From: an uncultured Candidatus Saccharibacteria bacterium
GTDB taxonomy: Bacteria; Patescibacteriota; Doudnabacteria; UBA920; 2-01-FULL-46-14
Direction of reading: 5' to 3'
Length of the DNA stretch: 58,217 bases
Assembly (NCBI GenBank): GCA_964360335.1
Contig: CAYHVH010000003.1
Location: 1 to 58,217, forward strand
In this document: positions 1 to 58,217 of the stretch, piece after piece
Layout: the number at the start of each line of letters is the position of its first letter
How positions within the stretch are numbered: the first letter of the stretch is position 1
Notes under the pieces: generated by a model
Databases searched by the model: none
Seen by the model: the letters and a program-made list of their open reading frames with translations, nothing else
What the model was told of the DNA's origin: nothing
Position numbers and translations under genes: made by a program

Positions 1-2
1 TT

Positions 3-674
3 GCATCGAAAATTGACAACCTTACAGCCGGCAATCCAGATTCTCCAAAAATCATGGAACAAAGTGTCAGTGACTCGCTCTTGAAACTTAATTTGCCCGC
101 CCTGGATATTTGCTACCTCCACCAAAATGAGATTGAGATACTTAGTGATAAATATGTGCACGAGGGATTGGGCATATTGAAAGAAAAAGGACTGATCCGA
201 AAGATCGGTGCCTCGATTTACAGCGAGGAGGAATGCCTATACGCTCTGAAATCGGGGGTGTTTGATATCATTCAGGTTCCGGTGAGTGTTTTTGATCTCG
301 GACTTTATAATAGTTTTGTTTATGAGCATTCAACCTCGATCGTACTTGTCGCCCGTTCCTTGCTTTTGCAAGGGATTCTGGTTAATCGCAAATCCATGAA
401 TAAACGGATTAGGCGGTCCGAGCCCGTGCGGAAGTATCTTGACAAGCTTGATAAAATCGCTGACAGTTGCGGCATCTCAACGTTGGAAATGGCGCTGGCT
501 TTTGTATATGGACTCCCCGGAATCGACTATTATGTCATCGGTACAACGTCTCTGCAAAACCTAAAGCACGATATTGAATGTATGAAAGTTGAATTGCCGC
601 AGTATGTTACTGATGAACTCAAAGCATTGGCAGGTGTGGAGAAGGAGTGGACCAATGCACGCAATTGGAAATAA
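3..674 (+). CDS. aldo/keto reductase family oxidoreductase, C-terminal part (5' end lies upstream of the window)
   Basis: The frame is open from nt 3 with no stop before the listed Met at 54. SLLKLNLPALDICYLHQ, IRKIGASIY and TLEMALAFVYGLPGIDYYVIGT fit the AKR pattern. Confidence 0.7.
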   Translation, partial: ASKIDNLTAGNPDSPKIMEQSVSDSLLKLNLPALDICYLHQNEIEILSDKYVHEGLGILKEKGLIRKIGASIYSEEECLYALKSGVFDIIQVPVSVFDLGLYNSFVYEHSTSIVLVARSLLLQGILVNRKSMNKRIRRSEPVRKYLDKLDKIADSCGISTLEMALAFVYGLPGIDYYVIGTTSLQNLKHDIECMKVELPQYVTDELKALAGVEKEWTNARNWK

Positions 675-710
675 GATTTATGCCTTCCGGATTTTGAATG
701 ATTAAGTTTA

Positions 711-800
711 GCGTCATTGCGAGCGGCCGAAAGGCCGCGCGACAATCTTAATTCGAGATTGCCTACTCGTTCCGCCTTTCGGTCCTCCTCGCAATGACAG
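711..800. repeat. family B palindromic element: two inverted units (gtcattgcgag...gacaatc / gagattgc...ctcgcaatgac)
   Basis: The termini GTCATTGCGAG and CTCGCAATGAC are reverse complements. The same termini recur at 6798, 23604, 50742, 54973, 55761 and 58051. Confidence 0.85.
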
Positions 801-806
801 ACGTAT

Positions 807-2309
807 ATGAGTCTACAAGGCAAAAAAATATTTATTTTTCAGCAGCGCAACTGGGGCCGGACCATCGGTCATTTTTTGGCCAAGAAACTTACGGCTGAAG
901 GTTGCGTATTGGCGGCTTGGACTATGAAGCCCAGCACCCACAAATTTACCAAAAACCAGAAAGACGTAAAATACGAATTCTTAATCAATGATGACGAGGC
1001 GCTAAATGATCCAGTGCGATATTTAAGCCATGAGGATTATTCTCTTCAAGAAATTTGTGAAGCTTTGGGGGTCCCCGGTGTTTGGCCAATGGCCTCCACG
1101 ATTAGAAATTATGTCAAATCTTATCGCGAAAAATTCTACTACAGTTTTCGGCAAAACGTTCCGGATGAGCAGATCGTGGCCTATATCAAAGCAGTCTATA
1201 AGTACCTTAAACGGGTTTTTGAGGAGTTCCAGCCGGATTTGATTCTCGCCCCAAATTTCGTAGTTCTGCCGCATATTATGTTCAATCTTTACGGGCAAAA
1301 ACGCGGGATACCGATGCTCGCTGTTACCGACAGCAAAGTCCAGGGAATTAACATCTTTACTTACTCTTACCGAGACGACAAGGGGCCGTTTTTTGAGCGA
1401 GTGGATGCGCTCAATCAAAATCTGGACGAGACAATTAATCGCGAACGGGCCAAAAAATACATTGCGGAATTTCGGCAAAGTTTTAAGCATCCCGACCATA
1501 CCGAACTACCGGTTTCCCGCGGTTCTATTTGGCGAATAGTTCGCCACGAACTCTCGCCCTTCTATCAAATTTTGAAATGGTATTGGAAGCGGCCCGAAAA
1601 TGAACTTCCGGCCCTGGGTCCGACTTTGGATTTTCGTCCACCCGGAATAATTTTGCGTGACCATTTTGCCAGAAAACGGTATCAAAAATTTGCCGAAAAG
1701 TTTTCTTACCACCCGATTGAGAAGATTCAAAAGTACGTTTATTTCCCCTTGCAGTTTCAGCCGGAAGCCGCTATCGATGTCATCGCCCCTTTCTTCAACA
1801 ACCAAATCGAGACGGCGAGGCTGGTCGCAATGTCTTTGCCCGCCGATTACACCCTGGTGGTAAAAGAACATCCGTCAATGGTGGGATTGCGTCCGCCGTC
1901 TTATTTAGAAAAAATTGCTCGGAGCCCCAACGTCAAGCTGGTTGATTATCGGATTCCCAGTGAAGAAATTTTACGAAAGGCCCGGTTGGTAGTGAATTTA
2001 GGAAATACGATTCTGGCCGAAGCGGCTCTTTACAAAATTCCCGGAATTCAGCTCGGGGACTTGGGCGTGACCTTAAAACTCCCGAATGTCTGGAAGCACA
2101 CGGATATGACGAGTCTTTCAAAAAAGATCCAAGAAGTCCTAGAAGTTGATCTAAACACCGCTGATTATGAGCGCCGGTTGGAGAATTTCGTGGCCGCGGC
2201 ATTTGATGCGGGTTTTGATTTCAAGTATTTTGAGGTCTGGGCTAAAGGGGGAGATATGAATATTTTGTGGCAGATTTATAAAAAGGAAATAGAAAAGGTC
2301 CTTGTATGA
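807..2309 (+). CDS. capsule polysaccharide biosynthesis-like protein (KpsS/KpsC Capsule_synth-type, tentative)
   Basis: 500 aa. YVYFPLQFQPEAAIDV...LVVKEHPSM resembles the Capsule_synth signature as I remember it. The stop overlaps the start of the next gene (2306-2309). Confidence 0.5.
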   Translation: MSLQGKKIFIFQQRNWGRTIGHFLAKKLTAEGCVLAAWTMKPSTHKFTKNQKDVKYEFLINDDEALNDPVRYLSHEDYSLQEICEALGVPGVWPMASTIRNYVKSYREKFYYSFRQNVPDEQIVAYIKAVYKYLKRVFEEFQPDLILAPNFVVLPHIMFNLYGQKRGIPMLAVTDSKVQGINIFTYSYRDDKGPFFERVDALNQNLDETINRERAKKYIAEFRQSFKHPDHTELPVSRGSIWRIVRHELSPFYQILKWYWKRPENELPALGPTLDFRPPGIILRDHFARKRYQKFAEKFSYHPIEKIQKYVYFPLQFQPEAAIDVIAPFFNNQIETARLVAMSLPADYTLVVKEHPSMVGLRPPSYLEKIARSPNVKLVDYRIPSEEILRKARLVVNLGNTILAEAALYKIPGIQLGDLGVTLKLPNVWKHTDMTSLSKKIQEVLEVDLNTADYERRLENFVAAAFDAGFDFKYFEVWAKGGDMNILWQIYKKEIEKVLV

Positions 2310-3100
2310 CCATTAGTACCATTATTCCCACTTGTGATCGTCAGGATTATCTCAAACAGGCCCTCGAATCGGTTTTGAGCCAGACGGTAAAGCCTCTCGA
2401 GATAATTATCGTCAATAACGGGAAGGAGCAATTACAATTGCCAGTCGAGTTGGCGGCTAAAGCGAAGATTTACAATATCCTTCCTTATGCAGGAGCAGCG
2501 CAAGCCCGAAACTTTGGGGCAAGTGTGGCTGCCGGAGATTACTTGGCATTTCTGGATGACGACGACCTCTGGGAAGAAAAATATTTGGAAAAGGTCAGTA
2601 AAGCATTGGCGACCGGAGCAGAATGCGTAATCAGCCGCTTGGACGAACTTAAGGAAGGGCAGGTTTCTTTATACAAAAACGCTCACGGGAAACTGACACT
2701 GGCGAATCTTTTCGTCTACAACCCCGGGGTTACGGGTTCCAATCTGGTAGTTTTCCGGAAGCTGTTTTTTGCGGTCAGCGGGTTTGATCCCAAACTGCCG
2801 CCCTCGGAAGACAAGGGATTTCTGATTGAGGTACTGCGCCGCGGCCATAAAGTTGCGACTTTGCCCGACAATCAGGCGATTATTCGGGTGCACACTCACA
2901 GCCGGCATTCCGATGATGCGGCGCGCCTGGCGGAAGGGATTAATCAATTTACCAGAAAATACGGGAAACTCATGACGAGAAAGCAACATTTGAAAAATTG
3001 GCTCAAGGTTTACCGCTATCGTTACAAAGGCGGAAGCAAAAAGGCTCTCCTGGTTTACATCCCGTTGTATTTTCTCTTTCGCTTGATGAAATTTTTGTGA
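2306..3100 (+). CDS. glycosyltransferase family 2
   Basis: IIPTCDRQDYLKQALESVLSQT at the N-terminus and LAFLDDDDLW are GT-A/GT2 signatures. Confidence 0.85.
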   Translation: MTISTIIPTCDRQDYLKQALESVLSQTVKPLEIIIVNNGKEQLQLPVELAAKAKIYNILPYAGAAQARNFGASVAAGDYLAFLDDDDLWEEKYLEKVSKALATGAECVISRLDELKEGQVSLYKNAHGKLTLANLFVYNPGVTGSNLVVFRKLFFAVSGFDPKLPPSEDKGFLIEVLRRGHKVATLPDNQAIIRVHTHSRHSDDAARLAEGINQFTRKYGKLMTRKQHLKNWLKVYRYRYKGGSKKALLVYIPLYFLFRLMKFL

Positions 3101-3114
3101 TTTAGGTCAAGTCA

Positions 3115-4416
3115 ATGGATTACCTGCAAAAAATTCTCAATAAGTTTCGTTCCTATCCCCGCCCGGCGTTTCTCCGCTTGAGTTTAAAGCTCCGAAGTCC
3201 GCAACTGACGGCTTGGGCCTTGAAATTGCTCTGCGGTAAAATAAACGATTCGGGCCGATTTACCGTGTTGTGTCTCGGGCGAAGCGTTTTTTTGGACGAC
3301 GTCAAAGCCCTGGCCGCTTTGGGCCAAAACCTGCAATATGTGGTTATTCATATCCGACACTTCAAAACCATTTTTGGCCATCTAGTAAAGAAATCCGAGA
3401 CCGAGGGACTGACCGAGAGTAATTACCATTCCCATTCCTTAAGTGAAAAGGGCAGAAACAGATATTACGCTTACCTCAAAAAAGTCCTGCCTTTTCTGCA
3501 AAAACTTATCGGTTTTGACGCTGTCCTGTCCGGCAATGTGGGGTATATCGTTCAGCAGGAAATAGCCAAAGTTTGTGAAGCAGAGCGAGTGCCGTTCATT
3601 GTTTTGCACAAAGAAGGGATGGACGCCTTTGGTTACGTCCATACGTATGACGGCCAAAAGTTTATCGGAGCGCGGATGTTGTTCGGTAATCAGAAGATGA
3701 GAGACTCGCTTTTGGCCATGAAGATGCCGGGTTTGACCGAGGACAAGGCCCGCGTGGTAGGCATGCCGCGATTTGATTTTTATCACAGTCAAAACGACCA
3801 CAGTCCCAAGAAGCAGGTTGTGTTCTTTTCGTTTTTTCCGCAAGATCGGCTCATCGCTTCGATTTCCGAGGGAAAAAATCTCCAGCAGGCCAAAGAAGCG
3901 TATGCGAATTTTCATAAGCTGGTTATGGAATTTGCCTTGCGCCACCCCGAGATAAAGGTCACCATCAAAACCAAGGCGGCGGCGTATTTTGTTCAATACG
4001 TAAAAGATATTTTGCAAGCCAGTTTCCCAGAGGGGATACCGAATTTATTCATAACTAATTCAATTAATCCTTTTGAGTTGATCAGGAATTCCGACGCCGT
4101 CGTTTCTTTCAATTCCACGACTTTGATTGAGGGGCTTCTGGGGGGGAAAATCATAATTTCTCCGGATTTTCGAGATTTGATTTCCGATACGTCATGGAAT
4201 TTTTTTGCGAGCTACCCCGATTTAATCCATTACGTCAAGAATGAGTCAGAACTCGAAGACCGCCTCTTGCATCCGCGGAAATATTCTGAATATGACCCTT
4301 CGCGAAAACAAGCATTTTTGAAGGAAGTCATATTTCTCCCGGACGGAAAGGCCAGTCTCCGTACCGAATTAGAGATTCTCGGAGCTATTAAGGAATATCA
4401 GACCAAAATCTCATGA
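3115..4416 (+). CDS. hypothetical protein, possibly a capsule/teichoic-type glycosyl- or glycerophosphotransferase
   Basis: 433 aa in the glycan operon. The C-terminal VVSFNSTTLIEGLLGGKIII resembles the nucleotide-sugar binding end of such transferases. This is weak pattern recognition only. Confidence 0.45.
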   Translation: MDYLQKILNKFRSYPRPAFLRLSLKLRSPQLTAWALKLLCGKINDSGRFTVLCLGRSVFLDDVKALAALGQNLQYVVIHIRHFKTIFGHLVKKSETEGLTESNYHSHSLSEKGRNRYYAYLKKVLPFLQKLIGFDAVLSGNVGYIVQQEIAKVCEAERVPFIVLHKEGMDAFGYVHTYDGQKFIGARMLFGNQKMRDSLLAMKMPGLTEDKARVVGMPRFDFYHSQNDHSPKKQVVFFSFFPQDRLIASISEGKNLQQAKEAYANFHKLVMEFALRHPEIKVTIKTKAAAYFVQYVKDILQASFPEGIPNLFITNSINPFELIRNSDAVVSFNSTTLIEGLLGGKIIISPDFRDLISDTSWNFFASYPDLIHYVKNESELEDRLLHPRKYSEYDPSRKQAFLKEVIFLPDGKASLRTELEILGAIKEYQTKIS

Positions 4417-5117
4417 AAAAAATAAGAATAGAAAAGTTAAGTAATCAGGCCGTTGAAATTTACCAGAAATTTCAGCAGCAAACGGGTTCAGAACGCATTG
4501 CCACACCAGTTAATCTGGAGGCCTTGCTTCGCCTTTGCCGGGAGATAAAACCACAACGGATTTTAGAGCTAGGAGGGGGAATTGGGACGATTAGTTATAC
4601 TTTACTCAATAATTCCGAGGCGGCCTTGGATATTTACGAAGATAATGAGTTTTGTCAGAAAAAATTACGGGAAAATTTAGCCCCGTTTATGGGCAGGTTC
4701 CAGATTTTAGAGACTTACCGTTTGTTACCACCTTCCCGGGAATACGATTTGATTGTGGTTGATGGCGGTAACGGGAAATCTTGGGATGGCGGGTTTAATC
4801 AAGCAATTTGGTTTTACCTCCACTATCTTAAATCCGTAAAAACTATCTATGTTGAGGGCTATCGCCGCCTGCAACGGTTTTGGGCGAGAAAGGCCCTGCG
4901 CCACCGCTACCTCTATAACCTTGTCCAATATGATAAAATGGATTGGGAGGGAATATCCTGGAAAGGGGGGTTGTTGATGGAATGTCGGCCGAGCAGTTCC
5001 GCGATTTTCCGGTTTTTAAACTTTGTTTATTGGGAATTGATCGAATGGTATTCAATAAAGAATTTTTTGGAGTACCGGTGGGGTAGATTTAAATCTGCCT
5101 TAGGCAGACTCAAATGA
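4413..5117 (+). CDS. class I SAM-dependent methyltransferase-like protein
   Basis: ILELGGGIGTISY (motif I, GxGxG) and a downstream acidic strand DLIVVDGG. The start overlaps the previous stop. Confidence 0.55.
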   Translation: MKKIRIEKLSNQAVEIYQKFQQQTGSERIATPVNLEALLRLCREIKPQRILELGGGIGTISYTLLNNSEAALDIYEDNEFCQKKLRENLAPFMGRFQILETYRLLPPSREYDLIVVDGGNGKSWDGGFNQAIWFYLHYLKSVKTIYVEGYRRLQRFWARKALRHRYLYNLVQYDKMDWEGISWKGGLLMECRPSSSAIFRFLNFVYWELIEWYSIKNFLEYRWGRFKSALGRLK

Positions 5118-5950
5118 CAAACAATACTGCCAAAAAATTGGATTTGTCAGGAAAGACCATCTTGCTTACAGGTGCTACCGGTTTTTTTGGGCGGCATTTT
5201 GCCCAAGGCTTTTTGGAAGCGGGGGCAAAAGTGGTCCTACTGGGTCGGTCCTTAAAGCTAGCGGCTCAAGTGCGGGAACTGCAAAGACAATACGGCAAAA
5301 GTCGCGCCGTTGGTTTTCGAGTAGATTTTTATGCCAGGGCAAAATTTGCCAAAGTTTTGAAACAGGTCGTGAGGCGCTTCAAAATCGACGTCCTCGTGAA
5401 TAACGCTTTTGATTTTAGTTCCAGGACCGGTTTCAATACGCCCAAAGGAAAACTAGAAAACGCGCTTTACGAACAATGGCAGGCGGCGTTTGAGTCCGGG
5501 ATTTACTGGGCGGTCCTTACTACGCAGGTTATCGGTAGCCAAATGAGAAAGCGCAAAACCGGAAGCATTATTAACATCAGTTCAATGTACGGCATAGTGG
5601 CGCCCAATCCGGATTTGTACAAAGGTACGACTAAATTCAACCCGCCCAGTTACAGCGTGGTCAAAGCCGGTCTTCTAGCCCTGACCCGCTATACGGCTAC
5701 ATTTTGGGCGGAGGATGGCGTACGCTGCAACAGTATTAGCCCGGGCGCATTTTCCAATTTAGAAAGTGTTACAGCCAATAGTGTGGCTCCTCAAGATCCT
5801 TTCTTGAGACGGCTTCGGGAGAAAATTCTTCTGGGGGTTACGGGTCATCCCAGGGATCTTCTTGGCGCGCTCTTATTTTTGGCTTCGGACGGCTCGAGTT
5901 ATATGACCGGTCAAAATATTGTCATTGACGGCGGGTGGACCATAATTTGA
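5114..5950 (+). CDS. SDR family oxidoreductase
   Basis: TGATGFFGRHFA (TGxxGxxG), NNAF and YSVVKAG (YxxxK). Confidence 0.85.
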   Translation: MTNNTAKKLDLSGKTILLTGATGFFGRHFAQGFLEAGAKVVLLGRSLKLAAQVRELQRQYGKSRAVGFRVDFYARAKFAKVLKQVVRRFKIDVLVNNAFDFSSRTGFNTPKGKLENALYEQWQAAFESGIYWAVLTTQVIGSQMRKRKTGSIINISSMYGIVAPNPDLYKGTTKFNPPSYSVVKAGLLALTRYTATFWAEDGVRCNSISPGAFSNLESVTANSVAPQDPFLRRLREKILLGVTGHPRDLLGALLFLASDGSSYMTGQNIVIDGGWTII

Positions 5951-5954
5951 TTGC

Positions 5955-6794
5955 ATGGCTTACGCTATTGGCATAATGCAAGGGCGTTTGAGTCGCCCAG
6001 TGCAAAACCGCATCCAGGCTTTCCCCAGCCAAACTTGGGAGCAAGAATTTAAAACTGCTTCGCAGATTGGCCTTGCTGCGATTGAATGGATTTTTGAAGA
6101 ACCGTATGCGGAAAATCCTCTGTGGTCTCCGGCTGGCCGAGAGGAGATTAAAAAACACACGGCCGAAACCGGTGTGAGGGTTGACCACGTTTGCGCCGAC
6201 TATTTTATGGAACATCCATTTTTTCGGGTCTCTGCTGCAGAAGGGCAGCAGAGCTCGGCGATTTTGAAAGAACTCATACCTTTCTGCCGGGAGATTGGGG
6301 CGAAGAGCGTTGAGTTGCCGTTTTTGGATAATTCCCGAATTGACTCGCAGGAGGAAATGGATGCGACCGTGAGGGCAATGAGGGCCGCCCTCCCCGTCGC
6401 TCAAGAAGAGAAACTGGCGATTGCTTTGGAGACGTCTTTGGCCGCTCCGGCCTTCCGGAAACTTCTGGAGGACATGGATCACCCCTTGGTGAAAGCAGTG
6501 TATGATATCGGCAACAGCGCGTCTTTGGGTTATGATACCAGCGAAGAGATTGCGGCCTTGGGAAAGTATCTTAGTAACGTGCATATCAAAGACCGTTTGC
6601 TGGGCGCTGGTACTGTACCGCTCGGGCAGGGGAATGCGGATTTTGCCAAGACTTTTCAAGCCCTAAAGGACCTAAATTACCAAGGCGATTTTACCCTCCA
6701 AGTTGCCAGAGGAGAAGAAGGCCAAGAGGTGGAAACCGCCAAGAAACACTTCGATCTTTTAAAGAATCTTTTAAACGATTACTTTATAAAATAA
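5955..6794 (+). CDS. sugar phosphate isomerase/epimerase (xylose-isomerase-like TIM barrel)
   Basis: 279 aa. The spaced segments AAIEWIFE, SVELPFLD, IALET and VHIKD match the metal-ligand strand pattern of the AP_endonuc_2/TIM-barrel family. Confidence 0.65.
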   Translation: MAYAIGIMQGRLSRPVQNRIQAFPSQTWEQEFKTASQIGLAAIEWIFEEPYAENPLWSPAGREEIKKHTAETGVRVDHVCADYFMEHPFFRVSAAEGQQSSAILKELIPFCREIGAKSVELPFLDNSRIDSQEEMDATVRAMRAALPVAQEEKLAIALETSLAAPAFRKLLEDMDHPLVKAVYDIGNSASLGYDTSEEIAALGKYLSNVHIKDRLLGAGTVPLGQGNADFAKTFQALKDLNYQGDFTLQVARGEEGQEVETAKKHFDLLKNLLNDYFIK

Positions 6795-6797
6795 ATT

Positions 6798-6829
6798 GTC
6801 ATTGCGAGGCTTGATAGGCCGAAGCAATC
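6798..6829. repeat. family B palindromic element (single unit gtcattgcgag...gaagcaatc)
   Basis: gtcattgcgaggcttgataggccgaagcaatc fills the gap before the second SDR gene. Confidence 0.8.
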
Positions 6830-6842
6830 TTTGCGAAAATTT

Positions 6843-7682
6843 ATGAGCAATAATTCAGCTATCAAAAAAATGTTTGATCTCACTGGCCGGGTCGCGGTTA
6901 TCACGGGTGGCGCGGGGCTTTTGGGTCCCAAGCACGCCGAGGCCTTGGCCGAGTTTGGAGCGGTTCCAATTTTGTTTGATATTAGCCCCAGAGTGCAAAA
7001 GGTGGCCCAAGCAGTTGCCAAGAAATTTCGAACTAAAACCCTAGGGCTAAAAGTTGACATTACGAAAAAGGCTGAACTCGAGAAAGCGTTGCGCGTGATT
7101 CTGAAGAAATTTGGGCGGATTGACATTCTCATCAATAATGCGGCCAATAATCCGGCAGTCAAGGCCAGCGGTTTCTCCCAAAACTGGTCGCGCTTGGAAA
7201 ATTTTCCACTTAACGCCTGGGAAAACGATATGGCAGTGGGACTCACGGGTGCTTTTCTTGCTTCCCAAGTATTTGGAAGCGAAATGGCCAGAAGGCGCGA
7301 GGGTGTAATTTTAAATATTTCTTCGGATTTGGGGATCATTGCCCCTGACCAGCGGATTTACCGCAAACCCGGTCTTGCTTCTGATGAGCAGCCGGTCAAA
7401 CCCGTGACTTATTCGGTGCTGAAGCATGGGATTTTGGGACTTACGAAGTATCTTGCTAGTTATTGGGCCGAAGCAGGGGTAAGGGTCAATGCCATTAGCC
7501 CGGGCGGGGTTTATAATCAGCAACCGGCAGGCTTTGTGGAGAAGCTCACAGCCCATATTCCGCTCAAACGCATGGCCAACATAGACGAATACAAGGCTGC
7601 TATCGTCTTTTTGGTCTCGGATGCTTCAAGTTATATGACTGGCGCAAATTTAGTGGTTGACGGAGGGCGGACTGTATGGTAA
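6843..7682 (+). CDS. SDR family oxidoreductase
   Basis: ITGGAGLLGPKHA, NNAA and YSVLKHG. I place the start at the ATG at 6843, because the TTG at 6831 lies inside the repeat. Confidence 0.85.
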   Translation: MSNNSAIKKMFDLTGRVAVITGGAGLLGPKHAEALAEFGAVPILFDISPRVQKVAQAVAKKFRTKTLGLKVDITKKAELEKALRVILKKFGRIDILINNAANNPAVKASGFSQNWSRLENFPLNAWENDMAVGLTGAFLASQVFGSEMARRREGVILNISSDLGIIAPDQRIYRKPGLASDEQPVKPVTYSVLKHGILGLTKYLASYWAEAGVRVNAISPGGVYNQQPAGFVEKLTAHIPLKRMANIDEYKAAIVFLVSDASSYMTGANLVVDGGRTVW

Positions 7683-8398
7683 AAATTCCAAGAAAAATTA
7701 TTGCCGTTATTCCCGCGCGGGGAGGATCAAAACGAATAAAAAATAAAAATTTGGTCATGCTTGCCGGTAAACCCCTTTTGGCGCATTCCATTGAGCATGC
7801 CAAAAATTCCAAATATGTCGCAAAGGTCATCGTTTCAACTGATGATCAAAGGATAGCGGCAGTGGCAAAAAAATATGGCGCGGCAGTAGTTATGCGCCCC
7901 AAAAATCTGGCAACTGACAAAGCCTCAAGCGAGGAGGCTCTCCTCCATGTTTTGGATAATTTGCATAAGATTTCTCCCTCCCCAGGCGTGGGGAGGGTAA
8001 GGGAGAGGTCGCCTGATGCAGTCGTGTTTCTGCAGTGCACATCGCCAGTTAGAAAAAAAGATGATATTGACAAAGCCATTAGGCATTTTATTAAAACTCG
8101 AGCCGATTCCCTTTTTTCCGCCTGTCGCAATTACGGATTGGTTTGGGAGCGACGAAAAGGCAAATTTTATTCTTTGAATTACGATTTCCGCCACCGCAAG
8201 CGCGAGCAAAAAATGGCGCCGCAATATCGGGAAAACGGTTCAATTTATGTTTTAAAACCAGAAATTCTTAAGAAATATCACAATCGCTTGGGCGGCAAAA
8301 TCGCGGTTTACGAAATGGATTTTTGGAAATCTTTTCAGGTGGATGAGCCACAAGACTTAAAATTCGTTGAGTGGATCATAAAAAATTGGGTCAGGTGA
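7676..8398 (+). CDS. acylneuraminate-type (NeuA/CTP_transf_3) cytidylyltransferase, CMP-sugar synthetase
   Basis: IAVIPARGGSKRIKNKNL N-terminal signature and LQCTSPVR. It carries a 13-codon repeat-derived insert (SPSPGVGRVRERS). Confidence 0.8.
   Translation: MVKIPRKIIAVIPARGGSKRIKNKNLVMLAGKPLLAHSIEHAKNSKYVAKVIVSTDDQRIAAVAKKYGAAVVMRPKNLATDKASSEEALLHVLDNLHKISPSPGVGRVRERSPDAVVFLQCTSPVRKKDDIDKAIRHFIKTRADSLFSACRNYGLVWERRKGKFYSLNYDFRHRKREQKMAPQYRENGSIYVLKPEILKKYHNRLGGKIAVYEMDFWKSFQVDEPQDLKFVEWIIKNWVR
7973..8011. repeat. family A palindromic element (truncated copy) inside the cytidylyltransferase CDS
   Basis: The core CCCTCCCCAGGCGTGGGGAGGG (8-bp stem) followed by gggagaggtcg is the same as at 26090, 49587 and 50826. 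Confidence 0.85.
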
Positions 8399-8429
8399 CC
8401 CGATTTAAAATTTTAAAAAAAGCGGTTTT

Positions 8430-8996
8430 TCAGAAAGCCTCGTCGACAAGTTCACAGAGGATATGGTTGACGAACATATAGGTTTCCTGGATCCGGGACT
8501 CGCGGCGAGAATGCGCTCGGAAAACAATGTCGGAAAGGTCGGCGACGGTATTTTTTTGACTGCCGGTGAAGCTGATAGTTTTGATTCCTTGTTTTTTGCA
8601 GTATTTTACTGCGTAAACCACGTTTTTTGATTCCCCGCTGGTGGTAAAACAAATAACCAAATCCCCCGGTTCAGCAATGGCCTTAAGTTGGCGCCAAAAA
8701 ATATAGTGATAATCCCAGTCATTAGCAATCGCGGTTATAGTTGATATATTTTCGGTAAGCGCAATAGCTGGTAACCCCCGCCTGATTCTGGTTTTGGAGG
8801 ATATGCCTACGTATTCTTCCGCCATGTGGATGGCGTCAGCTGCGCTCCCCCCGTTTCCCAAGAAAATGAGTTTATGGCCATTTTTAAGGCAAGTGATGAT
8901 TTCTTGGGCAATTTGCTCAACCTCTTTTTCGAAAGAAGGAAGCATTTGCGCGATTTCTAAGTTTTCCTGGAAATTTTTTTGAATCGTGGAATTCAT
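8430..8996 (-). CDS. gmhA: SIS-domain phosphoheptose isomerase-like protein
   Basis: FLGNGGSAADAIHMAEE, TTSGESKNV and RIQETYMFVNHILCELV match the GmhA pattern. Confidence 0.75.
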   Translation of the reverse strand: MNSTIQKNFQENLEIAQMLPSFEKEVEQIAQEIITCLKNGHKLIFLGNGGSAADAIHMAEEYVGISSKTRIRRGLPAIALTENISTITAIANDWDYHYIFWRQLKAIAEPGDLVICFTTSGESKNVVYAVKYCKKQGIKTISFTGSQKNTVADLSDIVFRAHSRRESRIQETYMFVNHILCELVDEAF

Positions 8997-9112
8997 ATCG
9001 TATTTTTCCGCCGAAGTTTTGCGGCAATCGGTTTCTCGGATTCCAAAAGCACTTTTTGGGGATTACCGAGAACCGATTTTGCGCTTGCCGGTCATCATAA
9101 ACTTAGAGATCG

Positions 9113-9358
9113 CTACCAGGGGTTGATGGTCTCGACGACTTTTTTCTTCAATTTCAAATAAGCTTTGGTGGCCCGCTTTTCTACCTCGGGGGAGACGAGG
9201 CGCAGAATTTCTTTGCCTAAAATTCGGTACTGCCCCCCGATCTTATTGGCTTTAATCAGTCCTTTTTTGAGGAGGCGCTTAATGGTACTACTGCTGATTT
9301 TTAGAAAGGCGCGAGTTTCAGCAGTGGTGTAAACTTGATTTTCCCGGATTTCCGCCAT
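9113..9358 (-). CDS. excisionase/MerR-type helix-turn-helix DNA-binding protein
   Basis: YTTAETRAFLKISSSTIKRLLKKGLIKANKIGGQYRI is the HTH_17-type pattern. Confidence 0.7.
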   Translation of the reverse strand: MAEIRENQVYTTAETRAFLKISSSTIKRLLKKGLIKANKIGGQYRILGKEILRLVSPEVEKRATKAYLKLKKKVVETINPW

Positions 9359-9366
9359 ACCTTGAT

Positions 9367-9400
9367 GGTATCATAGGGTATCAAAAGGTGTCAATAGGTC
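9367..9400 (-). promoter_or_regulatory. three to four tandem 10-bp repeats (GGTATCAnnn) directly upstream of the HTH gene; candidate operator
   Basis: ggtatcatag ggtatcaaaa ggtgtcaata ggtctct begins 9 nt upstream of the start codon at 9358. Confidence 0.5.
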
Positions 9401-9414
9401 TCTGATAAATTCGC

Positions 9415-9440
9415 TAAAAAAGCCGGTTTCGGCCGGCTTT
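9415..9440 (-). terminator. rho-independent terminator of the sugar transferase gene
   Basis: The minus strand reads aaagccggccgaaaccggctttttt: a GC hairpin followed by a T-run. Confidence 0.7.
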
Positions 9441-9514
9441 ATACCAATTAGGCGTTTCTTTTTATTCTCCTTAGTTTCAAGGCCCCCGGAGCCTGCTCTG
9501 CTCCTCCAGGTGGC

Positions 9515-10894
9515 TTATTGTCCCAGCCCGCTTAAGATAATGTTTATAGTTTTGAGCATGACTCCGAGATCCAAAGGGAGCGACCGGTTCTTGATATAGA
9601 ACAGGTCATATTGAAGTTTTTTGAGGGCGTCGCCCGTTGAGGCGCCGTACTGAAAGTTGATTTGCGCCCAACCGGTAAGTCCTGGTTTGACGAGATGCCG
9701 CTCGTTGTAAAAGGGGATAAGCGTTTGTAACTCCCTGACGAATTCCGGGCGTTCTGGCCGGGGGCCCACAAAGCTCATATCTCCTAACAAGATATTTAGG
9801 AGTTGAGGGACTTCATCAATTCTGGTTTTTCGGAGCAGCCGACCAACACGCGTCACCCGAGGGTCATTAATTTTTGCCCATTGGGCTTCGCCATTTTTTT
9901 CCGCCCCCACGATCATACTCCGGAACTTGATGGCTTGAAAAGGCTTGCCCAATCGACCGATGCGGATCTGTCTGAAAAATACTGGTCCGGGACTGTCAAT
10001 TTTAATTAGCACCGCGACCAAAGGAATCAAAGGCAAGCTTAACAGAAAACTTAGTCCCGCCAAAGTCAAATCCATAATCCTTTTCGTAATTTCATAGAGA
10101 GTTTTTTCACTCTCCGTTAAATTTTCCAGAAACCAGATGTGGCCGATAGTTGTGACTGGCACTTTTCCGGTCAATTTTTCATAAAAAGTCGGAAGGTCAA
10201 AAAACTGCAGCTTCAAGGCCAGGCTCTCGTAGAGATTTTGGACCAGTTCCGGATGATGGTGGGGGTCAAAAGAGGTGACGACAGTACTGATATTTTGCTC
10301 CCGGAGCAGTTTTTTGAGATTGACGGTACTGTCAAAGATCGCCACTTCCGGAATTTTTTTTTCGTCTTGATAGCCGTCATGGATGATGGCCGCGATCCGG
10401 TAGCCCAATTGGGGTTTTTTGATAATTTCCGCAATGAGCTCTTTCGCTTCGTCTTTCATGCCAATTAATAAAACGTTTTTCAGGAAAGACGGTCGTTGCA
10501 AGAAAGAGTTAAACCAGTAACGCCACAGCGGCAGCAAGACCAGGGAAAAGCCCATAAAGATGAAAAATACCGCCCGCGGCTTAATATCAAAGAGCCTGTC
10601 AGTGAGGAGGTAAAAGTAAGCGGCCGAGATGCCAAAGTTAATTAGCAAATTGCGCAGAATTTTATTGTAAAATTCCACGTCATTTTTGCTTGCGGAAATG
10701 TCGTAGAGTCCGTTGATGTAAAAAATTATGATCCATATCGCAAACAGGATGGAAAAAGGCATGAAATTTTCCTGCCATACGGCTGCTCCGGGAATTTGCC
10801 AGCGCCGCAGCAGTAGCGTGAGGTACAAACCCAAATACAGCGCCAAAAGGTCTCCGCCCAGTAGTGCCGCCCTTTTTAATCTCGTGAGTAGCAT
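9515..10894 (-). CDS. undecaprenyl-phosphate sugar phosphotransferase (WbaP/EpsB Bac_transf family)
   Basis: KFRSM, DPRVTRVGRLLRKTRIDEVPQLLNILLGDMSFVGPRPERP and several N-terminal TM segments. The start is placed at the ATG at 10894 (MLLTRLKR). The ORF is open up to 11041. Confidence 0.85.
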   Translation of the reverse strand: MLLTRLKRAALLGGDLLALYLGLYLTLLLRRWQIPGAAVWQENFMPFSILFAIWIIIFYINGLYDISASKNDVEFYNKILRNLLINFGISAAYFYLLTDRLFDIKPRAVFFIFMGFSLVLLPLWRYWFNSFLQRPSFLKNVLLIGMKDEAKELIAEIIKKPQLGYRIAAIIHDGYQDEKKIPEVAIFDSTVNLKKLLREQNISTVVTSFDPHHHPELVQNLYESLALKLQFFDLPTFYEKLTGKVPVTTIGHIWFLENLTESEKTLYEITKRIMDLTLAGLSFLLSLPLIPLVAVLIKIDSPGPVFFRQIRIGRLGKPFQAIKFRSMIVGAEKNGEAQWAKINDPRVTRVGRLLRKTRIDEVPQLLNILLGDMSFVGPRPERPEFVRELQTLIPFYNERHLVKPGLTGWAQINFQYGASTGDALKKLQYDLFYIKNRSLPLDLGVMLKTINIILSGLGQ

Positions 10895-11039
10895 TTGCCT
10901 TAGTATAGCAAAATCGGCAGAAAACCACACCGCTTTTTGATAACCGCCAAAGTGGAAGTTAGCCGCCCCGAATTGACCGAGACCGACTGGGTTGATCCCG
11001 GAATTTGACCGAGGGTCAGGGGTCTTGTAACATTGAATC

Positions 11040-13280
11040 ATGGCCGTAGCCCAAGAAGAGAGACTTTCTTTTTATTTCCTGCGAATCATTCTCTACGCTT
11101 TATTGCTCACCCCGTTATGGGTCTGGAGCATTTTTTTATTCCCGTTCATCACCACCAAAATTTTGTATTTCCGGTTGCTTCTAGAGCTTCTGGTTTTGTG
11201 CTATGCGGTTCTGGCTTGGAAATATCCGGAGATTCGTCCCCGGTTTAACTGGCTTCTGAAAACCGTGTGGTTGTACCTCCTAGTGGTTGTGGTGACCAGC
11301 ATTTTCGGGCTGAATTTCGGAAGCAGTTTTATGGGTACGGTCGAACGGGGCGAGGGGATTGTGACCTTGTTGCATTTCGCGGCCTATTTTACCATCTTGA
11401 CTGGGGTTTTGCGCACTAAGCGGGAGTGGTATCGATATCTGATGTTTGCCGTGTCTGTGACCTTGGTCGTTGCCCTCTATGGTCTGGCGCAGCTTCTAAA
11501 AGCTCCCTTTGTCATTGAGCCTGGTGCGACCAGGATTTCTGGGACGATCGGCAATGCGGCATTTTTCGCGGCGTACTTGCAGTTCGGTGTTTTTTTGTCA
11601 TTGTACCTCCTCCGCCAAGCGCCGACCCTGGCGCAACGGGTATATTTGTGGGTCGTGCTCCTATTTGAGCTCGTGATGTTGTTTCAGAGTCAGACCCGAG
11701 GGGCACTGCTGGCAACCCTGCTGGCTTTTCTGTTGTATTTTCTGGTGAATCTCTGGAAAACCCAGGGGCGAAAGCCTAAACTTTTGTTCTCGGGTTTGCT
11801 GATTTTGTTCCTGCTGGCTGGTACTGGAGTTTATCTAAATCGCCATGCGACTTGGGTCAAAGTCAACCCTACCTTGTCGCGGCTGGTTTCCATTTCCCGC
11901 GAGGATATCACTACCCAATCCCGGTTAGATACCTGGGCCGCTTCTTGGCGGGCCTTCCGGGATCGATTGTTTTTGGGTTATGGCTACGAGAATTATAATC
12001 TAGCGTTTAATAAATATTTTCCCGCCCGGATTTTCAAAGACCAAGGGAGCCAAATTTGGTTTGACCGCGCCCACAATATCGTTTTTGACGTGGGAGTGAC
12101 TTCGGGGGTTTTTGGACTTTTGGCCTTCTTAGGAATTTTTCTGGCGGCTGGGGTAGTCCTAGTTCGGCTGTTCCGGCGGCCGCCGCCGAGCTTTAGTTGG
12201 CAGGATCCGGTGATTTTGGCGGTCTTACTTTTGGCGTATTTTTTGCAAAACCTTTTCGTCTTTGATACTCAGGCGACCTACCTGATGTTTTTTGTGGTGC
12301 TCGCCCATCTGGCTTTTTTGCAGACTTTTGCGGGAGGGGAGGCCAAATCACTGCAGGCGGCGAAGAGTTACCATCCCGGTTTGGTATTTCCAGTAATGCT
12401 GGCGATTCTAATGGTAGTGCTGGCGTATTTCGTCAATCTGCAGCCGGCCCGGGCCAATTATCTGACCATTAGGGCGATCAAAGCCGCTCGCGAGCGCCAG
12501 TACCAGTTGCTGAAGCCGACCTTTGAGCGCGCTTTGTCCCTCGGCACCTATATGGACCAGGAGATTCGTCAGCGGATGGTTGACTATGCCTATGAAGCGA
12601 TAAACAGCGGGCAACTCCCGGCTAAGGCCCAAGGAGAATTTTCTCAGTATCTCGTAGCAGAACTGAAAAAAAATATCCGGCAAGCCCCGCACGACGCCAA
12701 AAATTATCTGTATCTTATGAATGTTTTAAATCGTTTTCCCAGCAGTACTGCCACCATTGATGAGGTTTTGAGTTTGGGCGAAACCGCACTGCGCTTGTCG
12801 CCAACCCGGCCCCAAATTTATACCGAGCTGGGCGAAGCTTACTTTGCCAAAAAGGACGCGGAACAGGGACTCCTGGCTTTTCGCAAAGCAGTGGACCTTA
12901 ACCCTCGACCAAAGGAATCTCGCTTTAACTATTTGTTGGCGGCCATTCTGGCCGGTCGGGAGGATATTGTGCAGAGTGAATTGCAGATTTTAGGAGGCGG
13001 GCAGCCTGGCTACGAGTTGACTGCCGTGGATTACCAAAACATCGCCCGCGTTTATTTCCGAGCCGGGAACAAGCTTCGAGCCATTGAAAATTATCAGCAG
13101 GCCCTTAAACTCCGGCCAGCTGATCCGGATTTGCACAGCAAACTGGCGGCCGCCTACGGCGAAGCCTGTGATCTTCCAAACGCCCAGCGGGAGGTGGACG
13201 AAGTCGTCCGCTTGAATCCGTCCTTTGCCCTGCAGGCCGGGGAGTTTTTGCGGCAACTGGAAATAAAGTGTCAGAAATGA
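11040..13280 (+). CDS. O-antigen ligase family (Wzy_C) membrane protein with C-terminal TPR repeats
   Basis: More than 10 TM segments, QTRGALLATLLAFLLYF, FLGYGYENY and RAHNIVFDV. The C-terminal 250 aa contain TPR-like AxxYxxALxLxP repeats. Confidence 0.75.
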   Translation: MAVAQEERLSFYFLRIILYALLLTPLWVWSIFLFPFITTKILYFRLLLELLVLCYAVLAWKYPEIRPRFNWLLKTVWLYLLVVVVTSIFGLNFGSSFMGTVERGEGIVTLLHFAAYFTILTGVLRTKREWYRYLMFAVSVTLVVALYGLAQLLKAPFVIEPGATRISGTIGNAAFFAAYLQFGVFLSLYLLRQAPTLAQRVYLWVVLLFELVMLFQSQTRGALLATLLAFLLYFLVNLWKTQGRKPKLLFSGLLILFLLAGTGVYLNRHATWVKVNPTLSRLVSISREDITTQSRLDTWAASWRAFRDRLFLGYGYENYNLAFNKYFPARIFKDQGSQIWFDRAHNIVFDVGVTSGVFGLLAFLGIFLAAGVVLVRLFRRPPPSFSWQDPVILAVLLLAYFLQNLFVFDTQATYLMFFVVLAHLAFLQTFAGGEAKSLQAAKSYHPGLVFPVMLAILMVVLAYFVNLQPARANYLTIRAIKAARERQYQLLKPTFERALSLGTYMDQEIRQRMVDYAYEAINSGQLPAKAQGEFSQYLVAELKKNIRQAPHDAKNYLYLMNVLNRFPSSTATIDEVLSLGETALRLSPTRPQIYTELGEAYFAKKDAEQGLLAFRKAVDLNPRPKESRFNYLLAAILAGREDIVQSELQILGGGQPGYELTAVDYQNIARVYFRAGNKLRAIENYQQALKLRPADPDLHSKLAAAYGEACDLPNAQREVDEVVRLNPSFALQAGEFLRQLEIKCQK

Positions 13281-13376
13281 TATAATAACAACAAGGTCAA
13301 AAATTTCGAAGCCTGAAATCCTAGTCTGCGATTGCAGGCGAAATTCCAAACAAATCTCAATAATCAAAATTCAAAA

Positions 13377-15125
13377 ATGGCTTTGGCCTCAACTGATCTG
13401 CGAAAAATTTTAGTGGATCAGAAAATCATCAAGCAGGAGGATTTCGACCAGCTGGAAAAGGAGGCAACGGATAAAAAACAGACGCTGGTCAATTATTTAG
13501 TGGTGCGCAAAATCATTCCCGAGGACAGACTGGCGGAACTGGTGAGCGAATTTTTGAAAACTCCCCTCATTGATCTCACAAAAATTAAGATTCCCCAGGA
13601 GGTCTTGAAAATCATTCCTGAACCGATCGCTCACCGTCACCAGGTTATCGCCTTTAAGAAGCGCGGGGAGGAGCTGGACTTGGCGATGACCGACCCCGAA
13701 GATCTGCAAACCCGAGAGTTCGTGAAAAAGAAAACCGGCTTTATCATCAAGCCGCATTTGGTCACGAGGACCGGTTTGGATTATGCCCTTTCCCAATACC
13801 ATAGCAGTTTGAAGGCGGAGTTTGAGAAGATTCTGACGAGCAAAAAAGCTGAAGCGCCAGTAGCCGGGGAAGCGGAGGAGGACGTGAAACTCAAAAAAAT
13901 GGCGGATGAGATTCCGGTGGTCCGGGTGGTGGACACCCTTTTGGAATACGCGATTTTCGAGGGAGCATCGGATATCCATATTGAACCGCAGGAGAAAGAA
14001 GTCACGGTGCGCTACCGGATTGACGGGATTCTCCATGACGCGATGACCTTACCAAAGATTATTCAGCCGGCTTTGGTGGCGCGCATCAAAGTGCTTTCCA
14101 ATCTCAAGATTGACGAACACCGCCTCCCGCAGGACGGGCGATTTAAAATTCAGACCGAGGAATATTATATTTCCTTCCGGGTTTCCACGATTCCGATCTT
14201 TGACGGCGAGAAAGTTGTGCTCCGGCTTTTGGATGAGGGGGCCAAAGCCTTGACCTTTGAGGAGTTGGGCTTTGCCCGAACTTCTCTGGAAATCATCAAG
14301 CGCAACCTTAGTCGCCCTCATGGCATGACCCTTATCACCGGACCGACTGGTTCCGGCAAATCCACCACTCTGTACACCATCCTGACCAAACTCAATACCA
14401 AAGGAGTAAATATCAGCACCATTGAGGATCCGATTGAGTACCGGATCATGGGGGTAAACCAGATGCAGGTCAATCCTAAAATTGGTCTGACTTTTGCTAT
14501 CGGTTTGCGAGCCTTGCTCCGCCAAGACCCGAATATCATTATGATCGGGGAAATTCGGGATTTGGAAACCTCGGAAGAGGCGGTGCACGCCGCGATGACC
14601 GGTCATATTGTCCTTTCGACCTTGCATACCAACAATGCGGCGGGGGCCATCCCGCGACTTCTGGACATCGGGGTGGAGCCATACCTCATTGCCTCTACGC
14701 TCAATACCATAGTTGGCCAGCGGCTGGTGCGGAAAGTTTGTGCTGACTGCAAAATTGCCAAAAAGCTGGATGAAAAGGAAATTCAGAGTCTCTCGACGGA
14801 TTTTAATCTCGACCACCTTTTGGAGGTGATGAAGCAGGAGCAAGTTTTGGACAAAAAAGTTAAGCATTTCCGGGATGTGGAATTTTTTGAGGGACGGGGT
14901 TGCGAGAAGTGCGGGCAGACCGGCTACCGGGGCCGGATGGGCATCTACGAGGTTTTGGATGTGACCGAAAATGTGGCCAAACTGATTTTGGCCCGGTCCA
15001 CAACCAGCCAAATTCAGGGGCAGGCCGTGAGTGAGAGGATGGTTTTGATGTGGCAGGACGGTTTCATCAAAGCCCATCTCGGTTTGACCACCATTGCCGA
15101 AGTGCTGCGGGTAACCAAGGAATAA
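13377..15125 (+). CDS. pilB: type IV pilus assembly ATPase (GspE/PilB family)
   Basis: Walker A GPTGSGKST, IIMIGEIRD, His-box TGHIVLSTLHTN and tetracysteine CADC...CEKC. The ATG at 13377 is preferred over the TTG at 13332. Confidence 0.9.
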   Translation: MALASTDLRKILVDQKIIKQEDFDQLEKEATDKKQTLVNYLVVRKIIPEDRLAELVSEFLKTPLIDLTKIKIPQEVLKIIPEPIAHRHQVIAFKKRGEELDLAMTDPEDLQTREFVKKKTGFIIKPHLVTRTGLDYALSQYHSSLKAEFEKILTSKKAEAPVAGEAEEDVKLKKMADEIPVVRVVDTLLEYAIFEGASDIHIEPQEKEVTVRYRIDGILHDAMTLPKIIQPALVARIKVLSNLKIDEHRLPQDGRFKIQTEEYYISFRVSTIPIFDGEKVVLRLLDEGAKALTFEELGFARTSLEIIKRNLSRPHGMTLITGPTGSGKSTTLYTILTKLNTKGVNISTIEDPIEYRIMGVNQMQVNPKIGLTFAIGLRALLRQDPNIIMIGEIRDLETSEEAVHAAMTGHIVLSTLHTNNAAGAIPRLLDIGVEPYLIASTLNTIVGQRLVRKVCADCKIAKKLDEKEIQSLSTDFNLDHLLEVMKQEQVLDKKVKHFRDVEFFEGRGCEKCGQTGYRGRMGIYEVLDVTENVAKLILARSTTSQIQGQAVSERMVLMWQDGFIKAHLGLTTIAEVLRVTKE

Positions 15126-15131
15126 CAAGCT

Positions 15132-16349
15132 ATGGCAGAATTTTCTTATACAGCCCGGAATCGAGAGGGGGAGGCGGTTGCTGATACCATCGAGGCGCCT
15201 TCCCGCGCGGCCGTGGGGCAACTCTTGAGGAGCCAAGGTTTGCTGCCGACCGCGATTGTTGTCAAGTCCAGAAGGGTTCTTGAGCTGGGAGCAATCCTTC
15301 CTTCGGTTTGGCGCGGGGTTTCTTTGCTCGAGCGCCTGACCTTCATCAAGAATTTATCAGTTACCATCAAAGCCGGTTTACCAGTAGCCAGAGCCCTCAA
15401 TGTTTTAGGGAAGCAGATGCCCAATCCCTATTTTCGCGGCGTAGTGGCAGAGATTGCCCACCACGTGGAAACCGGCAAAACTTTATCGGAAAGCATGGCC
15501 GCTTTTCCCAAGATTTTTTCACCGATGGTTACCAACATGGTGAAGGTTGGCGAGCAGACCGGCGATCTGGACAAAAATTTGGAATATTTGGGGTCCCAAA
15601 TCTCTCGGGATTACAATTTGATTCGCCGGACCCGGGGCGCGTTAATGTACCCGGCGGTGGTGGTGATTGCCCTGGTGCTGATTGGTTATTTGATGTTCAG
15701 CTTTGTTTTGCCGCGCCTCACGGAAACTTTCAAGGAGTTTGATACCCAATTGCCGGCCTTGACGGTCGCCATCATCAAGTTGGTTGACCTATTTTCCCAT
15801 TATTCTTTAGTGCTGTTGCTGTTCCTTTTAGCCTTGGTAGTGGGCTTTCGCTTCTGGCGGCGGACGAAAAGTGGCAAAGCGGTGACGCACAAGTTCAATC
15901 TGACGGTGCCGGTGATTGGTAAAATTGTGAAGAAGTTCAACCTCGCCCGGCTTACCATTATCTTTAGCGGGCTGTTGCGTTCCGGGATGCCCATCGTTGA
16001 GGCCTTGAAAATCACCAGCGACACCATGACCAACCTTTATTACCAGCAGGCCTTGGCCGAGGCGGCGGACAAGGTCAAAATCGGGGTGGACCTGGTGGTC
16101 GCTTTGGAGAAATACCCCAAGCTCTTTACTCCGATGGTCACCCAGATGATTCAGGTCGGGGAGGAAACAGGCACGATGGAACAAGTTTTGGCCGAGGTTT
16201 CCAATTTTTACGAAGCCGAGGTCGATGACACGGTAAAGAACCTCTCTTCGATTATTGAGCCCCTGATGGTGATGATCATTGGCGCCGTGGTTGGGGTGCT
16301 GGCCGTGGGCTTGATTTTACCAATTTATAATATCGGGCAGAATATATGA
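15132..16349 (+). CDS. pilC: type IV pilus platform protein (GspF/PilC family)
   Basis: 405 aa with two T2SSF-like repeats and three hydrophobic spans. Immediately follows pilB. Confidence 0.85.
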   Translation: MAEFSYTARNREGEAVADTIEAPSRAAVGQLLRSQGLLPTAIVVKSRRVLELGAILPSVWRGVSLLERLTFIKNLSVTIKAGLPVARALNVLGKQMPNPYFRGVVAEIAHHVETGKTLSESMAAFPKIFSPMVTNMVKVGEQTGDLDKNLEYLGSQISRDYNLIRRTRGALMYPAVVVIALVLIGYLMFSFVLPRLTETFKEFDTQLPALTVAIIKLVDLFSHYSLVLLLFLLALVVGFRFWRRTKSGKAVTHKFNLTVPVIGKIVKKFNLARLTIIFSGLLRSGMPIVEALKITSDTMTNLYYQQALAEAADKVKIGVDLVVALEKYPKLFTPMVTQMIQVGEETGTMEQVLAEVSNFYEAEVDDTVKNLSSIIEPLMVMIIGAVVGVLAVGLILPIYNIGQNI

Positions 16350-16807
16350 AAGGGTTTACCCCGTTAGAAATTTTTATTGGCCGCACTGGACTACCTCGAT
16401 GGCGCGCGAAGTCGGGGAGTGGGGAATTTCTAACGGGGTTCACTCTGATTGAAGTAATCATCGGCTTGGCTTTACTTTTGGCGACGATAAGTATTTTTGG
16501 GGTGGCCATCTCCACTTTGCCCTTGACCAAAACGGCCAGGAACCAGAATCTGGCCTACCACCTGGCGGCCAAAAAATTGGAGGAGTTGCGCAATACGCCT
16601 TTTGCGATCCTCCCCCCCGGCGGATCGTTTACTGATCCGGGACTAAGTAATCTGCCCAGTTCCACTGCCAGCCTCACCATCGCGGATTATCAGGACAGCA
16701 GCGAAATTAAACGAGCAACCGTCACCGTCAGTTGGGAAGACCAGGGAGCTGCGCGCAGCATTGAGCTCGATACCCTGATTAGCCAAGGGGGTGTTAGCCG
16801 GCCATGA
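16346..16807 (+). CDS. prepilin-type N-terminal cleavage/methylation domain protein (pseudopilin) with a 31-aa leader
   Basis: The G|FTLIEVIIGLALLL class III signal lies after residue 31. The leader contains an 84-nt palindromic insert. Confidence 0.8.
   Translation: MKGFTPLEIFIGRTGLPRWRAKSGSGEFLTGFTLIEVIIGLALLLATISIFGVAISTLPLTKTARNQNLAYHLAAKKLEELRNTPFAILPPGGSFTDPGLSNLPSSTASLTIADYQDSSEIKRATVTVSWEDQGAARSIELDTLISQGGVSRP
16355..16438. repeat. family D palindromic element (ACCCCGTTAGAAATT ... AATTTCTAACGGGGT) inserted in frame in the prepilin leader
   Basis: 15-nt perfect inverted arms at 16358-16372 and 16425-16439. It is flanked by the direct repeat GGGTTyAC. The length is 84 nt (28 codons). 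Confidence 0.85.
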
Positions 16808-17424
16808 AGATTTCTAACAGAATGAGCCAGGCCCTTACCCCGTTAAAAATTTTTGTGACCCGGAGGAAATTTCTAACCGGGTTTACTTTAGGAGAACTGA
16901 CGGTGGTGATTGCGTTATTTTCCGTGCTGATTACCGTCGGAGTCGGGATTTTCCTCTACAATAATCGTTTTTATGAGACCCAATCGGGCGAGATTTTTTC
17001 CATTACCGCCACGCGGGAGGCCTCTGACCGGATTAATGAGTATGCCCGGGCCGCGGTGGCTTTTGAGCCGAGCCGGATTTACGACGGGAGAAATTACACC
17101 ACCGGCACCCAGGTCGTCATTTTGAAATTGCCGGCGCTTGATGCCGCCGACCAGGTAATCAGTGAGAAGTTTGATTATGCGATTATCGGCTCTAATCCCT
17201 CGAATGCCAAACGATTGGAATTAATTTTGGATCCTGACGCGGTGAGCAGCCGCGGCGCGCGCCTGCTCCTTCTGTCCGAACGGCTGACCAGCATAAATTT
17301 TACCTACGATGATCCCAATTTGGCGCTAGCCAGAAAATTGAGCTACGAGATTGTGGTTACTGACATCGGCCGCAGTCCTGGTTCGGAACAGATTTTTGGT
17401 TCGGCAACTTTACGTAACAAGTAA
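16804..17424 (+). CDS. prepilin-type N-terminal domain protein (pseudopilin)
   Basis: RKFLTG|FTLGELTVVIALFSVLI, with a conserved Glu at +5. The start overlaps the previous stop. Confidence 0.7.
   Translation: MKISNRMSQALTPLKIFVTRRKFLTGFTLGELTVVIALFSVLITVGVGIFLYNNRFYETQSGEIFSITATREASDRINEYARAAVAFEPSRIYDGRNYTTGTQVVILKLPALDAADQVISEKFDYAIIGSNPSNAKRLELILDPDAVSSRGARLLLLSERLTSINFTYDDPNLALARKLSYEIVVTDIGRSPGSEQIFGSATLRNK
16837..16882. repeat. family D palindromic element (imperfect copy) in the second prepilin leader
   Basis: accccgttaaaaattt and aaatttctaaccgggt form inverted arms with two mismatches. Confidence 0.65.
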
Positions 17425-17436
17425 GCGATGTAATTT

Positions 17437-18801
17437 ATGGACCAAGTTCGACAAGCCGGGCAGATCATTATCATCGCCTTGATTTTTATGGTGGTAATTT
17501 TGGTCTTGGTCGGCGCCCTCTTGGGTTTTGTTTTTCAAAACGTGGGAGGCACGAGAAGAGCCGTCGCCGGGGAGCAGGCTTTGCAGTTGGCCGATGCCGG
17601 TATTGACAAGGCCGTGTGGCGGCTGAACCAGACTGCCGGGGCCTTTAGCGGCGAGACGGACACGGTTTTGGGAACTGGAGTCTTTGACGTGAGTGTTGCG
17701 ACTCTTTCCGGAAATCTCAAAGAAGTCACCGCTACCGGCTACGTGCCGAACAAAACTAACCCCCAGGCTAGAAAACAAGTCAAAGTCCAAGTGAGCATCG
17801 ACACCACGACGATTAGTTTTAATTACGGGATTTTAGTCGGGGAAGGGGGACTGCAGCTCCAGAATAGTGCGCGGGTCGTGGGGAATGTCTACAGCAATGG
17901 TCTGATTGACGGGACCGGGGGCACGGCCAGAATTACCGGCGATGTCTATTCGGCCGGTCCAAGCGGGAGAATTTTCAATCGCGTGCAAATTGACGGGAGT
18001 GCCCACGCGCACCGGATTGACACAAACGTGACCATCGGCGGGAGCGCTTACGGACAGATTATGGATCGCGTCACAGTGGGGGGCAATGTTTTCACGAATT
18101 CCCTAAGCCGCTGCACGATTGGCGGCAATGCCTTCTTCACCACCAAGACCGCCTGCACCATTGCTGGGAGCCAAACCACCCCATACTCCGGGGAGCCAGA
18201 TCCGCCGCCCGAAACCTTTCCGCCCATTCCCAGCTCGCAAATTGAGAGCTGGAAAGCCCAAGCGGCGTCCGGCGGGACGATTACCGGCAATTATCTTTTG
18301 AGCGGGACCCAGCAAGCTTCCTTGGGGCCGAAAAAGATTGTGGGGGACTTGCGGCTCAGCAACACCGCCCGGCTCACACTCACTGGCCCCCTGTGGGTCA
18401 CCGGTGAGATCGAGATCACCAACAGTGCCGTTGTCGCGCTGGCCGCCTCTTACGGGAACAATAGCGAAGTGATGATCGCCGACGGCATTATCGAAGTCAA
18501 GAACAGCGCGGTGTTTCAAAAGGCCGGACCAAATAGTTACATCATGCTTCTGACCACCGCCACGGGCAACGACGACCAGTTTGAAATTGGCAACAGCGCG
18601 GATGGGCTGATTGCCTATGCTCCAAATGGAGAGGTGGAAATCACTAACAGCGCTGGGCTACGGGAAATCGTTGGCTGGCGAGTGGAGGTAAAGAATAGCG
18701 CGCAAGTCACTTATGAATCAGGATTGGCGAATGTTAACTTCTCTAGCGGGCCGGGCGGTTCTTGGACGGTGGTCCGAGGAACCTGGCGGGAAATCAAATA
18801 A
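17437..18801 (+). CDS. pilus-associated protein: PilX-like N-terminal anchor plus beta-helix-like repeats
   Basis: The N-terminus QIIIIALIFMVVILVLVGALLG is a hydrophobic anchor with no G-F-T-L-x-E motif. The middle has repeated GNVYSNG / GDVYSAG / GGNVFTNS / GGNAFFTT units. Confidence 0.45.
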   Translation: MDQVRQAGQIIIIALIFMVVILVLVGALLGFVFQNVGGTRRAVAGEQALQLADAGIDKAVWRLNQTAGAFSGETDTVLGTGVFDVSVATLSGNLKEVTATGYVPNKTNPQARKQVKVQVSIDTTTISFNYGILVGEGGLQLQNSARVVGNVYSNGLIDGTGGTARITGDVYSAGPSGRIFNRVQIDGSAHAHRIDTNVTIGGSAYGQIMDRVTVGGNVFTNSLSRCTIGGNAFFTTKTACTIAGSQTTPYSGEPDPPPETFPPIPSSQIESWKAQAASGGTITGNYLLSGTQQASLGPKKIVGDLRLSNTARLTLTGPLWVTGEIEITNSAVVALAASYGNNSEVMIADGIIEVKNSAVFQKAGPNSYIMLLTTATGNDDQFEIGNSADGLIAYAPNGEVEITNSAGLREIVGWRVEVKNSAQVTYESGLANVNFSSGPGGSWTVVRGTWREIK

Positions 18802-18823
18802 TTTTTACGGGTTTCAGGAATCG

Positions 18824-18832
18824 TGGTATAAT
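18824..18832 (+). promoter_or_regulatory. extended -10 promoter element TGGTATAAT upstream of pilM
   Basis: Exact TGnTATAAT, 54 nt before the ATG at 18886. Confidence 0.45.
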
Positions 18833-18885
18833 AAAATATACTGTCAGTGATGAAGAAACAAAAAATTTAGGACGAAACAATTTTG

Positions 18886-20007
18886 ATGGTGAATTTATTT
18901 CGTGAGCGCCAATTACCGCTAGGGCTTGATTTGAGCGATATTTCCCTAAAACTCATGCAGTTTAGGGAACGCGGCGGCAAATATCTCGTCCAGGCCTATG
19001 CCGATGCCCCTATCCAGAAAGACGTATTGGCCGGCGAGAAAATCAAGGATCCGGGTATGCTCATCAAAACTATCCGGCAGGCAATCGCGGCCCCGCAATT
19101 CGGAAAGGTTACGACTGACGAGGTGGTCGCCTCTATCCCAGAAACCAAATCTTTCGTGCGGGTGATTCAGATTCCCAAAATGTCGGAGGCAGAAGCCGCC
19201 GAAGCTGTGCCTTGGGAAGCGGAAGCCTATATCCCTTTACCGATGAGTCAAGTTTATCTAGATTGGGTGCTCTTGGCCCCCGCTGCTTCCGCCCTAGATT
19301 CGGGAGGCGAGAGCAGCACCGAAAAGCTGACCGTTCTGATTACTGCCGCCCCGAAGGACTATGTTGACGACCTGGTGGCGATTTTGAAGAAGGCGGGACT
19401 GCGGCCCTTGGCTTTGGAAGTGGAATCCCAGGCCACGGCCCGGAGCTTGGTGTCGCGGCCGGAGGAAGCAGTGCTAATCGCGGATATCAATACGGTGCGG
19501 ACCAGTCTCATCATCTACGACAGAGGGGCGTTGCAGTTTACTTCTTCATTGCCGATTGCCGGGAACAGTTTCACAGAAAGCCTGGTCCAGGGGCTGGATT
19601 TAGATTTTGCGCATGCGGAACAACTCAAGCGCGAAGTGGGCATTGATGAGGATAGTCAACGTGGGGCCGTAAAAAAATCCCTCGTCCCAGTTCTCAATAA
19701 CTTGCTGGAAGAAATCAAAAATACCATTCGTTTTTATGAAGAGCATTCCCGGGGGAGTGAAAAGATTTCTCGCCTTTTACTCACCGGTGGTTCCAGCAAG
19801 CTTAGGCATCTGCCGTCTTTTTTGCATGAGAAGCTCACCCGCCAAGTCGCAGAAGAACATCCCTTGCGTTCCCTGCCAGGACTGAAGGTTGAGCTTGGCA
19901 ACCCCTGGGTAAATGCCTTAAGGAAAGGGCAGACTCCGGCTTTGTCCCGGGAAGATTCTTTAAGTTACACGACAGCGATCGGCCTCGCCCTCCGGGAGCA
20001 AAAATAA
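18886..20007 (+). CDS. pilM: type IV pilus assembly protein PilM (actin-like ATPase fold)
   Basis: LGLDLSDISLKLMQF N-terminal strand and C-terminal LLLTGGSSKL. Followed by PilN/PilO-like genes. Confidence 0.7.
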   Translation: MVNLFRERQLPLGLDLSDISLKLMQFRERGGKYLVQAYADAPIQKDVLAGEKIKDPGMLIKTIRQAIAAPQFGKVTTDEVVASIPETKSFVRVIQIPKMSEAEAAEAVPWEAEAYIPLPMSQVYLDWVLLAPAASALDSGGESSTEKLTVLITAAPKDYVDDLVAILKKAGLRPLALEVESQATARSLVSRPEEAVLIADINTVRTSLIIYDRGALQFTSSLPIAGNSFTESLVQGLDLDFAHAEQLKREVGIDEDSQRGAVKKSLVPVLNNLLEEIKNTIRFYEEHSRGSEKISRLLLTGGSSKLRHLPSFLHEKLTRQVAEEHPLRSLPGLKVELGNPWVNALRKGQTPALSREDSLSYTTAIGLALREQK

Positions 20008-20011
20008 AGCT

Positions 20012-20569
20012 ATGAAAAAGTTTGTCAACCTTTTGCCGCCGGAAGAACAAAAGCAGCTTAAACTCCAGGAGCTCAACCGGGAACTCTTAAGCTTTGCTTT
20101 CTGGCTGGGTTTGAGCTTTTTGGTATTCATCGCTCTGCTGTATGCCGGCCGGGTTTTTTTGCGCTCCGAGCTTGCGGCCACTACCCAACAGGTAGCCGCG
20201 GAAACCGCTGCCCTTACTGACCTCCAGGAGGCGGGTTTGCCGGCGGAGGTGGAGAAATTTAACCTTAATCTCGCCAATTTTCGCACACTCACCGCGAAGC
20301 ACGAGACCTTAGCTCCAGTTCTTTTAGAGCTGGCAGAGTTGCTGCCTCCGGACCTCACCCTGTCCAGTTTGAGCCTCGACCGAAAATCCCGAAAGGTGGA
20401 AATAGCAGGCCGGGCCGGGAGCAGAAAGTCAGTCCTTATCCTGCGGCGGAATTTGCTAACTTCCCCCTCTTTCAGCAACGTGAATTTCCCTTTGGCCAAT
20501 CTGGAAAAAGCTACGGATCTGCCGTTTAGCTATCGGTTTTATCTTAAACCTAGTTCGCCTTCGCAATAA
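20012..20569 (+). CDS. pilN: PilN-like pilus assembly protein
   Basis: VNLLPPEEQ start motif, then a single TM segment (FAFWLGLSFLVFIALLYA). Confidence 0.6.
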   Translation: MKKFVNLLPPEEQKQLKLQELNRELLSFAFWLGLSFLVFIALLYAGRVFLRSELAATTQQVAAETAALTDLQEAGLPAEVEKFNLNLANFRTLTAKHETLAPVLLELAELLPPDLTLSSLSLDRKSRKVEIAGRAGSRKSVLILRRNLLTSPSFSNVNFPLANLEKATDLPFSYRFYLKPSSPSQ

Positions 20570-20570
20570 G

Positions 20571-21194
20571 ATGTCTTTTTCCTCCTCCAGTCATACCGGA
20601 ATAATTCTGACCGCAGGCGGTGTCGTTGCCGGCCTCGTTTTGCTGGTAATTTTTGTGGTCTCGCCGCTGCTTCTGGACCTCGGCGCCGCCAATCTTGCCA
20701 TCCGGCAAGGCAGACAGGAACTTTCTAATCTCCAAGCGGAGATCAACAGTTACCGGGAGCTCTCTCTAGGTTTTGCGCGTTCTGCTCCGGAGCGGGAGGT
20801 TCTCCAGAAGATGTTTCCGCTGCGGGAAGAAATGGTGGGACTGGTGGAAGGTTTGGAGACTGCTGTAGAGGGCGCGGGGGCAAGCTCGAAGCTTACGATT
20901 ATCGACCGGCAGGAGCAGGAACAGGAGGGTCTGGGGCGGGGGGCCGCTACCCCCGAAATAGTGATATCCGGTCTGCGGCGGACGGAGGAGATTCCCTATC
21001 AGTTGGAGGTCGCGGGTGATTATCGGCAGCTCTTGGATTTTCTCTTGTATTTGGACAATTTAGGATTTTTGACAGAGATCCGGAAGCTCGAGGTCGTAGC
21101 CGACGCGGTCCAAAACCAGATTACCGGAGAGCCGCGTCAGAACGGGGAGGGAACCGCAAAATTGGAAGGCGTATTTTTCATAAGTAAGCCATGA
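20571..21194 (+). CDS. pilO: PilO-like pilus assembly protein (tentative)
   Basis: N-terminal TM segment, a coiled segment (QELSNLQAEINSYRE), and the position after pilN. Confidence 0.45.
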   Translation: MSFSSSSHTGIILTAGGVVAGLVLLVIFVVSPLLLDLGAANLAIRQGRQELSNLQAEINSYRELSLGFARSAPEREVLQKMFPLREEMVGLVEGLETAVEGAGASSKLTIIDRQEQEQEGLGRGAATPEIVISGLRRTEEIPYQLEVAGDYRQLLDFLLYLDNLGFLTEIRKLEVVADAVQNQITGEPRQNGEGTAKLEGVFFISKP

Positions 21195-21195
21195 G

Positions 21196-21291
21196 CCCCG
21201 TTAGACTTAGTTATTGGAATTTGTTGGAGTCTAATTTCGGGGTTGGTGATAAACTTTGTAGCCTGATAATTTTAAGAAAGGTCTAACGGGG
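21196..21291. repeat. family D-like palindromic element (ccccgttagac ... gtctaacgggg)
   Basis: 11-nt perfect inverted arms at 21196-21206 and 21281-21291. The right arm overlaps the GTG start of the next ORF. Confidence 0.6.
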
Positions 21292-21584
21292 TGAAATTTC
21301 TTGTCAGCAAGCCAAAATTGAAGGTCCGCTTGACATTTCTACTCTGGACAATTTTTGCGCTGCTGGTGCTGGGTCAGGTGCTGGCGCTTTATAAGTACTT
21401 GTACGCCGACTTCAAGGCCAGTGCTGTAAGTCCCGAGCCCCAGCCGACGGCGATTCTCCGCATTGATGAGGTAACTTCCCAGCAGGTCAAAGCGTGGTGG
21501 CAAGACCGGCAAAACTTTGAACTTCCGGCTTACAAGTTGCAGGCGGGGGATGTGGGCCGGGAAAATCCGTTCGCCGAGTATTAG
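21291..21584 (+). CDS. small membrane-anchored hypothetical protein, last gene of the pilus operon
   Basis: 97 aa with a GTG start and one TM segment (LTFLLWTIFALLVLGQVLAL). Followed by a terminator. Confidence 0.45.
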   Translation: MKFLVSKPKLKVRLTFLLWTIFALLVLGQVLALYKYLYADFKASAVSPEPQPTAILRIDEVTSQQVKAWWQDRQNFELPAYKLQAGDVGRENPFAEY

Positions 21585-21601
21585 AAATTTTCGCGCGTTG
21601 C

Positions 21602-21631
21602 AAAAAACCCGCTTTTAAAAGCGGGTTTTTT
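21602..21631. terminator. bidirectional rho-independent terminator
   Basis: aaaaaacccgc-ttttaaaa-gcgggtttttt. Confidence 0.8.
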
Positions 21632-21854
21632 GGTGGGTCGTGCAGGAATCGAACCTCTAATCCGCCTTAGGCGGACCCCTGCCCCGCCTGCCATTACCAC
21701 TGCCCCCAGTAGGTCTCGAACCTACAACCTTCTCCTTAAGAGGGAGCTGCTCTACCAATTGAGCTATGAGGGCAATGGCAGTGGCGGGCAGGTCTGCCAG
21801 CTCCGACGCTTCGGTCGGAGCCCCGACTGGGCGTCGGGGTTGAGCTAACGACCC
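21631..21854 (-). pseudogene. interrupted tRNA-Lys(UUU)-like gene: a 5' fragment and a 3' fragment with encoded CCA, separated by about 180 nt
   Basis: The minus strand starts GGGTCGTTAGCTCAA and ends GGTTCGATTCCTGCACGACCCACCA. These are complementary acceptor strands. No canonical D, anticodon or T stem can be drawn across the intervening hairpins and the nested tRNA. Confidence 0.5.
21701..21773 (-). tRNA. tRNA-Lys (anticodon CTT)
   Basis: Hand-folded cloverleaf: GCCCTCA/TGGGGGC acceptor, GCTC/GAGC D stem, loop CTCTTAA, GTAGG-TTCGAGA-CCTAC T arm. 73 nt, no encoded CCA. Confidence 0.85.
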
Positions 21855-21857
21855 GAA

Positions 21858-21929
21858 TGCCCTCGGAGGGAATCGAACCCCCACTCACAGGTCCGAAGCC
21901 TGTTGTGATATCCATTTCACCACGAGGGC
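21858..21929 (-). tRNA. tRNA-Arg (anticodon TCG)
   Basis: Hand-folded: GCCCTCG/CGAGGGC acceptor, GTGA/TCAC D stem, ACAGG-CTTCGGA-CCTGT anticodon arm, GGGGG-TTCGATT-CCCTC T arm. 72 nt. Confidence 0.85.
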
Positions 21930-21937
21930 GCTGTTTT

Positions 21938-21966
21938 ATTATAAAAGGTTCAATTAATCTTTTCAA
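21938..21966 (-). promoter_or_regulatory. sigma70-like promoter for the tRNA cluster (TTGAAA, 17 nt, TATAAT)
   Basis: On the minus strand the -35 is at 21966-21961 and the -10 at 21943-21938. The tRNA-Arg 5' end lies 9 nt downstream of the -10. Confidence 0.55.
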
Positions 21967-21973
21967 TGCTTAG

Positions 21974-21982
21974 TGGTATAAT
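21974..21982 (+). promoter_or_regulatory. extended -10 TGGTATAAT, 9 nt before the ATG of the HTH gene (implies a leaderless mRNA)
   Basis: tggtataat-atccctgcc-ATG. Confidence 0.5.
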
Positions 21983-21991
21983 ATCCCTGCC

Positions 21992-22201
21992 ATGGCTGAT
22001 GAGAAAGACAAAATTTACGGAGCCCGGGATCTAGCGCAGTTCTTCGGGGTTACCGAAAAGACCATCTGGGAATGGTGCAAGAAAGGCAAACTCCCGGCGT
22101 TTAAGATTGGCAAAGAATGGAAAGTCCGGGTGGTGGATCTCAACAAAACAATCAGCCAGAAGATTAATATTCATCGGGAAAAAGACGGTACCCTCTTTTA
22201 G
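21992..22201 (+). CDS. excisionase-type helix-turn-helix DNA-binding protein
   Basis: ARDLAQFFGVTEKTIWEWCKKGKLPAFKIGKEWKV. This is a paralogue-like match to the protein at 9113-9358. Confidence 0.7.
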   Translation: MADEKDKIYGARDLAQFFGVTEKTIWEWCKKGKLPAFKIGKEWKVRVVDLNKTISQKINIHREKDGTLF

Positions 22202-22203
22202 CT

Positions 22204-23190
22204 ATGATTTATCTGTTCTATGGGGACGATACCTTGACGCTCTTGCAGGAGCTCTGGACGCTCAAGGAAAAATTTATCCAAAAACATTCGCGCCAGGCAG
22301 TCGAGGAACTCGCAATCGACGCCCAGACGACGGATGGCGGGCTTCGGGCGGCCTTGCAGGGCCTTTTGGAAAACCCGAGTTTATTCGCCCTGAAAAAGTT
22401 AGTGGTACTGCGGGATTTTCTGAACGAGCTTCATGATTATCCGGCGGCCGAGGCCTACCTCCTTACCGCTCTCGGCAAGCTTGGCTCGGCGGTGACCGTG
22501 GTGTTCTCGCAGCTTCAGCCGGTTGACCGGCGGTTGCGGTTCTTTAAAAAACTCTGGGGTTTAGCCACGACCAAGGAATTTACGGTGCCCTCGGAAAAAG
22601 CTTTGGAGACCTGGATAAAAAACCGCCTAAAAAAGGACGGATACGAGATCGAAAAACCGGCTCTGCAGGAGCTCCTGGCGGCCTTGGGAGCGGAGTTTGA
22701 GATGTGGCAGGTGGAAGGGGAGTTGCAGAAACTGATGTTTTACCGGCAGAACGACAAAACCATTAAGCTTCCCGAAGTAAAGGAGCTCGTTTCCCGCAAT
22801 ATCTCGGCTTCGGTTTTTGACCTGACCAATTTGGTGGCCGAGGGCAAGATCCCGGCCGCCGTGGCGCTCCTCGAGCAGATGATTGCCACTGCTCCGGCGA
22901 CCGACTCCAAGGATCGGATCATTCAAATTGTTGGAGCGCTGGCTTCGCAAATTCGTTCCCTCCTCTTGGTCAAGGATTTGGAACGGGAGCACCAGAGTGC
23001 GGAAATTGCGAAGATCCTGGACTGGCAGGCCGGCCGGGTGTGGATTAACCTCAAGCTGGCCGCGAAATTCAACAAGGAAAAATTAATCCAACTCCTCCTG
23101 GATTTGAAAGCGATTGATTTTCGGCTCAAGACCTCGGAAGAGCCGCCCAAACTGCTTTTGACCTTGTTTTTCCAGAAGGCCGCCGCTTAA
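22204..23190 (+). CDS. holA: DNA polymerase III delta subunit
   Basis: 328 aa. MIYLFYGDDTLTLLQE N-terminus and a helical C-terminal domain typical of HolA. Confidence 0.65.
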   Translation: MIYLFYGDDTLTLLQELWTLKEKFIQKHSRQAVEELAIDAQTTDGGLRAALQGLLENPSLFALKKLVVLRDFLNELHDYPAAEAYLLTALGKLGSAVTVVFSQLQPVDRRLRFFKKLWGLATTKEFTVPSEKALETWIKNRLKKDGYEIEKPALQELLAALGAEFEMWQVEGELQKLMFYRQNDKTIKLPEVKELVSRNISASVFDLTNLVAEGKIPAAVALLEQMIATAPATDSKDRIIQIVGALASQIRSLLLVKDLEREHQSAEIAKILDWQAGRVWINLKLAAKFNKEKLIQLLLDLKAIDFRLKTSEEPPKLLLTLFFQKAAA

Positions 23191-23203
23191 TCTAAAGTTC
23201 GAT

Positions 23204-23605
23204 ATGTATGAATTCCTGGAACATACCGGGGAATTGGCGGTCCGGGTAAAAGGCAAGGATTTGCCTTCTCTTTTTATCAGTGCCGCTGCGGCCATGAATG
23301 ACTATCTGCTTCAGGATTTGACGCCTGGTGCCGAACAGGGCACGGAAACAATTGAAGTCTCGGCCGCTGATTACAGAAGTTTATTGGTGGCCTGGCTGTC
23401 AGAGATTCTTTATCGGATTGAGGTTAATGACTGTATTTATCAGAAGTTTGAGGTTAAGGTTCTGGAGAAAACCGCGTTGATTGCGGAAATTACGGGGGCC
23501 AGGGTTAGAAAGCTCGCCCGGGATATCAAGGCCGCAACCCATCATGGGTTGGAGATTAAGCGGATACCGGACGGTTACGAAGTGGTAATTATTTTCGATA
23601 TTTGA
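23204..23605 (+). CDS. archease (RtcB activator)
   Basis: 133 aa. FLEHTGELAVRVKG, LLVAWLSEILY and IKAATHHGLEI match archease family blocks. Directly upstream of rtcB. Confidence 0.8.
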   Translation: MYEFLEHTGELAVRVKGKDLPSLFISAAAAMNDYLLQDLTPGAEQGTETIEVSAADYRSLLVAWLSEILYRIEVNDCIYQKFEVKVLEKTALIAEITGARVRKLARDIKAATHHGLEIKRIPDGYEVVIIFDI

Positions 23606-23666
23606 GATTGCTTCGTGTTCGCTCGCAATGATGTCATTGCGACGAGGCGAAGCCGAGGAAGCAATC
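23604..23666. repeat. family B palindromic element (two inverted units) filling the archease-rtcB spacer
   Basis: gagattgcttcgtgttcgctcgcaatgat / gtcattgcgacgaggcgaagccgaggaagcaatc. Confidence 0.85.
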
Positions 23667-23667
23667 T

Positions 23668-25065
23668 ATGGATTTTCAGAAGCTCAAAAAAATTTCTGAT
23701 TATGTCTATGAGATCCCGCGCTCCTATCGAGCGGATATGCGGGTTCCGGCGAGACTTCTTATTTCCGAGAAACTCTTGGCCGAGACCCGGGACGATAAAA
23801 GTCTGGAACAGCTCGTGAATGTCACGACGATTCCGGGAATTTATAAATATGCTTTGGCAATGCCCGATATCCACCAAGGCTACGGTTTTCCAGTCGGGGG
23901 AGTAGCGGCGACCGAGATGCCGCAGGGCTTGGTCTCGCCAGGTGGCATCGGCTACGACATCAATTGCGGCGTCCGGCTTTTGAAAAGCGGCCTGACCCTG
24001 GAGGACGTGAAGCCCCATTTGCGCTCCTTGGCCCAGCAACTCCAGCGCGAGGTCCCCAGCGGGGTGGGAGAGGGAGGAAGATGGAAACTTAAGCCCGCGG
24101 AAGTGGACCAAGTTCTGGAAGGGGGGGCGCCGTGGCTCGTGGAAAAAAAGGGCTTGGGCCGGGTGGAGGATTTGGAGAAGCAGGAAAGCCGGGGCTGTTT
24201 GCCTGGGGCCTCGGCCAAAACCGTGAGCGTAAGGGCCAAAAGACGCGGCAGCGACCAACTCGGGACCTTGGGGGCGGGCAATCACTTTCTGGAAATTCAG
24301 CAGGTGCAGAAAATTTACGCGGCCGAGCCGGCTGGGCAATTTGGACTCAAGGAAAATCAAATCGTGGTCATGATTCATTGCGGCAGCCGGGGCTTGGGCC
24401 ACCAAAACGCCACCGACTATATTGCTCTGATGACCCAGATTATGCCCCGCTACGGGATTAGTTTGCCGGACCGGCAGCTGGCGGGCGTGCCTTACGAAAC
24501 ACCCGAGGGAAAAAATTATTTTGCCTCGATGTGCGCCGCGGCCAATTTTGCCTGGGCCAACCGCCAAGCCATCACGGCCGAGGTCAGGGAAGGTTTTAAA
24601 AAAGTTCTACCGCCAACTTTGGACTCGTCCTTGGAGGTGGTTTATGACGTCGCCCATAACATTGCGAAACTTGAGGAATACGACGGCCGAAAACTTTTGG
24701 TGCACCGCAAAGGCGCAACCCGGGCTTTCCCCGGACAACCGGTCCTTATCCCCGGCAGCATGGGCACCGCTTCTTTTGTTTTGGTCGGCCGCCCCGGTTC
24801 AATGGAAGTTTCTTTTGGCAGCGCCTGCCACGGAGCGGGCAGGCGCATGTCCAGGACCCGCGCCCGGGAGCAGGTTCGGGGAGATCAACTCAAAAGGGAA
24901 TTGGAAGGAAGAGGCATCGCCGTGGCCGCCGGTTCGCTTTCCGGGTTGGCCGAGGAAGCCCCCGAGGCTTACAAAGACGTGGACGAAGTAGTCCGCGTGG
25001 TCCAGGAAGCCGGGATCGCCGAAATCGTGGCGCGGTTGGTGCCGCTTGCCGTGGTGAAAGGGTAG
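23668..25065 (+). CDS. rtcB: RNA 3'-phosphate/5'-OH ligase RtcB
   Basis: GYDINCGVRLL, GAGNHFLEIQ, HCGSRGLGHQ, HRKGAT and CHGAGR. Confidence 0.92.
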   Translation: MDFQKLKKISDYVYEIPRSYRADMRVPARLLISEKLLAETRDDKSLEQLVNVTTIPGIYKYALAMPDIHQGYGFPVGGVAATEMPQGLVSPGGIGYDINCGVRLLKSGLTLEDVKPHLRSLAQQLQREVPSGVGEGGRWKLKPAEVDQVLEGGAPWLVEKKGLGRVEDLEKQESRGCLPGASAKTVSVRAKRRGSDQLGTLGAGNHFLEIQQVQKIYAAEPAGQFGLKENQIVVMIHCGSRGLGHQNATDYIALMTQIMPRYGISLPDRQLAGVPYETPEGKNYFASMCAAANFAWANRQAITAEVREGFKKVLPPTLDSSLEVVYDVAHNIAKLEEYDGRKLLVHRKGATRAFPGQPVLIPGSMGTASFVLVGRPGSMEVSFGSACHGAGRRMSRTRAREQVRGDQLKRELEGRGIAVAAGSLSGLAEEAPEAYKDVDEVVRVVQEAGIAEIVARLVPLAVVKG

Positions 25066-25084
25066 GGTGTGATATACTAGAAAT

Positions 25085-25840
25085 ATGCCGTTGTTGCTGA
25101 AAATTCTGCTCGCTTCGTTTCTCTCCGGCGTGGTTTCGCTTTTGGGCGGGATTGCCCTTTTGGGCAGAGCAGAGTGGGTCAGAAAATTTTCGATTCACTT
25201 CGTGACTTTTGCGGCTGGCGCTCTGCTTGCGGCCGCTTTTTTGGATTTGCTTCCCGAGGCCTTTGCTCTGCCGGATGCTTCGGCGGAAACCCTGTTTGGG
25301 TATGTTTTGGGAGGGATGCTGCTGTTTTTTCTTTTGGAACGGACGATCCTGAAATTTCATGCTCATCACCACGGCGATGATCCGGAGCATCACCACGCCA
25401 GCCCAATTTTGGTGCAGGTGGCCGATACAGCGCACAATTTTATTGACGGCATCGTGCTGGCGGTAGCTTTTTTGGTGGACCCGGCTTTGGGGATTGTGAC
25501 GACTGCCGCGGTCGGGGCCCATGAACTGCCCCAGGAGATCGGTGATTTTTCCGTGATGTTGCACCATGGTTACCGGCGCCGGACAATCCTCGGGGTCAAT
25601 GTTCTGTCTTCGCTCGCGAGTCTCCTGGGGGCCTTTTTGGCCTACCTGTCCCGCTCGTTTATCGAGCCGTATTTGCCTGTTCTTTTGGCCTTGGCCGCCG
25701 GACATTTCATTTATATCGCGGCCGTAGATTTAATTCCTGAAGTTTCGGCCAAGACCCGTCCGGACAGGATCTCGCATGTCATCGGCTTGCTGCTTCTAGG
25801 GGTCCTGGTGGTGTGGATCTTGGGACGTTTCTTGGAGTAG
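25085..25840 (+). CDS. ZIP family divalent metal transporter
   Basis: GAHELPQEIGDF signature, a His-rich loop HAHHHGDDPEHHH, and about 8 TM segments. Confidence 0.85.
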   Translation: MPLLLKILLASFLSGVVSLLGGIALLGRAEWVRKFSIHFVTFAAGALLAAAFLDLLPEAFALPDASAETLFGYVLGGMLLFFLLERTILKFHAHHHGDDPEHHHASPILVQVADTAHNFIDGIVLAVAFLVDPALGIVTTAAVGAHELPQEIGDFSVMLHHGYRRRTILGVNVLSSLASLLGAFLAYLSRSFIEPYLPVLLALAAGHFIYIAAVDLIPEVSAKTRPDRISHVIGLLLLGVLVVWILGRFLE

Positions 25841-25858
25841 TAACCAGATGAATTTTGC

Positions 25859-26530
25859 ATGAAATTTTTTGATATCAGTCTGCCGCTTGAGGAAGGGATG
25901 GCCTTTTGGCCCAGGGACACGAGATTTAGGCGCGAAGAATACCGCGGCACCGCGATTGTTTCGAAAATCACGATGTCCTCCCACGCCGGGACGCATATTG
26001 ACGCGCCGCGACATTTCTTGTTTGATAAAGGAACTGTCGATCAAATTGCAATTTCGAAATTGATTGGAAAGTGCCGTGTGGTGGAAATCCGACCTCTTCT
26101 CCCTTCGGTACCCTCCCCAGGCGTGGGGAGGGTGGCTGGAGGCCGGGAGAGGTCGAAACTCGACAACAGCATTACCGTCTCTATAGTTAAGAGATTCAAT
26201 ATCAAAGCAGGAGATAAAATTTTATTTAAAACCCGCAATGCCGAGCTGCTTAAAAAAACCAAGTTCGAAAAGAATTACGTTTCCCTGTCCCTTGAGGCCG
26301 CCCGATATTTAGCCAAGAAAAAAATCGACCTCGTGGGGATCGATTATTTCGGCATTGAGGCCAAAGGCAGCCCCGGCCACCCGGTTCACAAGGCGCTCCT
26401 CCGGGCGGGGATCGTCATCGTCGAGGGGCTGGATTTGCGCAAAGTAAAACCAGGTCGCTATAACCTGGTGGCGTTGCCTCTGAAGTTTATCGGCGGGGAC
26501 GGGGCGCCTACGCGGGCTATTCTTTGGTAA
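25859..26530 (+). CDS. cyclase family protein (arylformamidase/kynurenine formamidase-like)
   Basis: SSHAGTHIDAPRHF motif. Carries a 22-codon repeat-derived insert. Confidence 0.75.
   Translation: MKFFDISLPLEEGMAFWPRDTRFRREEYRGTAIVSKITMSSHAGTHIDAPRHFLFDKGTVDQIAISKLIGKCRVVEIRPLLPSVPSPGVGRVAGGRERSKLDNSITVSIVKRFNIKAGDKILFKTRNAELLKKTKFEKNYVSLSLEAARYLAKKKIDLVGIDYFGIEAKGSPGHPVHKALLRAGIVIVEGLDLRKVKPGRYNLVALPLKFIGGDGAPTRAILW
26090..26155. repeat. family A palindromic element, full 66-nt copy, codon-aligned inside the cyclase CDS
   Basis: CGACCTCTTCTCCC...CCCTCCCCAGGCGTGGGGAGGG...GGGAGAGGTCG, a nested inverted repeat. 26090-25859=231 (a multiple of 3) and the length is 66. Confidence 0.9.
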
Positions 26531-26536
26531 GTGGCT

Positions 26537-26600
26537 CGACCTCTCTCCGCCGCGGCGGACCACCCTCCCCAGGCCTGGGGAGGGGTTGGGGGAGAGGTCG
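26537..26600. repeat. family A palindromic element, intergenic copy between the convergent cyclase and gnd genes
   Basis: cgacctctctccgcc...ccctccccaggcctggggaggggttgggggagaggtcg. The last 43 nt are identical to the copy at 27068-27110. Confidence 0.9.
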
Positions 26601-26602
26601 TT

Positions 26603-27580
26603 TCATTTCTTGTATTTAACCTCGTGGCCGCCGAACTGCTTCCTAAGGAGCGCCACGATTTTGTTGGAAAGTTTTTGCTGATTTTTGGGGTTGCTTGATT
26701 CCTGCCGGATTTTGAAAGCGTCCTCAATCACTCGGACATCAACCCCGAGTTTTTTTGCCTCCTCGATCGTCCATTCGCCTTCGCCCGTATGGTGAATGTA
26801 GCCCGTGACTTTCTTCAAGTCTTCGGTTTCAAAGATGCGCTTGGTAAGTTCGATAAGCCACGATGATACCACCGATCCTTTGCTCCAGATTCCAGCAATC
26901 TGCGTGTAGTCGAGTTTGAATTTCGACGCCTCGAGGACTCCGAAGCCCTCGCCGATGGCCTCCATCATTCCATATTCAATGCCGTTGTGCACCATTTTGA
27001 CGAAATGTCCGGCGCCAGAGGGACCGACCAAGCCGTAATGCTTTCCATTCGACCTCTCCTGGTCTTCGACCACCCTCCCCAGGCCTGGGGAGGGGTTGGG
27101 GGAGAGGTCGCCGGCAGCTAAGGCTTTGAAGATCGGCTCTACTTTCGGCCAGACCTCTTTTCGCCCTCCGACCATCAGCGAAAAGCCGTTTTTTTCTCCC
27201 CAGACGCCGCCCGAAGTGCCGCAGTCAAAAAAGTGAACGCCGGATTTTGCGAGCTCTTTTGCCCGGCGCTGGGAATCGCGATAAAAAGAGTTCCCGCCGT
27301 CAATGACGACGTCCCCTTTGGACAGTTGTTTTACCAGGCCCTGCTTGAATAACATTTCGTCGAGAAGCTCTCCGGCCGGGAGCATCAGCCACAAAATTCT
27401 GGGGGCAGGTAAAGCTTTGATTAGCTGTTCCGGAGTTTGCGCGACCCTGCCGCCGAATCTCTTAAAAGCCGTGCGCGGCTCCTCACTTCTGTTCCAGGCA
27501 ATGACCTCAAATTTATTTTTATGGAGCCGCCTCGCGATCTGCATACCCATGCGCCCAAGACCTAGTATGCCAATTTGCAT
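26603..27580 (-). CDS. gnd: 6-phosphogluconate dehydrogenase, short (YqeC/GndA-like) form
   Basis: MQIGILGLGRMGMQIARRL, GAGHFVKMVHNGIEYGMMEAIGEGF. Carries a repeat-derived insert (DLSPNPSPGLGRVVEDQERSN). Confidence 0.85.
   Translation of the reverse strand: MQIGILGLGRMGMQIARRLHKNKFEVIAWNRSEEPRTAFKRFGGRVAQTPEQLIKALPAPRILWLMLPAGELLDEMLFKQGLVKQLSKGDVVIDGGNSFYRDSQRRAKELAKSGVHFFDCGTSGGVWGEKNGFSLMVGGRKEVWPKVEPIFKALAAGDLSPNPSPGLGRVVEDQERSNGKHYGLVGPSGAGHFVKMVHNGIEYGMMEAIGEGFGVLEASKFKLDYTQIAGIWSKGSVVSSWLIELTKRIFETEDLKKVTGYIHHTGEGEWTIEEAKKLGVDVRVIEDAFKIRQESSNPKNQQKLSNKIVALLRKQFGGHEVKYKK
27050..27110. repeat. family A palindromic element inside the gnd CDS
   Basis: cgacctctcctggtcttcgaccaccctccccaggcctggggaggggttgggggagaggtcg. 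Confidence 0.9.
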
Positions 27581-27581
27581 A

Positions 27582-28607
27582 TTATTTCTCCCCCTGATTA
27601 AGTATTTCGATGTTTTGCTTAATAAGGGGAATTACTTCTTCAGGAGATTTCCCAAGGGCTTTTGAGGCTGCGTGAAGGAGGGAGCTGTAGATGGCGGCAG
27701 TTTGTTCACGGCGCATCTCAATGTTGTTGGAGATTACTCCGTCGAAATCTACAAAGACGTGTGCTCCGTCGAGTATTGCTCCGAATTTTTTCTCATCCCC
27801 AAGATCCCCAAACGAGTCGATGCCGTTCAGTTTCTCCTTTGAGATTCTCAGCTGTTCTGCAGATTGCGCTCTTACTTTTTGTCCCTCGCGGCTGTAGGCC
27901 GCCCAAATAGGTACGAATTCCACTTTGGCTGGATCAAACTGAGCTGCGATTTTTTTTGCTTCTTCGAGATTTCTCCGTAGGTCTTCCACTACCACGATTT
28001 TTATTTTTCCTTTAGGGTCTTTTTCTTGGAGTGCCGAAATATACTGACGTAACCGCTCGAGTTTATCGCCCCCGACCATGTAGGAGGTTTTATCTTTCAT
28101 GAATCGTTTTGCGTTTTCTCTGCCTTTACCGGCCACAAGACCTCTGTAAAAATCCTCGATGGTTCTGGAACGGGAAATTTTGCCGGGCTGATACCCCGTA
28201 GACTCGGTGTCTCCCGATGACCACATCACGAGTTTTTTTATCTTATCGCCGTATTTTTCACCAAGTTCTCGAAGGTTGTCTTGGCTCGGATAACGCAAAC
28301 GATCTTCTCTCATAGGAATCCTATGCAGACCGCTAATCATATTGTTTTCAAAAACACGAAATTCTTCATGGTTTTCCGATGGATCCCGCTGGAGTGTTTC
28401 TTTCCAGGCGCGGTTGGCAAATTTACGATAATCCATTTCCCCCTCGGACTCAATGGCCACTTGCAGTTCGAAAAAATAGCCAAACTCCGGGTCGGTTTCC
28501 GACAAAGCATGCCGGTCGACTGTTTCGCTAGGGTTTATTTTTGTCTCAGCCTCTTCTAGCTTTCGCAGAGCGTGCTGGCGAGCTTCGGAAAAATTTTCAG
28601 GATTCAT
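27582..28607 (-). CDS. hypothetical protein between zwf and gnd, with a HAD-like DxDG motif near the C-terminus
   Basis: 341 aa, 9 nt after the zwf stop and 1 nt before the gnd start. Contains VFVDFDGVISNN at about residue 285, WSSGDTEST and IVVVEDLRRN. No family assigned. Confidence 0.6.
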   Translation of the reverse strand: MNPENFSEARQHALRKLEEAETKINPSETVDRHALSETDPEFGYFFELQVAIESEGEMDYRKFANRAWKETLQRDPSENHEEFRVFENNMISGLHRIPMREDRLRYPSQDNLRELGEKYGDKIKKLVMWSSGDTESTGYQPGKISRSRTIEDFYRGLVAGKGRENAKRFMKDKTSYMVGGDKLERLRQYISALQEKDPKGKIKIVVVEDLRRNLEEAKKIAAQFDPAKVEFVPIWAAYSREGQKVRAQSAEQLRISKEKLNGIDSFGDLGDEKKFGAILDGAHVFVDFDGVISNNIEMRREQTAAIYSSLLHAASKALGKSPEEVIPLIKQNIEILNQGEK

Positions 28608-28616
28608 ATAAACAGT

Positions 28617-30047
28617 TTAATTCAGCCACTGACGGCCGTCCTTTTGAATTAATTTTTCCGCTTGCTTTGGTCCCGCCCCTTCCGGTTCATATTCAATCGG
28701 TTTTTTCCCGCTGGAATATTTCTTTAGAACGTCGATATACTTCCATGCCGCTTCGATTTCGTCCGAGGAAGCGAACAGCCGCTGGTCCCCTTGCATGAAG
28801 TCAAGGAGGAGGCGTTCGTGGGCATCGGGAATTTCCGGAGCCATAAAGGCATCGTAGCCCAGAGCCAGGCGGACGGGGTGGAGCCGGACGCCGAAGCCGG
28901 GATATTTGACCTGCAGCTCTAGGTAAATCCCCTCATTTGGCTGAATCTGAAAGATCAGTTTGTTTAAAGGATGCTTCGTCCCAAATAACCGAGAAACCAA
29001 CGGTTTGAAATGCAAGGAAATTGAAGTGCTCTTTTTGGTTAGTCGTTGTCCGGTTCGGAGATAAAAAGGGACGTCTTGCCAGCGCGGGTTGTCGATAAAC
29101 AGTCGCGTGGCCGCAAAGGTTTCTACCCGCGATGCAGAAGCAACGTTTGGCTCTTCCCGATAGCCCTGGTACTGACCGATCACCAAATATTTTTGCAAGT
29201 CGGTCTTACTGGGTTGGCGGATTGACCCAATGAGGCGGGCGCGCTGCGCCCGGATCTCCTCTGCCGAGAGGCCCGTGGGGACATCCATCGCCACGAGCGC
29301 CAAAAGTTGCAGCAGATGACTTTGCACCATGTCCCGTATCGTTCCGACCTGCTCGAAATACGAACCCCGCTCGTTGACCCCTACGTCCTCCAGCACGGAA
29401 ATTTGCACCTGGTCAACATATTCGCGATCCCATAGCGGTTCGAAAATCCCGTTGGCAAATCTGGTCGCAAAAATATTTTGGACGGTTTCTTTGCCAAGAT
29501 AGTGGTCGATCCTATAAATTTGTTCTTCCTGAAAATATTTACCCAAAGTGCCGTCGAGCTTTTGAGCCGATTGCAGATCCAGGCCAAACGGCTTTTCCAG
29601 GAGGACCCGGACTTTTCGTTTGTGGATTTGACACCCGATGAGCAATCCGGATTTCTTCAAATCTTCGGAGATCGACGCATAGTGCGTGGGGAGCGTGGCG
29701 AAATAAAAAAGCCGATTGGCGCAGGAGTGGCCCCGTTTTTCGATGTCATGGAGTCTCTGGGCGAGCGCCTGGAAGTCCTCGGTACTGGTAAAGTTGCCGG
29801 GATGGTAGAAAACTTGTTTGGCGAACCTCGGCCAGTTTTTGTGTTCAACTTTGACCCGTTTCCGGAAAGCCTCGTCGGAAAACTGTCGGCGGGAAAAGCC
29901 GATGACCGTGAAATTTTTTGGCAGCAGGCGGTGATCAAATAGGTGAAACAAGGCCGGGATGAGCCGCTCGGAAGCCAGTTCCCCGGACGCGCCAAAAATC
30001 ACAAGGATCGTGGGGTCGATTTTGGGCTGAATTTGGTTTTTACTCAT
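28617..30047 (-). CDS. zwf: glucose-6-phosphate 1-dehydrogenase
   Basis: ILVIFGASGELASERLIPALF (GxxGDLx), RIDHYLGKE and EKPFG. Confidence 0.92.
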   Translation of the reverse strand: MSKNQIQPKIDPTILVIFGASGELASERLIPALFHLFDHRLLPKNFTVIGFSRRQFSDEAFRKRVKVEHKNWPRFAKQVFYHPGNFTSTEDFQALAQRLHDIEKRGHSCANRLFYFATLPTHYASISEDLKKSGLLIGCQIHKRKVRVLLEKPFGLDLQSAQKLDGTLGKYFQEEQIYRIDHYLGKETVQNIFATRFANGIFEPLWDREYVDQVQISVLEDVGVNERGSYFEQVGTIRDMVQSHLLQLLALVAMDVPTGLSAEEIRAQRARLIGSIRQPSKTDLQKYLVIGQYQGYREEPNVASASRVETFAATRLFIDNPRWQDVPFYLRTGQRLTKKSTSISLHFKPLVSRLFGTKHPLNKLIFQIQPNEGIYLELQVKYPGFGVRLHPVRLALGYDAFMAPEIPDAHERLLLDFMQGDQRLFASSDEIEAAWKYIDVLKKYSSGKKPIEYEPEGAGPKQAEKLIQKDGRQWLN

Positions 30048-30185
30048 GTCTAGTAGATGTAGTTTATCATAGACTATCCTATTTCAAAAAGATTGTCCTT
30101 CGGCAGTTGGAGCTTTAGGTGCTTGCCAAGTTCGTGAAAATGTACTAAGCTAGTTTTCTGCTTTCCAAACGACAAGGAGGAGCAA

Positions 30186-30575
30186 ATGCAGTACCTTTGG
30201 GCTATCTTGATTTACTCGGGTGTTGCTCTTGGTGTTCGACTCGTCGTCTTTCGGCCTGTCTATTGGGACGGCATCAGGGAAGAAGCGCGGTGGTTCCTCC
30301 ACGCTTTGCTTTGGCCGTTCTTGGCGTTTGCTATGATTTTTGACTTTCTCGCACCTTGGAGCGAGCGCCTGGCAGTTTTTTTGCTTTGGGCAGGCGGTGG
30401 GTTCGGTCTTTACCTGAACCTTTGCCCTCCGGTGCCGCGAGTTTGGTTTTGGGTGAGCTATTTCCTAGCTTTTTTCGCAATGTGCCTTTGGGCCGTGATC
30501 GCGACGCTTTGGGCGAGCTTACCCGTTTGGATAATTCACCTGAAGCGGAAACTCAGGGGAAAACGCCAGCCGTGA
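30186..30575 (+). CDS. small integral membrane protein, hypothetical
   Basis: 129 aa with four hydrophobic spans. AGGAGG lies 6 nt upstream of the ATG. Confidence 0.55.
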   Translation: MQYLWAILIYSGVALGVRLVVFRPVYWDGIREEARWFLHALLWPFLAFAMIFDFLAPWSERLAVFLLWAGGGFGLYLNLCPPVPRVWFWVSYFLAFFAMCLWAVIATLWASLPVWIIHLKRKLRGKRQP

Positions 30576-30630
30576 CTCTCAAAAAGTGGGTATTTTGGGA
30601 GTTGCGGCTTTTCAATTTGCGGGAGGGAAA

Positions 30631-31692
30631 CTATTTTAGATATTGGTCAAAAAACGCCACAGACCGCGCCATGGCCGCCCCGAACGCTTGGGAGAGGTTG
30701 TGGTTGGCTCCACGGTAAGTGTACAGTTCCGCGATTCCACCCGCCCGCTCAATTTTTTGTTTCAGGTCCTCGGAATAAAGTACCGGAACGCGTTCGTCGG
30801 CTAGCCCATGGTGGAGCTGTACCGGGCCGGACAGGTCGGCAAGGTAAGAGGTCGGGGCCACGGACTGCCAAAACTCGGGATTTTCCTGCCAGGTGCCGTA
30901 TTGATTGATGAGTTCCTGTCGGCGATTGGTGCTCAGACTATAGGGCGAGGGGACGGCGGGATTATTGTTGCGCAGTCGCCGGATGCGGTTGCGCCAAGCT
31001 TCAAACAATTCATCGTGAGTCGCCGTGAGTCCTGCCCAAACCACGCCGACCTTGATGTCTGGGGAGACCACCATGGAGGCAATCGTGAGATGCCCGCCCA
31101 TGGAGTGTCCCCACATCCCGATTTTTTCGGGATTAATATAGGGCAGTTTTTGTACTGAAGACACGGCGTTCAAAATATCAGTCACATAACTCGGGGAATA
31201 CCAGCCGCCATCCGGATCCCCCTCTGACTCTCCGTGACCTCTGTAATCAGACTTGAAAACGACATAGCCGCGCCTGGCGAAGTAATCGACATATGCCGCA
31301 TAGCGCTCGGCCGTTTGGTATTGCGCCGGAGGGATCGAGCCGTGATTGAAGATAATTGCCGGCCATCCGCCTTGCAGCTCCTCGCCTTTTGGCACCGTGA
31401 GAAGCGCGTAAACCTTGAAGTCGTCCGAAAGGTACGAGACAACATACTGTCCATAATTTGGTTTCGCTGTCAGAGTTTGTTCTACAACGATGTCACTGCC
31501 GGGATAGTCCCGATCCCGCATCGCTTCAATAGTCAACGGATGAGGGGACGCACCCGGCCCTGCTTCGTCTTCTGGATTAATTTCTTGATTGGGTGCTTTC
31601 CAAATCTCCTCGCGCGATAAACCAAACCAGGCCACAGAAGCTGCGGCGGCGATAAAGATGCCGACAAAGGAGACTATCGTTTTTCGTGACAT
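30631..31692 (-). CDS. membrane-anchored alpha/beta hydrolase (S9/dienelactone hydrolase-like)
   Basis: N-terminal TM segment, GHSMGG nucleophile elbow, and downstream D and H (HHGLADERV...GANH). Confidence 0.7.
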   Translation of the reverse strand: MSRKTIVSFVGIFIAAAASVAWFGLSREEIWKAPNQEINPEDEAGPGASPHPLTIEAMRDRDYPGSDIVVEQTLTAKPNYGQYVVSYLSDDFKVYALLTVPKGEELQGGWPAIIFNHGSIPPAQYQTAERYAAYVDYFARRGYVVFKSDYRGHGESEGDPDGGWYSPSYVTDILNAVSSVQKLPYINPEKIGMWGHSMGGHLTIASMVVSPDIKVGVVWAGLTATHDELFEAWRNRIRRLRNNNPAVPSPYSLSTNRRQELINQYGTWQENPEFWQSVAPTSYLADLSGPVQLHHGLADERVPVLYSEDLKQKIERAGGIAELYTYRGANHNLSQAFGAAMARSVAFFDQYLK

Positions 31693-31693
31693 A

Positions 31694-32305
31694 TCAAAAT
31701 CCCAGTTTTTCTTTCACGAGAATGAGCTTGAGCCGGCCAGATTCTATCTCTTTGTTGACGATCAGTACTTTACTGACATTGCTGCCCATGCCGTAGGCTT
31801 TCCTGGCCCTCGCGTCTTCAAGAGGCAACACGTATTCATAAATGCGTTTGAAGCCGTCCTCCCGGTCTTTCACGATTTTTTGCGCTCCCACCACCCAGAT
31901 CACATGCCCTGCCCCATAGGCGTAAGCTGGCAGTTGCGACCCCGTGTTCGAGGCGATTAGCAGCTGGCCTTCTTGGGTTACGGCATGCACACTGCCCAAA
32001 GCAAATGCCGGCGCTGCGCCATATTTTTTCTTATCTTGGGCAGGTATTTGTTTGTCCAGAAGTTTCTCCCGCACCGGCTTATAACCACCTGATTCATTTA
32101 CCTCTTTTGCAATTCCAGTTGTCTCAAGGGTTTGAGAAGACATAGTCATCACTTCCACCCCCGGTGGCAGAAGTTCGAGCGCCTTTTGTCTGGCTTCCGC
32201 AGCATTTTCGACTACAAAAACCTCGATGCCGCTTCGGCGCAAAGCTTCAGCGGTCTTATTAATAATCTCTTGAGATGGGATTTGATCGTATTTCATCATG
32301 TTCAT
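31694..32305 (-). CDS. LUD-domain (LutC/YkgG-like) protein
   Basis: 203 aa. The overall pattern and length fit the LUD family as I remember it. No catalytic motif can be checked by eye. Confidence 0.45.
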   Translation of the reverse strand: MNMMKYDQIPSQEIINKTAEALRRSGIEVFVVENAAEARQKALELLPPGVEVMTMSSQTLETTGIAKEVNESGGYKPVREKLLDKQIPAQDKKKYGAAPAFALGSVHAVTQEGQLLIASNTGSQLPAYAYGAGHVIWVVGAQKIVKDREDGFKRIYEYVLPLEDARARKAYGMGSNVSKVLIVNKEIESGRLKLILVKEKLGF

Positions 32306-32619
32306 TTGACAATTTTTATGGCCTTGCCGTGAATTAAAGCTTCGGTTACTTTTTTGTAAGCTCCGGACAGCACGCGCTGAAAAGTGCTCTGGGAAACGCC
32401 CATGGCCTTGGCCGCTTGGGTTTGGTCCAAGCCTTTGAGGTTTTTGAGCCTCAAGGCCTCGGCTTCTTCTTCGCTCAACTCAACACAATCAAGCGGGCCG
32501 CAAGCCTTTCCTTCTGGCCGAAAATCCCGGAACCTTGGGCAATACCCGATTCGGTAATGACAGCGCGGGCGAGTCATAAAAAATTGAAAGTTAATGGTAA
32601 AATTGTTAAGTAAACTCAT
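32302..32619 (-). CDS. DUF134 (UPF0251) putative DNA-binding protein
   Basis: RPRCHYRIGYCPRFRDFRPEG, then LSEEEAEALRLKNLKGLDQTQAAKAMGVSQSTFQRVL (sigma-70 region 4-like HTH). Confidence 0.7.
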   Translation of the reverse strand: MSLLNNFTINFQFFMTRPRCHYRIGYCPRFRDFRPEGKACGPLDCVELSEEEAEALRLKNLKGLDQTQAAKAMGVSQSTFQRVLSGAYKKVTEALIHGKAIKIVK

Positions 32620-32763
32620 GGGAAAGCTCCCCGGCCCTCCTCCCCGCCTGCCGCGAATTATCTTTATTAGCAGGCTGACACAAGACGCATGCGAGGAGCT
32701 AAATTAGTAAATTTTACGGCGGGCAGGCAAAATTTGAGGAGGACCGGATCATCGGGCTTTCCC

Positions 32764-32940
32764 TTATTTGTCCTCCAAGTCCTCGTCTTTTTCTTTCTCC
32801 AAGGACTCCTTGAGGTGCTTGATGGTGGCGAGCTTTGCTTCCAGGACCTTTTTGTGCTCCTCCAGAAAGACCTTCCGGTCCTTTTTGGAAACCAGGCCGA
32901 ACGGCTCGCAATAGCCGCCGCACATACCTGCGCGATACAT
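32764..32940 (-). CDS. 58-aa Cys/Gly N-terminus plus coiled-coil protein (DUF5320-like); below the ORF-track size cutoff
   Basis: My translation is MYRAGMCGGYCEPFGLVSKKDRKVFLEEHKKVLEAKLATIKHLKESLEKEKDEDLEDK. It lies upstream of DUF134 on the same strand, a pairing I recall for DUF5320. Confidence 0.4.
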   Translation of the reverse strand: MYRAGMCGGYCEPFGLVSKKDRKVFLEEHKKVLEAKLATIKHLKESLEKEKDEDLEDK

Positions 32941-33139
32941 AAGTTTTTGCTTTCTAAATTAGCTTATCTCGTCTGGCAACCTCGACCATGAGTTGCCTTC
33001 TGTTTTGAATATATACCCAAAACTAGGGAATGTCAAGGCAGGCAAAAACCCCCGTTCGACTAACGCCCAGGGCAAAAAGAAAGCCCGGGTCCCGGAATCG
33101 TCCATCGGAACGATTGGAACCCGAGCGGTGGCAATGTGG

Positions 33140-33415
33140 TTAACTTACGCAGCGATTATCGATGCTGACCAGCCTCTTGGCATACAGCCAGTGTGAAAAA
33201 GCGTCGTGGTCTTGGCGAGCCGACCAAATGGCATGTGCCCGCCCTCGGATTTCTTCTGGTCTGGGATCACGGTGAAGCAGGGGTCTTAGCTCCGCCATGG
33301 CCTGTTCCCAATCGCGCCGAGCGCGGTCTGCAGCCCCCTTTTCCCAAAGGTCGTAGGCGACCGAGGCCACCATCGCCTGGAACTGTGTTGCGGTAACCAC
33401 TCTTCTGTTATCCAT
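33140..33415 (-). CDS. DUF2934-like small protein (two AYxLWE-type repeats), GC-rich
   Basis: VAYDLWEKGAADRARRDWEQAMAE and RAHAIWSARQDHDAFSHWLYA. AGGAGG lies 7 nt upstream of the ATG. Confidence 0.55.
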   Translation of the reverse strand: MDNRRVVTATQFQAMVASVAYDLWEKGAADRARRDWEQAMAELRPLLHRDPRPEEIRGRAHAIWSARQDHDAFSHWLYAKRLVSIDNRCVS

Positions 33416-33463
33416 GCGGTACCTCCTTGATACCCCAATATTAACTGCTTGCTGTCAAAAAAA

Positions 33464-33709
33464 CTAGCCAGGGTCCTGATTCGGCCGTTTTTTGGCACGG
33501 CGGCGGTGGTGGCGCCGAACTGACTTGAGAATCGGGACGGCCACTTCACTGTGAGCATGCAAGATGAGTACCCGGCGACAAGACCGGCAGCGGCGAACGT
33601 GTGCGTCGAACTTCGCAGCGTCTGCTTCCCTGCCGGGTCGGACCAATTTACCATCAACACAATCTCTCCAGAGCCTGCCGACTTTAGGATCGATGCAAAG
33701 TCTGGGCAT
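33464..33709 (-). CDS. small basic Cys-containing hypothetical protein, GC-rich
   Basis: 81 aa containing CID...CVD...RRCRSCRR. AGGAGG lies 6 nt upstream of the ATG. Confidence 0.45.
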   Translation of the reverse strand: MPRLCIDPKVGRLWRDCVDGKLVRPGREADAAKFDAHVRRCRSCRRVLILHAHSEVAVPILKSVRRHHRRRAKKRPNQDPG

Positions 33710-33727
33710 GATACCTCCTTGGACCTG

Positions 33728-34048
33728 TCAGATTTTGTCCTTCCGCTGAAGCTTTTCTGCCTCGTCCATCATCTTCAGTCCTCTTTCCATCTTGTGGATG
33801 GCCCAGAGAGAGATCAGGATGAAGGCCGGTGCCAGGAACCAATAGATGAGGAATTCCTCGTTATTCAGCCAGAAGCGGTTGTAGATGACGAAATACCCGT
33901 TTTCCAATCGGCCGATGCGCGGTAATTCAATCAAGGATTGAAGTACAGCTCCGAGAGGAAGAACGGCGATGAGCCCGATTGTGTACAGAATGCCGCCAAA
34001 GGCGTGAACCAGAAAACCTCTGTTCTCCAGCAGTTTCCAATTTTGCAT
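33728..34048 (-). CDS. small membrane protein, hypothetical
   Basis: Start placed at the ATG at 34048 (MQNWKLL), which has AGGAGG 5 nt upstream. Two or three TM spans. Confidence 0.5.
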   Translation of the reverse strand: MQNWKLLENRGFLVHAFGGILYTIGLIAVLPLGAVLQSLIELPRIGRLENGYFVIYNRFWLNNEEFLIYWFLAPAFILISLWAIHKMERGLKMMDEAEKLQRKDKI

Positions 34049-34138
34049 TTCGTCCTCCTGTGAAGTGCGAAAGGGAAGTTTACTACGGGACGGAGTTTTT
34101 GTCAATGAAAAAGCGCCAAGCTATCAGATAACATTCAT

Positions 34139-34170
34139 ACATACCAAAAAACCGCCCCGGGGGCGATTTT
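34139..34170 (-). promoter_or_regulatory. family E junction element: GC hairpin, T6, then an extended -10 (GGCGGTTTTTTGGTAT)
   Basis: The minus strand reads aaaatcgcccccggggcggttttttggtatgtat. Confidence 0.6.
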
Positions 34171-34195
34171 GAAGATACCTATTTTTCAAAACGCT

Positions 34196-34516
34196 TCAAA
34201 ACTTTGCTCGGGCCAGAGTGGCAAATTGTCGGTAATAGCGGGATAAGCTTTTGGCGTTTTCGCTCGGCTGCGCAAGTTCGTCCAGACTTTGCTCTCGCAG
34301 GCGCGCGAGCTCACGGCGAGCCGGGCCGCTCCAGCGACTGTCAGCAAGCGTCAAATCGATTAATTCCAAAAATCTAAGCATGGCCGACTCTCTGCGGGCT
34401 TCATTACCGGCGAGCTTCGCCTTTATCATCCGGTCGTATTCGCTTCCAACATTGCCGAGCTGCTCCGCCAGGCTCATTGTGAACCATTTCCCTTTTGCTA
34501 AATTTGCATGCAACAT
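34196..34516 (-). CDS. hypothetical helical protein, distal gene of a two-gene module
   Basis: 106 aa counted from the ATG at 34516, which overlaps the upstream TGA by 1 nt (TGATG). Contains WFTMSLAEQLGNVGSEYDRMIK. No family assigned. Confidence 0.55.
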   Translation of the reverse strand: MLHANLAKGKWFTMSLAEQLGNVGSEYDRMIKAKLAGNEARRESAMLRFLELIDLTLADSRWSGPARRELARLREQSLDELAQPSENAKSLSRYYRQFATLARAKF

Positions 34517-34863
34517 CAATTTATGAGCGAATTTACGATCCCAATGATTTTTTTTCGCGTTATCTCGTCTTCAACGGAGCGAGAGCGGTTGCCCTGGCTC
34601 GGCCGAATATTTATCATCGAATCAAACTCTAACCACGAGTCGCGCGCTTGGTCAGGATAAATATTGATGCCCCACAAATCCTGCTGCTTGCTGCCTTGGT
34701 CGAGAAGGATTGCTTCCTCGTCCGCGTGTAGCTCCCCGCCTACGGCGAGTATCTTTTTTTCGATGTCCACAACCGCCTTCACCATATCGCCGAATCGTTC
34801 TTTGGCGATTTCACGGAGTTCATCACTGGTTATAGGTTTTTCGATGATTTTAATTTCGTCCAT
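34516..34863 (-). CDS. hypothetical protein (DUF5674-like by memory), proximal gene of a two-gene module
   Basis: 115 aa containing VKAVVDIEKKILAVGGELHADEEAILLDQGSKQQDLWGINIYP. Confidence 0.55.
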   Translation of the reverse strand: MDEIKIIEKPITSDELREIAKERFGDMVKAVVDIEKKILAVGGELHADEEAILLDQGSKQQDLWGINIYPDQARDSWLEFDSMINIRPSQGNRSRSVEDEITRKKIIGIVNSLIN

Positions 34864-34873
34864 AAGTTAAATC

Positions 34874-34920
34874 ATTATACCAAAAAACCGCCCTTCGACA
34901 TAGCTCAGGACGATTTTCCA
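34874..34920 (-). promoter_or_regulatory. family E junction element with TGGTATAAT, 10 nt before the ATG
   Basis: The minus strand reads gaagggcggttttttggtataatgatttaacttATG. Confidence 0.6.
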
Positions 34921-35018
34921 GATGCACCTAGGTCTACTTGAGGGGCGCCCTGGTGGGGTGACATCGTGCGAAGTCCTCCGAAGCTTCAGCGAAGGACGGG
35001 AAGGTTATTGGAACCGTT

Positions 35019-35291
35019 CTACGAGATCGAAACCCGCAATTCAGCATCAAGTGCGTCAGCGACCCTTTGTAGAAATTTAATCGAGGGATTATAGCTACCT
35101 TGCTCAAGACGAGAGATAACCGGCTGTTTTGTCCCAATTTTGTTTGCCAATGCTTTTTGTGTCAAGCCTTGGCTCATACGTTTCTTAATAATCATTCTAA
35201 CCAAAGCAAATTCCGGGTCCAGTTCATCATAGGCCCTTTTGATTTTTTTATCCTTCAAGAGGCGATTTTTGAAACTCTTGTAAGTCTTCAT
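35019..35291 (-). CDS. higA: XRE-family HTH antitoxin (HigA-like)
   Basis: GLTQKALANKIGTKQPVISRLEQG. Located downstream of the toxin gene. Confidence 0.75.
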   Translation of the reverse strand: MKTYKSFKNRLLKDKKIKRAYDELDPEFALVRMIIKKRMSQGLTQKALANKIGTKQPVISRLEQGSYNPSIKFLQRVADALDAELRVSIS

Positions 35292-35317
35292 AATCTTATG
35301 ATAACTTATATGTTATA

Positions 35318-35623
35318 TTATGTCAAGGCTTTAAGCTTCTTCCTCGCTTTTTCCAGTTCACCTCTCGGGGTTTTCTGAGACTTTTTAACGAATCCGTGAA
35401 TAAGGTAAATAGTATGTTCATGGAAGCAATAAAAGATGCGAATTTCCTGCTGTCCGCGAACTCTAAGTTCAAATAATTTGTTTGTAATCTTTTTGCTGTG
35501 TGGCATGCCGAGACGGTAACCAAACTCTTCCAGTAAGTCAATCGTGCGTAAAACTTTAGCAACTGTCTGTTTTTCGAGAGATGAGATAAACTTTTCGACT
35601 CCTGGGTCTATGTATATCCGCAT
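35318..35623 (-). CDS. higB: RelE/ParE-superfamily toxin, Gp49/HigB-like
   Basis: LFELRVRGQQEIRIFYCFHEHTIYLIHGFVKKSQKTP is the Gp49-like pattern. Toxin-first gene order. Confidence 0.75.
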   Translation of the reverse strand: MRIYIDPGVEKFISSLEKQTVAKVLRTIDLLEEFGYRLGMPHSKKITNKLFELRVRGQQEIRIFYCFHEHTIYLIHGFVKKSQKTPRGELEKARKKLKALT

Positions 35624-35629
35624 AAATTT

Positions 35630-35687
35630 ATCATACCAAAAAACCGCCTTTTTCGGAACGTCTGACGTTCTGCGGCGGTTTTTTTTT
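35630..35687 (-). promoter_or_regulatory. family E junction element: helicase terminator plus a TGGTATGAT -10, 6 nt before the higB ATG
   Basis: The minus strand reads aaaaaaaaaccgccgcagaacgtcagacgttccgaaaaaggcggttttttggtatgataaatttATG. Confidence 0.65.
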
Positions 35688-35809
35688 AGAATGGCGTATT
35701 TAGGTAATTGACCGTTGAGGGGTCCTCGGATGATCAGATGTCTACAATTTGACCTGCCTGCCCTGACTGCCGTCAGGCCAGGGGGCGGGTAGGCGCACCT
35801 CGGTCGGGG

Positions 35810-37156
35810 CTATTCGGCAGAGCTATCAGTTTTTCCCCTTTTCATGAAATAACCACCATTACGATAGTATGGCCTGCTCCTGCCTCGATAAGGCCTGCTA
35901 CTGCGCCCGCGGTTTTCATATCGGCGTTTGCTGCGAAAAGAACCGCGCGGGGCATGGCCTCGACTGTCTCTACGGTCCCGAAATTTTCCCGACTCGTCCT
36001 CATGATATTGCGCTGGTGGTCTGCCCGCAAAAGAAGCCCTGGAAACCGGCAGGGTTTTTCTAATCAATCGTTCGATATTTCTTATTTCGCCTCTTTGATC
36101 GGGAGTAGCGAATGAAATAGCGTGCCCTGTCATGCCGGCTCGGGCAGTCCTGCCGATGCGATGTACGTAGTCTTCCGCAGTACTCGGGAGATCATAGTTG
36201 ATAACGAGTTCGATCCCGATTACGTCAATACCCCTGGCCGCGATATCCGTTGCCACCAGCACGCGATACCGGCCGATTTTAAACCCTTCCAACGCCTCAA
36301 GTCTTTGGTGCAGCGAACGATTTGAGTGGATTTCCGTGGCCTTGTGTCCGATGTTTCGGACTGCCCGGGCTATTTTTTGCGCTCCATATTTTGTTCGGGA
36401 AAACACCAAAACGCTCCCTTTATATTCGGACAAAATAGAACGAAGCAACGCGGGCTTTTCTTGTTTTTGTACAAAAAAAACTTCATGAGTTACGGTTTTG
36501 ACAGCGGTCCCGGATGGAGCGACTTCAATGCGCAGCGGAAGAGACATATACGACCGCGCTATCGTCACTATCTCATCAGGCATGGTTGCTGAAAATAGCA
36601 TGGTCTGCCGCGCTTTCGGCACTCGCTGCAAAATCCTTTTGATTTGCGGAGCAAAACCCATGTCCAGCATCCGATCTGCTTCATCCAAAACCAAAATTCC
36701 TACATTGGACAAATTGAGCTTTGTACTCTCCAGGTGGTCAATAAGGCGCCCCGGGGTGGCAATAAGGATGTGAGGTTTGTCGCGCAAAGCCCGGATTTGC
36801 TTGCCCATTGGTTCCCCACCAATTAATATTGCGGTTCTGAGACCAAGCGTATGGCCGATTTTTCTCAAAGTTTCGTCCACTTGCAAGGCCAACTCGCGGG
36901 TCGGCAGAATGATCAGCCCTTTGCTTTTGCCGCGGCTTTGGGCGAGCCTTTGGATCATCGGTACTCCGAAAGCCAGGGTTTTGCCCGTTCCGGTCTGCGC
37001 AATTCCCATAATGTCTTTGCCCTGGACGGCAATTGGGATAGATTGTTGTTGGATTGGAGTAGGGTGAGTGAATTTTTGGTGGCTCAAAATTTCCAAAAGC
37101 TTTGGCGCAATGCCAAGATTATTGAAGGTATTTTGCGGATCCGTTGCCGAAATCAT
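35810..37156 (-). CDS. DEAD-box ATP-dependent RNA helicase
   Basis: Q-motif region, AQTGTGKT, PTRELA, VLDEADRM, SAT, HRIGRTARAG and an Arg/Gly-rich C-terminal tail. Confidence 0.92.
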   Translation of the reverse strand: MISATDPQNTFNNLGIAPKLLEILSHQKFTHPTPIQQQSIPIAVQGKDIMGIAQTGTGKTLAFGVPMIQRLAQSRGKSKGLIILPTRELALQVDETLRKIGHTLGLRTAILIGGEPMGKQIRALRDKPHILIATPGRLIDHLESTKLNLSNVGILVLDEADRMLDMGFAPQIKRILQRVPKARQTMLFSATMPDEIVTIARSYMSLPLRIEVAPSGTAVKTVTHEVFFVQKQEKPALLRSILSEYKGSVLVFSRTKYGAQKIARAVRNIGHKATEIHSNRSLHQRLEALEGFKIGRYRVLVATDIAARGIDVIGIELVINYDLPSTAEDYVHRIGRTARAGMTGHAISFATPDQRGEIRNIERLIRKTLPVSRASFAGRPPAQYHEDESGKFRDRRDSRGHAPRGSFRSKRRYENRGRSSRPYRGRSRPYYRNGGYFMKRGKTDSSAE

Positions 37157-37189
37157 CTCACCCTTTCGAGGAGAATAATGTTACCAAAC

Positions 37190-37229
37190 ATTATCATACC
37201 AAAAAACCGCCTCCAGGGCGATTTTTTTT
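37190..37229 (-). promoter_or_regulatory. family E junction element upstream of the helicase
   Basis: The minus strand reads aaaaaaaatcgccctggaggcggttttttggtatgataat. Confidence 0.6.
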
Positions 37230-37265
37230 GGCTAGGGTCGCGTGGTGAAGGATATTAGAACCAGA

Positions 37266-37940
37266 CTAGCTCTCAAAGTCGCTCAAACCAATCTCATTCA
37301 AACGGGTTATGACTTTCGCAACCCCCTCAGTTTGCCTCAACTTCTCACGCTCATTTTTTGGACCGAGTGCAATTATTTTTCCAACTTTAGCATTCCTGGC
37401 CGAAGCCAGACCCATAATTGAGTCTTCGACAATAATGCATTTAACAGGGGGCAAACTAAGCTTTTGCGCAGCACGAAGATACATGACGGGCGATGGCTTT
37501 CCAGACAGGTTTCCGTCGTCGTAAACGATTTTTTCAAGATCAAACCATTTATCCAGGAACAAGTTATCAATAAAAAATTTAAGATTGACCGGTCCTGAAG
37601 CAGTGGCGATTGTTTTGGGGATGCTGTGTCTTTTCAGCAAACTTAATAGCTGCTCGCAGCCGGGGGAGAGACTGAATCGTTCACCTTTTGAAACCGCGAT
37701 CTGCCGATAAATTTCTTCTTTTCTTTTTCCCCACTTCGCAACCTCCTGCGCGGGAGCGGAAGGTCCTAAAAGGTCCCGAAAAGTTTCCGAAACTGTTCTG
37801 CCGTGAATCTTTTCGATCTGTTCTTTTGATATTGGTTTACCGAGAAGCTCTTCAGTAACTTTTGACCACGCCTCAACATTCCACTCGGTATCCCACAAAA
37901 TTACGCCATTGAAATCAAATATAATCCCCTCGTATTTCAT
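37266..37940 (-). CDS. HAD-superfamily hydrolase (beta-phosphoglucomutase-like subfamily IA)
   Basis: GIIFDFNGVI (motif I, with Asn at the second acidic position), TASG, and K...EDS motif IV. Confidence 0.7.
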   Translation of the reverse strand: MKYEGIIFDFNGVILWDTEWNVEAWSKVTEELLGKPISKEQIEKIHGRTVSETFRDLLGPSAPAQEVAKWGKRKEEIYRQIAVSKGERFSLSPGCEQLLSLLKRHSIPKTIATASGPVNLKFFIDNLFLDKWFDLEKIVYDDGNLSGKPSPVMYLRAAQKLSLPPVKCIIVEDSIMGLASARNAKVGKIIALGPKNEREKLRQTEGVAKVITRLNEIGLSDFES

Positions 37941-37947
37941 AACTCAA

Positions 37948-37980
37948 ATTATACCAAAAAACCGCCCCTAGGGCGATTTA
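37948..37980 (-). promoter_or_regulatory. family E junction element with TGGTATAAT, 7 nt before the ATG
   Basis: The minus strand reads taaatcgccctaggggcggttttttggtataatttgagttATG. Confidence 0.6.
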
Positions 37981-38000
37981 ATGTCTAGTGAGATCTTTAT

Positions 38001-38249
38001 CTAATCTTCTAGCTTCAAACCAATCTTTTCAGCCAGCTGTAGGATCCATTTTTCATGTCTGGTATTCTTGTTTGCCACGGCAGCATATTCGGCGCGTAAA
38101 TCACTGATCGCCTTGGCAAGGCCATCCACAGCCCTGGTTAAAGCCTGAACGGTTTCTCGAAGAGTGTCAGTTTCCTCTCGCAAATCCTTGATATCTTCCT
38201 TTGTGGCAAGGACTGCCGATAGCTTTTGAATATCTTCATCTGTCAGCAT
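38001..38249 (-). CDS. small coiled-coil hypothetical protein
   Basis: 82 aa with heptad-like LREETDTLRETVQALTRAVDGLAKAISDL. TTGACA, 17 nt, TAAACT lies upstream. Confidence 0.5.
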   Translation of the reverse strand: MLTDEDIQKLSAVLATKEDIKDLREETDTLRETVQALTRAVDGLAKAISDLRAEYAAVANKNTRHEKWILQLAEKIGLKLED

Positions 38250-38289
38250 GGTAATTAAAGTTTAGTCATCTATAATTTCTATGTCAATG

Positions 38290-38361
38290 GGTGCCCGAAG
38301 GGAATCGAACCCTCGTGACCGCCTCCACAGGGCGGCGTTCTACCATTGAACTACGGGCACC
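38290..38361 (-). tRNA. tRNA-His (anticodon GTG) with encoded G-1
   Basis: G-GTGCCCG...CCGCC-CTGTGGA-GGCGG...GAGGG-TTCGATT-CCCTT-CGGGCAC-C. Confidence 0.85.
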
Positions 38362-38442
38362 ACGTCGCTTTATCAATTTTGAATTTTGTCGCCCCTCCGG
38401 GAGATCTGCCGTGGGCATGGCATTTTAAGTTGTGAATTTTTA

Positions 38443-38517
38443 TGGTACCCCCACGAGGAATCGAACCTCGATCCGCGGCTTAGAAGGCCACTGTTCTATC
38501 CGTTGAACTATGGGGGC
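38443..38517 (-). tRNA. tRNA-Arg (anticodon TCT) with encoded CCA
   Basis: GCCCCCA-TA-GTTC-AACGGATA-GAAC-A-GTGGC-CTTCTAA-GCCGC-GGAT-CGAGG-TTCGATT-CCTCG-TGGGGGT-A-CCA. Confidence 0.85.
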
Positions 38518-38520
38518 GTG

Positions 38521-38736
38521 CTGTGGCAGGGGGGAGGCCACTCTTGACTTGCCCCGTAGTGTCCCGACAAAGTCGGGACTACTACCGGGGTCCATTGAAC
38601 TACGGGGACCCAAACTTTGCTCTGGCTCACGCCAGAGCTTCGATGGGCGAGAATACTAGAGCAACCAATCTACTCGTCCACCAAAGCTCGAGTGGTATGA
38701 GAGCGTCGGTGGAAACTACGGGGACGCCTTTTTAGT
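38521..38736 (-). ncRNA. unclassified structured RNA or leader co-transcribed with tRNA-Arg and tRNA-His
   Basis: Promoter TTGCCA (38771-38766), 17 nt, TAAAAT (38748-38743). Hairpins at 38703-38727, 38619-38638 (8-bp stem, GTGA loop), 38588-38611 and 38552-38590. Two loops carry CCCGTAGTT, which is complementary to ACTACGGGG. Confidence 0.45.
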
Positions 38737-38903
38737 TTAACAATTTTAGCGTTTTGAAGCCATATTGGCAAGGTTTTTGGTCTTGACAGGGGACTGATTT
38801 TTTGCTAAGCTAGGCAGTCAAACTGGTTCAAAGGGTTTGACAAGGGTTTGTTTCTATATCCGGTCCAGGGTGGACCGCATTTCGATGCTAGCAGGAGGAT
38901 AGT

Positions 38904-39671
38904 ATGAACTGCAACAAGAAGTTTGCGTGGTTGTTCGTGGCCATTTTGGCCATCACGGTTCTGTTGGTTTCGTCGCCGACGTGGGCCCAGCAGGCCCCGC
39001 CGAGTACGCACAAGGTCACGATCCAGGGCGAGATGAAAATTGACCCCGGCGTGCCCACCGCCACTACGGGGCAGGCAACTCCTGCCTTTGTCCTGAAAAA
39101 GGACGAGAGCGGCAGATGGGTCTACGGTCCGAACAAAGAGGGCGCATCAGCCCTCGGCGTTCCCGACAATTCCGCCTCGGACTTGGCAGACGAGCTCAAC
39201 AAGGCCCGGCGGGCGCGCAGTGTCGCTGCCAAGCTCGGTAAGTCGATTGACGCCATCGGAAAGGCGCAGGGCGAGCAGGGTTCGAGGCTTGAGGCTCATG
39301 CTGGCTCGCTAGACGGCCTGAACAAGGCAGTGGCGGAAGCGAAGAAGTTGGCCCAGCAGGCGGTCGGGGTCAATTCCCGGGCCAACTTTGCTGTTGCCCT
39401 CTCTGCTCTCGTGTTACTGGTAGCCGTCCTCGCTTTGTTTGTGGCGATGAGACGAGGACCACAAGCACAGGAGCCCGAGGATAAGACATCGTTCATACCT
39501 CGGGAAGCAGCGCTAACGCCAGCGCCGAAAACAGATGAAGGCAGTACGGCGTCGGCTCCTCGGCGTGGCGGCAGGGGCAAAGGCGGCGATCAGCCGTCTG
39601 GAGCGCCACCACCTGCTCCAGCCGCTGAAGGACCCGCAACGGCCGACGCTGGAGGCCCGCCGGCGAAGTAA
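38904..39671 (+). CDS. GC-rich secreted, C-terminally membrane-anchored hypothetical protein
   Basis: Signal peptide FAWLFVAILAITVLLVSSPTWAQQ, C-terminal TM segment FAVALSALVLLVAVLALFVAM, and a Pro/Ala/Gly tail. AGGAGG lies 6 nt upstream. Confidence 0.65.
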   Translation: MNCNKKFAWLFVAILAITVLLVSSPTWAQQAPPSTHKVTIQGEMKIDPGVPTATTGQATPAFVLKKDESGRWVYGPNKEGASALGVPDNSASDLADELNKARRARSVAAKLGKSIDAIGKAQGEQGSRLEAHAGSLDGLNKAVAEAKKLAQQAVGVNSRANFAVALSALVLLVAVLALFVAMRRGPQAQEPEDKTSFIPREAALTPAPKTDEGSTASAPRRGGRGKGGDQPSGAPPPAPAAEGPATADAGGPPAK

Positions 39672-39702
39672 GTTTGTCGGATCGGATTTACCCCCCCCAC
39701 CT

Positions 39703-39758
39703 GGGGCGGAAGTTCAGTTGGTTGACTCCTAGTCAGCCAGCCCTTCCGCCCCTTTTTT
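39703..39758 (+). terminator. rho-independent terminator after the 255-aa gene
   Basis: ggggcggaag...cttccgcccc followed by tttttt. Confidence 0.7.
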
Positions 39759-40053
39759 CTTTTTATCTGACAATTTTTATCGCCATGGCGTGTCTTTTTA
39801 TCAAGGTTAATAAGAAAGCTAAGCAGCTTGTTGCCGTTCGAGCCGGTCGAGAACCTTAAAAGTCAAGTGCTTCTCGACCTCGCTTCGCTTTGCTCGAAGC
39901 AAAAATGGGTTTACTAATCAAGCAAAATGTGCTATAATTATAATGTTAAAAGCAAAATAAAAAAATTAACTGGCAATTTATCTTAGACAGAATGCAAACT
40001 CTGAATTTTTCGTATTATCTTTAGGAGAGCCCAAGCAGAGTTTTTAATTTCGT

Positions 40054-42879
40054 ATGACCGAAAAACGACCAGAGGACAATTTAGGAAGCAAAGATCAAAA
40101 CAGCGCCGTTTCGGCACCTCGCGAAGGAACCCCGGGCCTCGAAAACTTTTTAGAAATTTTGCGGCGGCTAGATAATGAGTATAAACGGTTAAAAGAGGAT
40201 GCCAAAACACGGGTCGCTAAAGCTTTCGATCCCCAAAAATACCAGACTTTAAAAGCAGAGCTCGAAAGCCTTAAACGGGTGGCGAGCAAAAGCTTGCCTC
40301 CACCAGAAACTTCCAAGGAGGCAGCAGATTTTTGGGAGCTGGTACAAGTTTTTGATAAAGAACTGGGTGGAAACGGGGAGTTGCCAAACTTGAATCCCGA
40401 GGATTCCTCGGAAAATCCTATAGACGCCAGTACGACGGGTGGTGAGAGCGTTTTGCCAGCTGCCACTCCCGCTACAGATGCGGAAGCGCCATACTATCGC
40501 CCGCCGAAGACAGTAGGGCCAATTCGCGCAAAAGCAAGAAGGGGAGGTGAAGATAACGACAGTGGGGATGGCATTGCAAATAATCGCGAAAACGGCCGCG
40601 GCCAAGGTGACGTTGGCCCCAATGCTTTTGTGACATACGATCGGCCGAGAAAACAAGGACCCGGCGAGGGCAAGGGCCGGCCCTTCAGCACCAAGCCCCG
40701 GGACTTTAGGTTGAATCCCTTGGGCGAACCATTAGGCGCGGCTTTGGGGAGTCCCGAACCTCCCAGAGGGATAAATAACCCACCCAAAAACAAACTAGGA
40801 CATGGCGGTCAAGACAATCCCAGTAGTTTTACCGAGGGAGATGCGCAAAAGTTAGCCGAGGCTTTGGTTGATACTTTGGAGCATCAGGAGAAGCCCAAGG
40901 AGCCCGGAGTTCAGGAAAATCATCCAGTTGGTGAAAGCGACAGAGGAGCGCTAGATGAACTGCGAGAAACCTTGAGTCGCAGCGGTCTTGACACTTCTCG
41001 TTTGGTGAGAAGCCCTGAAGAGTTGTCAAAAGCCCCATTGTCTGAATTATTGCCGCAGACTCGGGTCACGGGGCAAGAAAAAGAGGAGAAACAGGAGGTA
41101 GCAAGCGTTCGGCCAAAAATTACAAACCGGGAAAAGCTACTGGCCGCAGCACAAAAGGCCGGTCTGGGTCTCTCGGAAGAAGAAAAGCAGAATTTGCCAC
41201 TTCCCGAGCTGTACGCCCGAGTGGAACAGACACGCTTGGAACAGATGGAGATTATTAGGAAGGGCCCCGCCTACCGGTTCTGGCGGGAGAGCTATCTGGA
41301 AGCGATGAGCCTGGAGGAGATGGCGTCGCTGCTCCTGCGGAAGGAAAGGCTGCCCTACCTGCCGCCGGGAATTTCTCGGGGCGAACTCGGTCCAGCTTTG
41401 GAATTGTTTACCAAGGAGGTAAAAGCCGGCCGGGATCCTTTGAATACCTTAGCCAATGAGATTCAGGAGAGGCAGGGATTTCAGAATTTTGTTTACGAAG
41501 CCAAAATCGATCGCCGCACCGGCCAACCGGGCCGGGGCTTCCTGGACACGGATTCCGACGTCCGGGCCTGTTTGTTCTTGCTGAAAAAAATCGGTCATCC
41601 GGGGGTAGCCGCTGCCCGTCCCTTAAAACACGGAGAACTCCTGCCTGGCGCGTTTCACTTGGACCTGGGCGGCCACGGCGGACCGTTTCTGGAGGAAGCC
41701 AAAACCGATGCGCAAGGCCGACCAGCGGCCGGGGTGGACAATCACCGGCGGGAACGCTCCTACCCATCTTCCACCGCGAAAATCCTGTACCGCATCCTCA
41801 CGGGGCAAAACAAGATTGCCGACCAGTATCCTTTTCTGCGGGAACTCGCCACGAGTGAGACGCCGGAAGCGCGACGCCAACTCCGCGCGATTCAGCAGGT
41901 CGTGGATTTTTCCGTAGCGGAGGACAATGCCCGGTTCCCGATAAGCGGCGGGCGGAGCAAAGCGGAGCGCTTGGCGGATTTCAAAAAGAGTTACCAGACC
42001 CTGCGAGGTTTGGGCCGGTTTATGTCGGCCGACGAGCTTTATGATTATTTTTACCACTACGGGCAGCGCGGTCGTTACAAAGACGGCTTTCGCGAGGCGA
42101 CCGTCGAAAAAGAGTTTTTGCCAGTCGACCTGGATCGCTACCACATCCAAGAGCGATTCCGAAGACTCGTCTGGCAGGATGAGGAAAATGGCGAAAAAAA
42201 GCGGACCTTGACGCCGATTGATGACTATGTAAGTTTGGCCGTAAACCAAGCGACAGAGAGATTCGGCCAGAAGTCCAGAAAGGAACTCCTCCAAGCGGGG
42301 CGGTTAGTGGCGACCCGCCTCGGCACGTATATGATTGATATTGTGCGGAAACCGGGAGACCGGACCTTGGCCGGCCATCAGGCGGCGCAGGCGTTTGGCT
42401 TTGACGGGATGATTTCGGTTGATGTGGCCCGGGGGACTTTTATGCTGAATACGCTTAATCCCCGCAAAGATTTGAGCCGCGACCCGCGAGTGATGGCGCT
42501 TTGCCAGAAAGTCAACGGCGTCATGGTCAGAGGGACAATGCTCATCAAGCCGCCGGATGCGGAGCCAAAGCAAATTTCGCTTAAGGATATCCTCGGCGCG
42601 GTTGCACCGAAAGATTTTACCCCCCAGGGTTTGATTAAAGACGCGCTGGAGCTGGAGGCGAAAGGGGAGTTGAAACCAGAACGGGAGGCGAAAACCGAGG
42701 AAGAAACATTACGGGAGGTGGTCGCTGGGGAGTGGGAGGAGGAGGCTCGCAAAACTCTTTCGACCTTGGGTTATAGTGACCAAGAAATTGAGGCTTTAGT
42801 TAAACTTATGAGAGATAAAGAAGTTGCCTTAATTTTGCAGGGTATTAAAGAAGGGGAGAAGAAAGATGGTGGAAAGTGA
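40054..42879 (+). CDS. 941-aa hypothetical protein: low-complexity N-terminal half plus a C-terminal region with DHH/DHHA1-like motifs
   Basis: The long ORF dominates all six frames. Motifs occur in family order: FLDTDSDVRACLFLL, HLDLGG, GVDNH...SSTAKILYRIL, AGHQAAQAFG. Confidence 0.6.
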   Translation: MTEKRPEDNLGSKDQNSAVSAPREGTPGLENFLEILRRLDNEYKRLKEDAKTRVAKAFDPQKYQTLKAELESLKRVASKSLPPPETSKEAADFWELVQVFDKELGGNGELPNLNPEDSSENPIDASTTGGESVLPAATPATDAEAPYYRPPKTVGPIRAKARRGGEDNDSGDGIANNRENGRGQGDVGPNAFVTYDRPRKQGPGEGKGRPFSTKPRDFRLNPLGEPLGAALGSPEPPRGINNPPKNKLGHGGQDNPSSFTEGDAQKLAEALVDTLEHQEKPKEPGVQENHPVGESDRGALDELRETLSRSGLDTSRLVRSPEELSKAPLSELLPQTRVTGQEKEEKQEVASVRPKITNREKLLAAAQKAGLGLSEEEKQNLPLPELYARVEQTRLEQMEIIRKGPAYRFWRESYLEAMSLEEMASLLLRKERLPYLPPGISRGELGPALELFTKEVKAGRDPLNTLANEIQERQGFQNFVYEAKIDRRTGQPGRGFLDTDSDVRACLFLLKKIGHPGVAAARPLKHGELLPGAFHLDLGGHGGPFLEEAKTDAQGRPAAGVDNHRRERSYPSSTAKILYRILTGQNKIADQYPFLRELATSETPEARRQLRAIQQVVDFSVAEDNARFPISGGRSKAERLADFKKSYQTLRGLGRFMSADELYDYFYHYGQRGRYKDGFREATVEKEFLPVDLDRYHIQERFRRLVWQDEENGEKKRTLTPIDDYVSLAVNQATERFGQKSRKELLQAGRLVATRLGTYMIDIVRKPGDRTLAGHQAAQAFGFDGMISVDVARGTFMLNTLNPRKDLSRDPRVMALCQKVNGVMVRGTMLIKPPDAEPKQISLKDILGAVAPKDFTPQGLIKDALELEAKGELKPEREAKTEEETLREVVAGEWEEEARKTLSTLGYSDQEIEALVKLMRDKEVALILQGIKEGEKKDGGK

Positions 42880-45715
42880 GGCTAGAAATTTAGGGGCTTT
42901 GGACGCTTTAGCCCAGTTGCGACAGCGTTTGATAGAGCGACACCGGAGGGAAAGAGAAGTTGTGTCGCCTGCCCCGACGGCGGCTCCAGAACAACCGGCC
43001 CCAACTTTGGCCAGAGAACCGACCCCTGCACCAGCAGAGGCAGTTCTGCCAGCCGGGGCCACGAGGCCCGAGGCAGGGCCAGGACTTCCTCGCGTGGAAA
43101 GGCCTCTCGAGCCACCACCATCCCAGGCCGTAGAAGCCGTGGTAGCCCAAGAAGTGCAGGGGGTTCTTCAGGAAAAAGCCCAAGCACCGGAGCTCTCTGC
43201 GGCAGAAAGGCAGCGGCTCGAGAAGATTCTCAACAATAAAAATCTTTTAGACAAAGCGGCGGAATTTGCCTATAAAAAATTAAAGGGCGAAAAGTTCGCC
43301 GGCATTCCCTTGGATTTTGCCGTATCCTTCGCTGGCACTGCGGCAGTGAGATTGGCCACGCGCAAAATCTTGGAGAGTGCTTTTTCCATTACTGGCGGAG
43401 CAGTTACGGGGGCGATAATTGGCGCTGGTTTCAGAGGTTTTCGCGAGTGGCGCAAAGCGGTCAAAGAACAATACTCGGCTACCTCTTGGCTGAAGGATCT
43501 GGAGGGAAAGGACGGATTGGAACTGGCACAACTTCATCAAGCCGTCAGTCAGGCGATTGAGCAGAACAAGGTTAGAGGCAGCGAGGAAGAAGCCAGGGCT
43601 TTGATTTTGCGGTTGCGTGATATTGAATCAAAAATCCAGGCGCAGAAAATTGACAATTCCAAACCTTTAGAGGTGGTGACCGGCCAAGTTTTGGGCATTA
43701 GGGAACAGGCCCTGGGCATGACAGAACTTGAAGGCCGGCGCAAGGATTTATACCAAGAGATGCTCCAGACCAGAAGAAAGCAAGTCTTGTGGAAAGTTGC
43801 CAAAGGAGCAGGGAAAGGAGCGCTGATTGGGGCTGCAGGCGGGGCCCTGGCCGAGTATGCGGCAGAGCAAATCAAAGATTGGCTGGAGGAGGGAAAAGAA
43901 GCGGCGGTGGCAACACCGGAGGCAGCGGAACTTGCCCGGCAGACCAAAGAGCAGGCCCTCGCGGGGATGGCCGAGAAAGTTGAAGAGGCCGAGAAGGCGG
44001 CATTGTTGCAAGCGGTCAGAAAAGGTATTGACGACCTGCCCAATCAAATTTTCGAGATCAATGCGCAAGCCGGTGAGGGACTAACGCACATTTCCAGAAA
44101 CGCTATTCACGATTATCTCGTCCAGCTTCAACAGTTTGGAATCGAGCCGACCGCAGAAATGAAGCTTGACCAAGCTCAATTGGTTTACGCTGAAGATTGG
44201 CTGCGCCGCGAGATTGAACAAGTGGAAATAGTCCAGCCAGGCGAGGAGTTTAAAATCAAAGGGGAGCTAATCGCCAAAGCTCTTGGTAAAGCCCAATCCT
44301 TGAGTGAGCAAGAGCTTACAAATCTCAAAGAAAACTGGGTTGGCAAAATTGGCGAACGAACTTGGCAAAAAATTATGGATTATTCCCAGCCTTTTAATGA
44401 GGCCAATAATTTTTCCCAAGTCGTGCACGACAAAGCGATTGTAGCCGAGGAACAGGCCGCCGCTCAAGTCAAAAAAGCAGCCGAGGCAGTCGCAGCCGGG
44501 GCCAAAAAGCTAGCGGCGGAAAAAGCCGGTGAGGCGGTTGAGAAAGTAGGGCGCACGGCAAAAGACGAGCGCACGCTCAAATATATTCTTGGGACGGTTT
44601 TGGGCGTTGGCGCGGCTGCTGCCGCTGGCTTTACCGCTTACCGGTATCGGGAGAAAATTGCTGGCGTTTTTGGTGGAGCAACAGATGCCCTCCGCCAAAG
44701 GATTACGCAGGCGCGAGAATCCCGTCCCAGAGTCCCGGCAACACCGGAGCAAAAAGGAAAGGTGAAAGAAGGGGAGGCAGAGAAGCTTGCGGCCGATCCC
44801 ATTCTCCAGTTTGTTGAGGCACACGGTTGGAAGCCAAAGCAGGGGGATATTGAATATCAAGCAATTGTTCCGGGAGATTTAGGAAAAGATAAGGCAGGGA
44901 GCTTAAGTCTTAGCAATTATTCTGACTATCGCCGTCATCTTGAGCAGATGTCACCTTATCAGCGAGTGAAAGCTTTGCAATATAGTAATACCGGTTTGTT
45001 GGCAACAGACGGCTTTTGGAAAAAAGTGGATGGGCTTTCAGAAGAGGACCAGAAAAAATGGGAGCAGTTGAGACGACAAATTAAGTCGGGCCGGGTCGAG
45101 GATAAATATACGGGGAAGCCGGAAGTCAGACCGGTAGCTAGGGATGAAGCAGAGACCAGAAGAAACAATATGGAGCATGAATATGGTATGCAGTTCTATC
45201 CTGATTATTTTGCCGATGATGACGGAAATGATTACGCCCTTGTCCGATTAGTTGAAGTTTTGGCAAAGCTGCCAAAGGAGAGATTAAAAGCAAAAAAGTT
45301 CCAGCCAAGCTTGAATAATTCCTTAGAGGAGGATGGAATTATCAAGTTTAACCCCGACGCCAAGCCAGAAGAATTACAAGAATTTCTTACAAGGGAGGCT
45401 TTGGACAAAGCAGACAAAATCGCTGATTTGGACAGGCAAGCAGACCAAATAAAATACCAACTATACCGCACCAAGAACGTAAACAACATTGTACCCATGG
45501 TTCATGGCGAAAAGTATTTGCAAGGAGTGAGATCCCTAAAAGAGGCAGCAGAGAGTTTAGATCTTCCGCCGACTTTAGATATCTACTTATTTGATCCGGC
45601 AACGCGAGAATCTTCGGATAAATACCTGTATTTAGGTTATGATTTAAGCCCGGGAGAGATGCGCGCCGTGATTGAAAAGTATTTAACTCAACAAGCTAGC
45701 AAAGAAAACAAATAG
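42866..45715 (+). CDS. 949-aa hypothetical protein with Gly-zipper hydrophobic segments and long coiled coils
   Basis: The start overlaps the previous gene by 14 nt. Segments: ITGGAVTGAIIGAGFRGF, GAGKGALIGAAGGALAEYAA, ILGTVLGVGAAAAAGFTAY. No family recognised. Confidence 0.6.
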   Translation: MVESEARNLGALDALAQLRQRLIERHRREREVVSPAPTAAPEQPAPTLAREPTPAPAEAVLPAGATRPEAGPGLPRVERPLEPPPSQAVEAVVAQEVQGVLQEKAQAPELSAAERQRLEKILNNKNLLDKAAEFAYKKLKGEKFAGIPLDFAVSFAGTAAVRLATRKILESAFSITGGAVTGAIIGAGFRGFREWRKAVKEQYSATSWLKDLEGKDGLELAQLHQAVSQAIEQNKVRGSEEEARALILRLRDIESKIQAQKIDNSKPLEVVTGQVLGIREQALGMTELEGRRKDLYQEMLQTRRKQVLWKVAKGAGKGALIGAAGGALAEYAAEQIKDWLEEGKEAAVATPEAAELARQTKEQALAGMAEKVEEAEKAALLQAVRKGIDDLPNQIFEINAQAGEGLTHISRNAIHDYLVQLQQFGIEPTAEMKLDQAQLVYAEDWLRREIEQVEIVQPGEEFKIKGELIAKALGKAQSLSEQELTNLKENWVGKIGERTWQKIMDYSQPFNEANNFSQVVHDKAIVAEEQAAAQVKKAAEAVAAGAKKLAAEKAGEAVEKVGRTAKDERTLKYILGTVLGVGAAAAAGFTAYRYREKIAGVFGGATDALRQRITQARESRPRVPATPEQKGKVKEGEAEKLAADPILQFVEAHGWKPKQGDIEYQAIVPGDLGKDKAGSLSLSNYSDYRRHLEQMSPYQRVKALQYSNTGLLATDGFWKKVDGLSEEDQKKWEQLRRQIKSGRVEDKYTGKPEVRPVARDEAETRRNNMEHEYGMQFYPDYFADDDGNDYALVRLVEVLAKLPKERLKAKKFQPSLNNSLEEDGIIKFNPDAKPEELQEFLTREALDKADKIADLDRQADQIKYQLYRTKNVNNIVPMVHGEKYLQGVRSLKEAAESLDLPPTLDIYLFDPATRESSDKYLYLGYDLSPGEMRAVIEKYLTQQASKENK

Positions 45716-45718
45716 TTT

Positions 45719-46018
45719 ATGAACACAAACCCTCATGAATTGACCAACAAACTTTTGCAGGATTTGGGTATTGAAAAGCCGAGCCCCGAACTTGCCGAAA
45801 AAGTCGAGGAGCATTTTGCCAAAGTGATTTTGGAGGTTTTGATTCGTCGTTTTCCCGAAGGCAAGCTTGATGAGCTCAAACAAAAATTTGAAGCAGACGC
45901 ACCTGATCTGGAGGACTTTGTCGCCCGAGAAGCGGCGACCATCCCGGGCTTGGCGCAGGAGCTCGAGGAAGCGGTCTTGCGCGAGCGGGAAGTAATTCGT
46001 CACTTGCTGTACCGCTAA
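45719..46018 (+). CDS. 99-aa acidic helical hypothetical protein
   Basis: Starts 3 nt after the previous stop. All-helical, Glu/Leu-rich. Confidence 0.5.
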   Translation: MNTNPHELTNKLLQDLGIEKPSPELAEKVEEHFAKVILEVLIRRFPEGKLDELKQKFEADAPDLEDFVAREAATIPGLAQELEEAVLREREVIRHLLYR

Positions 46019-46033
46019 ATTAAAATCCTTGAT

Positions 46034-46828
46034 ATGGACTCGGTAGAGCAAAAGCCGGTTAATCCCGGCAGCCCAAGATTTTCCCGGGCCCGCCTTTTCG
46101 GCGGGATAGGAGTTTTGGTTTTGGGTATTTTGCTCGGGGGATTTTGGGGGTGGCGGGAAAAGAATCGGGAGCAGGAAGTCACCTCCCCTGCCTCAAGCGG
46201 GGTTTTGGGCGATTTGGAGGAGCGCGCCGGAGGAGCTGTCCAGGGCACTGCGGCTAGTACCGAAGAGGGTTCGGCGTTACCGCAGGGAGAGGACATTCAG
46301 GTTTCGCTCCCCCCTCAACCGCCCTCACCCCCCGTAGCACTTCCCCCTCCCTCGCCGCCGCCCAAATCCCAGCCCAGCGTGATGAAGCCAGTGAGTGTTT
46401 GCGAGCAGGCCAAAAAAGAGCTCGCGGGTGCGCAGGAGAGCATTCGCAAGGATTACGAGAGGGCGGCCGTGGCCGCCAAAACGGCCTATGATGAAGAACA
46501 ACTGTCCGTTTCGCGGCAGCTTACAGAGCTTCAAAGGCAACGCAACGAAGCGATTAACAATTATCTCACCGCGATTGCCATTACCACCTCTAAGTATAAT
46601 TCGGCTACGACCACCAGCGCTTACGAAATTTATCAGCAAGAACAGCGCCTGGCGCTGGAATCATACACTCAAGTCATTACCCGGATTAGTACTGAAGAGC
46701 TGCCGCTATTGGAACAAAAAAAGACCTCCCAAGCCGCGTACGAGGAGGTCCTTCAAGCCAGAGCGTCCAAAAAAGATCAAGATTTGGCGGCCGCCCAGGT
46801 AGTGTACGAAGCAAAGGGCTGCCGGTAA
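46034..46828 (+). CDS. 264-aa N-terminally anchored protein: TM segment, proline linker, coiled coil
   Basis: LFGGIGVLVLGILLGGFWGW TM segment, PPQPPSPPVALPPPSPPPKSQP linker, and a helical C-terminus. Confidence 0.55.
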   Translation: MDSVEQKPVNPGSPRFSRARLFGGIGVLVLGILLGGFWGWREKNREQEVTSPASSGVLGDLEERAGGAVQGTAASTEEGSALPQGEDIQVSLPPQPPSPPVALPPPSPPPKSQPSVMKPVSVCEQAKKELAGAQESIRKDYERAAVAAKTAYDEEQLSVSRQLTELQRQRNEAINNYLTAIAITTSKYNSATTTSAYEIYQQEQRLALESYTQVITRISTEELPLLEQKKTSQAAYEEVLQARASKKDQDLAAAQVVYEAKGCR

Positions 46829-49477
46829 TTATTTCTTGGCCGGTTCGCCTTCGTGGACCGTGTGAAAGACAATTTCGTTCTTCCGGGCGTCAATTTCCAA
46901 AGTTTGTCCTTTTTCCACCTCGCCCTTGATCATCAGGAGCGCCAACTTGTCCATGAGTTCTTTCTGCAGGGCCCGTTTCAGGGGCCGGGCGCCGTAGACC
47001 AGGTCAAAACCCTTTTCGGCCAGGAGTTTTTTCGCGGCCGGCTTGACCTTGAGGGTGATGCCGCGGTCCAGGAGACGCTTTTGCATGAGCGTGAGCTGTA
47101 AGTCGACGATTTTTTCGATATGCTTGTGCGAAAGCGGATGAAAGATAATGATTTCGTCAATGCGGTTTAAAAACTCCGGCCGGAAATGCTTGTTCAAGAC
47201 CTCCAGAACGTGTTCCCGCATCTCTTTTTCGGCCAAGGTCTCGGTCCCGTGATCCTGGGCAAAACCGATGGTTTGGCTGCGGATCATTTCCGAGCCGAGA
47301 TTACTCGTCATAATAACGATGGTATTTTTGAAATTGACATTTCTGCCCTTGGCGTCGGTAAGTTGTCCTTCGTCCAGGATTTGGAGGAGGATGTTGAAAA
47401 TTTCCGGGTGGGCTTTTTCGATTTCGTCGAACAGGACGACGCTGTACGGCCGGCGCCGGATGATTTCCGTCAGTTGCCCGCCCTCTTCGTAGCCGACGTA
47501 GCCGGGCGGGGAGCCGATGAATTTGGCGATGGAGTGCTTTTCGCTGTACTCGGACATGTCAATCTGCACGAGCGCTTTTTCGTCGTTAAACAGAAATTCG
47601 GCCAGGGCTTTGGCGGTTTCCGTTTTGCCCACCCCGGTGGGCCCCAAGAAAATAAACGAGCCGATGGGCCGTCGCTCTTCGGCGATTCCCGCTCGTGAGC
47701 GGCGGATGGCATTGCTGATTGCGGCAATCGCCTCGTCCTGGCCGACAATCCGTTTCCGAAGTTCCCCTTCCATCTGGGTTAGTTTCTGGGATTCCGATTC
47801 CAGCATCTTGTAGACGGGAATGCCGGTCCAGCGGGCGACCATCTGGGCGATGTCCTCTTCGGTGACTTTTTCCTTGAGAATTTTGTGTTTGCTCTGGAGT
47901 TTGATTAGCCGTTGTTCTTTGTCGGTGATTTCTTTGGTAAGTTTGGGCAACTCCCCATAGCGAATTTCCGCGACTTTGTTGAGATCCCCCTCCCGCTCGG
48001 CGGATTCGGCCTGCATTTTGAACTCGTCGATCCGGGTTTTGGCTTCCCGGATCTTGGTGATGATTTCTTTTTCCGCTTCCCACTGCAGCCGCAATGTGCG
48101 CGCTTCTTCCTGGATTTCCGCGAGTTCTTTCTCGATCTTCGGCAGAACTTCACTGCCGGCCGCCGTGTCGTCCTTCTTCAAGGCCTCGCGCTCGATTTCG
48201 AGCTTGCGGATTTTGCGCGAGAGCATGTCGAGGCCTTCGGGCATGCTGTCGATCTCCAGGCGCAGATTTGATCCGGCTTCGTCGATGAGGTCGATGGCCT
48301 TGTCCGGCAGGTAGCGGTCGGAAATGTAGCGCGACGAAAGTTCGGCCGCGGAGACCAGCGCTTCGTCCGTAATTTTTACGCCGTGATGGACTTCGTATTT
48401 CTCTTTGATCCCGCGTAACATGGCGATGGTGTCCTCCACTGCCGGCTCCGTGACCATAATCGGCTGGAAGCGCCGCTCCAGGGCGGCGTCCTTTTCAATA
48501 TATTTCTGGTACTCTTTGAGAGTGGTGGCGCCGATGGCGTGCAGGAGCCCGCGTGAGAGCATCGGTTTGAGCATGTTCGAGGCATCCAGGCCGCCCTCGG
48601 CCGCTCCCGCCCCGACGACGGTGTGCAGCTCGTCGATAAACAGGATGATTTTCCCGGCCGAGCGTTCCACTTCCCGGAGGACGCTCTTCATCCGTTGTTC
48701 AAATTCTCCCCGAAATTTCGCTCCCGCCAGGAGGGCGCCCAAGTCCAGCCCCAGGAGGAGTTTGTTCTTCAGGCTCTCCGGGACGTCCCCGGCCACGATG
48801 CGCTGGGCCAGGCCTTCGACGACGGCGGTTTTGCCTACCCCAGGCTCGCCGATCAGCACTGGATTGTTTTTGGTGCGGCGGGAGAGGACCTGCATCACCC
48901 GCCGGATTTCCTGGTCGCGCCCGATCACTGGATCGAGCTTGTTTTTACGGGCCAGGTCCGTGAGATTCAACGTGTATTTTTCCAACGCTTGATAAGTTTG
49001 TTCCGGTTCCGGGTTGGTTACCCGTTCCGCTCCCCGAATTTCTTTGAGATGGTCCAGGACTTCCGCGGTCGTCAGCCCAAATTGTTCCAGGAGGCGCTTT
49101 GTCTGGTTGCCGCGTTCCAGAATGGCCAAAAACAGATGCTCGGTGGAAACGTATTCGTCCTTGAGTTTGATGGCTTCTTTCATGGATTGGGACAGGACTT
49201 CGTTGAGACTGCGGGTCACGTAAATTTGCCCCAAGCCCGAGGGAAAAGCGGCCACCTGCGGCAGGACCTGCAAAATTTTGACGATTTGGGTTTCCAGGAG
49301 CTTACTGTCGACTTTCATCTTTTCCAAAAGCGAGCCCACTACCCCGCCTTCCTGCTGGATGAGGGACAGAAGCAGGTGAATCGTGTCCACTTGCTGGTGG
49401 TCATATTCTGAGGCAATCGTTTGCGAGGCCGCGATTGCTTCCTGCGCTTTTTGGGTGAATTTGTCGAGGGGGATCAT
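46829..49477 (-). CDS. clpB: ATP-dependent chaperone ClpB
   Basis: Clp_N repeats, two AAA+ modules ([16 protein letters not shown]) and a long middle coiled coil. The ATG at 49477 is preferred over the TTG at 49492. Confidence 0.93.
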
Positions 49478-49586
49478 ATAAAGCAAGTTCAAAAATCAAA
49501 TATCAAAATTCAAAAATTAGAATACCAATCTTTTATATTAGCACTCTAGCACACAAAGTGCTAATTTGTCAAGCTCTGGATTTTTT

Positions 49587-49623
49587 CCTCCCCAGGCGTG
49601 GGGAGGGATGAAGGGAGAGGTCG
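49587..49623. repeat. family A palindromic element (right-half copy)
   Basis: cctccccaggcgtggggagggatgaagggagaggtcg. Confidence 0.8.
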
Positions 49624-49789
49624 AATTGTGAGACATCGGCAACCTCTCTCCTGCCTCTCCCCTCGCTCACTCGGCTTCGCTCACCCTTCGGCTCCCGTTC
49701 AGGGTGACCTTGAGCAACGCCGAAATGGTCAGAGCGACCTTGAGTGGAATCGAAATGGTCGCCAGGGGAGAGAGCTTTTTTGTTGGCGG

Positions 49790-50746
49790 TTATTTATATC
49801 TAAATCTCCCGTGGTATTTTTTGTGAATCTCTTTCAAGCGGCGGTTAGTGATGTGGGTGTAAATCTGGGTCGTGGTGATGGAAGCGTGGCCCAAGATTTC
49901 CTGCACCGAACGAAGATCGGCCCCGGCGGTCAAAAGGTCGGTCGCCATGGTGTGCCGGAGGGTGTGGGGGGTGATGTGGGGAGAAACGCCGGCCCGGAGC
50001 GCGTATTTTTTCATGAGCCGCTGGATGGAGCGGGGGGTGAGGGGGTTCTGGTCCTCGATGCCGAGTTCCCGGTTGTGCCGGACGAACAGGGCGGGGGAGT
50101 TGTCGGGGCGAGCTCCCAGATATTTGCGCAAAGCGTCCCGGGCCCGCTCCGAGAGAAACACGATCCGCAATTTATCACCCTTGCCTTTGACGGGAAATTC
50201 CTCTTTTTTGAGACTGACTTGCGCGCGCTTGAGCGAAGCCAGTTCCGCGACCCGCAGCCCGGTGGAAAATAAAAGTTCGAGGATGGCGCGGTCGCGCAAG
50301 CGCAAAAGTTCATCCGGTTCCTGAAGCGGGGCTTTTAGGAGTTTTTCCAAATCATCGCTTTCCAGAAACATCACTTGGCGGGCCGGGATTTTCGGCAGTT
50401 CCAGCTTTTCCGCCGCCAAGCTTTTGATGTCCCGCTTGGCCAAGTATTTGAGAAAGGAGCGCAGGGCGATGATGTGGTAGTTTTGGGTTACGAGCTTAAG
50501 CTCGTGGTTTCTTCTATCTTTAAGACGGTTGAGCCATAGCCGAAAGTTACGCACCAGGTCCAAATCAATGCCCTCGGGCCTTTTTACGCCTTTTTTGGCG
50601 CCAAATTCCAAAAACCGCTTGAGATACGAATCATAGTTGCGCAAGGTGAGTTTGGAGCGGTTCTTCTCGATCTCGAGATGCTCGAGAAATTCAGTTTTGA
50701 GTTTGTCGAGAGTATTTACCATGTTTGTTTCCATCATTTCCGTCAT
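49790..50746 (-). CDS. tyrosine recombinase, XerC/XerD family
   Basis: N-terminal SAM-like domain, ARP..., HTLRHTMATDLL and LGHASITTTQIYTH. The ATG at 50746 lies inside a family B repeat. Confidence 0.8.
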   Translation of the reverse strand: MTEMMETNMVNTLDKLKTEFLEHLEIEKNRSKLTLRNYDSYLKRFLEFGAKKGVKRPEGIDLDLVRNFRLWLNRLKDRRNHELKLVTQNYHIIALRSFLKYLAKRDIKSLAAEKLELPKIPARQVMFLESDDLEKLLKAPLQEPDELLRLRDRAILELLFSTGLRVAELASLKRAQVSLKKEEFPVKGKGDKLRIVFLSERARDALRKYLGARPDNSPALFVRHNRELGIEDQNPLTPRSIQRLMKKYALRAGVSPHITPHTLRHTMATDLLTAGADLRSVQEILGHASITTTQIYTHITNRRLKEIHKKYHGRFRYK

Positions 50747-50776
50747 TGCGATCCCGACGTGTCGGGAGAAGCAATC
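50742..50776. repeat. family B palindromic element
   Basis: gtcattgcgatcccgacgtgtcgggagaagcaatc is the exact reverse complement of 58053-58087. Confidence 0.9.
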
Positions 50777-50825
50777 TACTCCCTCTTGCTCCCGTCATTC
50801 GATGGGACAGGTCTCCCCGAAATAC

Positions 50826-50870
50826 CCCTCCCCAGGCGTGGGGAGGGTGCCCGAAGGGCAGGAGAGGTCG
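50826..50870. repeat. family A palindromic element
   Basis: ccctccccaggcgtggggagggtgcccgaagggcaggagaggtcg. A further fragment, gagaggtcgcctggggaggg, lies at 50970-50989. Confidence 0.85.
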
Positions 50871-51033
50871 AACCGCAATGGCTCTTAAAACCTCTCTCCA
50901 GCTCTCCCCCCATTCGGCCTCCCGTTCAGGGTCTGAGACCCTTCAGGGTCGAACGACGAGCTCATGGCCGAGAGGTCGCCTGGGGAGGGTGGTAAGTAAG
51001 GAAGAAGACAATCCGGGAGACAAAGAGGGGGTA

Positions 51034-51075
51034 GATTGCTTCGTTCTCCGCCCAAGGCGGACGCCTCGCAAAGAC
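51034..51075. repeat. family B element, degenerate copy
   Basis: gattgcttcgttctccgcccaaggcggacgcctcgcaaagac. Confidence 0.6.
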
Positions 51076-51122
51076 TTTTTAGAAAGGGTCGCACAATATT
51101 AGTGTAGCAGGATTTCCCCCTT

Positions 51123-51153
51123 CCTGTCATTCCCGATCCGATCGGGAATCCAG
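51123..51153. repeat. family C palindromic element (cctgtcattcccg...cgggaatccag)
   Basis: The same termini occur, inverted, at 52549-52602. Confidence 0.75.
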
Positions 51154-51276
51154 ATATCTAAAATCAGGTCAATCTAGCGCTTGACGGAATCTTAGGTTTA
51201 TGCTAGCATTGAGTGTCCTTAGATCCGGCATGTTCGTTTGCGGTTGACCGGATCGGGAAATGAAGGAGGGATACTC

Positions 51277-52059
51277 ATGTCTCAACATGGGGATACCTTA
51301 AGTCCAAGCGGGCGCTGGATTCAGTTGCTCGCAACTGTGGTACAACAGTTTCCTCGGCACATTTCGCCGGCTCAGATGAAGTATCTGAACGGTCATCCGT
51401 CCGCGGTTGGCACGATGCTCGCCAGGGTTTTTGTGCCGATGTTCATTTCGCCGGCCGAGCAGTTCGAGCTCGTGCGGCAGCGTAACGCCAAGCGTGGCTG
51501 GGGCTTCACCGACGAGGATTTCTCCTGCCTCGGCGAACCGCCGGCCTGGCCTGACGATGACCTCTATGCTGTGGTTCTTGAGGTTTCGCTGGACTCTATC
51601 CAGCAGACTTTCGAGGAGGCCTGGCTGTGGGCGGCAGAGGCCCAACGTGACTACCGGCGACACCGGCGCTGGCCGGAGCTTTCCTCCGATGAAAGGGGCC
51701 TGCGGCTTCTCGTCGGAATCGAGCATAAACGGGGCCTACGCTGGCGGGTCGTGGACTTGGGAGCGAACTGGGACAAGAAGGACGGGATCGCTCCCCGGAA
51801 TGTGCGCGATCCCAAGAGATCGCCCCACTCCGCTATCCTCTGGGCGGCGGCTCTCTTTCCGGCTTGGGTTCGGGCCATCGACGGTGTGAATGTGCCGAAC
51901 GTCTGGATCCCCGGTTATGAGGCTTCTGTTTCCGACCACATGCCTTGGACGGAGGTGCCCCGCTTGCAGGTCAGTTTCGGCAATGGGGAGGTCAGTCTAG
52001 ATACCCACTCTCGCGGTAGCTGCTTCGGTGGCTTAGCGGTGCCGGAGTTCCGGGAGTAA
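51277..52059 (+). CDS. GC-rich 260-aa hypothetical protein
   Basis: AGGAGG lies 7 nt upstream of the ATG at 51277, and a TTGACG, 17 nt, TAGCAT promoter is near 51180. No motif recognised. Confidence 0.55.
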   Translation: MSQHGDTLSPSGRWIQLLATVVQQFPRHISPAQMKYLNGHPSAVGTMLARVFVPMFISPAEQFELVRQRNAKRGWGFTDEDFSCLGEPPAWPDDDLYAVVLEVSLDSIQQTFEEAWLWAAEAQRDYRRHRRWPELSSDERGLRLLVGIEHKRGLRWRVVDLGANWDKKDGIAPRNVRDPKRSPHSAILWAAALFPAWVRAIDGVNVPNVWIPGYEASVSDHMPWTEVPRLQVSFGNGEVSLDTHSRGSCFGGLAVPEFRE

Positions 52060-52263
52060 TATCGGGCTTCGCATCTCGGTTTTTTGGGACCTTGGATTTT
52101 CTGGACCTTCACGTCTGGAAATCCCTGGTCCCTCTTTTTTTTGCGAAAATTGCTCGAGCGAGCGAAGCCGAGTCGAGAAGTTCCCTCTGATACTTTTGAC
52201 TCCGCTCAGGAGGTAAATTTCCGGCCGTTTGCGGTTTTTTTTTGCCCGTGTTAAACTTTAGCC

Positions 52264-52530
52264 ATGCTAGGCAAGAAGGAAAAGGACAACTTAATTAAAA
52301 AATTCCAGACGCACAAAGGGGATACCGGCAGCCCGGAGGTCCAGATTGCGATTTTGACGGAAGAAGTTGAGCAGGTGGCTAAGCATTTAAAGACGCATAA
52401 AAAGGACAATCACTCCCGGCGCGGGCTTCTCAAGATGGTGGGGAACCGGCGTCGGCTTCTGCGTTACCTGGCCGAGGAAGATGTGAAGCGTTACGAAAAA
52501 ATTCTGGAAAAGTTGAAGCTGAAGAAGTAG
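52264..52530 (+). CDS. rpsO: 30S ribosomal protein S15
   Basis: [17 protein letters not shown]...[26 protein letters not shown]. Confidence 0.92.
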
Positions 52531-52548
52531 TTCTTTAATTAATAAAAA

Positions 52549-52602
52549 CCTGGATTCCCGCCGGAGTTTACCCCGTACTTGATACGGGGCGGGAATGACA
52601 GG
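52549..52602. repeat. family C palindromic element
   Basis: cctggattcccgcc...ccccgtacttgatacgggg...cgggaatgacagg. Confidence 0.75.
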
Positions 52603-52638
52603 ATAAGGACAAAGTTTCCGCTGGGAAAGAACTGATAA

Positions 52639-52721
52639 CTACGAAAGTACGAATTTGTTACGAAAGTACGAAAACTCCAACTTACCTTTCGTAATTTCGT
52701 ATCGGTTTCGTAAGTTCGTAG
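52639..52721 (+). promoter_or_regulatory. long imperfect hairpin of TACGAA/TTCGTA units in the pnp 5' leader
   Basis: The left arm (52639-52675) has four TACGAA units and the right arm (52685-52721) has four TTCGTA units at matching spacing. Confidence 0.55.
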
Positions 52722-52752
52722 CAGGTTTGCCGGCAGGAAACAAAAAAGTCAA

Positions 52753-54969
52753 ATGACGAAAAGTGAATATTCCGTGACCGCCGAAGTCGGAGGGAAGTCT
52801 TGGCATTTCTCAACCGGCAAACTTGCTCCCCAGGCCTCGGGGTCGGTTCTGGTCCGAGTCGGGGATACCGTGGTAATGGCCACGGCGGTTCTGGCCAAAG
52901 AACAGCGCGCGGGCATTGACTACCTGCCGCTTTTGGTGGACTACGAAGAGAAACTCTACGCCGCCGGGAAAATCAAAGGCAGCCGCTGGGTGAAGCGCGA
53001 AGGGCGGCCGTCGGACGAAGCGGTTCTTTCGGGTCGCGTCATTGACCGGAGCCTCCGGCCGATGTTTGACGGCCGGATTAGAAATGACATTCAGGTCGTG
53101 GTTACGGTCCTGTCGGTAGATGGAGAAAACGACCCGGATATTATCGGGCTAAATGCGGCTGCGGCGGCGGTTGCCATTTCGGAAATCCCCTGGGACGGCC
53201 CGATTGCTGGCGTGCGGGTAGGGAAAATCAAGGATGAGTTCGTGCTTAACCCTTCTTTCACGAAGACCGCAAACGAGAGCGTTCTCGATTTGATTGTTTC
53301 CGGTACGGCCGAGCATATCATCATGGTGGAAGCGGGGGCGAGGGAGGTTTCCGAGGAGGAAATTCTCTCGGCCGTGGCTTTTGCCCAGAAAGAACTCAAA
53401 AAAATTACTGTAGCCATTGATGAGCTCGCCGCCCAAGCCGGCAAGGCAAAAATTGCCCTTCTTCTGTTTACTCCCAGCGAGGCGGTCAGAAACCAAGTGC
53501 AAACATATGAACCGCGGCTTCGGGAAGCGCTGTTTCGGCCCGCAAAACCAGAACGAGAGGAAGCCCTCTACCGGCTGCATCAGGAGGTCCAGAAGGCCGT
53601 CGCCGGTGAGGATGAGCATTTGCGGCTGGAGGTGAATGCCGTTTGGGAGGAGCTCATGAAAAAAATCATTCAGAGCAGTATCCTGCAAGAGGAAAAGCGG
53701 CTGGATGGGAGGCAGCCGGCGGAAATCCGCCCGATTAGCTGCGAGGTGGGACTCTTGCCCCGGGTGCACGGCAGCGGCCTGTTCCAGCGGGGCGAAACCC
53801 AGGTTTTGACGACGGTGACCCTTGGTGGTCCGGGCGACGAACAGCTCCTGGAGGACTTGGATACGGAAGAGGAGCGGAAGAAGCGATATATGCACCATTA
53901 CAATATGCCGGGATTTTCGAGCGGCGAGGTCGCTCCCATGCGCTCGCCTGGCCGCCGCGAGATCGGCCATGGGGCTTTGGCCGAGCGAGCGCTTTTGCCG
54001 ATGATCCCGCCCAAAGAAAGTTTTCCCTATACGTTGCGCTTGGTTTCCGAGGTGCTCTCCAGCAACGGCTCGACCTCCATGGCCTCGACTTGCGGCTCGA
54101 CCTTGGCCCTGATGGATGCGGGCGTGCCGATCAAAGCCCCGGTGGCGGGGATTGCGATGGGTCTGGTACTCGACAAGCAGAGCAAGACTTATAAAATTTT
54201 GAGCGATATCCAAGGCATTGAGGACGGCACCGGGCATATGGATTTCAAAGTCGCGGGCAGTAAAGCCGGTGTCACCGCGCTCCAGCTCGATATCAAAGTC
54301 AAAGGCTTGACTTTGGAAATTTTGACCGACGCCCTAGCTGCCGCTCACACCGGCCGGATGTTGATTTTGGAAAAAATCCTCGAGGCCATAAACGCCCCAC
54401 GTCCGAGCATGTCGCAGTATGCGCCGCGCATCGTGTCGTTCAAGATCAATACCGAGAAAATCCGCGAGGTTATCGGCCCCGGCGGCAAAACCATCAATGC
54501 GATTATTGCCGAGACCGGGGTGAAGATTGACATTGAAGATGACGGTACGGTGATGGTCACGTCCACCAATCAGGAGGCGTCGAAGAAGGCCGTGGACTGG
54601 ATTGAAAATCTTACCCGCGAGGTAAAAGCCGGCGAAGAATTTCAGGGACGGATCACTCGGATTATGGACTTCGGCGCGTTTGCCGAGATTTTGCCCGGCC
54701 AAGAGGGTTTGATCCACATTTCGGAGTTGGCTCCTTTTCGCGTCGACCAAGTTACGGACATTGTCCAAATCGGGGACATCGTGCCGGTGAAAGTCGTGAA
54801 TATCGACGAATTGGGGCGGATTAATCTCTCGCGCAAGGCGCTTCTGCCGGGGGCGGAGAACACTCCCTCATCGCCAGCGCCGCACCACGGCTACGGCGAC
54901 CGGGGGCCAGGGCGCGGGAGGGGAGGTCATGGCCGACCGCCACGGCGGTTCGGCGGCCCGCGCAGCTAA
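52753..54969 (+). CDS. pnp: polyribonucleotide nucleotidyltransferase (PNPase)
   Basis: Two RNase PH domains (RxDGR, GSSMASxCGxSLAL-like STSMASTCGSTLALMDAG), KH and S1 domains, and an RG-rich tail. Follows rpsO. Confidence 0.94.
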   Translation: MTKSEYSVTAEVGGKSWHFSTGKLAPQASGSVLVRVGDTVVMATAVLAKEQRAGIDYLPLLVDYEEKLYAAGKIKGSRWVKREGRPSDEAVLSGRVIDRSLRPMFDGRIRNDIQVVVTVLSVDGENDPDIIGLNAAAAAVAISEIPWDGPIAGVRVGKIKDEFVLNPSFTKTANESVLDLIVSGTAEHIIMVEAGAREVSEEEILSAVAFAQKELKKITVAIDELAAQAGKAKIALLLFTPSEAVRNQVQTYEPRLREALFRPAKPEREEALYRLHQEVQKAVAGEDEHLRLEVNAVWEELMKKIIQSSILQEEKRLDGRQPAEIRPISCEVGLLPRVHGSGLFQRGETQVLTTVTLGGPGDEQLLEDLDTEEERKKRYMHHYNMPGFSSGEVAPMRSPGRREIGHGALAERALLPMIPPKESFPYTLRLVSEVLSSNGSTSMASTCGSTLALMDAGVPIKAPVAGIAMGLVLDKQSKTYKILSDIQGIEDGTGHMDFKVAGSKAGVTALQLDIKVKGLTLEILTDALAAAHTGRMLILEKILEAINAPRPSMSQYAPRIVSFKINTEKIREVIGPGGKTINAIIAETGVKIDIEDDGTVMVTSTNQEASKKAVDWIENLTREVKAGEEFQGRITRIMDFGAFAEILPGQEGLIHISELAPFRVDQVTDIVQIGDIVPVKVVNIDELGRINLSRKALLPGAENTPSSPAPHHGYGDRGPGRGRGGHGRPPRRFGGPRS

Positions 54970-54972
54970 CTT

Positions 54973-55023
54973 GTCATTGCCTGCCTGCGGTAGGCAGGCG
55001 AGGAGCGAAGTGACGAAGCAATC
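54973..55023. repeat. family B palindromic element
   Basis: gtcattgcctgcctgcggtaggcaggcgaggagcgaagtgacgaagcaatc. Confidence 0.8.
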
Positions 55024-55106
55024 CACCCCCACTTCATCTCCCCCTATCCCGTTTGACGGGACAGGGGGAGAAAAGAGAGGGGGTCGCTCGCAAAGACCCG
55101 TAAACA

Positions 55107-55151
55107 AAACCCCGGCACCATTCCGCCCGAGGCGGATTATGCCGGGGTTTT
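55107..55151 (+). terminator. rho-independent terminator downstream of pnp
   Basis: aaaaccccggca...tgccggggttttt. Confidence 0.7.
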
Positions 55152-55390
55152 TGACTCCTTGCTCACTTGCGTTTGATTAAGGGTCTGTTGCTCATCCCCG
55201 TTGCCAAGCCAAAGCTTGGCCTTTCGTTTTCCTATTTATTTTTCAAAGAGCAGTTGGTTTTCTCTTCCCTCCCAATTTGTCTCTCCCGCCCCTCACTTGG
55301 TTTGAGGAGGAGCGTACAGCCGTATTGCTTAAGCACTTTCATCGTAGGCCTCTTTGGGAATTTGTCAAGAGGATAAGGCGATACTAATAT

Positions 55391-55425
55391 ACGAATGCAT
55401 CCGAATGATACGAATAGATGCGAAT
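55391..55425 (+). promoter_or_regulatory. four CGAAT motifs phased about 10 bp apart, 18-52 nt upstream of the tgt start
   Basis: acgaatgcat-ccgaatgat-acgaatagat-gcgaat. Confidence 0.35.
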
Positions 55426-55442
55426 AACCCATACTTTAACCA

Positions 55443-56732
55443 ATGGAATTTTTTAAGATCGTCAAAAAAGACAACAAAAGTCAAGCCCGAACGGGATTGA
55501 TTTCTACTCCGCATGGTGTTGTCCACACCCCGGCTTATCTTCCGATTGGCAGCAAGGGGAGTATCAAGGCCGTAACTGCCGAGGAGCTGAAGTTTTGGGG
55601 GGCGGAGATGATTTTGGCCAATACTTATCATCTTTGGCTGCGGCCCGGTGATACCCTAATTCACAAAGCCGGGGGGTTGCACAAATTCATGGGCTGGGAC
55701 GGTCCGATTTTTACTGATTCGGGAGGATTTCAGGTTTTTAGTTTGGGGGAAAAGCGGCGCGTCATTGCGAGCCTGCCTCGTCGGCAGACAGGCGAAGCCC
55801 CGTCTGCCGGACGGGCAGGGAAGCAATCCCAAGATCGGGGGATTGCCGCGCGCCTTTCAGGCGCTCGCAATGACAGAGATATAGACATGCCGACCCCGCT
55901 TTTGAAAAAAATCACGCAGAAGGGCGTGGAGTTTCAAAACGAACTCGACGGCACGATGCATCTTCTCACCCCCGAATCCTCGCTGCAAATCCAGTCCAAC
56001 CTCGGCTCCGACATCGCCTTAGTGCTGGACGATGTGCCGGGACTGCCGGCAGCCGAAGAGCGGATCCGAAAGTCCTTGGAGTTGACCCTGCATTGGGCGG
56101 CCCGGGCCAAAGCCCATTTTGAAAAAATTGTTGAAAGCAGTATCAATCCGGGGCAACGATTGTTGGGAATCGTCCAGGGCGGGGACTACCAGGAGCTGCG
56201 AAAAAAATCCATCGGGGCGCTCAAGGAGATTGGGTTTGACGGTTATGGCATTGGGGGACTGGCTGTGGGCGAGGATGAAGAAACTATGTATCGGGTCGTC
56301 AAATTCACTTCACCTTTGCTTGAGGAAGACAAGCCCCGGCACCTTTTGGGGGTGGGCTACCCCGAGCAGATTATAAAGGCGGTAAGCTTCGGGATGGATA
56401 CTTTTGATTGCGTGATTCCCACCCGCAACGCCCGCCACGGCCAGCTGTTCGTCAATAAAAAAGGCGGGGGCTACGAGGTTATTAGTATTAAGAACAGAGA
56501 GTTTGCCGAGGACTTCACCCCGGTGGACAATACCTGTTCCTGCTACGGCTGCACGCATCACAACCGCGCCTACCTGCGCCACTTATTTGCCGTCAAAGAG
56601 CCGCTGTCGGTCAGACTGGCGACCATGCACAACTTGCGCTTCTATCTCGACCTGATGGAAAAAGTCCGCCGGGCGATTGAGTTTGATAGTTTTGAAGAAA
56701 TGATGGATAATTATAAAGTCAAAAGACTATGA
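55443..56732 (+). CDS. tgt: tRNA-guanine transglycosylase (queuine tRNA-ribosyltransferase)
   Basis: TPHGVVHTPAYLPIG, ILANTYHL, TDSGGFQVFSL, LGSDIALVLDD, GIVQGG and the zinc site CSCYGC...H. Carries a 38-codon repeat-derived insert. Confidence 0.9.
   Translation: MEFFKIVKKDNKSQARTGLISTPHGVVHTPAYLPIGSKGSIKAVTAEELKFWGAEMILANTYHLWLRPGDTLIHKAGGLHKFMGWDGPIFTDSGGFQVFSLGEKRRVIASLPRRQTGEAPSAGRAGKQSQDRGIAARLSGARNDRDIDMPTPLLKKITQKGVEFQNELDGTMHLLTPESSLQIQSNLGSDIALVLDDVPGLPAAEERIRKSLELTLHWAARAKAHFEKIVESSINPGQRLLGIVQGGDYQELRKKSIGALKEIGFDGYGIGGLAVGEDEETMYRVVKFTSPLLEEDKPRHLLGVGYPEQIIKAVSFGMDTFDCVIPTRNARHGQLFVNKKGGGYEVISIKNREFAEDFTPVDNTCSCYGCTHHNRAYLRHLFAVKEPLSVRLATMHNLRFYLDLMEKVRRAIEFDSFEEMMDNYKVKRL
55761..55874. 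repeat. family B composite palindromic element (two inverted units), 114 nt, codon-aligned inside tgt
   Basis: gtcattgcgag...gaagcaatc / gattgc...ctcgcaatgac. 55761-55443=318 (a multiple of 3) and the length is 114. Confidence 0.9.
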
Positions 56733-58051
56733 GTGTGACTTTAGAAAAAATTGTAAATTTATGCAAACGCCGTGGGATAATCTTCCCCGGGTCGGAGATC
56801 TATGGGGGGTTAGCAAACACTTGGGATTATGGCCCCTTGGGGGCGGAACTTTTGAATAACCTCAAGGCGTTGTGGTGGAAGAAGTTTGTGACCGAGCGCG
56901 AGGATGTGGTGGGCCTTTCGTCCGGGGTTTTAATGAATTCCAAAGTCTGGGAGGCCTCGGGGCACCTGAAAAGTTTTACTGATCCTTTGGTGGAGTGCAA
57001 AGTTTGCCATCTCCGGTTTAGGGCGGATCAGGAGGAATTCAAAAAGCATGAACACCGAGATTTCACCAAGCCCCAGGATTTTAATTTGATGTTCAAGACT
57101 TTCGTGGGGGCGGTGGAGGATAAAGCTCACGCCACGTATCTCCGGCCGGAAACCGCCCAAGGGATGTTTGTGAATTTTCCGCAGATTGTTGATACCTCTC
57201 GGGTCAAGGTTCCCTTTGGAATCGCCCAGATTGGCAAATCGTTCCGAAACGAAATTACGGCCGGCAATTTTATTTTTCGCACCATCGAATTTGAAATCGC
57301 TGAAATCGAATACTTTGTCAAGCCCGGAAACGATGAGGAAGCGTTCGAGCAGTGGCTTTCCTTCATGCAAAAATTTTTGACCCTTGAGTTGGGCTTGAAA
57401 AAAGAGCACTTGAGGCTTTACGAGCATCCCAAAAAATCTTTGGCCCATTACAGTAAGCGCACGGTTGATATCCAATACCAATTCCCGTGGGGCTGGGATG
57501 AGCTCTGGGGCCTGGCTAATCGCACGGATTTTGATTTGGGTCAGCACGAAAAACTTTCCGGCAAGTCCATGAAGTATCGCGACCCGGACAGCAACGAGGA
57601 GTATATCCCTTACGTGATTGAACCGACAGGTGGGATCGAGAGGACTCTTCTGGCCGTACTGCTTGACAGCTATACCGAGGTCAAGGGTGGCCGGACGACG
57701 ACCACGGAAGCGACTAAAGAGATTGAGGTTGTTTTGAAGCTCTCGAAGGTCTTGGCGCCGGTGAAGGTTGCGGTGCTTCCTTTGTCTAAAAAGCCGGAAC
57801 TTATCAAAGTCGCGCGGGGTATTTTTGACGAGTTAAAAATGCACTGGCCTTGCCAATATGACGAAGTTGCCTCCATCGGCCGCCGTTACCGGAGACAGGA
57901 CGAAATCGGCACACCGTATTGTATTACCGTAGATTTTGAGAGCTTGGAAGACAAGAGAGTGACGGTGCGGGACCGGGACAGCATGAAGCAGGAGAGGATT
58001 CCTATTGCGGATTTGGCGAGGCATTTAGCAGATAAGTTGGGGGATTCGTAG
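56729..58051 (+). CDS. glyQS: glycine--tRNA ligase (class II, single-chain type)
   Basis: RRGIIFPGSEIYGGLANTWDYGPLG, LRPETAQG, FRNEI and a C-terminal anticodon-binding domain. Confidence 0.9.
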   Translation: MSVTLEKIVNLCKRRGIIFPGSEIYGGLANTWDYGPLGAELLNNLKALWWKKFVTEREDVVGLSSGVLMNSKVWEASGHLKSFTDPLVECKVCHLRFRADQEEFKKHEHRDFTKPQDFNLMFKTFVGAVEDKAHATYLRPETAQGMFVNFPQIVDTSRVKVPFGIAQIGKSFRNEITAGNFIFRTIEFEIAEIEYFVKPGNDEEAFEQWLSFMQKFLTLELGLKKEHLRLYEHPKKSLAHYSKRTVDIQYQFPWGWDELWGLANRTDFDLGQHEKLSGKSMKYRDPDSNEEYIPYVIEPTGGIERTLLAVLLDSYTEVKGGRTTTTEATKEIEVVLKLSKVLAPVKVAVLPLSKKPELIKVARGIFDELKMHWPCQYDEVASIGRRYRRQDEIGTPYCITVDFESLEDKRVTVRDRDSMKQERIPIADLARHLADKLGDS

Positions 58052-58131
58052 AGATTGCTTCTCCCGACACGTCGGGATCGCAATGACAATAAAATAAGCG
58101 TCATTGCGAGGAGCAACGCGACGAAGCAATC
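58051..58131. repeat. family B palindromic elements (two units)
   Basis: gagattgcttctcccgacacgtcgggatcgcaatgac and gtcattgcgaggagcaacgcgacgaagcaatc. Confidence 0.85.
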
Positions 58132-58217
58132 CAAAGAATAGTAATTTGAATAGAATAATAAAATTACGCGAGTATTTGGCGCAGGCTGAGTTATCAGCTT
58201 TTTTAGTTTTGACCAAA

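Follow-up and report, generated by a model that had tools for sequence, protein, structure and literature searches.

A probable MITE in frame within the leader of a PilV-like minor prepilin gene

A pilus operon in the 58,217-nt stretch of DNA analysed here (the window) contains a minor prepilin gene whose leader is interrupted by a perfect palindrome. This poses the question of what the palindrome is, how it came to lie in the leader and what it does to the pilin. The named organisms whose operons come closest to this one are Candidatus Doudnabacteria and MAGs labelled as Saccharibacteria, all of them CPR bacteria. We propose, with a probability of about 0.9, that the palindrome is a copy of a non-autonomous mobile element (MITE), which resides in frame in the prepilin leader. 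The genes and repeats on which this proposal is based are listed in Table 1.

Table 1. Features of the pilus operon and of the element copies in the window
Feature	Position	Strand	Basis or remark
pilB-type assembly ATPase, first gene of the pilus operon context	13332..15125	+	Pfam T2SSE 3e-125, MshEN
pilC-type platform protein	15132..16349	+	Pfam T2SSF 8e-60; TGA stop overlaps pilin ATG (ATGA)
PilV-like minor prepilin gene, 153 aa, element copy 1 in leader	16346..16807	+	ORF; NCBIfam matches
Left target-site duplication, TTTA, in Phe-Thr codons of original MKGFT	16355..16358	+	Flank statistics (122 copies); sequence
MITE-like element copy 1, 80 nt	16359..16438	.	Terminal inverted repeats 16359-16372 and 16425-16438; unstructured 52-nt interior
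Right target-site duplication, TTCA (one substitution from TTTA)	16439..16442	+	Sequence; flank statistics
Second pilin-like gene, 206 aa, with copy 2 and solo-arm remnant	16804..17424	+	G/FTLGE at 16879
Solo right-arm remnant ATTTCTAACAGA	16810..16821	.	Between ATGAAG and ATGAGC, the original start of gene 2
Element copy 2, 44 nt, degenerate	16838..16881	.	Arms with 2 mismatches; fold -9.7 kcal/mol
454-aa protein	between second pilin-like gene and pilM		
pilM	18883-20007		Downstream of 454-aa protein
Element copy 3, 96 nt, variant arms CCCGTTAGAC/GTCTAACGGG	21196..21291	.	Fold -32.0 kcal/mol

The insert in the prepilin leader and its empty sites

The PilV-like protein has the hallmarks of a prepilin. 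Its N-terminus reads MKGFTPLEIFIGRTGLPRWRAKSGSGEFLTG/FTLIEV, with the predicted cleavage motif G31/FTLIE starting at 16436, and the sequence G31/FTLIEVIIGLALLLATISIFGV combines Gly(-1), Phe(+1), Glu(+5) and a hydrophobic helix; the gene has pilB, pilC and pilM as neighbours. The NCBIfam PilV model (TIGR02523) matches with an E value of 3e-5 and the GFxxxE model (TIGR02532) with 15.4 bits, which is below the cutoff of 16.3. Both matches start at residue 30-31. The Pfam N_methyl domain (PF07963) is called on orthologues and not on the PilV-like protein of the window, while the second pilin-like gene scores 14.0 bits against GFxxxE, also under the 16.3 cutoff. Upstream of Gly31, the sole in-frame start codon of the PilV-like gene is the ATG at 16346. 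A search of the 58-kb window with a crude regular expression returned no prepilin peptidase motif.

From 16346 to 16456 the gene reads ATG AAA GGG TTT ACC CCG TTA GAA ATT ... GAA TTT CTA ACG GGG TTC ACT CTG ATT GAA GTA. The arms ACCCCGTTAGAAATT (16358-16372) and AATTTCTAACGGGGT (16425-16439) are complementary at all 15 positions, as had been noticed when the locus was first read, and lengthen to 22 nt at 86% in a repeat search. This palindrome ranks first among all inverted repeats within 150 nt across the 58-kb window, for which we calculate that ~0.008 perfect 15-nt inverted repeats at this distance would be expected. RNA covering 16330-16470 folds at -50.8 kcal/mol (z = -3.75), a value that 0 of 200 shuffled sequences equalled, and copy 1 alone (80 nt) folds at -36.4 kcal/mol.

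The direct repeats GGGTTTAC (16352-16359) and GGGTTCAC (16436-16443) are spaced by 84 nt, i.e. 28 codons. Deletion of 16355-16438 yields M-K-G-F-T-L-I-E-V, the canonical start that the original prediction had derived from this 84-nt removal and with which most orthologues indeed begin. Together with the duplication, the element lengthens the gene by 84 nt (28 codons), which keep the frame and contain no stop. The target is the TTTA of GGG-TTT-ACx, where the prepilin cleavage motif has its Gly-Phe-Thr codons (hereafter the G-F-T site). The original MKGFT is kept at the N-terminus, and the terminal GGG of the element, together with the second TTTA/TTCA, rebuilds a full G/FTLIE motif downstream. 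The original prediction had also proposed that a hairpin element was inserted with a target duplication, lengthening the leader from 3 to 31 residues in frame; empty-site orthologues and copies elsewhere agree with this. It had interpreted the repeated GGGTTyAC as the target duplication, which is correct in kind but not in length: the duplication measures 4 bp (TTTA/TTCA, with one later substitution) and not 8 bp. The remainder of the repeat consists of the left Gly codon, the right GGG of the element and one matching C, and the right GGG and the left C are terminal bases of the element itself.

Besides the protein of the window, 33 homologues were found, and a profile search of the genome contigs with the pilin alignment gave six loci. 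The comparison of orthologues, which had been suggested together with the original prediction, recovered empty sites at the protein and at the DNA level. Proteins with an empty site start with MK/GF[TS]L[IV]E (P0004, P0005, P0007, P0012, P0015 and P0017), and empty-site DNA (L132, L136 and L006) reads ATATGAA[AG]GG[AGT]TT[CT][TA]CC..., with the same ATGA overlap with pilC. Rather than all orthologues sharing a long leader with no palindrome, most sites are empty. In the nearest orthologue (P0002 of L135, 71% identity) the G-F-T site is empty and a solo right arm lies at the start codon of gene 1 (ATGAAG-ATTTATAACGGGG-TGAAG). The gene 2 orthologues of L135 and L136 start with ATGAG[CT]AA[AG]GGGTTCAC. 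Among the orthologues found, of which the nearest is 71% identical, no strain pair consists of a filled and a precisely empty site at this locus.

The filled allele of the PilV-like gene is present on three contigs. In a neighbour-joining tree of the mature parts, the filled window gene, P0006 and P0013 are each nested among empty ones, and the interiors of their inserts are mutually unrelated. The TTTA of the G-F-T site has therefore been struck independently several times. The site is also filled, by independent insertions, in the unrelated pilins of L020 and L049. Four near-identical contigs (L002-L005) all encode P0006 exactly; gene 2 carries a full copy in L003 and L005, whereas in L002 and L004 the left arm and the interior have been lost between two TAAGG repeats.

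In total, the window contains three copies and one solo-arm remnant. Copy 2 occupies the same G-F-T position, here in the leader of the second pilin-like gene, and is flanked by CTTA (16834-16837) and TTTA (16882-16885). Its terminal GGG now provides the Gly(-1) codon of this gene, and the left remnant of the original MSKGFT has drifted to MSQAL. The solo arm appears to be left over from an earlier insertion at the start codon that gene 2 originally used. Copy 3 is located where a 207-aa gene and a 97-aa gene overlap by ATGA, and its duplication is TGAG (21192-21195) and TGAA (21292-21295). The TGA stop of the upstream gene is preserved, and the last G of the copy forms, with the TG of the duplication, the GTG start (21291) of the downstream gene.

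A dispersed repeat family and its placement at start codons

Metagenomes were scanned with a pattern for both arms, CCCGTTARAAAT N30-60 ATTTYTAACGGG. The pattern is found on at least 120 metagenome contigs, which derive from many groundwater and sediment metagenomes, and in three stretches of viral contigs. Among the matches listed, the flanks of the copies are mutually unrelated and mostly non-pilin, and a large number of the contigs hold more than one copy, in part nested or adjacent, with up to five on a short contig. The family is defined by terminal inverted repeats of ~13 nt, YCCCGTTAGAAAT and ATTTCTAACGGGR. Family cores are 54-83 nt long under the search pattern, and the 80 nt of copy 1 hold no transposase gene.

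The boundaries of the element were read from the flanks of 122 listed copies. In 94% of these, the base at -1 is the complement of that at +1 (C..G in 82, T..A in 24), and both bases are therefore part of the element. Beyond them, positions -5 to -2 are identical to positions +2 to +5 in 80-86% each, compared with ~25% in other registers. The 4-bp repeat is perfect in 81 of the 122 copies and matches at three of four positions in a further 18, and where listed copies depart from the consensus both sides depart together (G/G in 16 of 21, C/C in 14 of 20). Its consensus is T-N-N-A, and the commonest sites among the matches listed are TGAA, TTCA, TTTA and TAAA. The flanking repeat is a true 4-bp target-site duplication.

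Between the ends there is little conservation. In the 122 listed copies, arm complementarity is at chance beyond 12-13 nt, and interiors are no more stable than shuffled sequences (-20.5 versus -20.3 kcal/mol). Interiors are also unrelated between genomes. Because both interior structure and complementarity are at chance past 12-13 nt, the conserved hairpin amounts to the paired terminal inverted repeats, which fits a transposon end recognised by a protein rather than a structured RNA. In an Rfam search at gathering and permissive thresholds no family reached its gathering score, and the best sub-threshold hits were eukaryotic RNAs with E values of at least 0.14.

Taken together, the family is short, has conserved terminal repeats and a duplication of fixed length, occurs in many unrelated contexts and is polymorphic for presence and absence, as judged from distant orthologues of at most 71% identity. 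These are the characteristics of a MITE. A point against this reading is that the interiors are unusually diverse for one MITE family. Two inserts at the same TTTA have variant arms, ACCCCGTCACC in L001 and ACCCAGCACCAC in L008, of which the fetched DNA contained no further copies; from their sequences these inserts look like related subfamilies, each a single example. Two matches of viral contigs to the L001 pattern lie in sequence of 68% GC and look like chance. On the basis of a few named MAGs, the hosts of the family are probably CPR/Patescibacteria.

The copies are far from randomly placed. Among 123 listed copies, eight lie inside genes, where ~50 would be expected at random positions, 87 lie between genes or have no open frame across them, and 43 abut the start codon of an ORF, typically in the form ATGAA[C/T]-element-[G/A]TGAA (ORFs were counted from 80 codons upwards, or from 30 if truncated by the end of the contig). 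When the element is excised computationally, 30 of 122 listed sites turn out to be the first start codon of such an ORF, against ~1.7 expected from random sites matched for the 4-mer. In all, about 1/4 to 1/3 of the listed copies coincide exactly with a start codon, which they restore as GTG or ATG. This enrichment may reflect targeting, or survivorship in gene-dense genomes.

One may ask whether the family is built for translation starts, its members being portable hairpin modules that re-couple or attenuate translation and, in this operon, tune the amounts of minor pilins. The terminal purine and the T-G of a duplicated TGAA recreate GTG or ATG directly after the element, the arms are free of stops in two of three frames, and in the remaining frames the former ORF terminates within ~10 nt of the new start or overlapping it (GTGA). 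If this were true, the three copies and the remnant in the pilus operon, leader insertions included, would set minor pilin levels. We regard it as unlikely.

Even a little less probable, in our view, is that the hairpin in the leader is a selected cis-regulatory device, which gates or attenuates translation of the minor pilin or sets its ratio to PilB and PilC. The stem of copy 1 (-36.4 kcal/mol) begins 13-14 nt past the A of the AUG and an effect on initiation is therefore physically plausible. In line with such a role, three copies and a remnant are found within 5 kb of one pilus operon and starts are strongly enriched (30 of 122 listed copies versus ~1.7). Yet the element is patchy among orthologues, most of whose sites are empty; the arms of copy 2 have decayed, so that it folds at just -9.7 kcal/mol; gene 2 has lost the left arm and loop in L002 and L004, while the sister contigs L003 and L005 retain both; the interior has neither covariation nor extra structure; and survivorship in gene-dense genomes could account for the enrichment at starts. 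The idea that the mRNA hairpin gates pilin expression, put forward in the original prediction, is physically plausible and receives no support from the comparative data. Patchy distribution, independent insertions, decayed copies and the strain-level deletion of an arm look like the traces of a selfish element that survives where it is harmless. A hairpin of about -36 kcal/mol would probably lower initiation somewhat, as a side effect and not as a designed switch.

Mode of insertion

If the element is a MITE, its inverted repeats would have served as substrate, in trans, for a DDE transposase that cut the target with a 4-bp stagger. The 4-bp duplication and the ends starting with CC fit, as we presume, families such as IS1380, IS5 or IS701. 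From the inverted repeats, the autonomous partner would be expected to have the ends CCCCGTTAGAAAT ... 1-2 kb ... ATTTCTAACGGGG. A search of 865 kb of fetched loci gave no autonomous insertion sequence bounded by these repeats, and the DNA between distant arm pairs proved to consist of ordinary genes flanked by separate copies. An IS1380-type DDE transposase in L030 lies near a solo arm with one mismatch; its ends do not match and we did not accept it as the partner, although it remains a weak lead.

A different enzymology is conceivable for a hairpin-shaped element, namely movement as ssDNA by an HUH/Y1 enzyme, as in IS200/IS605-derived PATEs or REP/RAYT, with insertion 3' of TTAC. In the pilin copies, the left flank does end in TTAC and the element in TTAC or TCAC, and from these copies alone an IS608-like insertion 3' of TTAC was attractive. 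The flanks of the 122 listed copies contradict it: they show a variable, true 4-bp duplication (TGAA, TTCA, TTTA, TAAA, CTCG and others) and no fixed tetranucleotide, and HUH/Y1 systems make no such duplications. We therefore consider this route very improbable.

A local replication template switch, by which the palindrome would be an inverted duplication of leader codons and not mobile at all, could explain why the right arm overlaps the codons just 5' of the cleavage site and why the variants in L001 and L008 carry other arms at this site, but it is hardly credible given that identical 12-13-nt arms recur in at least 120 places outside pilin genes, each flanked by a 4-bp duplication of its own, and that the left flank is a direct, not an inverted, copy of TTTA. 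Integron attC sites have the consensus RYYYAAC on the 5' side and GTTRRRY on the 3' side and make no target duplication. The element was rejected as an attC site, as its core-site order is reversed (GTTAGAA ... TTCTAAC), the seventh base misfits and duplications are present.

Translation of the insert and its place among known systems

Eight copies at the G-F-T site (genes 1 and 2 of the window, L003 gene 2, L002 gene 1, L001 gene 1, L008 gene 2, L020 and L049) allow the fate of the insert to be judged. Seven of them add a multiple of three, against an expected fraction of 1/3 (P ~0.003, our own binomial calculation). Six of these seven are open from an upstream start; the seventh, in L049, is open as well, without a canonical upstream start. 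The copy in L002 gene 1 is out of frame with a stop, and an in-frame ATG lies inside its interior. No such preference is seen in a control set, the copies next to a rebuilt start codon: the added length is divisible by three in 9 of 43, and 7 of 36 can be read through from the old ATG. Since the frame is kept at the G-F-T site, the inserts there are probably translated and presumably removed with the leader.

We can hardly conceive that the 84 nt stay untranslated, be it through intron-like excision from the mRNA or through ribosome hopping between the matching codons GGG TTT and GGG TTC that flank the hairpin, as in T4 gene 60: no stop codon follows the would-be take-off site, a frame preserved in 7 of 8 copies and open from an upstream start in 6 would be needless if the segment were skipped, the sole copy that is out of frame (L002) has gained an in-frame ATG in its interior, and the insert matches no family of ribozymes or introns. 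As in T4 gene 60 and the mitochondrial byp elements, a hairpin insert lies between matching codons of a coding sequence; unlike in those systems, the take-off codon is not followed by a stop, and 7 of 8 copies keep the frame, which indicates that the segment is read and not skipped. At the level of the sequences, the frame pattern argues for read-through followed by removal of the leader, and against splicing or ribosomal bypass.

In the model that we favour, ribosomes would initiate at the old ATG (16346), in coupling with termination at the end of pilC, and translate through the element. The prepilin peptidase would then cut after Gly31 and discard the element-encoded peptide; the mature pilin would thereby be unchanged and the insertion nearly neutral. 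Copy 1 is probably tolerated for the reason that the leader is the part normally cut off the pilus protein. Type IVb and other prepilins naturally have long leaders of ~15-30 residues, which means that prepilin peptidases can process such lengths. The present leader resembles those of type IVb prepilins in being long and hydrophilic, with Gly(-1) and a hydrophobic N-terminus with Glu(+5). It differs in that type IVb leaders are ancestral, while this one is a recent add-on in a short-leader family whose ancestral form is MK/GF.

Several families of small repeats invite comparison. Correia elements use a TA duplication. To our knowledge, the definition of Rickettsia palindromic elements does not involve short inverted repeats together with a target duplication. 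As summarised in the literature, they are short palindromes that lie in frame in genes and are translated, leaving the protein intact (Ogata et al. 2000; PMC10969869, PMC3184786), and in these summaries they are ~100-150 bp long, confined to Rickettsia and mostly internal to proteins. The element described here is likewise a short palindromic repeat, in frame and probably read as an extra peptide segment, but its family has 13-nt repeats and a 4-bp duplication and lies mostly between genes or at gene starts, and here the affected leader is presumably cleaved off. In-frame insertions of MITEs or Rickettsia palindromic elements into genes are well known, and classical bacterial MITEs include the Correia elements of Neisseria, the pneumococcal RUP, BOX and SPRITE repeats, and ERIC (reviews PMC10969869, PMC3184786). 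Like these MITEs, the present family is non-autonomous and multi-copy, with terminal inverted repeats and a target-site duplication, can form hairpins in mRNA and is sometimes fused to the 5' or 3' ends of ORFs. Unlike them, it represents another sequence family in other hosts, with a T-N-N-A duplication of 4 bp, extremely variable interiors and about 1/4 to 1/3 of the listed copies exactly on start codons, which are rebuilt. With PATEs and REP/RAYT it shares the form of small hairpin-forming repeats dispersed in compact prokaryotic genomes; those repeats have no target duplication and a fixed short motif, in contrast to the variable 4-bp duplication seen here. None of the papers searched described MITEs in CPR, Patescibacteria or Parcubacteria.

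The insertion into the pilin leader reveals no new mechanism. For the study of mobile elements, it leads to a MITE family whose inverted repeats are constant across very divergent genomes. For annotation, the element accounts for odd long N-termini such as MNPVRN...ISNGV or GFTPLEI...EFLTG and explains mis-called starts in many metagenome ORFs that carry it. Start codons and a leader that is ordinarily cut off are the main places where the element persists in these very gene-dense genomes. Pilus biology gains a natural experiment from the filled and empty alleles, namely on the length and the arbitrariness of sequence that a class III leader can have and still be processed.

Start codons as insertion sites

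Among the metagenome contigs that carry the element arms (L012-L131), about one quarter to one third of the family copies listed lie at the exact start-codon position, with a TGAA duplication and a GTG or ATG that is rebuilt. Once the element is excised, first start codons are found at 30 of the 122 sites among the matches listed, compared with ~1.7 expected. Where the frames are not fused, the old reading frame is closed either by a TAA within the right arm or by a TGA that overlaps the new GTG. When translation begins at the old ATG and continues across the element, a recurring pseudo-N-terminus results, MNPVRN...ISNGV(K) (e.g. in contigs L054, L100, L107, L117 and L121), which gene callers would likely take for the true protein start.

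The third copy in the window is located at an ATGA stop/start overlap, with a 207-aa gene upstream and a 97-aa gene downstream. The upstream gene retains its TGA stop, and the GTG start of the 97-aa gene consists of the last base of the copy and the duplicated TG. Two solo right arms, one in the window and one in the pilin-orthologue locus L135, are flanked on both sides by duplicated start-codon sequence and look like old start-codon insertions after internal deletion. Today, translation of these remnants gives MKISN.. and MKIYNGV.., respectively.

The window also contains a perfect palindrome, which adjoins a tRNA gene pair and looks like a bidirectional terminator. A second tRNA gene pair is found at about 38.3-38.5 kb.

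Positions of element copies, remnants and neighbouring features
Feature	Contig or locus	Position	Sequence
Element copy 3, 96 nt	window	21192-21295 (including duplications)	variant arms CCCGTTAGAC/GTCTAACGGG
Solo right arm	window	16804-16827 (including flanks)	ATGAAG/ATTTCTAACAGA/ATGAGC
Solo right arm	L135	154-200	ATGAAG/ATTTATAACGGGG/TGAAG
Left junction	window	16352-16369	G-F-T-P-L-E
Left junction	L003 (relative)	3170-3190	G-F-T-P-L-E
Left junction	L020 (unrelated pilin)		G-F-T-P-L-E
Further element copy	L002 (relative)	3447-3521
Transposase gene	L030	10033-11427
Palindrome, 16+16 nt	window	21601-21632	CAAAAAACCCGCTTTT/AAAAGCGGGTTTTTTG
tRNA gene pair	window	21701-21929
Second tRNA gene pair	window	38290-38517
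ATCAAA-type short tandem repeat	L001 (pilin orthologue)	6001-6050	encodes KISKIKNQKSKI
Tandem duplication	L009 (pilin orthologue)	about 3940-4000	gagccatcagctac x2

Junctions in pilin leaders

The left junction at the G-F-T sites encodes a peptide that resembles the G/FxxxE cleavage motif, with Glu at +5, and lacks the hydrophobic helix found after real sites. The junction may be a candidate decoy site for the peptidase.

Two orthologue leaders carry repeats of their own: the short tandem repeat in L001 and, immediately ahead of the cleavage site, the tandem duplication in L009.

Further copies and a transposase lead

In a relative (L002), the same pilus operon harbours a further element copy, with a 453-aa gene on one side and pilM on the other. 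Dense clusters of up to 5 copies within <5 kb occur in L025, L052, L081, L130 and L131, some of the copies being apparently nested or adjacent.

Contig L030 encodes an IS1380-type DDE transposase (Pfam DDE_Tnp_1_4, 4e-34), and a solo arm with one mismatch lies 450 nt away from this gene. Within the fetched DNA, the ends of the gene showed no matching inverted repeats.

Viral-classified IMG/VR contigs (stretches L137-L139) contain three element copies on 2 contigs, with target duplications 3/4 matching. These copies could reflect carriage of the element by phages of the host bacteria, or cellular DNA that was misclassified.

Follow-up and report, generated by a model that had tools for sequence, protein, structure and literature searches.

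A tRNA-Lys gene nested within the remains of a tRNA-Lys gene and a recurrent hairpin-ended cassette in Candidate Phyla Radiation bacteria

Bacterial tRNA genes can be interrupted by group I introns, which sit in the anticodon loop, as in cyanobacterial tRNA-Leu(UAA), and carry a conserved catalytic core (P3–P9), usually within more than 200 nucleotides (nt). Short non-autonomous bacterial repeats, such as REP/BIME, Correia/NEMIS and the Rickettsia palindromic elements, may also lie within genes. In rRNA operons, leader and trailer pair into stems that are processed by RNase III in bacteria and through a bulge-helix-bulge (BHB) motif and RtcB circularization in archaea, where RtcB with Archease is also the ligase for BHB introns. 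Archaeal non-canonical BHB tRNA introns and split or tri-split tRNAs are described for Thermoproteales, Nanoarchaeum and Caldivirga (cited in PMC10714607). Integrative elements that target tRNA genes rebuild the gene and are known to leave tRNA fragments next to intact tRNA genes (PMC9897764, a review of prokaryotic tRNA fragments).

The locus studied here resembles each of these systems in part. A 110-nt non-coding insert, 5'-CCUGCCCGCC…GGCAGGCGGG-3' (hereafter, the cassette), splits an outer tRNA gene precisely between D-stem nt 23 and 24, and its ends form a helix of about 18 bp capped by a complete tRNA-Lys(CUU). Like archaeal BHB introns, such inserts occupy non-canonical sites (the D arm, the interior of the anticodon loop), one gene may contain several, inserts of related sequence occur in different tRNAs as if transposed, and RtcB and Archease are encoded beside the locus; as in split tRNAs, a long helix joins two tRNA parts. 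Unlike them, the cassette has a flush helix without bulges and a bacterial (CPR) host, with no EndA among the window proteins scanned; its cargo is an entire tRNA whose anticodon is that of the host gene, decay has affected many outer genes, and the element is also found in non-tRNA hairpins. Its structure is that of a palindromic non-autonomous repeat (MITE/REP-like): as in REP/BIME, Correia/NEMIS and Rickettsia elements, it measures tens to about 100 nt, is non-coding, pairs its ends as a hairpin, has many copies within and across genomes, nests at hairpin tips and lacks a neighbouring transposase. Those elements differ in that the cassette carries a functional tRNA gene that fits the target anticodon, lands at fixed tRNA positions (23/24, 35/36) and has ends conserved among distant CPR lineages.

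As with tRNA-targeting integrative elements, an essential tRNA gene is interrupted but its function supplied, and relic pieces stand beside an intact gene; however, the cassette spans 110 nt rather than kilobases, has no integrase, supplies a complete tRNA rather than a 3' part and keeps both old halves as flanks. With group I introns it shares an intervening sequence in a bacterial tRNA gene whose precise removal restores a tRNA, but it lies mainly in the D stem, carries a tRNA and, at 110 nt, is too short, and Rfam detects no ribozyme core. Like rRNA operon stems, the flanking sequences make a long helix enclosing a stable RNA in the precursor, although here a single tRNA is enclosed and the helix is itself embedded in another tRNA gene. 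Two further candidates were rejected. ARAGORN and Rfam found no tmRNA or two-piece tmRNA, and outer pair 3-70 reads as G-C, not G3.U70; for the bacterial Y RNA YrlA of rsr-rtcB loci there was no Rfam match and no Ro/TROVE neighbour (Pfam), and the inner module is a full tRNA joined via its acceptor stem. The layout of a tRNA inside the same tRNA recurs in many related uncultured bacteria and apparently has no earlier description; our literature search found no account of nested tRNA genes, nor one of tRNA introns in CPR bacteria.

Anatomy of the nested locus

The window, that is, the whole 58,217-nt stretch of DNA analysed, is chromosomal CPR DNA with pilus, holA, ClpB and G6PD genes from a groundwater CPR bacterium of a Doudnabacteria-like lineage. 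A sequence check placed all elements listed in the initial annotation on the minus strand, as described (Table 1), and their arrangement is neither chance nor an assembly error. A second contig, assembled from another sample (L001, ERZ1292643), carries the locus with 100% identity, which argues against an assembly artefact. GGTTCGATTCCTGCACGACCCACCA (21655-21631) is unique even with three mismatches allowed (0 expected by chance).

Table 1. Features of the nested locus and related features elsewhere in the window.
Feature	Coordinates	Strand	Remarks
Promoter-like TTGAAA-17 nt-TATAAT	21938..21966	-	Upstream of tRNA-Arg; 11/12 consensus matches; shuffles expect 0.2 sites
tRNA-Arg(TCG), ordinary	21858..21929	-	ARAGORN; Rfam 65.7 bits; 3 nt upstream of outer 5' piece
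Outer tRNA-Lys exon 1, part a, GGGTCGTTAGCTCAA	21840..21854	-	Unique in window
Small hairpin 1, CCCCGAC-GCCCA-GUCGGGG	21821..21839	-	In old D-loop
Small hairpin 2, CUCCGAC-CGAAGC-GUCGGAG	21801..21820	-	In old D-loop; L108 exon 1 also contains this stem, nested
Outer exon 1, part b, CUGGCAGA	21793..21800	-	Remaining D-loop and D-stem nt 22-23; ends at insertion point
Cassette 5' arm	21774..21792	-	Conserved CCUGCCCGCC and semi-variable ACUGCCAUU
Inner tRNA-Lys(CUU), complete, no encoded CCA	21701..21773	-	Rfam 67.2 bits, E 3e-14, model positions 1-71 of 71; ARAGORN
Cassette 3' arm	21683..21700	-	GUGGUAAU and conserved GGCAGGCGGG
Outer exon 2 head, GCAGGGG	21676..21682	-	D-stem nt 24-25, A26, old anticodon-stem 5' strand; same in uninterrupted L006/L135 tRNA-Lys(CUU)
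Small hairpin 3, UCCGCC-UAA-GGCGGA	21661..21675	-	Where anticodon loop, anticodon-stem 3' strand and variable region were lost
Outer exon 2 tail	21631..21660	-	UUAGA, 3-bp T-stem remnant, T-loop UUCGAUU, acceptor 3' strand ACGACCC, discriminator A, CCA
Perfect palindrome AAAAAACCCGCUUUU/AAAAGCGGGUUUUUU	21600..21630	-	Terminator stem in alignments to several Rfam leader/sRNA models
Archease (103 bits) and RtcB (542 bits)	23204-25065		Divergent operon; 1.3-3.4 kb from locus; Pfam
Second hairpin-ended copy, 85 nt	32643..32727	-	Exact CCTGCCCGCC ... GGCAGGCGGG; AT-rich interior without tRNA
Relic	38552..38611	-	5' tRNA piece GGGTCCCCGTAGTTCAATGGA, then 39-nt hairpin; upstream of intact tRNA-Arg(TCT) 38517-38446
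Xer-like gene	49790-50746		Sole integrase-family gene in window; ~28 kb from locus

ARAGORN and Rfam at default thresholds detect the tRNA-Arg(TCG) and the inner tRNA-Lys(CTT) and not the outer gene. At the gathering score, Rfam returns four tRNAs and nothing else over the whole window; at E<=10 over 21300-22300 it gives no Intron_gpI and no known RNA family besides tRNA. The inner tRNA-Lys(CUU), rightly described in the initial annotation as complete and well-folding, is presumed to be the working gene; a few bases distinguish it from its counterparts in the relatives L009 and L005, and the partial copy in L136 agrees with it to the contig end. The promoter-like site is the probable start of an Arg/nested-Lys transcription unit, and the palindrome is read as its putative intrinsic terminator; a simple terminator scan did not pick up the palindrome, possibly because it is loopless.

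The cassette boundaries (...CUGGCAGA | CCUGCCCGCC ... GGCAGGCGGG | GCAGGGG...) are uniquely defined as A23|C1 and G-1|G24, with C1-G-1 as the first pair of a continuous helix that is flush with the exons. No BHB (two 3-nt bulges, 4 bp apart) is present at these boundaries, and none of the BHB motifs or other pairing registers inspected by hand fits the junction. The inverted-repeat arms listed around the inner tRNA are CTGCCCGCCACTGCCATT (21791-21774) and AATGGCAGGCGGGGCAG (21695-21679). The conserved segments of the two cassette arms (Table 1) pair at 9/10 positions (one U.G, one C.A) and their variable segments at 7/8; whichever way round the arms stand, positions 3 and 7 of the terminal helix are wobble-type pairs. 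The tRNA takes up 73 of the 110 nt and there is no ORF inside. The cassette alone has a predicted fold of -60.7 kcal/mol (z -5.6). For the whole 224 nt the value is -120.2 kcal/mol, whereas shuffled sequences give -87.8 +/- 4.9 (z -6.7). The structure is closed by the two acceptor strands of the outer gene, GGGUCGU/ACGACCC, which pair 7/7 and were already noted as complementary, and the outer T stem is indeed down to 3 bp. The break had been placed in the D-loop, which holds for the two small hairpins there; the large insert lies in the D stem.

Part a of exon 1 comprises the acceptor 5' strand GGGUCGU, U8 and A9, the D-stem 5' strand GCUC and D-loop AA. Its orthologues are nt 1-15 of the tRNA-Lys(CUU) that L006 and L135 carry without interruption, and the outer 5' pieces of L009, L136 and L138. 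The outer gene had been called tRNA-Lys(UUU)-like by comparison with the Escherichia coli sequence. The sequence used for this was correct (100% match in 5426/5426 E. coli genomes), as was the likeness of the outer ends (5' 14 nt identical, 3' 25 nt at 24/25). Orthologues nevertheless identify the outer gene as the lineage's resident tRNA-Lys(CUU), not UUU: L006 and L135 read GGGTCGG...CTCTTAA...CCGACCCACCA uninterrupted in the same place, and the L009 outer remnant keeps a GUCC-CUCUUAA-GGAC arm. The tail of exon 2 is 21/25 identical to that of L006.

These comparisons with relatives also define an empty site, GGGTCGG...GGTAGA-GCAGGGG..., in L006 and L135. Filled and empty orthologous sites are thus known between distant relatives (L009 versus L006), which share a conserved upstream spacer, and the cassette shows no target-site duplication. 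Small hairpin 1 is missing in L009, which reads GCTCAACTGGCAGA unbroken, and its stem recurs inside exon 1 of L108; hairpins of the form UCCGCC-NNN-GGCGG, resembling hairpin 3, follow CUCUU in the L138 outer Lys remnant. In general, small hairpins with stems CYCCGAC/GUCGGRG and UCCGCC/GGCGGA are present in further interrupted tRNA genes.

In the window, the outer gene is a tRNA pseudogene, with tRNA homology, no call by the detectors and a lost arm. The anticodon loop and anticodon-stem 3' strand are gone, and deleting hairpin 3 in three registers did not recover the arm. In-silico removal of the cassette with any combination of hairpins gave no outer tRNA at default thresholds; at 80% stringency the remnant gives a sub-threshold 'Arg(CCT)' call only.

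Recurrence in CPR genomes and neighbouring genes

The arrangement is not a one-off: the same insert and junction occur in about 20 other metagenome loci (one, checked for taxonomy, is from Patescibacteria) and in three Doudnabacteria relatives. About 16 independent metagenome loci show exact junctions, as do L009 and the window itself. The 5' junction ...GGCAGA|CCTGCCCGCC is common to the window, L005, L009 and the tRNA-linked metagenome loci; the 3' junction is GGCAGGCGGG|GCA in class I tRNAs and |CGCG in Leu, and in L070-type loci the insert stands between outer ...GGCAGA and CGCGCACGG.... The 3' motif follows the 5' motif in 16/21 tRNA-linked matches versus 15/146 others, most of the latter being inexact and at scattered distances. 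In the variable helix, G.U exceeds A.C by 16 to 2 on the tRNA-sense strand, a bias that points to a structure formed by the RNA, or at least to one specific to that strand. The variable 8-bp part is semi-conserved and for that reason shows only moderate covariation (mean score 10.5 for same-locus versus 6.3 for cross-locus pairs). The inner tRNA is sense-oriented in all cases seen, and full precursors are predicted to fold into a double cloverleaf.

Interrupted genes encode Leu, Thr, Lys and Arg tRNAs, mostly split at 23/24 and more rarely at 35/36, 33/34 or 21/22. The cargo anticodon is almost always that of the host gene, by ARAGORN (Leu-UAG in three loci, Leu-CAG, Thr-CGU) or by reading (Leu-UAG in L089, Thr-UGU, Arg-UCU twice, Arg-UCG twice, Lys-CUU); in the decayed L129 the anticodons may mismatch. 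An intact tRNA of the same anticodon lies inside or right beside each interrupted gene seen, including L024, L041 and L138, where the insert has no tRNA yet such a gene adjoins; among the loci seen, none lacks this backup. Removing the insert in silico yields an ARAGORN-detectable outer tRNA of the same anticodon in L057, L060, L061, L070 and L080, and the outer tRNA can be restored by eye in two or three more (L089, L125, L008); in L125 and L089, which have two to four inserts, the outer exons are nevertheless perfect. Decay affects roughly half of the outer genes (window, L009, L005, L114, L026, L063, L081 and others). L008, L136, L030 and L025 show serial nesting and relic pieces; the nesting in this family is sometimes three levels deep.

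Two loci, L080 and L114, agree at 42/42 positions in exon 1 plus 5' arm and 16/16 in the outer 3' acceptor tail, compared with 8/82 differences in the inner tRNA, suggesting some function for the outer end pieces. In L081 (23/23) and L025, outer pieces are near-identical to the inner tRNA, so local duplication or gene conversion contributes besides foreign invasion. The L006 tRNA-Arg and L041 tRNA-Thr lie within long leader-trailer helices, with outer exons not visible. Whichever mechanism holds, these loci represent a recurrent, apparently undescribed mode of tRNA gene turnover in the CPR; genes interrupted in this way will escape tRNA annotation in CPR genomes or be mis-called, and the junction motif offers a simple handle for a census.

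The window itself has two exact-ended copies (21683-21792 and the 85-nt copy), and more are present in L003, L004, L008, L009, L181 and the roughly 20 metagenome loci. The 85-nt copy forms the tip of a larger hairpin (UCCUCCUC ... GAGGAGG) in the intergenic DNA immediately upstream of a DUF134 gene; L004, L008 and L181 likewise hold copies at non-tRNA intergenic hairpin tips. The interior of the 85-nt copy shows at most weak, doubtful homology to that of the L138 insert, neither being tRNA. Loci in L003 and L008 that are orthologous to the window's Arg(TCT) locus are nested tRNA-Arg(UCU) genes. Phage origin was rejected: a distant search of 50,697 phage records matched the inner tRNA only (80-84%), and the window is chromosomal. 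Matches to the 16-mer junction in viral contigs (57) were all chance hits in coding sequence, except for the mini-hairpin L181.

Pfam scans found no transposase in the window, no transposase, integrase or nuclease lies near the locus, and there is no EndA among the approximately 50 window proteins scanned. When 585 ORFs taken from 21 element-bearing loci were compared all-against-all by BLASTP, no mobility protein recurred near the elements; the clusters were housekeeping only, each in <=4 loci. Archease and RtcB, which form an indel cassette between holA and ZIP, are likewise near the L136, L132 and L004 loci. They are missing beside the nested loci L005, L009 and L138 and present beside the un-nested Lys gene of L132; a functional link with the locus was rejected, as the linkage to nested loci is not conserved. 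A gene for an HTH_17 protein (excisionase-like fold) lies 60 nt upstream of the unit, in a chromosomal HTH_17-holA synteny kept in all relatives, with or without the nest.

Origin and fate of the nested gene

Our preferred reading, to which we give about an even chance, is a mobile or duplicative 'disrupt-and-replace' tRNA cassette, the outer gene now being a relic that serves as leader and trailer. The cassette would be a DNA-level palindromic element that inactivates the resident gene and supplies a replacement tRNA, for which reason it could not be lost; the outer gene would afterwards decay through deletions and hairpin insertions. In the window, transcription would start at the promoter upstream of tRNA-Arg and end at the palindromic terminator past the old CCA. 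RNase P and a 3' endonuclease would release the inner tRNA, with CCA added post-transcriptionally; the long leader-trailer helix may have to be cut first. The outer pieces would be merely base-paired leader and trailer, giving no decoding tRNA. Exact junctions, filled and empty sites, the anticodon match, decayed outer genes, serial nesting, non-tRNA hairpin copies and the lack of a BHB, group I core or known RNA family count for this reading. Against it stand the lack of a recurrent mobility protein, the perfect exons of L125 and L089, the end conservation of L080/L114, the G.U excess of 16:2, the near-identity in L081/L025 and the possible anticodon mismatch in L129. Of the readings offered in the initial annotation, invasion by hairpins and a tRNA-carrying mini-element fits the comparative data best, since the same insert, junction and small hairpins recur; that of a decayed pseudogene applies to the window's outer gene as a consequence of invasion, no tRNA resulting when recognizable inserts are removed. 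If the cassette acts at the DNA level, it is a minimal selfish element of about 110 nt with no protein, and would account for the strongly differing acceptor stems of orthologous tRNAs among related CPR genomes.

The initial annotation also proposed an intron that needs cleavage and ligation. For the window this fails, because the outer anticodon arm is missing and splicing cannot yield a decoding tRNA; it keeps some probability for the family because removal gives ARAGORN-detectable tRNAs in five other loci. On this account, the main rival, which we consider unlikely, a new protein-spliced bacterial tRNA intron would be cut at the helix base on both strands by a putative endonuclease, RtcB and Archease would join the exons, the inner tRNA would mature from the excised intron, so that each transcript gives two tRNAs, and the window's outer product would have lost decoding only recently. 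The restored tRNAs of L057, L060, L061, L070 and L080, and by eye of L089, L125 and L008, speak for it; perfect outer exons despite two to four inserts are what splicing plus selection predicts. The double-cloverleaf precursors, the sense-strand G.U excess with wobble-type pairs at positions 3 and 7, the constant sense orientation, the conserved end pieces of L080/L114 and the Archease and RtcB genes near the window, L136, L132 and L004 loci are also favourable. However, the helix is flush without a BHB, no EndA-like protein was found among those scanned in the 58 kb, Archease-RtcB is absent beside nested L005, L009 and L138 yet present beside un-nested L132, and the anticodon match, almost always found, is not required by splicing. 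Every interrupted tRNA seen has a backup beside or inside it, half of the outer genes are decayed, the window's without an anticodon arm, and the small generic GC hairpins in the same exons resemble ordinary terminator-type hairpins, so they could hardly be a specific splicing signal. The corresponding general class, flush hairpin-ended CPR tRNA introns (CCUGCCCGCC...GGCAGGCGGG, at 23/24 or in the anticodon loop) with a helix-base endonuclease, RtcB-Archease sealing and, since many hold a second tRNA, nested 'Russian-doll' precursors, is likewise unlikely. Splicing, if it occurs, would make these the first tRNA introns in Bacteria to be spliced by proteins and would provide a housekeeping substrate for bacterial RtcB-Archease, with a bearing on the origin of archaeal split and intron-containing tRNAs.

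Rather improbable is a role of the outer pieces at the RNA level, as a closed tRNA-like scaffold that directs or protects processing of the inner tRNA. By analogy with the processing stems of rRNA operons, RNase P would act at outer G1, directly behind tRNA-Arg, an enzyme of the RNase III type would cut within the leader-trailer helix, and the ends would be protected. It would explain why the 7/7-paired outer acceptor closes the minimum-free-energy fold and T-loop and CCA are intact with the middle of the gene gone. In L114 the ends are independently kept around a middle of hairpins (0 changes in 58 nt of outer ends plus arm versus 8/82 in the inner tRNA), and exon 1 is kept in the window, L009, L138, L136 and L005 despite only 45-56% identity in holA; the L006 and L041 leader-trailer helices also count for it. 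But L009, L005 and L138 entirely lack the outer 3' acceptor strand, so closure is dispensable, exon 1 conservation could reflect gene conversion with the inner tRNA (L081) or recent independent insertions, and leader-trailer pairing that extends up to the acceptor stem is generally unfavourable to RNase P. Far less probable is an attachment-site duplication left by a phage or island aimed at the tRNA-Lys gene. Integration-derived tRNA fragments (PMC9897764) and the HTH_17 gene would suit it; the anatomy contradicts it, with 5' and 3' pieces both present around only 110 nt, no integrase within 25 kb (the Xer-like gene being the sole one), HTH_17-holA synteny irrespective of the nest and the junction motif in unrelated tRNA genes too. 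An assembly chimera or chance resemblance, suggested by nothing but the oddity of the arrangement, is practically negligible: the contig from another sample is identical, the fold z-score is -6.7, and the same architecture recurs in L009, L136, L138 and about 20 contigs of unrelated projects.

A nested tRNA-Lys locus and its outer gene

The window comes from the chromosome of an uncultured bacterium of Hainich aquifer groundwater, a relative of Candidatus Doudnabacteria (CPR/Patescibacteria). A complete inner tRNA-Lys(CUU), scoring 67.2 bits across the full Rfam model, lies in a 110-nt block between pieces of an outer tRNA gene. The 224-nt locus has a predicted fold of -120.2 kcal/mol against -87.8 for shuffles (z -6.7), closed as a whole by an outer GGGUCGU/ACGACCC stem, and the 110-nt block folded alone gives z -5.6. 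This fold, the presence of the elements listed below and an identical locus sequence in a second contig, assembled from a different sample, confirm the nested tRNA of the initial annotation.

Features of the nested locus and related features in the window and in relatives
Feature	Position	Strand	Remarks
Promoter-like site TTGAAA-17-TATAAT, strong	21966-21938	minus	first element of region in reading order
tRNA-Arg(TCG)	21929-21858	minus	3-nt gap before outer 5' piece
Outer 5' piece: GGGTCGTTAGCTCAA, two small hairpins, CTGGCAGA		minus	5' of 110-nt block
110-nt block	21792-21683	minus	19-nt 5' arm, complete tRNA-Lys(CUU), 18-nt 3' arm
Outer 3' piece: GCAGGGG, third small hairpin, TTAGAGGTTCGATTCCTGCACGACCCACCA		minus	3' of 110-nt block
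Perfect terminator-type palindrome		minus	last element, after TTAGAGGTTCGATTCCTGCACGACCCACCA
Archease and RtcB	23204-25065	plus	between holA and ZIP transporter gene
Second exact-ended element CCTGCCCGCC...GGCAGGCGGG	32643-32727	minus	65-nt AT-rich interior, no tRNA
Relic tRNA 5' piece GGGTCCCCGTAGTTCAATGGA and 39-nt hairpin CCCCGGUAGUAGUCCCGAC-UUU-GUCGGGACACUACGGGG	38552-38611	minus	
Conserved spacer 5' of tRNA-Lys position	L006 5470-5673; L009 5130-5270	plus (both)	

The outer gene had been taken as tRNA-Lys(UUU)-like, by comparison with an E. coli tRNA-Lys(UUU) sequence that proved accurate; the likeness simply reflects how conserved the acceptor and T arms are among lysine tRNAs. In relatives (L numbers denote contigs and loci of Doudnabacteria relatives and metagenomes), tRNA-Arg(TCG) and tRNA-Lys(CUU) occupy the same place, upstream of HTH_17-holA. 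The uninterrupted tRNA-Lys(CUU) of L006 and L135, GGGTCGGTAGCTCAGT.GGTAGAGCAGGGG.CTCTTAA...GGTTCGATCCCCACCCGACCCACCA, matches outer exon 1 at 19/23 positions after removal of two D-loop hairpins, GCAGGGG at 7/7 and the outer tail at 21/25. L009 shares this exon 1 and the insert, retains a remnant anticodon arm (GUCC-CUCUUAA-GGAC) and has, in common with L006, a conserved ~110-nt spacer directly upstream. These alignments, with the remnant arm and shared spacer, identify the outer gene as the resident tRNA-Lys(CUU) instead. The spacer itself (GGGGCCCCC..TTTTTTGGGGAGAGCGGGA..AGATTGCAGA..GCGAAAATCG..CACGCGA) abuts the 5' side of the tRNA-Lys position in these two distant relatives and may be a structured RNA or processing signal.

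Even when all four inserts are taken out, the outer gene has no anticodon loop or variable region; the 3' strand of its anticodon stem and most of its T stem are missing too, and ARAGORN at default settings finds nothing in it. A 76-nt tRNA-Lys, whatever its anticodon, cannot arise from it. Judged by its sequence, the outer gene is a tRNA-Lys(CUU) relic; the inner tRNA-Lys(CUU) is presumed to be the working gene. At orthologous positions in Doudnabacteria relatives (L003, L006, L007, L131, L132, L135, L138), tRNA-Lys(CUU) acceptor stems are unusually diverse (GGGTCGG, GCGCCCA, GCCCTGT, GGGCCGC, GCGCTCA, GGGGTCC and GCCYYCA, the last being the inner type), as would fit a frequent exchange of one tRNA gene for another.

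A family of inserted elements

A 17-mer spanning the 5' junction matched at least 120 stretches in a metagenome scan, mostly by chance in GC-rich coding DNA. Among the matches listed, a tRNA 5' part precedes the motif in 21 loci (20 distinct), most with a complete tRNA ~9 nt after it, and the 3' motif, absent from the query, occurs in 16/21 of these tRNA-linked matches versus 15/146 others. Both junctions (at the slash) are invariant, ...GGCAGA/CCTGCCCGCC at the 5' end and GGCAGGCGGG/GCA... (Thr, Lys) or GGCAGGCGGG/CGCG... (Leu) at the 3' end, placing the insert between D-stem nucleotides 23 and 24. The conserved insert ends pair 9/10 (one U.G, one C.A), followed by a semi-conserved 8-bp helix and then the inner acceptor stem; full precursors have predicted folds with double cloverleaves. 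In-silico insert deletion restores an ARAGORN-detectable outer tRNA in L057, L060, L061, L070 and L080, each with the anticodon of its inner tRNA.

Element-bearing genomes have a GC content of 38-52%. The LepA protein of L080 places it among Patescibacteria and Portnoybacteria-like organisms, so the family spans distant CPR lineages. The window locus belongs to this widespread and, as it seems, undescribed family. Alternative sites are 35/36 in the anticodon loop (L125, L089, L008), 33/34 (L132, L138) and 21/22 (L003). The arms are flipped (CCCGCCUGCC...GGCGGGCAGG) in L008 and L132, with the inner tRNA still in sense orientation; nesting can reach three levels (L008, L030, L136), and inserts may lack a tRNA (L024, L041, L138, the first insert of L125 and the second of L089). 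Copies also occupy the tips of non-tRNA intergenic hairpins in L004, L008, L181 and the window, where the second element is nested in a larger hairpin just upstream of a DUF134/HTH gene (32302-32619).

In working, the closest known things are tRNA-targeting integrative elements, in which the target gene is rebuilt, and palindromic non-autonomous repeats; in anatomy, the likeness is to archaeal non-canonical tRNA introns and split tRNAs. The window arrangement failed the defining tests of a BHB intron, group I intron, tmRNA, Y RNA and att-site fragment. In full-text literature searches, neither the nesting of one tRNA gene in another nor a tRNA intron of a CPR bacterium turned up as described; the nearest work concerns the transposition of archaeal introns and CPR rRNA introns (PMC10714607) and the tRNA fragments that integrating elements leave behind (PMC9897764).

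Replacement at the DNA level or a role in RNA

The family could be either a selfish cassette that acts by replacement or a tRNA intron of a new bacterial class. We give about an even chance to a DNA-level cassette that disrupts and replaces its target, leaving a relic. An insert inactivating a single-copy tRNA gene would survive only when it brings the same tRNA, and such selection would account for the identity of inner and outer anticodons wherever both could be read (about a dozen cases, covering Leu-UAG, Leu-CAG, Thr-CGU, Thr-UGU, Arg-UCU, Arg-UCG and Lys-CUU). An intact same-anticodon tRNA lies inside or beside every interrupted gene, even with tRNA-less inserts; outer genes are decayed in about half of cases, and relics of earlier rounds are common at these loci. 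The occupation of non-tRNA hairpins and the failure to find a BHB, ribozyme core or nearby nuclease also count in favour of the cassette. True splicing seems unlikely, and a retained scaffold function of the outer pieces less probable still. Removal or a role at the RNA level is favoured by exons that stay perfect with as many as four inserts (L125, L089), by a G.U to A.C ratio of 16:2 on the sense strand, and by the two wobble-type pairs found at positions 3 and 7 of the helix whichever the arm orientation. It is also favoured by the orthologous tRNA-Leu loci L080 and L114, which agree at 58/58 positions of the outer end pieces and 5' arm (exon 1 plus arm 42/42, 3' acceptor tail 16/16), against differences at 8/82 positions in the inner working tRNA and at roughly 15% in the flanks.

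RtcB and Archease are the tRNA-splicing ligase pair of archaea and metazoa, and their presence in the window's genome, in an operon divergent from the tRNA unit (HTH_17, holA, Archease, RtcB, ZIP), is a further point for RNA-level removal. Comparison of relatives shows that the pair comes and goes as an indel cassette, flanked by holA and ZIP: the window, L004, L132/133 and L136 have it, and L003, L005-L010, L134, L135 and L138 do not (ZIP directly follows holA in L135 and L138). In these sequences, its presence does not track the nested arrangement. Listed with the RNA-level points is the near identity of outer pieces and inner tRNA in L081 and L025. Some 400 nt downstream of its junction, L025 carries on the minus strand tandem repeats of tRNA-Leu nt 24-end plus the 3' arm AATGAAGACGGCGGTCAGGCRGG (two full copies and a third without the arm), with the same hairpin inserted in the T-loop of two copies. 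The near identity and these repeats argue that local duplication or gene conversion takes part in shaping nested loci, and the repeats show that unequal recombination acts there as well.

Small hairpins, relics and neighbouring sequences

Small hairpins sharing their stems with those of the window recur in outer exons of L108 (CYCCGAC/GUCGGRG), L125 (UCCCGAC) and L138 (UCCGCC/GGCGG), and two hairpins stand in place of the outer gene's middle in L114. The window's relic tRNA 5' piece lies ~35 nt upstream of an intact tRNA-Arg(TCT), and orthologues of this locus hold a nested tRNA-Arg(UCU) (L003 10696-10808, L008 6940-7200). A ~120-nt conserved sequence, CGTTGGAAAAGTYAATGCCTCGCCCCGCC..GGCGGGGCTCGGCGRCCAAATCGTA..GGGGCAAAAAGAAAT.CCCGATTCCGTTA.AAGCAGAAAAG, follows the CCA of Arg, Leu and Lys tRNAs in three genomes (L135, at ~1290-1468 on the minus strand, L093 and L005) and matches no Rfam family. 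The window also encodes a Gp49-like (HigB-type toxin) and HTH_3 antitoxin-like gene pair (35019-35623, minus strand), with a degenerate hairpin element, CCTACCCGCC...GGCAGGCAGG, just upstream (35753-35793).

Follow-up and report, generated by a model that had tools for sequence, protein, structure and literature searches.

An in-frame REP-type palindromic dimer within the tgt gene of a Doudnabacteria genome, probably translated as a loop of the enzyme

Introduction

Short palindromic repeats bearing a CGTC tag are a described group of REPs (Di Nocera, De Gregorio & Rocco 2013, BMC Genomics 14:522; PMC3733652). REPs with CGTC or GTAG tags, among which are RPE-4 and RPE-6, include intragenic dimers that encode 20-30 residues, and the genes hosting intragenic copies comprise uvrA, tRNA synthetases and tRNA-modification genes (PMC3733652). 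The survey of CGTC repeats covered five phyla, neither the Candidate Phyla Radiation (CPR) nor Patescibacteria being among them, and no transposase flanked by CGTC units was found (PMC3733652). In Rickettsia, many genes hold RPEs in frame (PMC10969869).

In this study, we analysed a 58,217-nt stretch of DNA (hereafter, the window) from an uncultured bacterium that best hits assign to Candidatus Doudnabacteria, in which a palindromic element lies inside tgt, the gene of tRNA guanosine(34) transglycosylase (TIGR00430 / PF01702). Our literature searches returned nothing relevant on the repeat sequence itself and nothing specific on hairpin insertions in the CPR. We describe the element, its relatives inside and outside the window, and the state of the host gene, and we weigh the ways in which such an insert could be carried by a housekeeping enzyme.

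Results

The host gene encodes an apparently complete transglycosylase

The tgt gene (55443..56732, plus strand) is an intact ORF of 429 aa. As a whole protein, its product scores 452.1 bits against TIGR00430 (cut-off 306.75) and covers profile positions 3-360 of 368. The DSGG motif is located at residue 92, VLDDV at 194, TFDCV at 320 and the zinc-site CSCYGC at 365, and H396 is invariant in an alignment of 43 sequences. The protein retains every residue that is invariant across the 43 relatives, those of DSGG, FDC and CxCxxC…H among them, and both the catalytic and the zinc residues have aligned counterparts in the Z. mobilis and E. coli structures. Outside the loops, the protein is 72-81% identical to its relatives, with zero frameshifts. 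The AF2 model has a mean pLDDT of 80 and a confident TIM barrel, and Foldseek matches it to Z. mobilis Tgt chains with TM 0.92-0.94 (target-normalised) and E about 1e-42; residues 115-148 fall below a pLDDT of 50 and have no secondary structure. An intact barrel carrying a disordered insert is thus what the model predicts. The initial annotation had considered that tgt might be a pseudogene accompanied by an intact second copy; we saw no visible decay and found no second tgt within the window.

The protein exceeds E. coli Tgt (375 aa) and Z. mobilis Tgt (386 aa), in line with the typical lengths assumed beforehand. The structural alignment that had been proposed places the insert within residues 104-153, which are unmatched in both proteins and whose flanks are contiguous there. 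In E. coli, GDIRK stands before ITEQGVHF, which agrees with the figure of about five residues given for this point in the initial annotation. The element accounts for 38 of the ~50 extra residues, as first supposed; about 10 (RDIDMPTPLL) are part of a loop that was already lengthened, and most repeat-free Doudnabacteria Tgt proteins have a longer loop of this type. The insertion point lies ~10 residues past the catalytic DSGGFQ segment. We found no structural account of the loop environment around residues 113/114 in the Tgt literature.

Two inverted REP-type units make up the insert

The element (55761..55874, plus strand) spans 114 nt, or 38 codons, and corresponds to Tgt residues 107-144. 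It is composed of two inverted REP-type units with their tags outward, starts with GTCATTGCGAG at 55761, 318 nt into the ORF, and ends with CTCGCAATGAC at 55874, in full agreement with the coordinates of the in-frame palindrome first reported for this locus. The encoded peptide is VIASLPRRQTGEAPSAGRAGKQSQDRGIAARLSGARND. At its two ends, the element has perfect inverted repeats of 12 nt (55761-55772 and 55863-55874). A CGTC tag (55760..55763, plus strand) marks the outer end of the left unit, and the mirror end, GAC-A at 55872-55875, reads as a TGTC tag on the minus strand.

The left unit (55761..55828, plus strand) consists of GTCATTGCGAG, a 48-nt centre and then GAAGCAATC. This expanded centre (55772..55819, plus strand) is made of nested hairpins, with CCTGCC..GGCAGG around GGCAGAC..GTCTGCC around GGC-GAA-GCC. 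The CCTGC..GCAGG hairpin type is also nested elsewhere, namely at 54981-54999 of the window and as the 21-nt nested insert of L001 and L003, two of the tgt inserts described below. A spacer (55829..55840), whose ends pair as GCAATCCC/GGGATTGC, leads to the right unit (55841..55874), which has the inverse orientation (minus strand) and in reverse complement reads GTCATTGCGAG-CGCCTGAAAGGCG-CGCGGCAATC. The tgt inserts L001, L003 and L006 have a right unit of this sub-type too, and the unit at 713-747 resembles it.

The RNA of the insert folds at -74 kcal/mol (z = -5.9), and none of 200 shuffles folds as well. Such a very stable mRNA hairpin (-72 to -74 kcal/mol) could impede translation. Target-site duplications were found neither at the insert flanks, GGCGC to the left and AGAGA to the right, nor at the other window copies. 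We therefore rejected a MITE, since the terminal inverted repeats are present but the duplication is absent. Matches at the Rfam gathering score in the window are limited to four tRNAs, and at permissive thresholds positions 55700-55940 gave nothing better than E = 2.5. An intron, a ribozyme or a known structured RNA was rejected, as the insert has no Rfam match, and size also speaks against a group I or II intron. An intein was discarded as well, 38 residues being too short and TGT models being the only ones that match the protein.

The repeat family is mostly intergenic in the window and widespread beyond it

All six intergenic relatives listed in the initial annotation are present. They comprise an 86-nt dimer of the insert's family with tags outward (713..798); a single unit (6798..6829, plus strand) that begins 3 nt past the stop of the upstream ORF; a 61-nt dimer with tags inward and heads abutting (23606..23666); a 334-nt compound palindrome (50742..51075; RNA fold -176 kcal/mol), which holds other palindromic repeats between its two bounding family units; a 125-nt compound element that begins 3 nt past the pnp stop and whose left unit harbours the nested CCTGC..GCAGG hairpin (54973..55097); and a 79-nt dimer with tags inward, directly past the glycyl-tRNA synthetase stop (58053..58131). 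The family 11-mer, with at most one mismatch, occurs 12 times in the window against 0.94 expected, and none of 100 shuffles reaches 12. Six of the seven loci are intergenic, several of them beginning 1-3 nt past a stop codon. Only one is genic although coding sequence makes up ~88% of the window (random placement gives P = 2e-5), and the family is accordingly depleted from genes. The base preceding the units is C at 712, 50741, 55760 and 58099 and T at 6797 and 54972; unit tails in the window read CCC, CTT, CTA, CCA and CCA.

Beyond the window, the unit recurs almost unchanged in many phyla, with at least 120 loci found. Its consensus is CGTC-ATTGCGAG…GAAGCAAT-CC(A), with an ATTGC…GCAAT stem and a variable GC-rich central hairpin. 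Our census was based on 216 units in 120 loci. The base at position -1 is C in 140/216 and T in 68/216, and after GCAATC the census gives C at +1 in 138/216 and A at +2 in 114/216, hence GCAAT-CCA. The outer stem measures only 5 bp; next come GAG/GAA and a centre that varies between 4 and 49 nt. Regarding their arrangement, the census units form 65 dimers whose tags point outward, 6 whose tags point inward and 6 tandem pairs, besides 71 singles. The commonest centre is GCGNAGC, a hyperstable DNA mini-hairpin (PMC13037366). Furthermore, identical dimers lie in frame in other housekeeping genes, namely uvrA (L116) and guaA (L092), where Pfam domains flank the insert on both sides.

Presence of the insert is polymorphic among close Tgt relatives

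Repeats of the insert family occupy the same Tgt loop in P0002, P0006, P0025 and P0028, and an insert of the same type at the same position is found in 5 of 43 Doudnabacteria Tgt proteins, distributed over two clades. The loop is free of inserts in P0004, P0007, P0017 and the majority of the other proteins, the closest relatives included. The initial annotation had named, as a finding that would speak against it, extra residues shared by repeat-free Tgt proteins of distant lineages; among the Tgt proteins compared, we found the insert only where the DNA repeat is present. Other relatives carry unrelated palindromic repeats in this loop and in a second one (after FVNxK), and the repeats in both loops are in frame in all full-length Tgt proteins aligned.

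Outside the loops, P0006 (filled) and P0007 (empty) share 98% protein identity and ~95% DNA identity. Their difference is a recombination-like patch, with no precise insertion or excision, and the suggested search for clean empty-site alleles yielded none among the tgt relatives compared. The insert peptide is poorly conserved (VVAIRQLTEKQTQGIATRSKGARPPAERAGND versus VIANEVKQSQGEIAARPMGARPPAERAGND) where the host protein is 91% identical, and the four tgt alleles compared at the DNA level all have a similar right-hand unit. In-frame inserts at the same site also occur in independent assemblies from other samples (L001/L002, L003/L004 and L006). In the Tgt alignment search, relatives in metagenome contigs had 40-45% identity among the matches listed. 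Many database Tgt fragments end at the insert loop, which suggests that assemblies often break there.

As a separate observation, descent of the window's tgt insert and those of L001, L003 and L006 from a single event has in its favour the similar right-hand unit and the GCAATCCCAAG spacer start shared by three of them, and against it the patchy phylogenetic distribution, the differing left-junction phase in L006 and the recombination-like patches.

Genic dimers are open in the frame in which they are read

The genic dimers of 114, 90, 96, 87 and 78 nt are all multiples of three and open in the frame used, and that of L006 measures 67 nt, with the junction shifted by 2 nt. Hence, 6/6 genic dimers are stop-free in the frame read and 5/6 are divisible by three, a pattern that is partly circular as evidence of a frame filter, since the genic copies had come to light as intact ORFs. 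In contrast, the intergenic copies are neither multiples of three nor stop-free, none of the five intergenic compounds of the window (86, 61, 79, 334 and 125 nt) being divisible by three. Among 65 dimers from other genomes, the length classes modulo 3 hold 24, 27 and 14. The tgt insert occupies one of the element's two stop-free phases.

A search for broken tgt alleles retrieved two. L208, in which both the genome and the repeat are different, shows an in-frame TAA at the tgt insert site, directly at the loop junction; a strong hairpin stands right behind the TAA, and downstream coding resumes in the same frame. In L209, tgt is interrupted by repeat DNA containing stops. Read-through translation is therefore not universal among the relatives.

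Discussion

The 114-nt insert of tgt belongs to a multi-copy repeat family and is in frame and stop-free. We consider it quite probable that it is selfish DNA that the gene passively tolerates and that is translated into a loop of the enzyme, with nothing being removed. The notion of selfish hairpin DNA persisting inside tgt, already put forward in the initial annotation, is upheld by the multi-copy nature of the family, its absence from most close relatives and the conservation of the host motifs. As for the two fates envisaged there, translation as a loop is favoured because genic dimers are mostly multiples of three and all stop-free, the insert is modelled as disordered, and REPs and RPEs provide precedents; removal at the RNA level gained no support. 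We propose that a REP-type dimer landed in a permissive, solvent-exposed Tgt loop just past the DSGGFQVFSLGEK segment, or arrived there by recombination. The dimer would lengthen an otherwise intact enzyme by no more than 38 residues, hydrophilic and disordered, and it would persist because its length is a multiple of three and it sits in a stop-free phase. The ribosome would then read the mRNA straight through. Thus, the 429-aa protein is presumably made and active, and the loop probably lies on the surface of Tgt. Speaking against this reading are the closeness of the insertion point to the catalytic segment in the sequence, the stability of the mRNA hairpin, the broken alleles L208 and L209 and the recombination-like difference between filled and empty alleles. 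Since the commonest unit centre corresponds to a hyperstable DNA mini-hairpin, the element may spread as single-stranded DNA hairpins.

Queuosine modification is dispensable in model bacteria. This fact, together with the broken alleles L208 and L209 and the accumulation of repeats of several families in the loops, would suit an inactive or decaying tgt, the insert then reflecting relaxed selection. However, the 429-aa ORF is intact, it keeps the residues that are invariant in 43 relatives, its score against the equivalog model reaches 452 bits, and identity outside the loops is 72-81% without frameshifts; we regard such decay as unlikely. The recurrence of a same-type insert at one position in 5/43 Doudnabacteria Tgt proteins from two clades, with a right-hand unit that is similar in the four alleles compared as DNA, could instead point to a lineage-specific functional extension, binding a partner or the tRNA, whose resemblance to the repeat is incidental. 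Nevertheless, what is conserved is the DNA palindrome with its family termini and not the peptide, which differs between VVAIRQLTEKQTQGIATRSKGARPPAERAGND and VIANEVKQSQGEIAARPMGARPPAERAGND in hosts that are 91% identical. In addition, identical units are intergenic in the window, the closest relatives have no insert, and disorder is predicted for the segment, all of which makes a functional extension rather improbable. A repeat copy misjoined into tgt during metagenome assembly is the least credible of the explanations. Repeats commonly misjoin and many Tgt fragments end at this loop, but inserts of the same family are found in frame at the same site in independent assemblies, the flanks continue the same gene and frame, and subtracting 55761-55874 leaves a loop as long as that of the relatives.

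The remaining alternative is that the insert is removed or skipped, either by cutting the hairpin out of the mRNA and rejoining the ends or by a ribosome bypass of the kind described for T4 gene 60 and 'byp'. The closed, very stable multi-branch hairpin brings the insert ends together, and the combination in L208 of a TAA, a hairpin and downstream coding in the same frame resembles a take-off site. Yet the insert of the window is in frame and stop-free, so there is nothing to remove, and the genic dimers, 5/6 of them multiples of three and 6/6 open where the intergenic ones are not, are unexpected under excision. Moreover, there is no match to an Rfam family, intron or ribozyme, and no stop after the putative take-off codon. 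We know of no mechanism of removal or skipping for bacterial chromosomal mRNAs, and we deem it very improbable here. A related idea, that the loop repeats of Doudnabacteria Tgt are not always translated and that stop-bearing alleles such as L208 are expressed by bypass or RNA-level excision, strikes us as hardly likely. If true, it would represent a bacterial chromosomal counterpart of mitochondrial 'byp', the window copy being one state of the element, and the insert would not need to be read.

Translation as a tolerated loop, the reading that we favour, would extend to the CPR and to tgt the list of REP/RPE hairpins translated inside housekeeping enzymes. Repeats of several families appear to have landed, or been tolerated, repeatedly in the two Tgt loops; these loops may therefore be naturally permissive insertion sites, useful for loop engineering. 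Repeat inserts of this type may explain part of the protein length variation in the CPR and, in metagenomes, may break assemblies, inflate protein lengths and create spurious ORFs. With no transposase known, how the CGTC-ATTGCGAG…GAAGCAAT-CCA unit spreads is a small but real question.

Among the known systems, the mitochondrial GC-cluster or 'byp' elements and the T4 gene 60 bypass have in common with the tgt insert that they are GC-rich mobile hairpins in protein-coding genes. Unlike it, they disrupt the reading frame, and ribosomes skip them; the insert, being open and in frame, was not classed as a programmed translational bypass element. The REP/BIME/REPIN elements, which RAYT tyrosine transposases mobilise, share the inverted doublet of short hairpins and a likely single-stranded DNA hairpin substrate, but their tag is GTAG and that of the window family is CGTC. 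A phmmer search with 8 RAYT/TIRYT cores against the window's 450 six-frame ORFs gave no match at E up to 10. Assignment to REPIN/RAYT was rejected on the basis of the wrong tag and the lack of a Y1 ORF in the window.

RPEs (Ogata et al. 2000) are closer, as they are in-frame palindromes within unrelated housekeeping genes that are not destroyed by them (PMC10969869). Their translation products are believed to be surface segments. RPE-4 and RPE-6 are CGTC-tagged (PMC3733652). The tgt insert, likewise a palindrome in frame within an apparently functional ORF, differs from RPEs in its sequence family and host phylum. RPE-1 is about 150 bp long and has a conserved peptide, whereas the peptide of the tgt insert is unconserved and its units contain nested secondary hairpins. 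The peptides of RPE-4 and RPE-6 (CGTC-4 and CGTC-1, respectively), the two of RPE-1 to RPE-10 that were compared, do not match that of the insert.

The closest likeness is to the CGTC-tagged REPs. Like the window family, these are multi-copy short palindromes with an unpaired CGTC/TGTC tag at one end, a stem opening with A-T and T-A pairs and a CCA-like tail. They are also found mostly as inverted dimers with 20-100-nt spacers, intergenic near the 3' ends of ORFs, with an in-frame genic minority and no dedicated transposase found. CGTC-1 to CGTC-4 have perfect stems of 8-9 bp and loops of 4-5 nt, in contrast to the ATTGC-GAG…GAA-GCAAT structure with a variable centre seen here, and their intragenic peptides (VIPAKAGI, SFLRKQES…DSRFRGND, VIAGLDPAIH and VIPWLDHGI) are unlike those of the window family. 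VIAS…KQS…ARND had no match among the intragenic peptides in the supplement of PMC3733652. By its architecture, the family fits the CGTC-tagged REP superfamily in tag, A-T/T-A stem, CCA-like tail and dimers; its stem seems to fit none of CGTC-1 to CGTC-4, and the atypical 'Bradyrhizobium CGTC-1' variants may be identical to it. The type of event is most likely the one already known from Rickettsia and some Proteobacteria, in a host and a gene that are new.

Results

The open reading frame at 55443..56732 (+) encodes a 429-aa protein, which we identified as a tRNA guanosine(34) transglycosylase, or Tgt (TIGR00430, 452 bits against an NCBIfam cut-off of 307). The palindromic insert opens with GTCATTGCGAG at 55761, 318 nt into the ORF, and closes with CTCGCAATGAC at 55874, thereby adding 114 nt, or 38 stop-free codons. 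Its termini form a perfect 12-nt inverted repeat and, as RNA, it folds into a closed multi-branch hairpin (-74 kcal/mol, z = -5.9). Counting an 11-mer across the window returned 12 occurrences with at most one mismatch against 0.94 expected. The initial annotation had thus described the element accurately.

When Tgt was searched against PDB sequences with phmmer, it matched as two blocks, leaving query residues 104-153 unmatched, and the sequences flanking this stretch are contiguous in Zymomonas mobilis (113|114) and Escherichia coli. This alignment to Tgt structures, which the initial annotation had proposed, places the insert in the unmatched residues; it also bears out the remark that the E. 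coli enzyme has only about five residues before ITEQGVHF, as GDIRK is found there. Exact deletion of 55761-55874 leaves a loop reading GEKRR-RDIDMPTPLLKK, whose length and character are those of insert-free relatives. In an AlphaFold2 model built on a 43-sequence alignment, the barrel is confident and residues 115-148 have a pLDDT below 50 and no secondary structure. Foldseek superposed the model on the whole of Z. mobilis Tgt (TM 0.92-0.94).

Across all copies in the window, the basic unit consists of GTCATTGCGAG, a variable, mostly palindromic GC-rich centre and GAAGCAATC. In tgt, a forward unit (55761-55828), in which nested hairpins expand the centre to 48 nt, is separated by a 12-nt spacer from a reverse unit (55841-55874), and the conserved GTCATT ends face outward. 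All six other loci are intergenic, and several begin 1-3 nt past a stop codon: an 86-nt dimer with outward ends (713-798), a single unit (6798-6829), two dimers with inward ends (23606-23666 and 58053-58131), a 334-nt compound palindrome bounded by two family units (50742-51075, RNA fold -176 kcal/mol) and a 125-nt compound palindrome also bounded by family units (54973-55097). Inside the 334-nt copy, which lies between two genes, are palindromic repeats of another kind (CCCCTCCCC…GGGGAGGG). One genic locus in seven, with about 88% of the window coding, is far below random placement (P = 2e-5), and this scarcity is a signature of selection against genic copies.

A small second hairpin type (CCTGC…GCAGG, ~19-21 nt) recurs nested within larger units, either at their centre or close to the GC of the ATTGC/GCAAT stem. 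It is present in the left unit of the window tgt insert (55772-55819), in the intergenic copy at 54981-54999, and in the tgt inserts of two relatives (L001 and L003), where an additional 21-nt piece lies within CTCG^CAATGAC and preserves the reading frame. Hence, hairpins appear to accumulate inside hairpins.

The best protein matches of the window Tgt are Candidatus Doudnabacteria Tgt, and the gene order rpsO-pnp-tgt-glyS is conserved. In the window, the pnp ORF carries a Gly/Arg/Pro-rich tail (54850-54969, …HHGYGDRGPGRGRGGHGRPPRRFGGPRS) directly before a repeat element; this C-terminal extension may derive from a repeat or be of low complexity. Tgt length ranges from 369 to 467 aa in the alignment of 43 relatives and, terminal extensions aside, only two internal sites vary: the loop after GEK, which holds the window insert, and the loop after FVNxK. 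Four relatives (P0002, P0006, P0025 and P0028) have inserts of the window family in the first loop, joined in P0028 by one in the second (VIARS…GARDD). In others, one or other of these loops is filled by unrelated palindromic repeats, encoding for example PLTLRGG…GEGEL, SPSPGEG or CGAAT-type peptides, and many relatives are insert-free, including P0004, P0007, P0017 and P0023. In the second loop (alignment columns ~390-450), repeat-derived inserts reach ~60 residues (P0012, P0014, P0026-P0028); the window Tgt has the short form there (residues ~337-343). A CGAAT repeat with a period of ~9-10 nt also occurs shortly before the start of the window tgt (55380-55425) and, in P0003 and P0027, repeats of this type are read in frame within the Tgt loops (…HPNVPNSDNSD…, …NIRMHTNVTNSG…).

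At the DNA level, the tgt dimers of three relatives measure 96 nt (L001), 90 nt (L003) and 67 nt (L006), all with family termini and a window-like right-hand unit (ATTGCCGCGCGCC…GGCGCTCGCAATGAC). Even at 91% identity of the host protein, the insert peptide is unconserved; conservation lies in the DNA palindrome instead. A filled allele (P0006) and an empty one (P0007), with a protein identity of 98% and a DNA identity of about 95%, diverge sharply in the loop and ~20 nt either side, and likewise in a patch around the second loop. This difference looks like recombinational replacement rather than precise gain or excision of the insert. Over the phylogeny, the insert is patchily distributed, which could reflect either one old insertion followed by losses or transfers, or several independent insertions.

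Intact ORFs are biased to in-frame inserts, and this ascertainment was checked by searching with the N-terminal 106 residues only. Most of the short matches came from contig ends, showing that the first loop is a frequent breakpoint of assemblies. Two alleles are broken there. At L208 (560-700), GEKKK is followed by an in-frame TAA (581-583), a different perfect palindrome, CTCTCCCCCTCCCGAAGGGAAGGGGGAGAG, and the remaining tgt in the same frame on to its normal C-terminus. At L209 (1480-1641), AT-rich, stop-containing CGAAT-repeat DNA follows GEKK and interrupts tgt, and the contig ends 100 nt further. Both alleles may be pseudogenes, Tgt being dispensable in model bacteria, or sequencing errors; the L208 TAA could also be a site of recoding.

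The family extends well beyond this lineage. Scanning one genome per species for GTCATTGCGAG-N5-35-GAAGCAATC returned at least 120 loci. The matches listed include Proteobacteria (Bradyrhizobium, Sphingomonas and other Alphaproteobacteria, Gamma- and Deltaproteobacteria), Chloroflexota, Bacteroidota (Pedobacter, Chryseobacterium, Hymenobacter), cyanobacteria (Nostoc, Microcoleus), Planctomycetota, Zixibacteria, Omnitrophota, Armatimonadota, Sporomusa, Helicobacter rodentium and Patescibacteria, among them a Doudnabacteria MAG. Among the 216 units in these matches, GTC is preceded by C in 140 and T in 68, and GCAATC is followed chiefly by C and then A, so that the full unit is CGTC-ATTGC…GCAAT-CCA. 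The ends of this unit, CGTC-ATTGCGAG…GAAGCAAT-CCA, are near-invariant over many phyla (L008-L127; Bradyrhizobium, Nostoc, Pedobacter, Sporomusa, Patescibacteria). Dimers among the matches listed have their CGTC/TGTC tags outward in 65 cases and inward in 6, with a median length of 86 nt. Unlike these usual inverted dimers, a Chloroflexus MAG (L015:1372-1506) has three same-orientation units in an array-like tandem with a period of ~50 nt. The most frequent centres among the matches listed are CGAAGC, CGCAGC, CGTAGC and CGGAGC, which with the flanking G read GCGNAGC, an extraordinarily stable DNA mini-hairpin with a GNA loop (PMC13037366). This core hints that the element acts as single-stranded DNA.

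Discussion

The initial annotation regarded the insert as selfish hairpin DNA inside tgt, and the multi-copy family, the depletion of genic copies and the existence of empty relatives support this view. It left two fates for the insert, translation as a loop or removal from the RNA, and the reading frame bears on both. Read from the sequence, a dimer of 3n length with GTCATT…AATGAC ends has two open phases, GTC|ATT… (V-I-A…R-N-D) and xxG|TCA|TTG (S-L-R…L-A-M-T); the third meets a TGA in GCAATGAC. The first phase is used by the window insert and by dimers in uvrA (L116:1761-4490 (-); 87 nt, VIASKAKQSHSTGSANNGIATSPLAPRND) and guaA (L092:4073-5743 (+); 78 nt, within the GATase domain, VIARPRSGAAISKNSEIASEGAPRND), with Pfam domains flanking or spanning the insert in both genes. 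The tgt dimer of L006 enters as S-L-R and exits as R-N-D, its 67 nt and a junction shifted by 2 nt jointly preserving the frame. In-frame single units were also seen in a PD-(D/E)XK nuclease (L076) and a TrwB/NUDIX protein (L038).

Genic dimers of 114, 90, 96, 87 and 78 nt each have a length that is a multiple of three and no stop in the frame read, whereas none of the window's five compound copies between genes (86, 61, 79, 334 and 125 nt) has such a length and most have stops in several frames. The 65 dimers of other genomes, among the matches listed, fall 24/27/14 over the modulo-3 length classes. Such a pattern would be predicted by a translation filter, not by RNA excision. Together with the disordered model, it makes translation as a disordered loop the best explanation, and a probable one; removal at the RNA level is unsupported and highly improbable. 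Bypass or excision is kept alive, barely, by a single observation, the L208 allele, which comes from another genome and involves another repeat family.

The CGTC-tagged REP superfamily was defined by Di Nocera et al. 2013 (PMC3733652); it includes RPE-4 and RPE-6 of Rickettsia conorii, and its members have no dedicated transposase. No RAYT- or TIRYT-like ORF was found in the window. The insert had no Rfam family match either, and the only Rfam matches in the window are two pairs of minus-strand tRNA genes (21701-21929 and 38290-38517). Our repeat shares with the superfamily the CGTC/TGTC tag, the A-T and T-A stem opening, the CCA tail, the inverted dimers and the location near ORF 3' ends. However, its outer stem is 5 bp long and is followed by GAG/GAA and a variable centre, whereas stems of 8-9 bp and loops of 4-5 nt characterise the four published families, whose peptides include VIPAKAGI and VIAGLDPAIH (supplement, PMC3733652). 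As its stem matches none of the four, we would assign the element to the superfamily but to no named family. Neither a name for this stem family nor its unit sequence was found in the literature searched.

In-frame palindromic elements are classically represented by the RPEs of Rickettsia (PMC10969869). Intragenic REP/RPE dimers encoding 20-30 residues have been described in uvrA, dnaE2, recB, tRNA synthetases and truB, and R. conorii has an in-frame element in a queuosine-pathway gene, that of tRNA ribosyltransferase-isomerase (PMC3733652). The tgt insert works like these elements of Rickettsia and others (PMC3733652, PMC10969869). What is new here is the CPR host, the gene tgt, this particular stem family and the evidence for two Tgt loops as places where repeats of several families recur, the insert being present in some and absent from other near-identical alleles.
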